DNA of 30,618 bases from assembly GCA_035764305.1 (NCBI GenBank), contig DASTZM010000633.1:1-30618 (forward strand), given 5' to 3'. Positions 1 through 30,618 of this stretch are shown piece by piece. Under the pieces are notes generated by a model. That model saw only the letters and a list, made by a program, of their open reading frames with translations. It made no database searches and had not been told where the DNA came from. Numbering within the stretch: position 1 is the first letter of the stretch; the number at the start of each line of letters is the position of its first letter. The stretch comes from Chloroflexota bacterium (GTDB lineage Bacteria; Chloroflexota; UBA11872; UBA12225). The translations under genes were made by a program, and so were the position numbers.

Positions 1-53
1 TACGTGCTTACGCACACCAACTCTAGCAGGGCCGGGAGCCTTTGGGACCCGTC

Positions 54-107
54 TTCATCGCGCCCTCATGTGCGACTCATGCGGCCCTCATGAAGGCCGC
101 CTACAGT
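54..107 (+). promoter_or_regulatory. Promoter with four 11-bp-period direct repeats (OmpR/PhoB-type operator) and -10 element
   Basis: TTCATC(54), CTCATG(65), CTCATG(76), CTCATG(87), then a 9-bp gap, then TACAGT(102-107). Confidence 0.75.
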
Positions 108-135
108 CCTCCGGTCGCTTGACGCAGGACGTGCG

Positions 136-2100
136 GTGGTAACGGTAAACGCAGACACTGTTCCCCCGCCGCGCCGCCGCAGCCGGCTTCGGCGCTGGCT
201 CCTGGAAGGCCATCCCTCCGAGATGGAGGGCATGTACGAGGAGCTGGAGAGGCACCCCGAGCACCACCAGCACCCATGGTGGCGGGTGATGTGCCTCACC
301 GGGGTCGACTACTTCTCGACGCTCGGTTACCAGCCCGGGATCGCCTTCCTGGCGGCGGGGGTGCTCTCGCCCATCGCAACGGCCATCCTGGTGTTGGTCA
401 CGCTCGTCTGCGCGCTGCCGGTCTACCGGCGCGTCGCAGAGGAGAGCCCGCACGGCGAGGGATCGCTCGCGATGCTGCGCGATCTCCTGTCGTGGTGGCA
501 GGGCAAGCTGGTCGTCCTGGTGCTGCTCGGCTTCGTCGCGACGGCGTTTGTCATCACGATCACGCTGTCGGCGGCGGACGCCGCGGCGCACATCGAGGAG
601 AACCCGCTCGTCGCTCACCTGCTTCACGGCCTGCGTCTGCCGCTGACGCTGCTCCTCATCGCCGCGCTGGGCGCGGTATTCCTGAAGGGCTTTTCCGAAG
701 CGATCGGGATCGCCGTGGTCCTCGTCGCGGCGTACCTAGGGTTGAACCTCGTCGTGATTGCGACCGGGCTGTGGCAGATCGCGCAGGAGCCACAGCACCT
801 GGCCGACTGGCAGCGCGTGCTGACCGTCAGCCACGGGAGCCCCGCGTTGATGGTGGCCGGCGCGCTGCTTGCCTTCCCCAAGCTGGCGCTGGGACTCTCG
901 GGGTTCGAGACGGGTGTGGTGGTCATGCCCCTGGTCCGGGGCGAAGGTGGGGACGACCCGCACAAGCCGGCCGGCCGCATCGCCAACACGCGCAAGCTGC
1001 TGCTGAGCGCGGCACTGATCATGTGCTTCTACCTGGCCGCGAGCAGCCTGGTGACGACGGTCCTGATCCCGGCGGCTGAGTTCGAGCCGGGTGGGGCTGC
1101 CAACGGACGCGCGCTCGCCCACCTCGCGCATGGACTGCTCGGCAGCGTCTTCGGCACGGCGTACGACGTTTCGACGATTCTGATCCTGTGGTTCGCCGGG
1201 TCATCGGCGATGGCGGGGCTGCTGAACATCGTCCCACGCTACCTGCCCAGGTACGGCATGGCGCCCGACTGGACGCTCGCCACCCGGCCGCTGGTGATCG
1301 TCTTCACGCTGATCTGTTTCGTCGTGACGTTCATCTTCCAGGCGCAGGTGGATGCGCAGGCGGGCGCGTATGCCACCGGCGTGCTGGTCTTCATGCTCTC
1401 CGGCGCGTTCGCCGTGACGCTGACCTCGTGGCGCAAGGGCGAGCGCGTCCGCGCGTACGGCTACGGCGCCGCGACGCTGGTGTTCCTCTACGCGACACTG
1501 GTCAACGAGGTAGAGCGCCCCGACGGCGCGCTCATCGCGCTGTGCTTCATCGTGGCGATCGTGTTCATCTCGATCGCGTCACGCATCCAGCGCTCTACCG
1601 AGCTGCGCGCGACGACGATCGTGGTGGACGAGACCGCGCGGCGCTTCATCGAGGAGGTCGCGCACCACGGGCCGATCCGTATCGTGGCCAACCAGCCCGA
1701 CGAGCGCGACTGGCGCGAGTACCTCCTGAAGGAGTGGGAGGAGCGCAACGACCACCACATCCCCCCCGGGGAGCCGATCCTATTCTTCGAGGTGACGATC
1801 ACCGATCCGTCTGAGTTCCAGCACGAGCTGCACGTGAGCGGTGTCGAGGTGGCCGGGTACCGCGTGCTGCGCGCCGGGAGCCCGTCGGTTGCGCACGCCA
1901 TCGCCGCGTTCCTACTCTGGATACGGGACGAGATCGGTCAGGTGCCGCACTGCTACTTTGACTGGACAGAGGGCAGCCCGCTGGCGCACATCGGGCGCTT
2001 CCTGCTCTTCGGCAGCGGCGACATCCCACCTGTCACGCGCGAGATCCTGCGCGGCTGCGAGCCCGACCCCACCGAACGCCCCGTCATCCACGTGAGCTAA
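136..2100 (+). CDS. APC-superfamily permease, KUP/KimA-like (putative K+ or amino-acid transporter)
   Basis: About 12 hydrophobic segments plus a soluble C-terminal domain. TM1 [13 protein letters not shown] keeps the D-x6-Y spacing of KimA/KUP. GTG start with AGGAC 5 nt upstream. Confidence 0.85.
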
Positions 2101-2113
2101 ACGCCGGGCGGCG

Positions 2114-4534
2114 CTACGCCTCCAAGTGGAACGGCACGCTAATCACTGCCGTTCTCGGCCTGAACAGCAGCGCCCCCTTGATCATCAGCGCAGTATGGGT
2201 GTGGAGCAGATGCTCCCACCAGTGCGCCGGGATGAACTCGGGCAGCAGCACCGTCACGATGGCGGTGCCCTCGGGATGGCGACGCTCCACTAGGTCCACG
2301 TAGCGCATCAGCGGCCCCACCAGCGACCGGAACGGCGCCTCGACGACGACAAGCTCCACGCCCGGATCGTACTGCTCCCATTGCTCCTGCAGGTGCTCGG
2401 CCTCGTCGGCGTCGTCGGTGACGTGGATCGCCTGGATGACTGTGTGGCGCGCCGCGGGTGACCGCCCCGGCGAGCCGGGCGCAGGTGTGTTGTCGTACCC
2501 CGTGAGCGACCGCGCGTAGGTGACCGCGCGCAGGGCGGCGCGGTTGAGGGCCGCCACCGGAATCAGCACGTAGTGGTGGACCTTGGGGACCTGCCGGTCG
2601 GGGTGCTCGGTGTTGTCGGTCGGGTCGATCGCCATCTGCGCCGCGACCGCCCGGTAGTGCGATCGGATGGTCAGCAGCAGGGTGACCAGCCCCGGGATGA
2701 GAATCAGCACGACCCACGCGCCGAGCGCGAATTTCGTGATCCCGACGATCACCAGCACGATCGCGGTCGCCGCGGTGCCCACCGCGTTCACGGCGAGACG
2801 CACCCGCCAACCCGGCTCGCGCGTGCGCCACCACCGCGCCACGAGGGCGGCCTGGGAGAGGGTGAACGCGGTGAAGACGCCGATGCCGTAGAGGGGCAGC
2901 AGGCTGGTGACGCTGCCCTGGAACAGGACGATCAGCACAGCGGCGACGACGGCCAGGATGATGATGCCGTTGCTGAATGCGAGGCGCGCGCCCTGGAAAG
3001 CGAAGTGGCTCGGCAGGAACTTGTCGCGTGCCAGGAAGTACGCCAGGCGCGGGAAGTCGGCGAACGCCGTGTTCGCCGCCAGCACGAGCAGCAGCGCGGT
3101 GGAGAACTGCACCAGGTAGTAGTAGGGGCCGATCCCGACCAGCGTGCGCGTGAGCTGGCTGTTCACGGTCTCCACTTCGCTGGGGTCGGGGACGATGTGC
3201 AGCCAGTTGGCGAGAAGACTGATCCCCAGGAAGATCACGGCGAAGCACGCCGCCATCACGACCAGCACCAACCGCGCGTTGCGGTCGGCGGGCTCCTTGA
3301 ACGCCGCCACGCCGTCGGCGATGGCCTCGGTGCCCGTGAGACCGACCGCGCCTGAGGCAAAGGCGCGAAGAATCAGGAACGCGGAGAGCGCTTGCGCACC
3401 GTGGCCGACGTGCCCCGCGACGTTCTCCGGCGGCGCGACGTACGCCGGCGTATCGCCCGTGAGATAGCGGTAGACGCCGAAGCCTAGGAGGCCGAGCATC
3501 GCCGCGAGGTAGACGTAGGCCGGCGCCGCGAAGAGGCTCCCCGACTCGCGCAAGCCGCGCAGGTTGCCCCATGCCATGATGGTCACCGCCAGCACAGCCA
3601 GCAGCACCCGGTTCTCGAACAGGACGGGGAAGGCCGACGTCAGCGCGGCCACGCCCGCGCTGACCGACACCGCCACGGTGAGCACGTAGCCCACCTGGAT
3701 CGACGCGCCGGCGACGAGTCCGGGGATCGTTCCCAGGTTGTCGCTTGTCACGATGTATGACCCACCCCCCTTGGGGTAGGCCTTGATCGTCTGGAGGTAC
3801 GAGATGACGACGATGACGAGCAGCAGGCCGATCGCGATCGCGAGCGGCAGGGTGAGCGAGACCGCGGCGACTCCGGCCGCGACCAGCACACGCATGATCT
3901 CCTCGCTGGCGTACGCGGACGACGAGATGTTGTCCGAACCGAAGACGGCCAGGGCTTGCGTGTTGGAGAGGCGCTCGTGCGCCTCGTTCTCGCTGCGGAT
4001 CGGCGTGCCGATCAGCGCCAGCTTGGCGCGGCGTACGAACTTGGAGAAGCCGCCGCGCGGCGCGGGCTCGGAGCTGATCTCGTACACGCCGGGCTCGAGG
4101 CGCCGCACCCCCTCGAACTTGGGGCGCACGATGCGGAAGGCGCGGTCGCCAGCGTGCAGGGGTCGGGTGCGCTCGCGCCCGGGCGCCAGGATGTCCACGT
4201 GCTCGGGCGCGTGCTCGGCGCTCGCGTCGCCTACTGGAGGCGGTACGGGGAAGGGGGTGTCTGCGGGGAAGCGAGCGCCTGCCGGCGGCGGTGCGGGGGC
4301 CAGCGCCGCCGCCGGCAGGTCCATGGGAGGCTCCTGGCCGTTCGGCCTGACCCCGCCTAGACGCTCCCTTTCGGCTGCGCTGAGCTCCCCGTTTGGTCGG
4401 GGCGCGGGCTCATCGCCAGCGGCTGGCGCCGGCTGTTCGGGCGTGGTCTCCCCCGTGCCGCCGTTACCGCCACCGCCGCCGCTCGAGCGCCGTCTGACGA
4501 CGCGCGGCTTGTCCGCCTCCGGGAGGACCGGCAC
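2114..4534 (-). CDS. kimA: KimA-like K+/H+ symporter (APC family) with long N-terminal extension
   Basis: TM1 SDNISSSAYASEEI resembles KimA SDALSSVAYGTEQI. AYPKGGGSY, LTGTEAI and ANTAFADFPRL motifs; C-terminal domain ending LPEFIPAHWWEHLLH. GTG 4534 lies 6 nt after the -10 TATGCT. Alternative ATG at 4324 has an AGGAG RBS. The ORF-track start at 4786 is unlikely. Confidence 0.85.
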   Translation of the reverse strand: MPVLPEADKPRVVRRRSSGGGGGNGGTGETTPEQPAPAAGDEPAPRPNGELSAAERERLGGVRPNGQEPPMDLPAAALAPAPPPAGARFPADTPFPVPPPVGDASAEHAPEHVDILAPGRERTRPLHAGDRAFRIVRPKFEGVRRLEPGVYEISSEPAPRGGFSKFVRRAKLALIGTPIRSENEAHERLSNTQALAVFGSDNISSSAYASEEIMRVLVAAGVAAVSLTLPLAIAIGLLLVIVVISYLQTIKAYPKGGGSYIVTSDNLGTIPGLVAGASIQVGYVLTVAVSVSAGVAALTSAFPVLFENRVLLAVLAVTIMAWGNLRGLRESGSLFAAPAYVYLAAMLGLLGFGVYRYLTGDTPAYVAPPENVAGHVGHGAQALSAFLILRAFASGAVGLTGTEAIADGVAAFKEPADRNARLVLVVMAACFAVIFLGISLLANWLHIVPDPSEVETVNSQLTRTLVGIGPYYYLVQFSTALLLVLAANTAFADFPRLAYFLARDKFLPSHFAFQGARLAFSNGIIILAVVAAVLIVLFQGSVTSLLPLYGIGVFTAFTLSQAALVARWWRTREPGWRVRLAVNAVGTAATAIVLVIVGITKFALGAWVVLILIPGLVTLLLTIRSHYRAVAAQMAIDPTDNTEHPDRQVPKVHHYVLIPVAALNRAALRAVTYARSLTGYDNTPAPGSPGRSPAARHTVIQAIHVTDDADEAEHLQEQWEQYDPGVELVVVEAPFRSLVGPLMRYVDLVERRHPEGTAIVTVLLPEFIPAHWWEHLLHTHTALMIKGALLFRPRTAVISVPFHLEA

Positions 4535-4540
4535 TTGGGC

Positions 4541-4594
4541 AGCATAGGCGTCCCTTATGAAGGCACGATGAGGCGCACGTGAGTCGCGGATGAA
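4541..4594 (-). promoter_or_regulatory. kimA promoter: four 11-bp-period repeats and -10 element
   Basis: Minus strand TTCATC, CTCACG, CTCATC, TTCATA (4594-4556), a 9-bp gap, then TATGCT (4546-4541). Confidence 0.75.
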
Positions 4595-4941
4595 GTCCGC
4601 AGGGGCCGCACGTCGTTTGCCTCCAGGTAGGCCGCGTAGCCGCCCAGGGCGACCAGGAGTAACGCCAGCTCGGGCCGGCCCCCCACCAGCAGGGTCACCA
4701 CGGCCGTCGCCAGGGACGCCACCGCGGCGACCACCACCACATGCCATGCCCGGCGCCGGTGGTACTTGATCCGCAACGTGAGGCACGTCTCGTGGAAGGT
4801 GCTCGGGCGCCGCAGGAAGAGCACGCGACGGCCGCGCTGATGGGCGGCGGTGACCAGCGCGGCCCGCCCGCCAGCGCCGCCGTCTTCATGTCCCAGGATC
4901 AGGCGTCCGCACTCCTCGCAGCGCGCGTAGTCCCGCAGCAT
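4555..4941 (-). CDS. Small hypothetical membrane protein with CxxC...HxxC putative Zn site and two TM helices
   Basis: MLRDYARCEECG...FHETC, followed by two hydrophobic helices. ATG 4941 lies just downstream of the -10 TACTGT. Confidence 0.6.
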   Translation of the reverse strand: MLRDYARCEECGRLILGHEDGGAGGRAALVTAAHQRGRRVLFLRRPSTFHETCLTLRIKYHRRRAWHVVVVAAVASLATAVVTLLVGGRPELALLLVALGGYAAYLEANDVRPLRTSSATHVRLIVPS

Positions 4942-4953
4942 CCGACCACGTGC

Positions 4954-4985
4954 ACAGTACGCCGCCCACATGAAGGGTCGATGAA
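4954..4985 (-). promoter_or_regulatory. Promoter with two 11-bp-period repeats and -10 element
   Basis: Minus strand TTCATC (4985-4980), TTCATG (4974-4969), a 9-bp gap, then TACTGT (4959-4954). Confidence 0.65.
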
Positions 4986-4993
4986 GCCGTACT

Positions 4994-5047
4994 TTCATGT
5001 CGTCCTAACGACGCGCTCATGGTGGGCTCATAGCGCTCGGGTAGCGT
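4994..5047 (+). promoter_or_regulatory. Promoter with four 11-bp-period repeats and -10 element
   Basis: TTCATG(4994), CTAACG(5005), CTCATG(5016), CTCATA(5027), a 9-bp gap, then TAGCGT(5042-5047). Confidence 0.72.
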
Positions 5048-5058
5048 TCTGCCTTCGA

Positions 5059-5988
5059 GTGGAGGGCGCCGGCGGCGGGCTGTACCTGCGGTTCTGGGGC
5101 ACGCGCGGCTCGATTCCCACTCCGGGCACCGGCACCACGCGTTACGGCGGCAACACCTCGTGCGTCTCGGTGGAGCCGGCCGTCCCCGCGGATGGCGCCG
5201 CACCGGGCACCGAGCTGTTCGTCCTGGACTCGGGATCGGGAATCCGCCTGCTGGGGCTGGACGTGCTGCGCCGGAAGCGACTGCCGCTCACGGCGCACCT
5301 GCTGCTGACGCACACGCACTGGGACCACATCCAGGGCTTCCCCTTCTTCGCCCCGGCGTTCATCCCGGGCAACACCATCACGGTCTACGGCGCGGCGGGC
5401 TCGGATGAAGACCTGGCGGGCGCGCTGGCGGGGCAGATGCTGCACCGCAACTTTCCCGTGAGCCTGCACCAGCTCGGCGCGAGGATCGCCTTCACCACAG
5501 TCGCGCCTGGCGCGCAGCAGATCGGTCCCGCCACGGTGACCAGCGCGCCGCTCAACCATCCTGGCGCCACCGTGGGCTACCGGATCGACCTGGGCGGTCG
5601 GAGCGTCGCGTACGTGACGGACTGTGAGCCCCGCGGAACCGCACCCGCGGCGCCGCCGGACTTCGCAGTGGTGGGGCTGGCCTCCGGGGCGGACGTGCTG
5701 ATCCACGACGCGCAGTACACCGACGACGAGTACCCCGCCAAGATCGGCTGGGGGCACAGCCCCACGAGCTACGTGGTCGACCTGGCGCTCGCCGCCGGTG
5801 TGCGCCGGCTGTACCTCTTCCACCACGATCCGCTGCGCGACGACACGCAGATCGACGCGCTCGTGGAGGCGGCGCGGGCCCGTGCGACGCAGGCGGGTGG
5901 CGATCTCGAGATCGAGGCCGCAGCGGAAGGAACGTCGCTCCACCTGCCGGCGGCCGCCGCGGCGCCGGCGCTGACCGCCGCGGGCTAG
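5059..5988 (+). CDS. MBL-fold metallo-hydrolase (RNase Z / cyclic-nucleotide phosphodiesterase-like)
   Basis: FWGTRGSIPTPG...YGGNTSC N-terminus, THTHWDHIQG (HxHxDH), NHPG, HDAQY, WGHS and HHDP motifs. GTG 5059 chosen because it follows the promoter; the 4741 start overlaps the opposite-strand gene. Confidence 0.85.
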   Translation: MEGAGGGLYLRFWGTRGSIPTPGTGTTRYGGNTSCVSVEPAVPADGAAPGTELFVLDSGSGIRLLGLDVLRRKRLPLTAHLLLTHTHWDHIQGFPFFAPAFIPGNTITVYGAAGSDEDLAGALAGQMLHRNFPVSLHQLGARIAFTTVAPGAQQIGPATVTSAPLNHPGATVGYRIDLGGRSVAYVTDCEPRGTAPAAPPDFAVVGLASGADVLIHDAQYTDDEYPAKIGWGHSPTSYVVDLALAAGVRRLYLFHHDPLRDDTQIDALVEAARARATQAGGDLEIEAAAEGTSLHLPAAAAAPALTAAG

Positions 5989-5998
5989 CGCATCGCGC

Positions 5999-6259
5999 TC
6001 AGGCGCCGAACCTCCAGGCCACACGCCAGCCGCGCGGCACGGGGAGGTGGGCGCGCTGCAGGCGGCATTGCCCGACGTCGTCGACCAAGCACGTCCACTC
6101 GCCGGTGCGCGTCAGACGCATGGCCAGGCGACGCAGCGTGTAGCCGCGCGCCCACGTCAGAAACGCCTCCTCGTCGTCGTCGGAGAGTGGCTCGTCCGGT
6201 GGGAGGCCCTCGCGCAGCGCGTAGGCCTCGCGCAGCTCGGTGGGGAAAGTGATCGCCAC
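5999..6259 (-). CDS. Small hypothetical protein (86 aa)
   Basis: GTG start overlaps the upstream TAG (TAGTG). Protein-like sequence AITFPTELREAYALREGLPPDEPLSDDDEEAFLTWARGY. Confidence 0.55.
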   Translation of the reverse strand: MAITFPTELREAYALREGLPPDEPLSDDDEEAFLTWARGYTLRRLAMRLTRTGEWTCLVDDVGQCRLQRAHLPVPRGWRVAWRFGA

Positions 6260-7149
6260 TAGTGTCCGCCCACGTCTGCACGGCGCGCGCCGCGCTTCGG
6301 TGCGGTGCGGAGCCCGCCCGCGCGCACACCTGCCTTGACGGCCGCCGCTTCCAGGGCGAGCAGCTCCTCGTCGACCAGGTCCATGATCGTCGGGGGGCGG
6401 GTGGCGTTGGCCCATAGGTGCTCGTCCAGTTGTGCCAGCGCCGCCGCCATGCGCTCGGGGCGCTCGCGGGTGACGGACTTGATCGCCGCCAGCGTCAGCT
6501 GGTCCCGTTCACCCGTCCAGAGGCCGCGGTTGTTCACGTCCATGGCGGCTGCCCGCTGCTCGGCCGCCGTCAGCAGACGCTGCACCTCGGCGTCGCCGGC
6601 GTACCACGCCGCGCGCAGCCGCACGAGCTCGATCGCCTGACGGTCGAGAGGCTGGGCCGCGTCCAGCGCCAAGCGCTGCCCGACGTCCAGGATCTGGTAG
6701 GTCAGCATCCGCAGCGCGCCCTGGTCGGTGTTCTTCTCCTTCGGGAGGTCGGAGTAGGTCGCGGTCATCCACAGCGCGCCCAGCGCGAGCCGCCAGAACT
6801 CGGGCGCCGTCCCGGTGCGCCGCCCGTGCGCCTCGACCTCGGCCTGGAGCTGCGCCGCGGCCTCGCGGTAGAACACGCACATCATGTCGGCGTCGTCGAT
6901 CAGCCAGCAGGCACGACCCGCACGGAGCAGGAGCAGGGCGTCTGGCTCGGCGCGGGGCAGGCGCACCAGGTGGTTCTGCGCCTGGCGCAGCGTGTAAAGC
7001 AGCTCCCGTCCCAGCGTGGACGTCGCCGCCCGTCGCCGCTCGGGTATCGGTGGCTCGGCAACGGCGGCGCTCCCCACAAGACGCGGGACCGTGCGCGGCG
7101 CGGCCGGCGCCGCACCGGCCGGCCGCCACGGGCGACTAGGCTGCACCAA
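6259..7149 (-). CDS. Hypothetical helical protein
   Basis: 296-aa ORF with coding-like composition. Overlaps the PilZ gene end by 14 nt and the next gene by 1 nt. No recognisable motif; the start is uncertain. Confidence 0.6.
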   Translation of the reverse strand: MVQPSRPWRPAGAAPAAPRTVPRLVGSAAVAEPPIPERRRAATSTLGRELLYTLRQAQNHLVRLPRAEPDALLLLRAGRACWLIDDADMMCVFYREAAAQLQAEVEAHGRRTGTAPEFWRLALGALWMTATYSDLPKEKNTDQGALRMLTYQILDVGQRLALDAAQPLDRQAIELVRLRAAWYAGDAEVQRLLTAAEQRAAAMDVNNRGLWTGERDQLTLAAIKSVTRERPERMAAALAQLDEHLWANATRPPTIMDLVDEELLALEAAAVKAGVRAGGLRTAPKRGARRADVGGH

Positions 7150-7834
7150 TCCGTCGCTCCTCCGCCTGGTGGCGGTGCACCGCCTTGATCAGGCGCTCGC
7201 GCGTGCGGCGCGCGATCTCGTCCATCTGCAATCCCACGATCCACTTGCCCGACCGGGCGCGGGCCCCGCTGCCCCTCGGTGGCGCCTGCACTCGGCACAT
7301 CTTTGCCTCGCCGATCCCGACGCACTCGCCACCCCCGTAGGGGAGTGGGAAGCGGACCCGCACCCGTGATCCCACCGGCACCTCCTCGTCCGCCAGCAAG
7401 CCGATCCCGCCGCCGCTCATGTCCTGGATCAGCGCGCGCACGGGGCGCCAGTACGCCTCGTCGCGCCCGTCGGAGAGGTCCCAGACAGCGCACTCGGTGG
7501 GGCGGAGCGACAGGTAGATGCGGAAATAGCCGCGCGACTGGCGCTGCCCCACCGCCAGGACGCGCACCACCAGCAGCGGCAGCGGCTGGCTCTGGCGCTG
7601 GAGTACCTCGCTTTCCAGGAACAGCGTCCCACCCCCCGGCGTCGGCACGATCACCTCGATCGGGTCGCCGATGGAAGGGATGACGAACGCACCACGGTGC
7701 GTCGGCATGGCCAGCGTCAGCCGGTCTTCCTGGTAGTCCTCGATCCGGCTCTTGTACTCGCCGTAGCCGTCGGCCGACTCGATCGCGATCTCGCACGTCG
7801 CGCCGATGCGGATCCCCGGCAGGCTGGCGACCAT
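7136..7834 (-). CDS. YcgR/flagellar-brake-like c-di-GMP receptor (YcgR_N + PilZ)
   Basis: PilZ motifs QSRGYFR (RxxxR) and DMSGGG (D/NxSxxG). N-terminal YKSRIEDYQEDRLTLAMP is typical of YcgR_2 domains. Confidence 0.85.
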   Translation of the reverse strand: MVASLPGIRIGATCEIAIESADGYGEYKSRIEDYQEDRLTLAMPTHRGAFVIPSIGDPIEVIVPTPGGGTLFLESEVLQRQSQPLPLLVVRVLAVGQRQSRGYFRIYLSLRPTECAVWDLSDGRDEAYWRPVRALIQDMSGGGIGLLADEEVPVGSRVRVRFPLPYGGGECVGIGEAKMCRVQAPPRGSGARARSGKWIVGLQMDEIARRTRERLIKAVHRHQAEERRIGAA

Positions 7835-7843
7835 CGCCGGGGA

Positions 7844-7897
7844 AGGATAGGTCCGCTAGATGAACCCCACCTAAGCCGTGAATGAAGGGACGATGAG
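7844..7897 (-). promoter_or_regulatory. PilZ-operon promoter: four 11-bp-period repeats and -10 element
   Basis: Minus strand CTCATC, TTCATT, CTTAGG, TTCATC (7897-7859), a 9-bp gap, then TATCCT (7849-7844). Confidence 0.72.
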
Positions 7898-7905
7898 GCC
7901 GGGAT

Positions 7906-7930
7906 CCGGTCCGCACCCCATCCGGACCGG
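7906..7930 (-). terminator. GC-rich hairpin downstream of the DHH gene (possible terminator)
   Basis: CCGGTCCG / CGGACCGG 8-bp stem with 9-nt loop, 5 nt after the stop; no U-tract. Confidence 0.35.
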
Positions 7931-7935
7931 CCGGA

Positions 7936-8826
7936 TCAGCCGTTCGCCTTGAGCGTCTCCAGGATGTCCTTGATGGCATCTTCGGCGACGTCCATCGTCG
8001 GCTGGCACGTACCCGCGCCGCGGTGGCCGCCGCCGCCCCACTTGGCCATCAACTCGCCCACGTTGGTCTTGCAGGTGCGGTTGAAAATGGAATGGCCCAC
8101 CTGGATGGAGATGAACTTCCCCGCCAGCCCGTCCGCGACGCGCATCGAGACGTTGCCCCGCATGTAGATCGTGTAGACCAGGAAGCGGTTGCCGGCGGGC
8201 AGGTTCTTCATCCCGCGCACGTCCATGTAGATCACGTTCTTGTCCAGCTTGGCGACCTGCTCCAGGTGGTGGAGGAACTCGCGGTTCTCCTCGCGCACGC
8301 GGCGCACGCGCTCGGCCACCTCCGGGTCCTGGAGGATCTGGTCGACGGGCTGCTGGCGCCCCAGCGTGATCAGCTTCTGGAAGTAGTCGCGGAACCCGCC
8401 CAGCCCGGTGCGCGGGTCGAGCGTCAGACCGAGGAGGATCCAGCCGTCGGGATGGCGCACCTCGTCCATCGTGAGCTGCGCGGCGTCGAGCTTGTCGGTC
8501 TCGTCGAGCAGTGTGCGGTAATGCTGGAACTTGGGGGACTTGTAGTGATCCGCGATGACGCGCGCCGCGCTCGGCGCGATGGAGTACGCCCCCTTGAACC
8601 CCTCCGGCCGCTCGGCCTCGCTGGCCTGGCTGGAGTGGTGGTCGAACCACATACCGGCGCGCGAGTCGTACGGCAGGTTGGCCAGGATGTCGTTGGAGGT
8701 GATATCGACCTTGCCGTCTTGCACGTCTTTGGGGTGCGCGAGCACCACCTCGTCGATCGGCTCGACCTCGTGCAGCAGGATCGCGCACGTCAGTCCGTCA
8801 AGGTCCCCACGCGTCACCAGTCTCAT
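7936..8826 (-). CDS. DHH-family phosphoesterase (NrnB / 'exopolyphosphatase'-like)
   Basis: N-terminal RGDLDG (DxDG), FDHH, and C-terminal GGGHRGAG (DHHA1). GGGAG RBS. Confidence 0.85.
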   Translation of the reverse strand: MRLVTRGDLDGLTCAILLHEVEPIDEVVLAHPKDVQDGKVDITSNDILANLPYDSRAGMWFDHHSSQASEAERPEGFKGAYSIAPSAARVIADHYKSPKFQHYRTLLDETDKLDAAQLTMDEVRHPDGWILLGLTLDPRTGLGGFRDYFQKLITLGRQQPVDQILQDPEVAERVRRVREENREFLHHLEQVAKLDKNVIYMDVRGMKNLPAGNRFLVYTIYMRGNVSMRVADGLAGKFISIQVGHSIFNRTCKTNVGELMAKWGGGGHRGAGTCQPTMDVAEDAIKDILETLKANG

Positions 8827-8897
8827 GTCATCGCTCCCGTCGGCAGTGCAGTGGCTGTGCTAGGACCCGGAGCGTACGGCACGGCGGGTGGACCTGT

Positions 8898-10154
8898 CTA
8901 CGCTTTAGCCGCCTGCTCTTCTTCCCACCCTGGACGCAGCGGACCGCACACGCGCTCGATCTCGTCCAGGCACTCCTCGAGCAGTGCCACCGCCTTGGGA
9001 TCCAGGTCGCCGCGCTCCATGTCCGCGTGCAGGATGGAGAGCGCTTGCTCGATCGGCATGGCCGGCTTGTAGATCCGCCGCTGGCGCAGGGCGTCGTAGA
9101 TGTCGGCCACCGCCAGCAAACGTCCGCCCAGCGTGATCTCGTCCCCCGACTGGCCAAACGGGTAACCCTTGCCGGACAGCTTCTCGTGGTGCTGCCCGGC
9201 CATGGTGGTGATGTCCTCGTACCCCTCCAGGAACCGGATCTGCTCCAGGATCTCCTTCGTGATCGCGGCGTGGCGCCGGATCTGGGCGAACTCCTCGTCG
9301 TCGAGCTTGCCGTTCTTGTTGAGCACCGCCTCCGGGACGCCGATCTTCCCCACGTCGTGCAGCAGACCGGCGATGCGGATCTTCTCGATCTCGACCGTGG
9401 TCAGCCCCATCCGCTTCGCCAGGATCTCCGCCGACAGCGCGACGCGCTGCGAGTGACCGGCAGTATCGGGATTTCGACGGTCCAGCGTCGTCGCCAGGAC
9501 CTGCACCGTCGAGGTGAACATGTCTTTGGTCTGCTCGACGAGGTAGGCGTTCTGCACCGCAATCGCCGCCGAGGCCGCGATGCTCTCCATGAAGTCCACG
9601 TCTTCGTCGCTAAAGACGGGCCACTCGGTCTCGCCCGCGAGCGGTCGCGTGCCGTCCGCGCGCAGCTTGTTCAGGATCTGGAACACGCCGATAGTCCGCC
9701 CGCCGCCACTCTTCACCGGCATGACCAGCATCGTGCGCGTCAAGTACCCGGTCTGCTGGTCGATCGAGGGGCCAACGCCCTTGGACCAGATCGGGTGGAC
9801 GTAACAGTCGTGCACGTTGAGGATCTCGCCCGTGACCGCCACGTGGCCGGACATTCCCACGCCCATCGGCACGCGAATCTCTTTGATCTCGAGCGCGTTC
9901 GTGGACTTCGTCCACAGCTGGTGGGCGCGCTCATCTACGAGGAAGAAGGTCGTGCGGTCGGCCTGCACCGCAGCGCACGTCTGATCGGCCACCGTCAGCA
10001 GCAGCTGGTCGAGCGTGGGGGCGCTGGCGAAGGAGCGCGTGATCTCCAGCACGGTCTCCTGCTTCGCCAGCTGGCGCTCCAGCTCCGCCAGCCGCCGCTC
10101 CGCGGCAGTGGGAGCATCTAGCACCGGGCTTGCAGGAACGTCCGCCACGATCAT
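8898..10154 (-). CDS. GAF + HD-GYP cyclic dinucleotide phosphodiesterase
   Basis: GAF domain (GMSGHVAVTGEILNV, GVFQILNK). TAGHSQRV, LLHDVGKIG, HHEKLSGKGYP and ADIYDAL motifs intact. Start moved to ATG 10154 because 10181 lies inside the operator. Confidence 0.88.
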   Translation of the reverse strand: MIVADVPASPVLDAPTAAERRLAELERQLAKQETVLEITRSFASAPTLDQLLLTVADQTCAAVQADRTTFFLVDERAHQLWTKSTNALEIKEIRVPMGVGMSGHVAVTGEILNVHDCYVHPIWSKGVGPSIDQQTGYLTRTMLVMPVKSGGGRTIGVFQILNKLRADGTRPLAGETEWPVFSDEDVDFMESIAASAAIAVQNAYLVEQTKDMFTSTVQVLATTLDRRNPDTAGHSQRVALSAEILAKRMGLTTVEIEKIRIAGLLHDVGKIGVPEAVLNKNGKLDDEEFAQIRRHAAITKEILEQIRFLEGYEDITTMAGQHHEKLSGKGYPFGQSGDEITLGGRLLAVADIYDALRQRRIYKPAMPIEQALSILHADMERGDLDPKAVALLEECLDEIERVCGPLRPGWEEEQAAKA

Positions 10155-10164
10155 CGGCACCGCG

Positions 10165-10219
10165 AGGATACGCGCGGGCACATGAACCGCTGGTAAGAGG
10201 TCAATGAAGAGTTGATGAA
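10165..10219 (-). promoter_or_regulatory. HD-GYP promoter: four 11-bp-period repeats and -10 element
   Basis: Minus strand TTCATC, TTCATT, CTTACC, TTCATG (10219-10181), a 10-bp gap, then TATCCT (10170-10165). Confidence 0.72.
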
Positions 10220-10264
10220 GCGGGTGTCAGAGCGGCGATTCCTCGGGTATGCTGCGGCGCAGCC

Positions 10265-11209
10265 ATGGTAGTCGCGGACGCAGCCGCGATTGGTGACATC
10301 ACCGCGCCGCTGGCCCTGGACGCCGCGCTGCTCGCGTCGGTCCCCATCTTCCAAAACCTGTCGCCGCAGGAGCTGGAGCAGCTCGCCGGCGCCAGCCGGC
10401 GGGTTGTGTTTCAGCCCGGGGATGTGCTCGTGCGCAAAGGGGAGCTGGGGGAGGGCGTCTACATCATCCTCGAGGGGCGGGTCGAAGTGCTGGCCAACGA
10501 GGCGGTGGTGTCCTGGCTGATCGCCGGCGACACGGTGGGGGACATGTCGCTGTTCGATGGCCGGCCCCGCTCCGCGACGTGCGTCGCGCTCGCGCCCACG
10601 ACCTGCCTGAGGCTGGACCGCGACGCGTTCCTGAGCGCGGCGCAGCGCAACTGGAGCATGACGCTCAGGCTGTTTTCGGTGCTGGCCGGCCGCATCCGCC
10701 AGGCGGACGAGCTGCTGGCGGACCACGCGCGCGACCCGCTGACCGGCGTCAACAACCGGCGTGCGCTGCTCGACCTCTACCAGCGTGAGGCCAACCGCAC
10801 GCAGCGCGCCGCGCGTCAGGGCTCCGACCACGCTCTCAACCCATTGGCCGTCGTGTTCTGCGACGTGGACAGGTTCAAGAGTATCAACGACACGTACGGG
10901 CACCACGTCGGCGACCAGGTGCTGATCGCCGTAGCGCAACTGCTCACGCAGGCTGGGCGCACGACCGACTTCGTGGCGCGCTACGGCGGCGATGAGTTCG
11001 TCATGCTCCTGCCCGACGCCGGGCAGACCGGGGCCGACGCCGTGATGCGGCGCATCAAGGATCTCGTCGAAACGAACCGGCCGGGTCCCGTCCCGTTCAC
11101 GATCAGCCTCGGCGCGGCGGTGGTCGACCCGCTCAACCCGCCGCCGTATGAAGAAGTGATAGCGGCGGCAGACGCCGAGATGTACCGCGACAAGGCGCGC
11201 ACGCGGTGA
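10265..11209 (+). CDS. cNMP-binding domain + GGDEF diguanylate cyclase
   Basis: cNMP cassette [14 protein letters not shown]; DPLTG; [18 protein letters not shown]; I-site RTTD; intact RYGGDEF. -10-like TATGCT at 10248-10253. Confidence 0.9.
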
Positions 11210-11298
11210 GCACCTCCTTCCCCGCCACCGCGGCGCATGCTGCCCCGCAGCCCGCCTTGGAGCATGTCGCGCAGCCCTCCGTACAGTATGGAGAAGCG

Positions 11299-12006
11299 AT
11301 GAAGACGCGCGTCCTGGTCGTCGAGGATGACCCGAAGGTGCTCAGCGCGCTGCGCCGCGGGCTCGCACTGGAGGGCTATGAGGTCGAGGCGGCGGAGGAT
11401 GGTCCGGCCGCGCTGAAGCTCGCCGCCGAGCGCCCGCCGGACGTCGCGATTCTGGACGTGATGCTCCCCGGCATGAGCGGCTTGGAGGTGTGCGACCGGC
11501 TGCGGCGCGGCGTGCTGCAGAACGGGCAGGGGAGCACGCCCGCCGCGTTTCCGATCCTCCTGCTCACTGCGCGCGACACCGTCCAGGACCGCGTGGCCGG
11601 GCTCGATCGAGGCGCCGACGACTACTTGGTCAAGCCCTTCGCATTCGATGAGCTGCTGGCGCGGCTGCGCGCGCTACTGCGCCGCGCCCACCCCGCGGGC
11701 CGCGACGAGCACCTGCGCTACGCCGACCTGGAGCTCTCCCCCGCCACGCGCGAAGCCTGGCGGAGCGGCGATGCGCTGACGCTGACCGCGCGAGAATTCG
11801 ACCTGCTGGAGTTCTTCCTGCGCTACCCGCGCCGCGTGCTGACTCGCGCGCGCATCCTGGAGCAGGTGTGGGGCTACGACTACCTCGGTGGCTCTAACGT
11901 GATCGACGTGTACGTCCGCGTGCTGCGTGAGAAACTCGAGGTATCGGGCAAGCCCCGACTGATCCAGACCGTGCGCGGCGTCGGCTACGCCCTCCGGGAG
12001 TCCTAG
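11299..12006 (+). CDS. OmpR/PhoB-family response regulator (MprA-like)
   Basis: Receiver domain (VEDD, ILDVMLP, LTAR, KPF) plus winged helix ([36 protein letters not shown]). GGAGA precedes ATG 11299. Confidence 0.92.
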
Positions 12007-12047
12007 ACGCTTCACTGCGTCGCGCCGCGCCCCCTATAACGTCGCCC

Positions 12048-13019
12048 ATGCGCAACGCGCGCGCGCGCTACGTCCTCGGCGTCGCCGCCGGCGTGACCAT
12101 CCTCTACACCGCGTTCGTGCTGGCCAACACGGTCCTGGTGGGGCCGGTGAGCGTCGTGCCGCTCCCCTGGCTGTCGGAGTGGCTGTACATGCAGGATGCG
12201 CTGGACATCGTGGCCGCCGCACTGCTGATCGCCACCGGCGCCGCGCTGCTCAACCGCCTCCTTGCGCGTGACGAGGCGCTGCGCCGCGCGACGCTGGAGA
12301 ACGAGGCGCGCATCGAGGCGCAGCGCCGGCTGCTGGCGGACACGTCGCACGAGCTGCGAAACCCGCTCACCGTGCTGCGCGCCAACCTCACGGTGCTGCA
12401 GCGCGAGGACGCCGACCCCCAGCTGCGGATGGAGGCGACGCGCGACGCGGAGGAGGAGGCAGCGCGCCTCGGCCGTCTGGTGGACGACCTGCTGCTGCTC
12501 GCGCGGGGCGAGTCGGGCGAGCAGCTCGTGCGACGTCCGGTGAGACTGGACGAGCTGATGGCGGAGGTGGCCGGAGAGGCGCAGGAGGCTGGCACGGGCC
12601 ACCTGATCCGCGTCGACGCCGCGATCCCGGTGACGATCAGCGCCGACGCGGAGCGGCTGCGCCAGGTCCTGCGGAACGTGCTGGGCAACGCGCTGCGCCA
12701 CACGCCTGCCCAGACGCACGTCTCGCTGTCGCTCGCTCAGCGGCGCGACGAGGTCGAGCTGACCGTAGCCGACGATGGGCCCGGCATCGCGCCGGAGCAT
12801 CTGCCACGCGTGTTCGATCGCTTCTACCGCGTCGACGATTCGCGCACGCGCGCGACGCTGCGCGACGGCGGTTCGGGTGGGGCTGGCCTCGGCTTGGCGA
12901 TCGTGAAGCACGTGGTCGAGGCGCACGGCGGCTCGGTCGAGATCGAGTCGGCTCTCGGGTGGGGCACGCGCGTCGCCATCCGGCTCCCGGTCACACCGCC
13001 GGCCGCGCGCCCGGCCTGA
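12048..13019 (+). CDS. Sensor histidine kinase with two TM helices, short loop and no evident HAMP domain
   Basis: H-box SHELRNPL, N-box NVLGNALRH, G1 DDGPGI, F-box VFDRFYR, G2 GAGLGLAI. Confidence 0.9.
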   Translation: MRNARARYVLGVAAGVTILYTAFVLANTVLVGPVSVVPLPWLSEWLYMQDALDIVAAALLIATGAALLNRLLARDEALRRATLENEARIEAQRRLLADTSHELRNPLTVLRANLTVLQREDADPQLRMEATRDAEEEAARLGRLVDDLLLLARGESGEQLVRRPVRLDELMAEVAGEAQEAGTGHLIRVDAAIPVTISADAERLRQVLRNVLGNALRHTPAQTHVSLSLAQRRDEVELTVADDGPGIAPEHLPRVFDRFYRVDDSRTRATLRDGGSGGAGLGLAIVKHVVEAHGGSVEIESALGWGTRVAIRLPVTPPAARPA

Positions 13020-13025
13020 ATCGTT

Positions 13026-13061
13026 CGCGGGGGCCACATCCTTGAAGGCGTGACCCCCGCG
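13026..13061 (+). terminator. GC-rich hairpin after the histidine kinase
   Basis: CGCGGGGG (13026-13033) pairs with CCCCCGCG (13054-13061), 6 nt after the stop; no U-tract. Confidence 0.35.
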
Positions 13062-13244
13062 GGGGAGTTGAAGGACTATTTACTTGCGGTTGACGGCCCG
13101 ATCCACCGGCCCCGCGGCCGTGTTCGGCCCCGCAGCCCAGAAGCGGCGGTTGGAGCGGTCGATCGGCTGCCGAGTGATCAATACCAGTACGCCACCTCCT
13201 TTCCTTGTCCCGCTCCGAGGGTGCCGCCGGCGGCGGGGGCCGGC

Positions 13245-13262
13245 ATCGGGGAAAACCCCGAT
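13245..13262. promoter_or_regulatory. Palindromic operator ATCGGGG-AAAA-CCCCGAT (distal nifJ site)
   Basis: Perfect 7-4-7 inverted repeat, centred 42 bp upstream of the proximal site. Confidence 0.7.
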
Positions 13263-13286
13263 CCGCTGCCCGCCCGCCGGGTGACC

Positions 13287-13331
13287 CTCAGGGTTTCCCC
13301 TGATGCACGAGCGCCCTGGGTACGTCAAGCT
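13287..13331 (+). promoter_or_regulatory. nifJ promoter: palindromic operator and -10-like element
   Basis: CTCAGGG-TTTC-CCCTGAT (13287-13304), 21 bp, CAAGCT (13326-13331), 6 nt, then ATG 13338. Confidence 0.65.
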
Positions 13332-13337
13332 GCTCGC

Positions 13338-17026
<3,689 letters not shown>

Positions 17027-17030
<4 letters not shown>

Positions 17031-18076
17031 GCGCCGCGGCGGCGATCGCGCCTCGCTCCGCTCCGACGCTTCCACGGACGGTCGCGACACTTCTGCCCGG
17101 CCTTGCCCTGGCGGGAGTCGTCGCGGCGGTCGCCCGCGCCGCCGCGCGGTTCCTGCCGCCCGCGATCAGCGAGGTGCTGGTCGCCGTGCTGCTCGGACTC
17201 ATCGTTGCGAACCTGCTCGTCATTCCGAGCGGCGTCAAGCCGGGCGTGCGCTTCGGCGTGCAGCGCGTGCTCCGTTTCGGGATCATCCTGCTGGGGGCGA
17301 GACTGAGCCTGGTAGACGTCGCGCGCATCGGGTTCGGCTCACTCGGACTCGTCGTGCTCTGCATGACCGTCGCCTTTTCGGTGGCGGCCATCATGGGTCG
17401 GATTCTCCGTCTCCCACCGCGCCTGGCGGTGCTGATCGGTGTTGGCACCGCCGTGTGTGGGAACTCCGCCATCATCGCGACGGCGCCCGTGATCGAGGCC
17501 GAGGAGCGTGAGGTCAGCTTTGCCGTCGGCACTATCACGCTGTTCGGGACACTGGCGGTGTTCCTCTACCCCCTGATCGGCCACGCGCTCGGCCTGACCG
17601 CGCCGCAGTTTGGCGTCTGGAGCGGCGTGGCCGTCAATGACACGAGCCAGGTGATCGCGACGAGCGCCGCGTACGCGCCCGAGGCGCGCGACGTCGCGGC
17701 CGTCGTCAAGCTGGTGCGGAACACGCTGATGGCGCCGCTCCTCCTGCTGATTGCGTGGTGGTGGAACCGGCGCGCCGCGGCGTCCAGCGGCGCGGCGGCG
17801 AAGGGCGCGCGGGGAGCGTTTCCTCTGTTCGTCCTGGGCTTCCTGGGTGTGGCGCTGCTGCGTACGGTGGGGATCATTGACCGTCCCACCGCGGCGCTCA
17901 TCGACGAGGTAGCCAAGCTGTGCATCCTGGTCGCGCTGGCGGGCGTTGGGCTCTCGACGCGCCTGGTCGACATGCGCAAGGTGGGGCTTGTGCCCTTCGC
18001 GCTCGGACTGAGCGTCGCCGCCGCGCTCGCGGGGCTCAGCTTGGGTGTGATTCGGGTCTTCGGCCTCGGCGCCTGA
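17027..18076 (+). CDS. YeiH/YadS-family (putative sulfate exporter) membrane protein
   Basis: LLGLIVAN, GIILLGARL, LIGVGTAVCGNSAI, AVNDTSQV and VKLVRN family motifs. GTGA overlap with the nifJ stop. Confidence 0.85.
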
Positions 18077-18135
18077 TCGAACACGGTCGCTCCGGGCGAC
18101 CAGCGCCCGGGGCAGCGCATACGCCGGCGCCTGCG

Positions 18136-19395
18136 TTAGTCTTCGATCCGCTCCAGGACCATCGACCCGTTCGTGTTGCCGAAGCCGAAGTTGTTCGTCA
18201 TCACGTACCGCAGGGGACGCTCGATCGCGGCGGTGGCGATGTACCGGCGGTGCGGCTCGAGTGTGGGATCCAGCTCCTCGATGTTGATTGACGGCGCGAC
18301 GAAGCCATGCTCGAGCATGAGCAGGCAAAACACCAGTTCGATTCCCCCCGCCGCCCCCAGCGCGTGGCCGATCTGCGACTTTGACGACGAGACGAGATAG
18401 TCACCGTCCCCAAGCTCCTCCACGAGCGAAAGTACCTCCACCGCGTCGCCTGTCGGCGTTGATGTGCCGTGCAGGTTCACGTAGTCGATGACTCCCGGCT
18501 CTAGCCCGCCGCTGCGCAGCGCCGCGCGCACCAGGCGCCGCTGTCCTTCAGAAGATGGCGCCGTCATGTCCCCCGAGCCGTCGGTCGCGCTCCAGTAGCC
18601 CGCCACCCGCGCCAGCGGCCGGGCGCCGCGTCCCAGGGCCCGCTGGGCCGACTCGAGCGCCACTACGCCGGCGCCCCCCGCCGGCACGAAGCCGGCGCGC
18701 GTCCGGTCGAGTGGTCGCGAGGCGCGCTCCGGGCAGTCGTTAGAGTCGGCGCACAGGACGCGCATCGCGTCGAAGGAGTGCGCGCTCGCCCAGCCGTCCT
18801 CGTCTCCCGCACCGCAGAGCACCGTGTCCTGGTAGCCGTGCTTGATCAGCCGGTAGGCGTATCCAATGTTGTGCAAGCCCGTTGCGCACGCGGAGGAGAG
18901 CGCCTCCCCCACACCCCGCGTCTTGAAGTACACCGTTGCGTTCGCGGCGCAGGTCGAGGCCATCGTGCGGTCCACGCCGTGCGACCCGATGCGCCGTGGC
19001 GACCCCTGCTCGATCAGCTTGCGGCCATTTTCGATGATCGTCTCAGCGCTCCCCAATCCGCACCCCAGCACCACGCCGCTCTCGGAACGCTCCAGGTCAG
19101 CCGGCGTCAGCCCCGCCTCACGCACCGCCTGGATCGCCGCGATCGTCGAGTAGAGCGAGGTGCGCGACATCGAGAGCGTCTCCGGCTCGCTTAGGTACTG
19201 GCCGACGTCGAGGTCGCGAACCTTTCCACCCACGTGGCACCGGAAGCCGAGCCGCGCGAAGTCCGGATCCACTGCCAGCCCGCTACGCCCCGCGCGCAAC
19301 GCCGGCAGCGTCTCCGCCACCGAGTTGCCGATAGGCGAGATCACGCCGCGGCCGGTGATCACCACGTCATCAGGGCGTAGTTCGCCTGTCTTCAT
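18136..19395 (-). CDS. fabB: 3-oxoacyl-ACP synthase I (FabB-like KAS I)
   Basis: VVITGRGVISPIG, SSACATG (Cys), NLHGTST (His), KSQIGHALG (His), NNFGFGNTN. MASTCAANATVYFKTRG and FDAMRVL...PERASR are closer to FabB than FabF. ATGA overlap with the upstream gene and GAAGGA RBS. Confidence 0.85.
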   Translation of the reverse strand: MKTGELRPDDVVITGRGVISPIGNSVAETLPALRAGRSGLAVDPDFARLGFRCHVGGKVRDLDVGQYLSEPETLSMSRTSLYSTIAAIQAVREAGLTPADLERSESGVVLGCGLGSAETIIENGRKLIEQGSPRRIGSHGVDRTMASTCAANATVYFKTRGVGEALSSACATGLHNIGYAYRLIKHGYQDTVLCGAGDEDGWASAHSFDAMRVLCADSNDCPERASRPLDRTRAGFVPAGGAGVVALESAQRALGRGARPLARVAGYWSATDGSGDMTAPSSEGQRRLVRAALRSGGLEPGVIDYVNLHGTSTPTGDAVEVLSLVEELGDGDYLVSSSKSQIGHALGAAGGIELVFCLLMLEHGFVAPSINIEELDPTLEPHRRYIATAAIERPLRYVMTNNFGFGNTNGSMVLERIED

Positions 19396-20348
19396 TCGCT
19401 TTCCTTCTGAAAAACGTCGTGCGCCGTGAGCAGCGCGCCGCCCCACGAGAGTCCCGACCCCACCGTCGCTACTACGATCCGCTGCCGCTCCCGGAAGCGC
19501 GGCCCATTCTGCGCCAGCACGGCCGGCGCCCCGGCCGCGCCGCAGTTGCCGTACCGCTCGATCGTGGTCAAGTGCTGCTCGGGGCAGAAGCCCGCGCGCG
19601 CCGCCACCCTCGTCAGGATCCCCAGATTCGCCTGGTGCCCCACGAAGTACGCGACGTCCGCCGGGACCAGACCGCTGCGCCGCAGCGTCTCCTGCACTAC
19701 CTCCACCATCTTCCGGATGGCAAACGCCTGGACGGCGTTGCCGTCTTGCCGGAACGTGCCCCCAACCGGCACTTCCACCGCCGCCGCGTCCGCCGAGCGC
19801 GAGCCGACGAGCGTATCGGTAACTTCCAGACACCGCCCGGCCGGGCGCTCCGCCGTGACGAGACACGCAAACGACGCGTCTCCCCACAGCACGCACGTCG
19901 CGCGGTCGGTGTAATCCGTGACGTGTGTGTAGGCCTCCGGGATCACGAGCAGCACGCGCCGGTGCAATCCCGCCCCCAGCATGCCGCGCAGCGCATGCAG
20001 CGCGAACACAAAGCCGCTGCACGCCGCCCGCACGTCAAAGGCCGGCGCGTCGCCACAACCTACCTGGGCGGCGACCAGGTTCGCCGTCGCGGGGACATGG
20101 TAGTCCGCGATCGAAGGCGCGCACACCACCAGGTCGATCGCCGACCGGTCGTGCCCCTCCAGCGCCATCTCCGCCGCCCGCGCGCCCAGTGCGTGCACCG
20201 GCATGTCCCGCGGGCTGCGACGCCGCTCCCGGATCCCCACCCGCTCGACGATCCACTCGTCACTTGTGTCGACCATCGCCGCCAGCGCGGCGTTCGTCAG
20301 CACCTCCTCCGGGTACCACACCGCCAGCGACGAGAGGAAGATGGCCGT
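19392..20348 (-). CDS. fabH: 3-oxoacyl-ACP synthase III (FabH-like); start codon unresolved
   Basis: VLTNAALAAMVDTSDEWIVERVGIRERR; triad AACSGF, GHQAN, YGNCG; GSGLSWG. No ATG/GTG/TTG at the expected N-terminus: ACG at 20348, first GTG at 20321. Confidence 0.82.
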   Translation of the reverse strand, partial: TAIFLSSLAVWYPEEVLTNAALAAMVDTSDEWIVERVGIRERRRSPRDMPVHALGARAAEMALEGHDRSAIDLVVCAPSIADYHVPATANLVAAQVGCGDAPAFDVRAACSGFVFALHALRGMLGAGLHRRVLLVIPEAYTHVTDYTDRATCVLWGDASFACLVTAERPAGRCLEVTDTLVGSRSADAAAVEVPVGGTFRQDGNAVQAFAIRKMVEVVQETLRRSGLVPADVAYFVGHQANLGILTRVAARAGFCPEQHLTTIERYGNCGAAGAPAVLAQNGPRFRERQRIVVATVGSGLSWGGALLTAHDVFQKESE

Positions 20349-20362
20349 GCCTGGTGCGGTCG

Positions 20363-20617
20363 CTAGCGCTTCGCCGCCAGCTGCTTCGCGTCGATCAGGT
20401 CGGCCGCCGCCCCGACTGTCGTGATCTGCTTCAGCTCCTCGTCGCTGATCGTCAACTGGAACGTGTCCTCCAGATCGAGCACGATGTCGATCAGACTCGC
20501 GCTCGAGACGTCGAGGTCCTCGCGGAAGCGCGTCGCGGGAGTGACGCTCGCCAGTCCCGACTGGTTCTTGGCGAACTTCGCGACGATGCTGGTGACCTGC
20601 TTGATGGTTTCGCTCAT
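20363..20617 (-). CDS. Acyl carrier protein with non-canonical attachment motif
   Basis: 84 aa, acidic. RFREDLDVSSASLIDIVLDLEDTFQLTISDEE aligns with ACP helix II. Strong AAAGGAG RBS. Confidence 0.85.
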   Translation of the reverse strand: MSETIKQVTSIVAKFAKNQSGLASVTPATRFREDLDVSSASLIDIVLDLEDTFQLTISDEELKQITTVGAAADLIDAKQLAAKR

Positions 20618-20659
20618 GGGTTCTTCTCCTTTTGGGTCGTCTGGATCGTGTGGCCCGTG

Positions 20660-20679
20660 CTGAGTGCGAGTGCACTCAG
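20660..20679. other. Intergenic hairpin between fabZ and ACP
   Basis: CTGAGTGC-GAGT-GCACTCAG, a perfect 8-bp stem. Confidence 0.5.
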
Positions 20680-20688
20680 TGCGGTGGT

Positions 20689-21120
20689 TCAGGTGTCCTG
20701 GGCGCCCATGCCACGGATCGTGGCTTCGGCGACGAGCGCACCGGTGGTCGCGTGGTGCAGCGTGGCGGTAGCGTGGATCGCGCGGTGGCGCAGCCACCGC
20801 TTCTCGGCGGTGGCGATCACCTCATCCTCCGGTCCAAGCATCCGGTGGAAGTGGCAGTCCGTCGCCGCCGCGAAGAAGAAGTTTGTCACCGGGATCTTCA
20901 GTTCTCGGGCGTTGTACAGCCCCAGCGCCACCACAAGCTGCCCCATCGTCTCGATCTGGATCACACCCGGCACCACCGGCTTCCCCGGGAAGTGACCCCT
21001 GAAGAAGAACCGATCCGCGCCGTAGCGACAGCGCGCCACCGCTCGCTCGAGTGACAGCTCCTCGATCGCGTCGAGGAAGAGAAACGGCGGGCGGTGCGGC
21101 AGTACCTCACGCGGGTCCAT
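20689..21120 (-). CDS. fabZ: 3-hydroxyacyl-ACP dehydratase, FabZ-like
   Basis: LPHRPPFLFLD, FFRGHFPGKPVVPGVIQIETMGQ (His/Glu dyad). Confidence 0.85.
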   Translation of the reverse strand: MDPREVLPHRPPFLFLDAIEELSLERAVARCRYGADRFFFRGHFPGKPVVPGVIQIETMGQLVVALGLYNARELKIPVTNFFFAAATDCHFHRMLGPEDEVIATAEKRWLRHRAIHATATLHHATTGALVAEATIRGMGAQDT

Positions 21121-21658
21121 GCGCTGCTCCACCGGTGGCTGGGTACTCGTAGGGCAGATCGAACATCCCCGCCTTGAGCCCGCTGCACTCGTAGATCGTC
21201 TTGCCGTCCACCGCCACTGTCCCATCCGCCACGATCGTCGGCTGAGGCTCGCGCACCAGGCGTCGCACCGAGAGCTCGTACGACACGCGCTCATGGTGCG
21301 GTCGGATCTCGCCGCTGAACGTCACCGCCCCGCAGCCGAGCGCCCGCCCGTTGCCGCGGCAGCCGGACCAGGCCATGAAGAACCCGCACAGCTGCCAGAG
21401 CGCGTCGAGTCCCAGGCAGCCGGGCATCACTGGATCCCCACGGAAGTGGCACACGAAGAACCAGTCGTCATAGACGACGTCCTTCTCCGCCACCACGAGC
21501 CCGCGGTCGTGCGCCCCGCCGTCCGCCGTGATGCGGCTGATGCGGTCGAACATCAGGAACGGCGGTGCCGGCAGGCGAGAGCGCGGATCCTGATCCGGCA
21601 GCGTTCCCCAGGCGTTGGCGAGCAGCTCGCGCTTTCCGTACGAGCCCTGACGGATCAC
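21107..21658 (-). CDS. fabA: FabA-like 3-hydroxyacyl-ACP dehydratase/isomerase
   Basis: LPAPPFLMFDRI, WFFVCHFRGDPVMPGCLGLDALWQLCGFFMAW (His/Asp dyad), GRALGCGAVTFSG, near-identical to FabA signatures. Confidence 0.9.
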   Translation of the reverse strand: MIRQGSYGKRELLANAWGTLPDQDPRSRLPAPPFLMFDRISRITADGGAHDRGLVVAEKDVVYDDWFFVCHFRGDPVMPGCLGLDALWQLCGFFMAWSGCRGNGRALGCGAVTFSGEIRPHHERVSYELSVRRLVREPQPTIVADGTVAVDGKTIYECSGLKAGMFDLPYEYPATGGAAHGPA

Positions 21659-22110
21659 GCCGTCACTCGCGTCCCGCTGGCCACTCGCGTTGCTCCAACC
21701 ACCACGAACGCGCCGGCGTACTCGTGCTCGTCGGTCAGGCTGATACTGACGCTGACGTGCCCATCCTTCTCGAGCTCAGCCAGCAATCGCGCCGCCTCGC
21801 CGTGAAACGCCAGCGCCGGCACGCGCGAGCCGAGCCGGCGCACCACCTCGTAGTCGCGAAAGCACGCCAGGCCGTCGGTCGTCCGCCCGGACCGCAGCGC
21901 CAGGTCGCACAGCGCCTTATACGCAGCCTCCTTCGCGGCCCACCGGGACGCGAAGTAGGCCGCTGGGTCGCTCCGCTCGCGCGATTCGGTCACCTCAGCC
22001 GCGGTGTACGCGCGCTCGATGAACCGCGGACGGAGCAACCGGCGGAACTCGGGAACAAACACCAGGTCGTGCCCGGCGGCAACGGTCACCGCCCCACTCC
22101 CGAGAGCCAT
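21655..22110 (-). CDS. acpS: Holo-ACP synthase (AcpS-type 4'-phosphopantetheinyl transferase)
   Basis: GHDLV, RAYTAAEV, SRWAAKEAAYKAL, SVSISLTDE. Confidence 0.85.
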   Translation of the reverse strand: MALGSGAVTVAAGHDLVFVPEFRRLLRPRFIERAYTAAEVTESRERSDPAAYFASRWAAKEAAYKALCDLALRSGRTTDGLACFRDYEVVRRLGSRVPALAFHGEAARLLAELEKDGHVSVSISLTDEHEYAGAFVVVGATRVASGTRVTA

Positions 22111-22116
22111 TCCGAA

Positions 22117-22161
22117 ACACTACGCGCGCCCGCGTGCCCACGCATCCGGGAAAACCCCTAG
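22117..22161 (-). promoter_or_regulatory. fab-operon promoter: palindromic operator and -10 element, leaderless
   Basis: ATCCGGG-AAAA-CCCCTAG (22144-22161), 21 bp, TAGTGT (22122-22117), 6 nt, then ATG 22110. Confidence 0.65.
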
Positions 22162-23342
22162 AGTCGCCCCGCCGCGATCGCTTCACGCTTCACCGTGTCA
22201 GCGGTACGTGTGAGCCGCTTGTGGGAATGCGCGAAGAAGCGCTTGAACGAGCCGCAGAAGTAGGGCAGCGTGTGCTCGGCTGCGCCGCTGCCGATGATGC
22301 GGTAGCGCGGGCAGTCCCCGTGGCACAGCGCCCGCCACGCGCATCCGTCGCAGTCGGCGTGCAGTTTCGGCTTCATCGCCGCGAAGGACCGGAACCGGTC
22401 GCTCGCCAGCATCTCCTCCAGCGGCGTCTGGTGTACGTTCCCCAGTTTCCACGGCGTCTCGACGAAGAAGTCGCACGGGTAACAGTCGCCGTTGTGCTCC
22501 AGCACGATGTAGCCACACGACGGCGCCAGCTGGCACGTCGATGCCCGCCCCAGCACGAGCAGCTCGATCAGGTTGTCGAAGTACCGGATGCGCAGCTTGC
22601 GGAACCCGACGTCCAGCCACGCGTCGAACAGCCCGTTCAGGAACTCGCCGTACTGCTCGGGCGTCACCGAGTACTCCGTGAGGCCCGCCCCGCCGTTGCA
22701 CGACGAGTGCCCGCCCCCCGGCTCGACGCACGGGATGAATTGGAGGTGCTCGATTCCCAGCTTGGCGAAGTACCGCAACAGCTCGCGCGGGCGCTCCACG
22801 TTCGCCGCCGAGACGACGCACAGCACGTTGAATTCCACCTTGTGCCGTCGCAGCAGCTCCACCGCGCGCAGCACGCGCTCGTGCTGTCCGCGGCCTGCCC
22901 GGTCGACGCGATACCGGTCGTGCCACTCGGGCGGCCCGTCCAGACTCAGCCCGATCAGGAAGCGGTTCTCGGCGAAGAAGCGCGCCCAGCTGTCGTCGAG
23001 CAGCGTGCCGTTGGTCTGCAAGGCGTTCGCCACCTCCCACCCCGCGCCGCGCAGAACGCCATGCGCGCGGGACGCCTTGATCTGGAGCTCGACCACCTGC
23101 TTGAACCAGTCCAGCCCCATCATCGTCGGCTCGCCGCCCTGCCAGGCGAAGACCATCTGCGGGGCGCTCAGTCTCGCGTACTGGTCCAGGAACACGCGGA
23201 ACGTGTCCAGCGTCATCCCCGGGTTCGTCGACCATGGGTACAGCGCCTGCTTCTCCAGATAGAAGCAGTACGTGCAGTTCAGGTTGCACCGGCTCGAAGC
23301 CGGCTTGATCAGGACGCTGGCCGGTCTGAGAGCACGGTCCAC
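22158..23342 (-). CDS. Radical SAM/SPASM protein, anaerobic sulfatase maturase (AtsB/AslB) family
   Basis: IKPASSRCNLNCTYCFY (CxxxCxxC), WQGGEP, QTNGTLL, SLDGP; SPASM cysteines CQLAPSC, YPCDF, CDGCAWRALCHGDCP, FC. Confidence 0.9.
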   Translation of the reverse strand: MDRALRPASVLIKPASSRCNLNCTYCFYLEKQALYPWSTNPGMTLDTFRVFLDQYARLSAPQMVFAWQGGEPTMMGLDWFKQVVELQIKASRAHGVLRGAGWEVANALQTNGTLLDDSWARFFAENRFLIGLSLDGPPEWHDRYRVDRAGRGQHERVLRAVELLRRHKVEFNVLCVVSAANVERPRELLRYFAKLGIEHLQFIPCVEPGGGHSSCNGGAGLTEYSVTPEQYGEFLNGLFDAWLDVGFRKLRIRYFDNLIELLVLGRASTCQLAPSCGYIVLEHNGDCYPCDFFVETPWKLGNVHQTPLEEMLASDRFRSFAAMKPKLHADCDGCAWRALCHGDCPRYRIIGSGAAEHTLPYFCGSFKRFFAHSHKRLTRTADTVKREAIAAGRL

Positions 23343-24643
23343 GATGCCGTCACCTCCGGTACTTCGATGCGCCTAGACGGCAGCCAGTGCCGTCCGATCC
23401 GGACGGCGTTGACGACGAACGCTCCCGCGCCCGCCGACATCGCTACGCCCGCGGTCACAGCCAGCGCCTCCGCTCCGAGCAGCGGCGCCAGACCTCCCAG
23501 CGCCACTCCCATCACCCAGCACCCCCACCCGAACATGGCCACCCGCCGGCCGAACAGGTCGTCCAGCCGTGGCACGCGCTGCTTGCCCGCCAGCGGCGCG
23601 AAGCGGTGCAGCCAGGTCAGGAACGTGCCGATCTTGTAGAAGAACCCTTGGATCGATGTCTGCGCCCATCCGGCAATCGTCCACCACGCCGCCACGCGCC
23701 ACAGCCCATCGTCCGCGGCACGCTGTTGCGCGAAGCCCTGGACAAGCAGCGTTGTCGCCGCAAGGCCGAACACCGCGGCGGCGAGCGAAAACGGCATGTG
23801 CACGTCGAACGTGCGCCGCCGCCGGTGTCGGTACAGCAGGAAGAGCTGCGCCGCGAACAACACCTGGCCAGTGAAGAGGAACACCGCCCCTGCGGTCAGC
23901 ACCGCGTTTCCCAAACCCGTCAGCAGCGCGGCCGCCGTCGTCCACGCGCCGAGCACCGTCGTGGCGAGTGCCGCCAGCGCCAGCTCCCAGCGCAGCGCGT
24001 CCTCACTCAGCGTGAACATCCCTACCAACCTGTAGCTCACCCCCATCAACATGGGAGTTACCCACCCGCCCAGCATGAGCGTGGCGTGCGCCGCCAGCGC
24101 CGGGTACGTCAGCTCCTCCAGGAAGCCCACCCGCTTGCTCAGCGCCAGCAGGAGCCCCGCCACGGCGGCCCACGCCAGACCGACGCAGCCCGCCGACACG
24201 TGCCAGGAAATCAGCCCCGGGTGCCGTTCACGCGCCAGCGTCTTCACCACAACCCCCAGGTAGAGCGCGACAGCCCCGAACGCCAGCGCCCCGCCAATCG
24301 CCACCAGTGCGCTCTGCTGGCTTCCCAAACCCAAGACAAACGCCACCACGCCCGGCGCCAGCAGCCACCAGGACATGCGCGCCAGGCGTATAGACCCGAG
24401 CGGCACGCCAAGCACCACCGGCAGCAGCTGGTAGCTTGCGCCCATCATCCCTGCGCCGATCACGCCCAGCGTGTTCACGTGCACGAACGCCGTCAGGTGC
24501 GGGTCATAGAAGGCACCCAGCAATAGAGGCACGTGCCACGGGTACACCAGCGCCATCAACGCGAATGACGCGACCCCCACTGCCAGGAACCGCAGCGGCA
24601 GGTCGAGCGGCGGCGCGTGGCGCGCCGACAGGCCCGCCGTCAC
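23309..24643 (-). CDS. Polytopic membrane protein, heme-copper-oxidase-subunit-I-like / NnrS-like family
   Basis: About 12 TM segments with repeated H-x3-LG motifs (HVNTLG...YQLLPV, HATLMLGGW...YRLVGMF). This family is typically found next to DUF2249 and DUF59 genes. Confidence 0.7.
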   Translation of the reverse strand: MTAGLSARHAPPLDLPLRFLAVGVASFALMALVYPWHVPLLLGAFYDPHLTAFVHVNTLGVIGAGMMGASYQLLPVVLGVPLGSIRLARMSWWLLAPGVVAFVLGLGSQQSALVAIGGALAFGAVALYLGVVVKTLARERHPGLISWHVSAGCVGLAWAAVAGLLLALSKRVGFLEELTYPALAAHATLMLGGWVTPMLMGVSYRLVGMFTLSEDALRWELALAALATTVLGAWTTAAALLTGLGNAVLTAGAVFLFTGQVLFAAQLFLLYRHRRRRTFDVHMPFSLAAAVFGLAATTLLVQGFAQQRAADDGLWRVAAWWTIAGWAQTSIQGFFYKIGTFLTWLHRFAPLAGKQRVPRLDDLFGRRVAMFGWGCWVMGVALGGLAPLLGAEALAVTAGVAMSAGAGAFVVNAVRIGRHWLPSRRIEVPEVTASWTVLSDRPAS

Positions 24644-25212
24644 CGCGCTGCCGCTCCCGGCTTTCTAATCGTCAGCTCCACCCGTTCCGCGCCGACCTCA
24701 CGTGTCTCATGGGTGTACCCCATCGCGTCCAGCCGGGGGTACAGGTAGATCGGCACGCGTGAGTGGCGTACGTGCAGCGCGCCGCCCGGCGCGAGCGTTT
24801 CCAGCGCCTCCAGGATCTTCACCATCGGCTCAGGAGGCGGGAGTCCGCTCACGTCTAGCTCGAGCGCTAGCGCCATGCCAGTCGGCGGCGGCGTCGGCGA
24901 AGTCGGCGCAACCGCCCGTTCCTCGGGGGCATCCCGCGCCGCGTCCTCCGGCAGCCCGGCAGCCGCGTTGAGCGCGCGGCACAGCTCCGCCGGCCCCATC
25001 CCTGCCACGCGCGCCGCCTGCGCCACGCTGATCCGCGGCGCGCGCAGTGCCCGCAGCACCGGGTTGCGCAGCCGGTTGAACCCCGGGTACAGCCCCGCCA
25101 GCGTCTCGAGCAGCGCCGGGTACCGGTCGAGCACGTCCGAGATCCGCCAGTCGGGATCGATCGACTCCTCGGCCCGCCGCTGCGCCGGCGCGAGCGCCGG
25201 TCCATCAGTCAT
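24640..25212 (-). CDS. DUF1858 + DUF2249 (SirA/TusA-like) domain protein
   Basis: N-terminal ISDVLDRYP...FNRLRNPVLR...SVAQAA; C-terminal LDVSGLPPPEPMVKILEAL...RVPIYLYPRL. ATGA overlap with the upstream gene. Confidence 0.78.
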   Translation of the reverse strand: MTDGPALAPAQRRAEESIDPDWRISDVLDRYPALLETLAGLYPGFNRLRNPVLRALRAPRISVAQAARVAGMGPAELCRALNAAAGLPEDAARDAPEERAVAPTSPTPPPTGMALALELDVSGLPPPEPMVKILEALETLAPGGALHVRHSRVPIYLYPRLDAMGYTHETREVGAERVELTIRKPGAAAR

Positions 25213-25544
25213 CCAGCCCACCCCAGCGCCGCGCGCCCCGCTTCGGTGACGCGCTCGGGCGACCACGCCGGCTCGAACACCAGCTGCACCCGCACCTCGC
25301 GTACGCCCGGCACGTGCGACGCGATCGCCCGCTCCGCGGCCTCGGTCAGGCTGTCGTGCAGGGGGCATCCCGGCGTCGTTAGCGTCATCGCGACGTGCAC
25401 TCGCCCTTCTGCGCGCTCGTCAAGGCCAATCCCATAGACCAGGCCGAGATCCACGACGTTGATCCCCAGCTCGGGATCGATCACCTCCCGCAGCGCGGCC
25501 AGCACGCTCTCATGGGTGATGGTGAAGGGGGCGCGGGCAGACAT
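25209..25544 (-). CDS. Metal-sulfur cluster assembly factor (DUF59 / SufT / PaaD-like)
   Basis: ALREVIDPELGINVVDLGLVY, MTLTTPGCPL, FEPAWSPE. Confidence 0.9.
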   Translation of the reverse strand: MSARAPFTITHESVLAALREVIDPELGINVVDLGLVYGIGLDERAEGRVHVAMTLTTPGCPLHDSLTEAAERAIASHVPGVREVRVQLVFEPAWSPERVTEAGRAALGWAG

Positions 25545-25576
25545 CTAGAGAACCCCGATCAAGGTGGTCGAGGTAC

Positions 25577-25621
25577 AGCCTACGCCTGTTAGGAGCCCGG
25601 CGCATCAGGGTTTTCCCCGAC
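25577..25621 (-). promoter_or_regulatory. DUF59-operon promoter: palindromic operator and -10 element
   Basis: ATCAGGG-TTTT-CCCCGAC (25604-25621), 21 bp, TAGGCT (25582-25577). Extra half-site AGAA-CCCCGAT at 25549-25559. Confidence 0.68.
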
Positions 25622-25630
25622 GGCCTGTGG

Positions 25631-27787
25631 CTACTGCGCCCGGAGCGCGTCCCCGGCCGAGTCGTACGTCAGGATCCGCACCCGGCTCCGCTCGATCACC
25701 ACCTCTCCGTCGTACACCGTGCGCCAGACGTTGCCGTCGTCCATCAGTTCCACGCGTACGCCCCGAGTGCCGGGTGAGATCGCGAGCGTCTCGACGCCGT
25801 ACGAGATCCCTTCCTTGTGCAGCCCGCCCGGCCGGTACTCGCGTTCCATCGCCGGCTGCCCCTGCACGGCGATGCGCAGGCGCACCGGGTGGCGCTCGCC
25901 GCCCAGCACCTGCGCCGCCGAGACGCCCTCCGGCAGGCGCGCCTGCTCCCCGCGCGAGAGGCCGCTGTCGCTGGCGGACACCACCTGTCCCTTGTGCGCC
26001 ACGACCACCCGAAGTTGACCAAGCTCCGCCGCCGCCGACGCGTCCGCGCGCCACTCCGCCAGGGCGCCGATGCCCGCGGCGATGGCGACCAGCGGCACGA
26101 GCGCCGCCAGCAGGCGCAGCACGCGCTGCGTGGAGCGCGCCCTCGGCACAGGCAGGTCGTCCGCGTCGTCCCGTTCCCCCGCGGCCGCGCCCGCCCGCTC
26201 CGTGAGCCGCTCGAGCGCCCGCCGCACCGCCGCGCTGTCGCCGGGGCCGACTTCGAGCCACGCCACCCCCTGGCGCTGCAGCGTGGCGCGCCGGCGCAGT
26301 CGCTCGTGCGTCCAGCGCGGCCCCTCGCGGTAGGCGCAGTCGTCGTGGGGGCCGCCCACCACCAGCGCCGCGCGCGCGCCGTCAAGTAGGCTCTGGCGCA
26401 CCCACTCGCCATGCACCATGCCGGCGCAGGGCACGCCGCACGCGATCACCGGCGCGCCGTCGAAGCGCTCCGGCACCGTACCGAGCTGCACGTGCCGCGC
26501 GCACGCGAACACCGCCACCGGTGCCTCACCGCGCGCACGCGCCTCCGCCACCCGCTCGAGCATGCTGCCCCGCACGCGCTCCGCGGCCAGCCCTGCTAGA
26601 TCGATTGCCTCCGTCGAGCACACGCCTACGCAGAGCCCGCACCCCGTGCACAGGCTGGGTGTGACTGCGGCCACCGTCGCGTAGGAGAGGCCGTCGGCCC
26701 GGGGCCGCATCTCGATCGCGCCGTACGGGCACTGTTCGGCACACAGTCTGCATCCCGTACATGCGGCGTCGGTTACCACCGCCGGACCGGCCGCGCGCCC
26801 GCGCAGCGCGCGCGGCAGAGCGAGTGCGGCGATCCCCACCGCCGCCGCCGTTCCCCAGACTGCCGGGCTCCCCAGCCGCTCCGCCAGCGGGAGAAAGCCG
26901 AGGAACCACGCGTCCAGGCGCATTTCGCCGACCACCCGCGTCAGGTCGGCCGGCGCGCCGCTCTGGACCGGCCGCCAGACGGCCGCCGCGGCGAGCGCCA
27001 CCACCACTTCAATCGCCAGCCAGCGCGGCGCCCACAGCCGGATACGCGAGAGGCGCATCACGTGCAGCCACACCCCGAGCAGGCCCAGGGCCGGGATGAA
27101 GACGTGCAGGAACAGCACGATGATGAACAGCGAGGCGCCGCGCGCCGCTGCCTCGGGGCTCGCGAACGCCAGTGCGGTTCCTTTGTTCATGCGCGCGACG
27201 TACTCTGTCAGCCACTGCGCGCGCTCGTCCCACACCAGCCAGTACCCCATCACGCCCACCGACCAGAAGACGCCGAGCATGGCCCACCCGGAGAGCCACG
27301 AGAGCCATCTCGCCCCCCAGAACCGGTCCCCCACGAGCATCTTGAGCGCGTGCAGCAGCAGCACCGCCATCAGCGTCTGGGATGCATAGCGGTGCACGCT
27401 CCGTATCGCCGATCCCACCGGCGACGCGCTGATCCCCGCCACCGACTGGTACGCGTGCTCTGCGTCCGGCTTGTAGAACAGCACCAGGTACACGCCGGTC
27501 ACGACGACGATGACCAGCAGCAGGAACGAGAGCCCTCCCAGGTGGTAGAGCGGATTGAGGGGGCGTCGCGCGGCGCGTTCAGTCTCGCCCGCCACGCCAA
27601 CCGCGCCGGCGCCGCCCAGGCGGTCCACCAGCGCCTCGATCTGGCCCCACAGGCCATCCACACGGCCCAGCACCACCCGGCGCAACGGCACGTCTTTCAC
27701 GTCTTGCACAGCCTGAGGCGCCAGGGCGGTCGGCGCCTCGAGGCTCGGTGGACTCTCGACACCCGGCGGTTGTTCTGTCGCGATCAT
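25631..27787 (-). CDS. Cytochrome b N-terminal domain + 2x[4Fe-4S] ferredoxin + MvhD/FlpD-like domain fusion
   Basis: Cytochrome b helices with His in VHRYAS, LLHAL, FLHVF and WLHVM; CTGCRLCAEQCP and CTGCGLCVGVCS; MvhD-like FAC...PCAGMV...GGPHDDCAYREG. GGAGA RBS before ATG 27787. Confidence 0.8.
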   Translation of the reverse strand: MIATEQPPGVESPPSLEAPTALAPQAVQDVKDVPLRRVVLGRVDGLWGQIEALVDRLGGAGAVGVAGETERAARRPLNPLYHLGGLSFLLLVIVVVTGVYLVLFYKPDAEHAYQSVAGISASPVGSAIRSVHRYASQTLMAVLLLHALKMLVGDRFWGARWLSWLSGWAMLGVFWSVGVMGYWLVWDERAQWLTEYVARMNKGTALAFASPEAAARGASLFIIVLFLHVFIPALGLLGVWLHVMRLSRIRLWAPRWLAIEVVVALAAAAVWRPVQSGAPADLTRVVGEMRLDAWFLGFLPLAERLGSPAVWGTAAAVGIAALALPRALRGRAAGPAVVTDAACTGCRLCAEQCPYGAIEMRPRADGLSYATVAAVTPSLCTGCGLCVGVCSTEAIDLAGLAAERVRGSMLERVAEARARGEAPVAVFACARHVQLGTVPERFDGAPVIACGVPCAGMVHGEWVRQSLLDGARAALVVGGPHDDCAYREGPRWTHERLRRRATLQRQGVAWLEVGPGDSAAVRRALERLTERAGAAAGERDDADDLPVPRARSTQRVLRLLAALVPLVAIAAGIGALAEWRADASAAAELGQLRVVVAHKGQVVSASDSGLSRGEQARLPEGVSAAQVLGGERHPVRLRIAVQGQPAMEREYRPGGLHKEGISYGVETLAISPGTRGVRVELMDDGNVWRTVYDGEVVIERSRVRILTYDSAGDALRAQ

Positions 27788-27806
27788 GGGTAAGTCTCCG
27801 GCTGGT

Positions 27807-30182
27807 CTAGTCAAGTGGGTAGCGGCGCAGTCGGAGCGCGTTGCCCGTCACCATCACGCTGCTCGCCACCATCGCCAGCGCCGCCAGCGATGGCTGCAAG
27901 TGGCCCGTCAGCGCGAGCGCCAGACCCACAACGTTGTAGGCGAACGCCCACGCCAGGTTCTGGCGCACCACCCGGCGCGTCTGCCGCGCGAGGCCGACCA
28001 GCCACGGCACCAGGCGCAGGTCATCGCGTAGCAGCACCACGTCCGCCGCGGCGCGCGAAACGTCGGTGCCAGTCCGGAGCGCGATTCCCACCGCCGCCGC
28101 CGCGAGCGCCGGTCCGTCGTTCACGCCGTCGCCTACCATTAGCGCGCCGCCGTCGTGCCGCCGCAGCCGTACCAGCTTGTCCTCGGGACTCTGCCCGCCA
28201 AACACCGGCACCCCCAGGCGCTGCTGCCACCGCGCGGCCGCCTCCGTCACGTCTCCCGTAAGCACCGCCACTGGCAGCCCCAGGCGGCGTAGGGCGCCTA
28301 CCGCGGCGCGCGCTTCCGGCCGCGCTTCCTCCGTCAACGCAAACGCCGCGCGGACCCGCCCCGCCCAGCCCGCGTAGACCGCACACATCCCCGCCGCGCG
28401 CCACGCCGCCGCCGTCCCGGCGAGCCCCCCGTCGCAGACCAGTCCGGCGTCGGCTGTCAGCCGCTCGTTGCCCACGGCCACCGCGACACCGTCCACCTCG
28501 CCAAGTGCCCCGCGCCCCGGTACCGCGCGCGCGCCCGCCGCGGTCGGCAGCGAGATCCCCCACTCACGCGAAGCGGCTACCAGGGCATGCGCGAATGGAT
28601 GGTCCAGCGCCGCTTCCACCGCGGCTGCGAGCGCCAGCGCGGAGTCTTCGCTCGCGCCCGCGGTGCGGACCGCCGCCAGCCGCATCACGGGCTGCGTCAC
28701 GGTCCCCGTCTTGTCCAGGTACGCCCCTCTCACCCCCGCCAGCCGCTCGAGCGCCGCCGCGCCCCGCACCACCGCGCCGGCCTGCGCGGCGCGCCCCACC
28801 GCCAACGAGAGCGTCAGCGGCGTCGCCAGTCCCAACGCGCACGGGCAGGCGATCAGCAGCACCGCGAGCGCCGTCAGGATGCCCGCCTCCGGTCCGGCCG
28901 CCCGTGCCCAGTACGCGTACGCCCCGCCCGCCAGCGCCGCCGCCAGCGGCACCAGCAGCATCGCCACCCGGTCTGCCAGGCGCTCCACCGGAGAGCGCCG
29001 CCACAGCGCATCATGCAGCAGGCGACCGATCTGGCCCGCCGCCGTCCACCGCCCCACCGCCAGCGCCACCACCTCGAAGGTCCCGTCTACGCTCCGCGTC
29101 CCCGCCAGTACGCGATCGCCCGTGCGGCGCGGCATGGGGAGCGCCTCGCCCGTCAGGAGGCTTTCGTCCACGTCTCCCGCCCCCAGCGCCACCAGCCCGT
29201 CCACCGGAAACGTCTCGCCAGGGCGGACACGCACCCGTGCGCCTGGCGCCAGCTCGTCCGCTGGTACCTCCTCCTCTCCCTCAGCCCTCACCCACCGCGC
29301 CACCGCCGGCAGTCGCTCCTGCAGCCTCGCAAGCGCGTCACTCCCGCGCTTCTGGGCCCGCACCTCCAGGTAGTGCCCAAAGGTGACCAGATACAGCAGC
29401 ATCGACGCCGTGTCAAAGTACGTGCGCGTGCCGCCCGTCTGAAGCACGCGGAGCGAATGCATCACCGCCGCGAGCGCGCCCAGCGCGATCAGCGTGTGCA
29501 TGTTCGGCCGGCCGCGCACAAAAGCCGCCGTGCCAGCGCGTAGGATCGGCAGTCCAAGGAGCCCCAGCACCGGAATCGCGCCCAGCAGCATCATCCACTG
29601 GAAGATGCGCACGATCCACTCGCTCTCCGGTGTCGCCCATCCGAGGAGCTCGCGCCCATAGACCATCCCGGACACGAGCATGTCGTGCACGACGAACAGC
29701 CCGGCCACCAGCAGCTTCTGGAAGAGCGCCTCTTCCTCGTCGTCCCCCTTCTCGCCGGGCAGCCATGCCCGGTAGCCGGCCCGCCTCACCGCCGAGACGC
29801 AGCGCCGCGTGTCGGTGCGCGCCGGGTCGTACGTCACCCGCGCCTGCCGCTGCGCCACGCTCACCTCGGCATCCAGCACTCCCGGCACACGCCGCAGTCG
29901 TTCGGAGATGAGCCAGCCGCACGAGGCGCACCACAGCCCGGAGAGACACAGGACCGTGGTGCACGCCTCGTGCGGCGGCTCCGCCGCGGCTGCCGGCGCG
30001 GCGTCCATCGCGCCCGTCGTGGGCGCTTCGGCCAGCAGCCGTGAGACTTCCAGGCAGGACGGGCAGCAGAACGCAAGGCCGGCTTGGTCGCGCAGCGGGT
30101 GCGGCGCGGGCAACCCGCACAGCGCACACGGTGTGTGCCCCTCAGTCGCTACGCGCGGGCCGGTTGCGAGCGTCGCTACCAC
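27807..30182 (-). CDS. ccoI: P1B-type Cu(I) ATPase, CcoI/FixI-like
   Basis: N-terminal CALC...CCPSC domain plus HMA WCASC; LLTGE, ACPCALGLATP, DKTGT, DHP, GDGVNDGPAL, YN and MVASS. GTG 30182 overlaps the upstream stop; exact start uncertain. Confidence 0.85.
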   Translation of the reverse strand: MVATLATGPRVATEGHTPCALCGLPAPHPLRDQAGLAFCCPSCLEVSRLLAEAPTTGAMDAAPAAAAEPPHEACTTVLCLSGLWCASCGWLISERLRRVPGVLDAEVSVAQRQARVTYDPARTDTRRCVSAVRRAGYRAWLPGEKGDDEEEALFQKLLVAGLFVVHDMLVSGMVYGRELLGWATPESEWIVRIFQWMMLLGAIPVLGLLGLPILRAGTAAFVRGRPNMHTLIALGALAAVMHSLRVLQTGGTRTYFDTASMLLYLVTFGHYLEVRAQKRGSDALARLQERLPAVARWVRAEGEEEVPADELAPGARVRVRPGETFPVDGLVALGAGDVDESLLTGEALPMPRRTGDRVLAGTRSVDGTFEVVALAVGRWTAAGQIGRLLHDALWRRSPVERLADRVAMLLVPLAAALAGGAYAYWARAAGPEAGILTALAVLLIACPCALGLATPLTLSLAVGRAAQAGAVVRGAAALERLAGVRGAYLDKTGTVTQPVMRLAAVRTAGASEDSALALAAAVEAALDHPFAHALVAASREWGISLPTAAGARAVPGRGALGEVDGVAVAVGNERLTADAGLVCDGGLAGTAAAWRAAGMCAVYAGWAGRVRAAFALTEEARPEARAAVGALRRLGLPVAVLTGDVTEAAARWQQRLGVPVFGGQSPEDKLVRLRRHDGGALMVGDGVNDGPALAAAAVGIALRTGTDVSRAAADVVLLRDDLRLVPWLVGLARQTRRVVRQNLAWAFAYNVVGLALALTGHLQPSLAALAMVASSVMVTGNALRLRRYPLD

Positions 30183-30618
30183 AGCGCCACCGGCCCCAGC
30201 GCGAAGTGCCCCACCGTGCCCAGCGCCGCCAGGCCGCGCAGCGCGAGCTGCGTGCCGAACGCGCCCGTGACCAGCGCCGCCGCGCGCCGCGGCCAGGCGG
30301 CGGCCGAGGCCGAGAGGCGGTGCCCCGCCGCCGCCAGCGCCACGTGTGCCGGCAGCGTCCCCACGCCAAACGCCAGCATCGCCAGCGCTCCCTCCAGCGG
30401 CGACGCGGCGGCGCCCGCGGTGAGCAGCGCCGCGAGCACCAGCCCGCACGGCAACATCCCCCACACGAGACCGCTTTCGTAGAGACTCGCCTTGCGCGCC
30501 GCGGCGGCGCGCATCGCGCCGCCCCAACGGCGGGCGGCGCCCGCCAGCAGCCGGTCGGGCGGTGCCACCCGCCCTAGCAGCGCCGCCGCAAAGTACAGCG
30601 CCGCCGCCGCCCCCCCCA
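30176..30618 (-). CDS. TauE/SafE-DsbD_2 family membrane protein (5'-partial), type found with cbb3 oxidase assembly genes
   Basis: GLVWGMLPCGLV...LAMLAFGVGTLP. The frame stays open to the window edge. Confidence 0.8.
   Translation of the reverse strand, partial: GGAAAALYFAAALLGRVAPPDRLLAGAARRWGGAMRAAAARKASLYESGLVWGMLPCGLVLAALLTAGAAASPLEGALAMLAFGVGTLPAHVALAAAGHRLSASAAAWPRRAAALVTGAFGTQLALRGLAALGTVGHFALGPVALW

Follow-up and report, generated by a model that had tools for sequence, protein, structure and literature searches.

Activators of the OmpR/PhoB family share a hallmark promoter design, in which head-to-tail repeats with an 11-bp period lie over the -35 region at a fixed spacing to the -10 box. 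TTCAY half-sites serve several unrelated regulators of this family: the cre tag of CreB reads TTCAC-N6-TTCAC, the tor boxes of TorR read CTGTTCATAT, and the operator of HssR reads GTTCATATT-N2-GTTCATATT. The stretch of Chloroflexota DNA analysed here (the window; 30,618 nucleotides) carries six arrays of this general kind. In a sequence-run look-up, only soil DNA runs contained the sequence, and the listing included no RNA run.

The Pho box consists of 11-nt direct repeat units that are bound in tandem (PMC4415409). In its E. coli form (CTGTCAT-N4-CTGTCAT), it resembles the arrays of the window in the 11-bp head-to-tail units, the TCAT core, the 11 bp between TCA and the -10 box, the replacement of the -35 box, the occurrence of units in multiples of two, and a regulator made up of a receiver and a winged helix. 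It differs in the base 5' of TCAT, which is G in the Pho box and C or T here, and the targets here are not phosphate genes. The operators of CreB, TorR, and HssR are likewise similar in the TTCAY half-site word and the 11-bp direct-repeat logic. However, cre, tor, and hrt genes are absent, the local kinase, a small membrane protein with two helices, is unrelated, and the matches to the CreB (163 bits; cut-off, 273) and CreC (142.5 bits; cut-off, 356) models place the local pair outside CreBC.

KdpD/KdpE offers another parallel, with an OmpR-family two-component regulator, a K+ uptake gene, and direct repeats. In contrast to KdpD, the kinase here lacks the KdpD, Usp, and DUF4118 modules; the KdpE model gives 138 bits against a cut-off of 325, the target is KimA rather than kdpFABC, and c-di-GMP genes also belong to the regulon. 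In relatives, homologues of KimA or of the other transporter of the window (APC1, see below) adjoin KdpE-like or KdpD-like (DUF4118-GAF) systems. Mycobacterium tuberculosis MprA (TCTCAGGG direct repeat) is comparable as an OmpR-family protein with 11-bp direct repeats, but the likeness to it that had been proposed beforehand does not extend to the local arrays, which read YTCAT. MprA-box-like CTCAG arrays, four units each, lie on other contigs of the genome, beside a different regulator paralogue and a heavy-metal-associated (HMA) gene.

Arrays and the excess of their pattern

The six arrays, with units given from distal to proximal, are as follows.

54-107, + strand: array 1, promoter of an APC-family transporter gene; TTCATC (54-59), CTCATG (65-70), CTCATG (76-81), CTCATG (87-92); 9-bp spacer; -10 box TACAGT (102-107)
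4541-4594, - strand: array 2, KimA promoter; TTCATC (4589-4594), CTCACG (4578-4583), CTCATC (4567-4572), TTCATA (4556-4561); 9-bp spacer; -10 box TATGCT (4541-4546)
4954-4985, - strand: array 3, two units, TTCATC (4980-4985) and TTCATG (4969-4974); 9-bp spacer; -10 box TACTGT (4954-4959)
4994-5047, + strand: array 4, promoter of a metallo-beta-lactamase (MBL)-fold hydrolase gene; TTCATG (4994-4999), CTAACG (5005-5010, degenerate), CTCATG (5016-5021), CTCATA (5027-5032); 9-bp spacer; -10 box TAGCGT (5042-5047)
7844-7897, - strand: array 5, PilZ operon; CTCATC (7892-7897), TTCATT (7881-7886), CTTAGG (7870-7875, degenerate), TTCATC (7859-7864); 9-bp spacer; -10 box TATCCT (7844-7849)
10165-10219, - strand: array 6, HD-GYP gene; TTCATC (10214-10219), TTCATT (10203-10208), CTTACC (10192-10197, degenerate), TTCATG (10181-10186); 10-bp spacer; -10 box TATCCT (10165-10170)

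Five arrays thus have four units and one has two, built on the word (C/T)TCAT(G/C). Over the 22 units, the first T and the A of the TCAT core are invariant (22/22 each), while C is kept in 19/22 and the last T in 18/22. Units recur every 11 bp exactly, both in these six arrays and in seven from relatives, and the end of the proximal hexamer lies 9 bp from the TANNNT box at five arrays and 10 bp from it at array 6. Arrays 3 and 4 are arranged back to back, and array 6 lies within the intergenic region common to the HD-GYP gene and the divergent two-component operon. All six precede start codons. These are exactly the arrays, period, and distances to TANNNT that the preliminary description had reported, as became clear upon re-reading the sequence.

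The same description had named shuffled-sequence frequency and a genome-wide matrix scan as checks, and both uphold the excess and confine the strong arrays to the window. The pattern YTCAT-N6-YTCAT-N10-TANNNT (two units plus box) matched four times in the window, compared to a mean of 0.00 over 100 dinucleotide-preserving shuffles; in the whole assembly, a 4.54-Mb draft that is ~76% complete, it again matched four times, always inside the window, and the reversed pattern gave no match. With a four-unit position weight matrix at a threshold of 28 bits or more, the genome scan returned five arrays at period 11, all inside the window, compared to none at periods 8, 10, 12, 13, and 14 and one at period 9. 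Judged by their sequence, the arrays are a real, conserved operator set with a putative binder.

Genes behind the arrays

The genes that follow the six promoters are listed here.

136-2100, + strand: 654-aa transporter of the APC superfamily ("APC1"), its gene convergent with that of the KimA homologue
2114-4534, - strand: KimA-type K+ transporter homologue (Pfam AA_permease_2) with an N-terminal extension of ~170 aa
4555-4941, - strand: small 128-aa protein bearing a CxxC motif and, at its C-terminal end, a pair of hydrophobic helices; ATG 12 nt past the -10 box
5059-5988, + strand: MBL-fold hydrolase (Pfam Lactamase_B_2); GTG 11 nt past the -10 box
5999-7834, - strand: PilZ operon (Pfam); ATG 9 nt past the -10 box
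7136-7834, - strand: YcgR-like PilZNR+PilZ protein of the PilZ operon (Pfam)
6259-7077, - strand: 272-aa protein of the PilZ operon, no function given
5999-6259, - strand: 86-aa protein of the PilZ operon, no function given
8898-10154, - strand: GAF + HD-GYP phosphodiesterase (Pfam HD_5, HD, GAF); ATG 10 nt past the -10 box
7936-8826, - strand: DHH/NrnA-like protein, downstream of the HD-GYP gene

The product of 2114-4534 is, from its sequence, a true KimA homologue with predicted K+ transport: it matches Bacillus subtilis KimA (6S3K) at a phmmer E value of 2.6e-127, with residues 171-804 aligned to KimA 6-605. APC1 has no sequence match in Pfam, NCBIfam, or the PDB, in the last case even with a 22-sequence profile. 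It shares 26% identity with the neighboring KimA homologue (BLASTP, 2e-8; hhalign probability, 94.5%) and belongs to a large family, mostly from Chloroflexota, whose members are labelled "amino acid transporter" in the sources. Hence, most of the gene assignments made beforehand hold, as does the claim of K+ uptake for one clear KimA homologue, but the label "KUP/KimA" is too specific for APC1, since this first transporter seems to be only a distant APC relative of that homologue.

No family match was found for the small protein in profile searches, and the matches of the MBL hydrolase to RNase Z and cyclic-nucleotide phosphodiesterase models in NCBIfam are weak and all below cut-off. Both by feature and by structure, the 7936-8826 product matches NanoRNase/pAp phosphatase and "exopolyphosphatase-related" clusters (TM 0.94-0.97), and together with the HD-GYP protein it likely forms a c-di-GMP breakdown pair. 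Riboswitch control of KimA, as in Bacillus, finds no counterpart here, with no Rfam family at gathering score anywhere in the window.

Regulator, relatives, and competing explanations

About 1 kb from the nearest array, a regulator and a kinase are encoded in one operon.

10248-13019, + strand: two-component operon; -10 box TATGCT (10248-10253)
10265-11209, + strand: cNMP-binding GGDEF cyclase (Pfam)
11299-12006, + strand: OmpR-family response regulator (Pfam Response_reg, 2.2e-28; Trans_reg_C, 1.4e-26)
12048-13019, + strand: histidine kinase with two transmembrane helices, an ~18-aa loop, and no HAMP domain (HisKA + HATPase_c only)

The regulator consists of a receiver and a C-terminal winged helix, as is typical of the OmpR/PhoB family; the context of the acceptor Asp is conserved, the LDVMLPG, TARD, and KPF motifs align, and the closest solved relatives are PrrA, PhoP, RegX3, and MtrA. 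The kinase has an H-box. In the source genome, the operon has no forward array upstream; the nearest array is read on the other strand and lies 28-66 bp before the operon's -10 box. We consider it probable, on the sequence evidence, that the arrays are operators of an OmpR/PhoB-family regulator, most likely this one.

Relatives bear on this assignment. In G007 (contig C63), where the regulator is 79% and the kinase sensor 68% identical, four-unit arrays directly flank the regulator-kinase operon and further arrays occur on the contig. In G006 (contig C248), arrays lie on both sides of a regulator-kinase pair whose paralogous regulator is 65% identical, so that, counting the present one, three genera show arrays adjacent to this regulator clade. 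Among the relatives searched, the kinase sensor domain occurs only in these two and the source genome, and a 400-genome sample of the phylum held none apart from three weak matches. A unit-1,2,4 pattern found promoter-type arrays in G006 and G007; G001 and ten other relatives without the sensor domain yielded none. Pattern matches in genus g5 (G004, G011, and G012) were discarded as false positives, as all three genomes share a single conserved site that falls within a 514-aa coding frame. The OmpR/PhoB-type reading first put forward is supported by the phoA-like phase (see below), the local regulator, the arrays beside its relatives, and their absence where the sensor is lacking.

The target genes differ between genera, except for APC1, through one metagenomic orthologue (L146), and PilZ, through a PilZNR+PilZ gene downstream of a five-unit array in G006. 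At L146, the four YTCAT cores, the 9-bp spacer, the TACATT box, and the GTG corresponding to position 136, the start of APC1, are conserved, while the spacers between the cores have diverged. In G007, one array precedes a small ORF and then a double-zinc-ribbon Ion_trans channel, an array likewise precedes a GAF-PAS adenylate cyclase followed by a homologous MBL gene, and a cNMP-binding membrane protein and MotB are also among the array targets. APC1 was not found in five relatives searched. Of the orthologous promoters, which the preliminary description had proposed as a check, that at L146 keeps the cores, and arrays occur in G006 and G007, but the KimA homologues of G007, G005, and G001 have no YTCAT arrays upstream. 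The KimA homologue of G006 is cut by a contig end.

That the binder is instead another OmpR-family regulator whose gene is located at a different place in the genome, perhaps in its unassembled part, seems unlikely, albeit less so than the explanations that follow. At 76% completeness, other regulators or targets may indeed be unassembled, and the source genome holds at least seven OmpR-family paralogues at E < 1e-40. Moreover, G005 has a two-unit YTCAT site before a regulator that is outside the clade and only 55% identical, so the half-site is not unique to one clade, and in metagenomes TTCAT arrays lie beside many different regulators among the matches listed. However, the local regulator is the only assembled member of the array-associated clade, whose adjacency to arrays recurs across three genera. 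The next paralogue is 53% identical, adjoins the CTCAG arrays, and has another recognition helix (NVLEVYVKQLR); the local one carries the motif N(I/V)(V/I)DVY(V/I)R-LR, shared, among the matches listed, with regulators beside TTCAT arrays on unrelated metagenome contigs. A regulator search of genome contigs from many phyla found only paralogues of at most 57% identity; their flanks, 1.38 Mb in total, lacked YTCAT arrays and contained just a few of the TTTAAT type. A pattern scan of metagenomes (at least 80 loci) yielded mostly unrelated TTCAT operators and AT-rich chance matches, and none of the matches listed has the target genes, save generic regulator-kinase pairs. Some AT-rich matches among those listed resemble HssR-type GTTCATA arrays.

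The promoters themselves speak to the direction of control. At five of the six, the best match to a -35 hexamer is two of six positions or fewer. Between the TCA core and the -10 box there are 11 bp, the same distance as at E. coli phoA (CTGTCATAAAGTTGTCAC + 10 bp + TATAGT), and the operator stands in for the -35 box with constant phasing relative to the -10 box, the arrangement of a Pho-box-type (class II) promoter. Because the -35 box is absent, activation rather than repression is suggested. A bound regulator might nevertheless repress by occluding the -35 region, given that the arrays overlap a region needed by RNA polymerase and that one array in G007 overlaps the start codon of the regulator gene itself, hinting at negative autoregulation in that genome. 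We regard this as improbable for the window, where the repeats have the same phase to the -10 box as those of PhoB-activated phoA, the constant 9-bp spacing corresponds to the geometry needed for activation, and the lack of a usable -35 hexamer at five of six promoters would predict weak expression without an activator.

It is very improbable that this host uses the arrays as its Pho boxes and the adjacent system as its PhoR-PhoB. The pair does have PhoR (205 bits) and PhoB (219 bits) as its top NCBIfam matches, and the geometry is that of a Pho box, but both scores are below the curated cut-offs (334 and 296, respectively) and no phosphate-related gene lies behind any YTCAT array. Furthermore, pstS (contig C708) lies downstream of another kinase gene and is preceded by a promoter array of four 11-bp TTAAT-type units without any YTCAT unit, which argues that the YTCAT arrays are not Pho boxes. 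A PhoU gene was not found in the assembly. Finally, we can practically dismiss the arrays as chance or non-regulatory sequence, e.g., relics of mobile elements, for which no supporting point was found, given zero matches in 100 shuffles and in reversed controls, a fixed distance to the -10 box, cores conserved while spacers and flanks differ, and the position of all six arrays before start codons.

Proposed circuit and its meaning

The sequence shows the arrays, with their geometry, statistical excess, conservation, and location beside this two-component clade; we infer the identity of the binder, activation, the transcription start sites, and the signal, and the following sequence of events is proposed. 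The kinase (12048-13019) would phosphorylate the regulator; since its two membrane helices leave hardly any loop outside, its signal probably lies within or at the membrane. The phosphorylated regulator would bind head to tail, with one winged helix per 11-bp unit, such that a four-unit array would accommodate two dimers and the 4969-4985 array one. The units would be centred near -24.5, -35.5, -46.5, and -57.5, and the bound regulator would thus occupy the place of the -35 box and recruit RNA polymerase to promoters whose sole core element is a TANNNT -10 box, resembling activation at Pho boxes. Co-induced genes would be those for the KimA-type K+ importer, the distant APC transporter, the small membrane protein, the MBL hydrolase, the YcgR-like PilZ operon, and the HD-GYP protein with the NrnA-like enzyme.

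Most of the resulting mRNAs would be leaderless. At five of the six promoters, the start codon is situated 6 to 12 nt past the -10 box, from which leaderless transcripts are predicted for these five; the KimA homologue is a case in point, as its GTG start is only 6 nt past the box. Across the genome, TANNNT is most frequent at positions -12 to -18 relative to predicted start codons, suggesting that leaderless promoters are common in this organism.

Conceivably, the locus is a self-contained signalling island, confined to a few genera, that joins cAMP/cGMP, c-di-GMP, K+ homeostasis, and motility in a hard-wired circuit, a reading that we put forward tentatively and think rather doubtful. If true, an intramembrane-sensing kinase would report the membrane or ionic state, e.g., K+ or membrane potential, and one regulator would raise K+ import, clear c-di-GMP (HD-GYP plus the NrnA-like protein), and supply a YcgR-like flagellar brake, while the cNMP-gated diguanylate cyclase that is co-transcribed with the regulator would oppose this. 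The MotB, adenylate cyclase, and cNMP-binding proteins behind the G007 arrays are links of the kind this reading involves.

In the literature we found no description of such a regulon, in line with the preliminary description, which had not recognized it from any. The proposed regulon is new and its switch type familiar, with no new mechanism; its value lies in annotation and in a link between K+ uptake and c-di-GMP turnover that can be tested. It also provides a readable regulon in an uncultured soil lineage; for one target protein, the nearest named homologues come from Chloroflexota. A compact neighborhood of K+ transport and second-messenger genes seems to be under the control of a single small membrane kinase and a single regulator. 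Three array words in one architecture occur in one genome, YTCAT here, CTCAG at the heavy-metal system, and TTAAT at pstS. These three matched candidate regulator-operator pairs may be used to study how changes in the recognition helix re-aim OmpR-family proteins.

Array architecture and promoter context

The six YTCAT-repeat arrays of the preliminary description all lie where it had placed them, and the sequence reads exactly as claimed there. Each was oriented along its direction of transcription and anchored on its TANNNT (-10) box.

Arrays, the genes behind them, and the distance from the -10 box to the start codon
54-92 (+): first transporter (APC family), 136-2100; 28 nt
4556-4594 (-): KimA homologue, 2114-4534; 6 nt
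4969-4985 (-): small membrane protein with CxxC and hydrophobic helices, 4555-4941; 12 nt
4994-5032 (+): MBL-fold hydrolase, 5059-5988; 11 nt
7859-7897 (-): YcgR-like PilZNR+PilZ protein, 7136-7834, then two genes of no assigned family; 9 nt
10181-10219 (-): GAF and HD-GYP protein, 8898-10154; 10 nt

Five arrays carry four hexamers and one carries two, always with a period of 11 bp. Between the proximal hexamer and the TANNNT box lie 9 bp, except at 10165-10219, where there are 10 bp. Taken together, the 22 units have SSC-YTCAT-S as their consensus; in the TCAT core, T stands in 22/22 units, C in 19/22, A in 22/22, and T in 18/22. The proximal unit is good in every array; the PilZ and HD-GYP promoters have a degenerate unit beside it (centre near -35.5), a position that is also weak in two arrays of the related genome G007, and at the MBL promoter the degenerate unit is the second counted from the distal end. 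In five of the six promoters, TTGACA is matched at no more than two of six positions at 16 to 18 bp from the -10 box.

In the E. coli phoA promoter, CTGTCATAAAGTTGTCAC precedes TATAGT by 10 bp; the TCA core and the -10 box are 11 bp apart there, precisely the distance seen in the YTCAT arrays. The Pho box is built from 11-nt direct repeat units that PhoB binds in tandem, and PhoB contacts sigma-70 (PMC4415409). The shared phase and the 11-nt direct-repeat units suggest, by analogy, that the YTCAT system would work like PhoB at a Pho box. The TTCAY word alone is not distinctive, since CreB, TorR, and HssR also use TTCAY half-sites.

Across the genome, TANNNT shows a sharp peak 12 to 18 nt before predicted start codons (44 to 107 per position, 31 at one) over a background of about 5 to 10 per position, covering roughly 13% of predicted starts. 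This peak argues that leaderless transcription from TANNNT boxes is normal in this organism and that leaderless mRNAs are probably frequent in the lineage. The start sites of the six promoters are predicted positions. No Rfam family, riboswitches included, was found in the window.

The KimA homologue is full-length, matches 6S3K at E = 2.6e-127, and carries about 170 additional aa at its N terminus. Searches of Pfam, NCBIfam, and the PDB found no counterpart of the first transporter, and a profile query did not change this; the protein belongs to a large, mostly Chloroflexota family named "amino acid transporter" by the sources and is distantly homologous to the neighboring KimA homologue (26% identity, hhalign 94.5%). 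On a JGI metagenome contig (that of protein P0008), genes for a DUF4118-GAF-HisKA (KdpD-like) kinase and an OmpR-family regulator precede a 68%-identical orthologue, which hints that this APC family is K+ related. The gene at 7936-8826 encodes a DHH/NrnA-like protein, as judged from language-model features and predicted structure.

Distribution within the genome

The preliminary description had proposed shuffled sequence, a PWM scan, and conservation in relatives as checks. The pattern YTCAT-N6-YTCAT-N10-TANNNT occurs four times in the window versus not once in 100 dinucleotide-preserving shuffles. Across the draft assembly (4.54 Mb, 833 contigs, 76% complete, 70% G+C), of which the window is one entire contig (C633), the same four matches are the only ones, and the reversed pattern, used as a control, has none. 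Likewise, when the unit PWM was summed over four units with a threshold of at least 28 bits, five arrays were found at period 11, all in the window, one at control period 9, and none at periods 8, 10, 12, 13, and 14.

A relaxed two-unit search of the genome added only one weak candidate, on contig C369 (4966-4997, L294; CTCAC-N6-TTCAT, 10 bp, TACCCT). An ATG 16 nt past its TACCCT box opens a 207-aa protein without a family match.

Arrays in related genomes

A pattern of units 1, 2, and 4 recovered arrays at the G006 and G007 loci and nothing in G001 or ten other relatives; matches in G003 and G005 were dismissed as irregular repeats. In G007 (contig C63, L037), four-unit arrays lie directly 3' of the kinase and abut the regulator start codon, one leading into a small ORF and a zinc-ribbon ion channel and the other into a 149-aa ORF and a cNMP-binding membrane protein. 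Additional sites precede a small ORF/structured RNA and an operon that pairs a GAF-PAS adenylate cyclase with an MBL protein, and on contig C408 a MotB-like gene follows an array. In G006 (C248), an array of five units, spaced 9 bp from TACAGT, adjoins the regulator upstream of a PilZNR+PilZ gene; a second array 3' of the kinase precedes a DUF1538 gene, and the end of the contig holds a KimA homologue (81% identical). A soil-metagenome contig (L146) carries a first-transporter orthologue (83% identical) whose promoter has diverged between the cores yet retains the four YTCAT cores themselves, with their 9-bp spacer and a TACATT box. The only targets with an array also in a relative are the first transporter (L146) and PilZ (G006).

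Two L037 loci deserve separate mention. At 11334-11400, two distal YTCAT and two proximal CTCAG units set 9 bp ahead of TAGAGC form a hybrid promoter, at which two regulators may act jointly, upstream of a 125-aa ORF, the GAF-PAS adenylate cyclase, and the MBL hydrolase. At 5198-5600, no normal gene follows a two-unit array and TATGCT; the stretch instead holds a hairpin region rich in G+C, then an ORF of 29 aa, and lastly an obvious terminator hairpin. A small protein or small RNA may be under the same control here.

The KimA homologues of G007 and G005 stand behind promoters of a different kind. The G005 paralogues (C313, L299; C236, L301) lie behind KdpE-like regulators and (C/G)TTGAGC direct repeats with 11-bp spacing, from which two-component control of KimA appears to recur there with a different regulator and word.

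Candidate regulator and other operator words

The intergenic region that holds array 6 (10181-10219) also serves a divergent operon, whose genes encode a GGDEF cyclase with a cNMP-binding domain, a regulator of the OmpR family (11299-12006), and a histidine kinase (12048-13019). The array is opposite in orientation to this operon and lies 28 to 66 bp upstream of the operon's own -10 box (TATGCT, 10248-10253). At the N terminus of the kinase (323 aa) are two hydrophobic helices with a loop of about 18 residues; the H-box is intact and there is no HAMP domain. Compared with its G007 orthologue (L037 1198-2409), it lacks a linker/HAMP segment of about 80 residues; conservation is good in both membrane helices and in the short loop.

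Among the 23 genomes of the order, a single orthologue of the regulator was found, 79% identical (G007 C63), together with a sister clade at 65 to 66% identity (a second pair on the same contig, and G006 C248); all others are at most 58% identical. The kinase sensor region was found only in this genome, G006, and G007, with only three weak matches among 400 sampled genomes of the phylum. Because the relatives compared are kin, the co-occurrence of arrays and regulator is suggestive and not a statistical test.

The closest solved relatives of the regulator are PrrA, PhoP, RegX3, and MtrA, and it scores below all NCBIfam equivalog cut-offs (PhoB, NblR, CopR-type, MtrA, CreB, KdpE). Membership tests failed to place the local system in PhoBR, KdpDE, CreBC, or MprAB, and these identities were rejected.

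Other words with this spacing occur in the same genome. CTCAG-core arrays of the same 4 x 11-bp architecture, followed by TANNNT-like boxes, lie on contigs C748 (near 806 and 4965, minus strand), C136 (near 402), C335 (near 1384), and C681 (near 3557) (L291-L293). Those on C748 stand on either side of a further regulator-kinase pair (53% identical, helix NVLEVYVKQLR) and ahead of a heavy-metal-associated (HMA)-domain gene; the family probably marks a regulon for copper or heavy metals, its word being similar to the MprA box. The pstS promoter (C708 835-878, L289), directly 3' of another histidine kinase gene, has GTTAAT, GATAAT, CTTAAG, and GCTAAA at 11-bp spacing, a core resembling the TTAA-type boxes of cyanobacteria and Bacteroidota, and is likely this organism's Pho box. 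Since the genome holds both kinds of array, the CTCAG ones with another regulator, the YTCAT arrays are neither Pho nor MprA-type boxes.

Among the listed matches of a three-unit pattern to metagenome contigs, TTCAT arrays often lie directly ahead of OmpR-family regulators whose recognition helices, N(I/V)(V/I)DVY(V/I)R-LR, resemble that of the local regulator, which would agree with its binding the arrays. Many mid- and high-G+C contigs (L168-L247, e.g., L221, L196, L247, L224, and L209) carry an inverted ATGAR-N6/7-YTCAT pair, two further direct YTCAT units, 10 bp, and TANNNT, often immediately before an OmpR-family regulator gene among these matches; judged by sequence, this architecture is a widespread, putatively autoregulated operator type.

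In conclusion, the six arrays are confirmed in position, in period, and against shuffles, and their earlier reading as response-regulator operators is supported by geometry, conservation, and the adjacent two-component system, whose regulator is quite probably the binder. The YTCAT arrays define a new regulon of a switch type that is already well known.

Follow-up and report, generated by a model that had tools for sequence, protein, structure and literature searches.

A FabA/FabB-type fatty acid synthesis cassette with its own acyl carrier protein in an uncultured soil Chloroflexota bacterium

The minus strand of the window, by which we mean the whole 30,618-nucleotide stretch of DNA analyzed here, carries at positions 18136-22110 six intact genes encoding an AcpS-type phosphopantetheinyl transferase (PPTase), FabA, a FabZ-like dehydratase, an acyl carrier protein (ACP), a KAS III, and a FabB-like KAS I. 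The host is an uncultured soil Chloroflexota bacterium known from a metagenome-assembled genome (MAG) that is 75.9% complete, with contamination of 4.8%. We lean, if modestly, toward reading the operon as an accessory type II fatty acid synthesis (FAS) cassette, horizontally mobile and present here in trimmed form, that makes unsaturated acyl chains independently of O2, beside the housekeeping FAS. Coxiella is already known to carry cassettes of this sort, and this is not a new system. What is new is the Chloroflexota host, an ACP with an SSA rather than a DSL motif together with an altered AcpS, and the position of the cassette after NO/denitrification-type operons in two related lineages.

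Profile matches bear out the six-gene operon of the first-pass annotation, with every gene where it had been placed on the minus strand. The genes had also been described as coupled by overlaps, which is true of three of the five junctions (PPTase/FabA, 4 nt; FabA/FabZ, 14 nt; KAS III/KAS I, 4 nt) and untrue of the other two, where FabZ and the ACP are separated by a 71-nt gap and KAS III starts about 20 nt past the ACP stop. As that annotation had noticed, FabG, FabI, and FabD are missing from the operon, and none is encoded elsewhere in the window.

The FabA protein (21107..21658; 183 aa) matches PF07977 at 148.8 bits (cut-off 23) and NF003509 at 215.5 bits (cut-off 124), while against the stricter TIGR01749 it scores 204.3 bits, below the cut-off of 238.15. 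Full-length alignments with FabA structures from E. coli, Pseudomonas, and Yersinia score 166-176 bits, and identity to the FabA of Proteobacteria is 52-57%. Aligned with the E. coli FabA chains, the protein conserves both catalytic residues, His70 and Asp84 in E. coli numbering, in the motif CHF...PGCLGLDA. In FabA and FabZ structures, isomerization of the trans-2 to the cis-3 intermediate is set by the shape of the active-site tunnel, not by residue identity. Isomerase activity is a prediction for this protein. The second dehydratase (20689..21120; 143 aa) is a divergent FabZ-like protein, at 53.9 bits to PF07977 and 71 bits to TIGR01750, below the cut-off of 155. Its best matches in the PDB are FabZ (50-58 bits), and it keeps the GHFPGKP...E motif, so that both catalytic pairs claimed at first reading, His/Asp in FabA and His/Glu in FabZ, are present in the alignments.

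A different kind of type II system, the aryl-polyene polyketide synthase cluster, was also considered. Such clusters are defined by ApeI/ApeP-type dehydratases and a KS/CLF pair, without enoyl reduction. The ApeI-like match on FabZ reaches 20.5 bits, below the cut-off of 28.5, a CLF is missing, the dehydratase belongs to FabA proper, and fuller copies of the cassette encode a FabL-like enoyl reductase (ER). The aryl-polyene assignment was rejected.

The elongating ketosynthase (18136..19395; 419 aa; PF00109 and PF02801) is of the Cys-His-His type, with the motifs ACATG, HGTSTP, and GHALGAAG all present. Its best NCBIfam model is that of KAS I, NF005935, at 367.7 bits and below the cut-off of 630, and we regard it on these profile scores as FabB-like rather than as a strict equivalog. 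Its top 17 PDB matches are all FabB, at 293-303 bits, compared with at most 267 bits for FabF. In the KAS tree it groups with FabA-linked FabB, the genome's own FabF forming the outgroup (98% SH-aLRT). The phylogeny called for by the first-pass annotation has thereby been run for both enzymes, FabA falling in a separate group that the tree leaves unresolved; with the alignments taken into account, the two proteins sit within the true FabA and FabB lineages. Elongation of cis-3-decenoyl-ACP by the ketosynthase is predicted. The KAS III (19392 to ~20342; ~316 aa) matches NF006829 at 264.3 bits (cut-off 249) and TIGR00747 at 220 bits, below the cut-off of 292. Its Cys, His, and Asn align with those of Aquifex FabH, and its start codon is uncertain, being either a noncanonical ATC (20342) or a GTG (20321) that would shorten the protein.

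The two remaining genes encode a carrier and the enzyme that presumably activates it. The ACP (20363..20617; 84 aa) scores 32.6 bits to PF00550 (cut-off 20.8) and 49.5 bits to TIGR00517, below the cut-off of 70.45. It reads V-S-S-A-S where the canonical sequence is A-D-S-L-D and thus lacks the D-S-L motif, though in a HMMER alignment the second Ser of VSS falls where the B. subtilis ACP carries its phosphopantetheine Ser. The motif is conserved as VSSA[NS]L among cassette ACPs and reads VNSARL in a sister type of cluster. The PPTase, first gene of the cassette (21655..22110; 151 aa), matches PF01648 at 42.7 bits and TIGR00556 at 62.3 bits (cut-off 45.35) and falls under the AcpS equivalog cut-offs. 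In all eight cassette AcpS proteins that were aligned, E, G, D, or A replaces the Arg of the housekeeping AcpS motif EIPRVA, and all eight carry a 7-residue insertion. These changes suggest that the ACP and its AcpS form an orthogonal pair. The FabB-like, FabZ-like, ACP, and AcpS proteins all score under their NCBIfam equivalog cut-offs, an observation that counts against our preferred reading. A private carrier has precedent in the rhizobial acpXL-fabZXL-fabF2XL-fabF1XL cluster, which makes the very-long-chain fatty acid of lipid A. As in the cassette, a private ACP is joined there by its own dehydratase and ketosynthases, and the acyl chains form a pool separate from that of the housekeeping FAS, but the rhizobial cluster has neither FabA nor a FabB-type KAS and is linked to the LpxXL acyltransferase, absent here.

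How might these proteins work together? The cassette AcpS would convert the private SSA-motif ACP to its holo form, FabH would initiate chains with malonyl groups that the housekeeping FabD has loaded, and the FabB-like KAS I would carry out chain elongation. Dehydration would fall to FabZ and FabA, with FabA isomerizing the trans-2- to the cis-3-enoyl-ACP at about C10, and FabB would then take the cis-3 intermediate past the enoyl reductase, yielding cis-monounsaturated chains without O2. Ketoreduction and enoyl reduction would be lent by the host, through an SDR encoded beside FabD (contig C827) and a FabI-like protein (C274). We infer that the product is used in membrane lipids and that the operon is expressed under anoxic or NO-generating conditions. 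The suggestion that such a module could replace O2-dependent desaturases is supported insofar as a search of the MAG for PF00487 desaturases found none.

The cassette itself is rare and conserved. A synteny search, likewise proposed at first reading, finds the order AcpS-[FabL-like ER]-[PlsC-like]-FabA-FabZ-ACP-FabH-FabB on at least 12 contigs, from metagenomes or MAGs, with different flanks on each. The hosts are Chloroflexota and other high-GC soil bacteria, and related KAS genes are named Myxococcota. Searches for FabA found it in 0 of 400 Chloroflexota genomes sampled, 0 of 40 relatives, and 5 of 301 Gemmatimonadota genomes, which upholds the view that this is FabA/FabB chemistry in an unusual host. 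Such a patchy distribution across phyla, combined with the differing flanks, indicates horizontal spread. Most relatives encode the FabL-like ER and many the PlsC-like acyltransferase, a gene content suggestive of fully reduced chains bound for glycerolipids. The window copy has neither gene, and a search of the MAG turned up no cassette-type homolog for the ER or the acyltransferase; by comparison with its relatives, the operon is a trimmed copy. The missing ER and PlsC-like genes also count against our preferred reading.

The first-pass annotation stated that FabA and FabB are not normally packaged with a private ACP and AcpS, but the packaging with a private ACP is no one-off: the cassette is conserved and horizontally spread, and a sister form has been published for Coxiella burnetii (PMC5423948). 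[quoted passage not shown] The cassette is likewise a compact second FAS II, with FabA, FabZ, a FabB-like KAS, FabH, and its own ACP, beside housekeeping FAS. Clusters of the Coxiella type, with the order FabH-FabA-FabZ-FabB-ACP, occur in Bdellovibrionota, Gemmatimonadota, and Syntrophales; in Gemmatimonadota, Oligoflexus, and Syntrophales, genomes with such an operon also have a canonical acpP. The KAS proteins of these clusters are sister to the window KAS, which lies in a separate clade of its own (99% SH-aLRT), and their FabA proteins form a clade apart from the window group, at 42-48% identity to the window FabA. The two types differ further in gene order (AcpS-FabA-FabZ-ACP-FabH-FabB here), in the ACP motif (SSA here, NSA there), and in the PPTase that heads the window operon in its Chloroflexota host.

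The classical anaerobic pathway of FabA and FabB is found in E. coli, in Pseudomonas as fabAB, and in alpha-Proteobacteria as fabA-fabB-fabI, e.g., with Sinorhizobium FabI2 (PMC11616126). The window FabA shares its His/Asp pair and the identity given above, the partner KAS has FabB structures as best matches, and the dedicated ER of fuller cassette copies recalls the alpha-proteobacterial operon. Unlike the cassette, however, the classical enzymes use the single housekeeping ACP and are not packaged with FabZ, FabH, ACP, and PPTase, and the window KAS is only 41-43% identical to gammaproteobacterial FabB adjoining fabA. The unsaturated-fatty-acid module fabI-fabN-fabO of Enterococcus faecalis (PMC9671860) is similarly a small, separate operon, one that supplements a main FAS operon with an isomerizing dehydratase, a dedicated KAS, and a specific enoyl reductase. 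FabN and FabO descend from FabZ and FabF rather than from FabA and FabB, and they come without a private ACP or PPTase.

Could the product be something other than a membrane fatty acid? Given relatives that lie beside hydrocarbon, cyclopropane synthase, and secondary-metabolite genes, the cassette may make a specialized lipid instead of the bulk fatty acids of the membrane. A dedicated synthase for such a lipid or for a natural product is possible though rather unlikely in our estimation; it might make a hydrocarbon, an acyl chain tailored by cyclopropanation or in some other way, or a metabolite's acyl tail. The cassette on contig L091 is followed by an aldehyde decarbonylase (ADO, PF11266) and an NAD_binding_4 reductase, another relative has a CMAS-type methyltransferase next to it, as well as a second KAS, and a Pendulispora brunnea KAS of 67% identity to the window's lies with an SDR and an ACP in a cluster that includes AMP-ligases and AurF but no FabA or FabZ. 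The apparent orthogonality of the ACP/AcpS pair fits as well: the private ACP would isolate this acyl pool from membrane lipid production, and tailoring genes would lie elsewhere in the incomplete MAG. Against this, no tailoring, thioesterase, reductase, or export gene lies beside the cassette in the window, L001, or L089, a search of the MAG for ADO/FAR homologs found none, and the accessory genes vary from contig to contig, so that none defines the cassette.

The first-pass annotation had named as its own refutation that this might simply be the sole housekeeping FAS locus. The operon is accessory, since parts of a housekeeping FAS lie on other contigs of the MAG: a FabD homolog and its adjacent SDR (C827), FabF (C279), the FabI-like protein (C274; 224.6 bits), a canonical DSL ACP (C441), and a second, more canonical AcpS (C421). 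The dedicated ACP and PPTase are thus additional to canonical counterparts. It is nonetheless conceivable, if improbable, that the operon supplies the cell's only FabH and only FabZ/FabA-type dehydratases and is essential to the main FAS, for neither a second FabH (TIGR00747) nor, apart from PUFA-synthase-type domains on C175, another PF07977 dehydratase was found in the MAG. That genome is incomplete, however, and seven of nine same-family genomes have a FabH at 385-411 bits (relatives' housekeeping FabH, 385-418 bits), to which the window protein, at 219 bits, is not orthologous but a distinct gene. Eight of the nine lack any PF07977 protein, meaning that another dehydratase must serve their FAS, and FabA was found in none of the 40 relatives.

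A misbinned or chimeric contig, with a proteobacterial or myxobacterial fragment in a Chloroflexota bin, might be suspected from the contamination of the MAG and the absence of FabA from other sampled genomes of the phylum, but we give this almost no credence: the PFOR on the same contig shares 62-75% identity with its counterparts in same-family genomes (the sister family yielded no such PFOR) and the nearest KAS relative (87% identity) is from another Chloroflexota MAG, so that the contig belongs to the lineage and is well binned; a lineage-specific palindrome occurs on it and on 24 other MAG contigs; independent Logan contigs from three soil studies span the PPTase-anSME junction with 0-1 differences; and in L001 the cassette's neighbors share 58-70% identity with genes of G000 contig C446.

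When would the operon of our preferred reading be expressed? It lies just downstream of a DUF59/DUF2249/anSME operon here and of nirK in the related contigs L001-L003. This context makes induction at low O2 plausible. In the 47-bp gap before the PPTase gene, as read from the sequence (22111..22161, minus strand), a degenerate copy of the palindrome ATCRGGG-N4-CCCYGAT, with 3 mismatches, forms a candidate operator (22144-22161), followed by TAGTGT 21 nt downstream. The candidate operator is degenerate and is absent ahead of the cassette in L001, which counts against the preferred reading. In the DUF59 operon, the spacing from palindrome to TAGGCT is an identical 21 nt, and the intact palindrome occurs at 3 sites in the window, compared with 0.29 expected, and at 32 in the genome, compared with 4.0 expected.

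The six minus-strand genes that the first-pass annotation had grouped into an operon at 18136-22110 are real and intact. Spurious open reading frames are plentiful in the window because its G+C content is 68-70%; genes were picked out by a codon-position G+C plot and stop-to-stop translations, and then assigned with Pfam and NCBIfam. All six are on the minus strand and encode, in order, an AcpS-type phosphopantetheinyl transferase (PPTase; 21655-22110), FabA (21107-21658; NF003509, 215.5 bits against a cut-off of 124), a divergent FabZ-like dehydratase (20689-21120), an 84-residue ACP (20363-20617), a KAS III (19392 to about 20342), and a KAS I/II ketosynthase (18136-19395). Alignment to solved structures shows the active sites preserved: His/Asp in FabA, His/Glu in FabZ, and Cys/His/Asn in KAS III. 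The best 17 matches of the ketosynthase in the PDB are all FabB (293-303 bits, against at most 267 bits for FabF). The genes had been described as coupled by overlaps, which is true of three junctions (4, 14, and 4 nt) but not of the other two, which are short gaps. FabG, FabI, and FabD were, as first reported, not found by Pfam/NCBIfam in the operon, nor were they found in the rest of the window. Where does KAS III begin? In 20321-20366, directly after the ACP stop, the site at which homologues begin shows no ATG, GTG, or TTG, so the start would be either a rare ATC (20342) or a GTG (20321), the latter dropping 7 residues.

The O2-independent synthesis of unsaturated fatty acids by FabA and FabB is usually presented as characteristic of the alpha- and gamma-Proteobacteria. 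True FabA was found in 0 of 40 relatives and in 0 of 400 genomes sampled from the phylum (E ≤ 1e-30), which bears out the view that this host is an unusual one. A search of genome contigs with the window FabA alone recovered only distant FabA proteins (at most 57% identity) and no cassette of the window type. PF00487 desaturases were not found in the metagenome-assembled genome (MAG) that contains the window and occur in only two of nine same-family genomes. The cassette is present in a soil Chloroflexota lineage whose searched genomes yielded no FabA/FabZ-type dehydratases and mostly no desaturases.

Could the cassette have arrived by mis-binning or chimeric assembly? The window is the longest contig of the MAG (4.54 Mb in 833 contigs, completeness 75.9%, contamination 4.8%). 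The best named relatives of the MAG's MetK are "Chloroflexi/Chloroflexota bacterium" proteins at 79-91% identity. The PFOR of this contig shares 62-75% identity with those of same-family genomes, and none was found in the sister family. A lineage-specific palindrome, discussed below as a putative operator, occurs on this contig and on 24 further MAG contigs. The junction between the PPTase and the radical SAM gene upstream of it is spanned by Logan contigs from 3 independent soil studies with 0-1 differences; among the Logan contigs listed, none bridges the downstream junction between YeiH and KAS I. The closest KAS, at 87% identity, is from another Chloroflexota MAG, and the genes flanking the cassette on three Chloroflexota-related contigs (L001-L003) are 58-70% identical to genes on contig C446 of this MAG. 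Both artifacts are therefore unlikely. The neighbors around PFOR include none in common with the same-family genomes, so this comparison gives no insertion boundaries.

The alternative, that the cassette is just the sole housekeeping fatty acid synthesis (FAS) locus of the organism, is dismissed by the FAS components that the MAG carries outside this contig: a FabD homologue and, after it, an SDR (C827), FabF (C279), a FabI-like protein (C274; 224.6 bits, against at most 93 bits for other SDRs), a canonical ACP with the DSL motif (C441), and a canonical AcpS (C421). The cassette is accessory, as had been supposed. Neither a second FabH nor another FabZ was found in the MAG, which is 75.9% complete. 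Housekeeping-level FabH is encoded by 7/9 same-family genomes (385-411 bits), and the window FabH scores 219 bits. Since PF07977 proteins are absent from eight of the nine, FAS II in this family must rely on a dehydratase of another type; most of these genomes carry FabH above the family cut-off despite that absence. Beside the FabD homologue and SDR of C827 (about 3550-3950), an ACP-like open reading frame reads DDLNVDRQELVD and lacks the phosphopantetheine Ser; the canonical DSL ACP is that of C441.

How widespread is the cassette? It is rare: only about 40 ketosynthases among 5.8 billion clustered proteins match the window KAS at E ≤ 1e-120. On the contigs encoding the closest FabA or KAS proteins, the same block recurs between flanking genes that are unrelated from contig to contig. 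This block consists of AcpS, an SDR, in some cases a 274-residue protein, FabA, FabZ, ACP, FabH, KAS I, and in some cases FabD. The best match of the SDR is the enoyl reductase FabL (131-163 bits, under the model cut-off), and the 274-residue protein resembles PlsC in its language-model features (score 0.96); explicit PlsC (PF01553) genes occur in one related locus, L090, and in the sister clusters described next. Given that relatives carry the reductase, with or without the acyltransferase, the window holds a trimmed copy that has neither. Two other Chloroflexota-related copies (L001 and L089) lack FabH as well.

A second operon type, ordered FabD-ER-FabH-FabA-(FabG)-FabZ-KAS-ACP-PlsC/PPTase, is found in Bdellovibrionota, Gemmatimonadota (sporadically, in 5/301 genomes), and Syntrophales, where it likewise coexists with canonical acpP. 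This is the operon described in Coxiella burnetii, a block acquired en bloc, residing beside a vertically inherited saturated FAS, and interpreted as an extra route to unsaturated fatty acids (PMC5423948; bioRxiv 10.64898/2026.05.14.724635). Packaging with a private ACP and AcpS had been regarded as abnormal for FabA/FabB. The private pair is upheld, but the packaging is not new in kind: the cassette is recurrent and horizontally spread and has a published sister form, and is therefore a variant rather than a new system. With its own gene order, a PPTase at the head, a separate clade, and a Chloroflexota host, the window locus does represent a distinct sub-family of second-FAS cassettes. The FabA tree has one supported clade of proteobacterial enzymes and another of the second operon type, with the window group separate from both on an unresolved backbone. 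The KAS trees place the window group in a starred clade sister to the second type, with the two together sister to gammaproteobacterial FabB genes adjoining fabA and with FabF outside. The Chloroflexota KAS proteins form one starred clade within the basal polytomy of the cassette clade, a placement that points to no particular donor taxon. The locus adds evidence that FabA/FabB chemistry, packed into a compact cassette that brings its own carrier protein, passes from phylum to phylum.

In the AcpS-ACP complex of B. subtilis, an Arg in the N-terminal part of AcpS touches the acidic residues that surround the acceptor Ser of ACP. In a HMMER alignment, V-S-S-A-S of the cassette ACP falls opposite A-D-S-L-D of B. 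subtilis ACP, so that the acceptor Ser is kept, but the Leu and the two flanking Asp residues have given way to others. Cassette ACPs share a conserved VSSA[NS]L, and the sister type has VNSARL. When eight cassette AcpS sequences were aligned with the housekeeping AcpS of the MAG, the Arg of the housekeeping motif EIPRVA was E, G, D, or A in 8/8, and the cassette enzymes shared a 7-residue insertion. If the contact is as described, the changes in the ACP motif and in the AcpS Arg would co-vary, which is a lead toward orthogonality of the pair. True orthogonality would account for cassette function in distant hosts and would offer an insulated carrier system for engineering.

What might control the cassette? 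The palindrome ATCRGGG-N4-CCCYGAT has 3 sites in the window against 0.29 expected, at 13245-13304 (two copies, PFOR) and 25604-25621, and 32 in the MAG against 4.0 in shuffles. It lies upstream of PFOR, of an operon encoding DUF59, DUF1858/DUF2249, a membrane protein, and the radical SAM protein, and of genes for FeoB, a universal stress protein, and a multicopper oxidase. On C446 (4801-7015; L094) it precedes an Rrf2-family regulator followed by NirK (TIGR02376, 352 against a cut-off of 296). This gene set looks like an NsrR-type nitric oxide (NO) or Fe-S regulon, with the C446 Rrf2 protein as a candidate reader of the palindrome. The long PFOR reading frame from GTG 13050 encloses both operator copies; the true start is likely ATG 13338, 34 nt past the second.

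Only 47 bp separate the stop of the radical SAM gene from the cassette, and the one palindrome copy in this gap has 3 mismatches. It is followed after 21 nt by TAGTGT, the same spacing as to TAGGCT in the DUF59 promoter. By itself the degenerate copy is weak evidence, because 3-mismatch matches are common in such DNA. More telling is placement: on L001-L003 nirK and a membrane-protein gene come immediately before the cassette, so that in two related lineages it sits at different loci, both times after genes of the NO/denitrification type. On this account the cassette may plausibly be co-expressed with them when NO is generated without O2, and the recurrent siting suggests that in uncultured soil bacteria membrane-lipid remodelling may be linked to anoxic nitrogen metabolism, which can be tested. 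The radical SAM/SPASM protein itself (22158-23342) passes the cut-off for anaerobic sulfatase maturases (TIGR03942, 392 against 349 bits), and no sulfatase gene was found in the window; a functional link to the cassette was discarded, as neither L001 nor L089 nor any further cassette contig has this gene beside the cassette. A 444-aa membrane protein encoded upstream (23309-24643) matches no Pfam/NCBIfam family and has no BLASTP similarity to the membrane protein after nirK on C446.

What, then, does the cassette make? We lean slightly toward unsaturated acyl chains for the membrane. A specialised product ranks second and is rather doubtful here, though relatives give it substance. In one MAG (L091, 10306-13867), the genes after a full cassette encode an aldehyde decarbonylase (PF11266), a 208-aa protein, an NAD_binding_4 reductase (fatty-acyl reductase-like), and FabD, possibly an alk(a/e)ne pathway that draws on the private ACP. 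On one cassette contig, genes for a CMAS-type methyltransferase and a second KAS lie alongside. Pendulispora brunnea (L088; CP089982.1, 10550670-10571929) carries a reduced KAS-ACP-SDR set that lacks FabA/FabZ and whose KAS is 67% identical to that of the window. The genes around it encode two AMP-ligases, a second ACP, an AurF-like oxygenase, and an Orn/DAP decarboxylase; a natural-product cluster has therefore taken up part of the cassette. Judging from such gene neighborhoods, the private-ACP pool evidently has more than one possible destination. However, the cassette has no tailoring gene next to it in the three Chloroflexota contexts, and searching the MAG turned up neither an ADO nor a FAR homologue, which is why the membrane role is ranked first. 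An aryl-polyene identity was discarded, there being no CLF and the dehydratase being a true FabA.

There is also a broader scheme, which we offer tentatively and consider improbable as a whole. The SSA ACP and the AcpS that has lost the housekeeping Arg would be an orthogonal pair that makes FabA/FabB usable in any host, whatever its resident ACP, as a plug-in FAS. The separate cis-unsaturated acyl pool would lead to host-specific end products and, in soil Chloroflexota, would be wired into an Rrf2 (NsrR-like) NO/denitrification regulon, supplying unsaturated lipids when O2 is gone. Elsewhere in the MAG, contig C175 (L062; 2986-5205) has an open frame of >1700 aa with tandem FabA-like domains (PF07977, 145 and 109 bits). 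These resemble PUFA-synthase-type enzymes, and the same arrangement is present in one same-family genome, G006.
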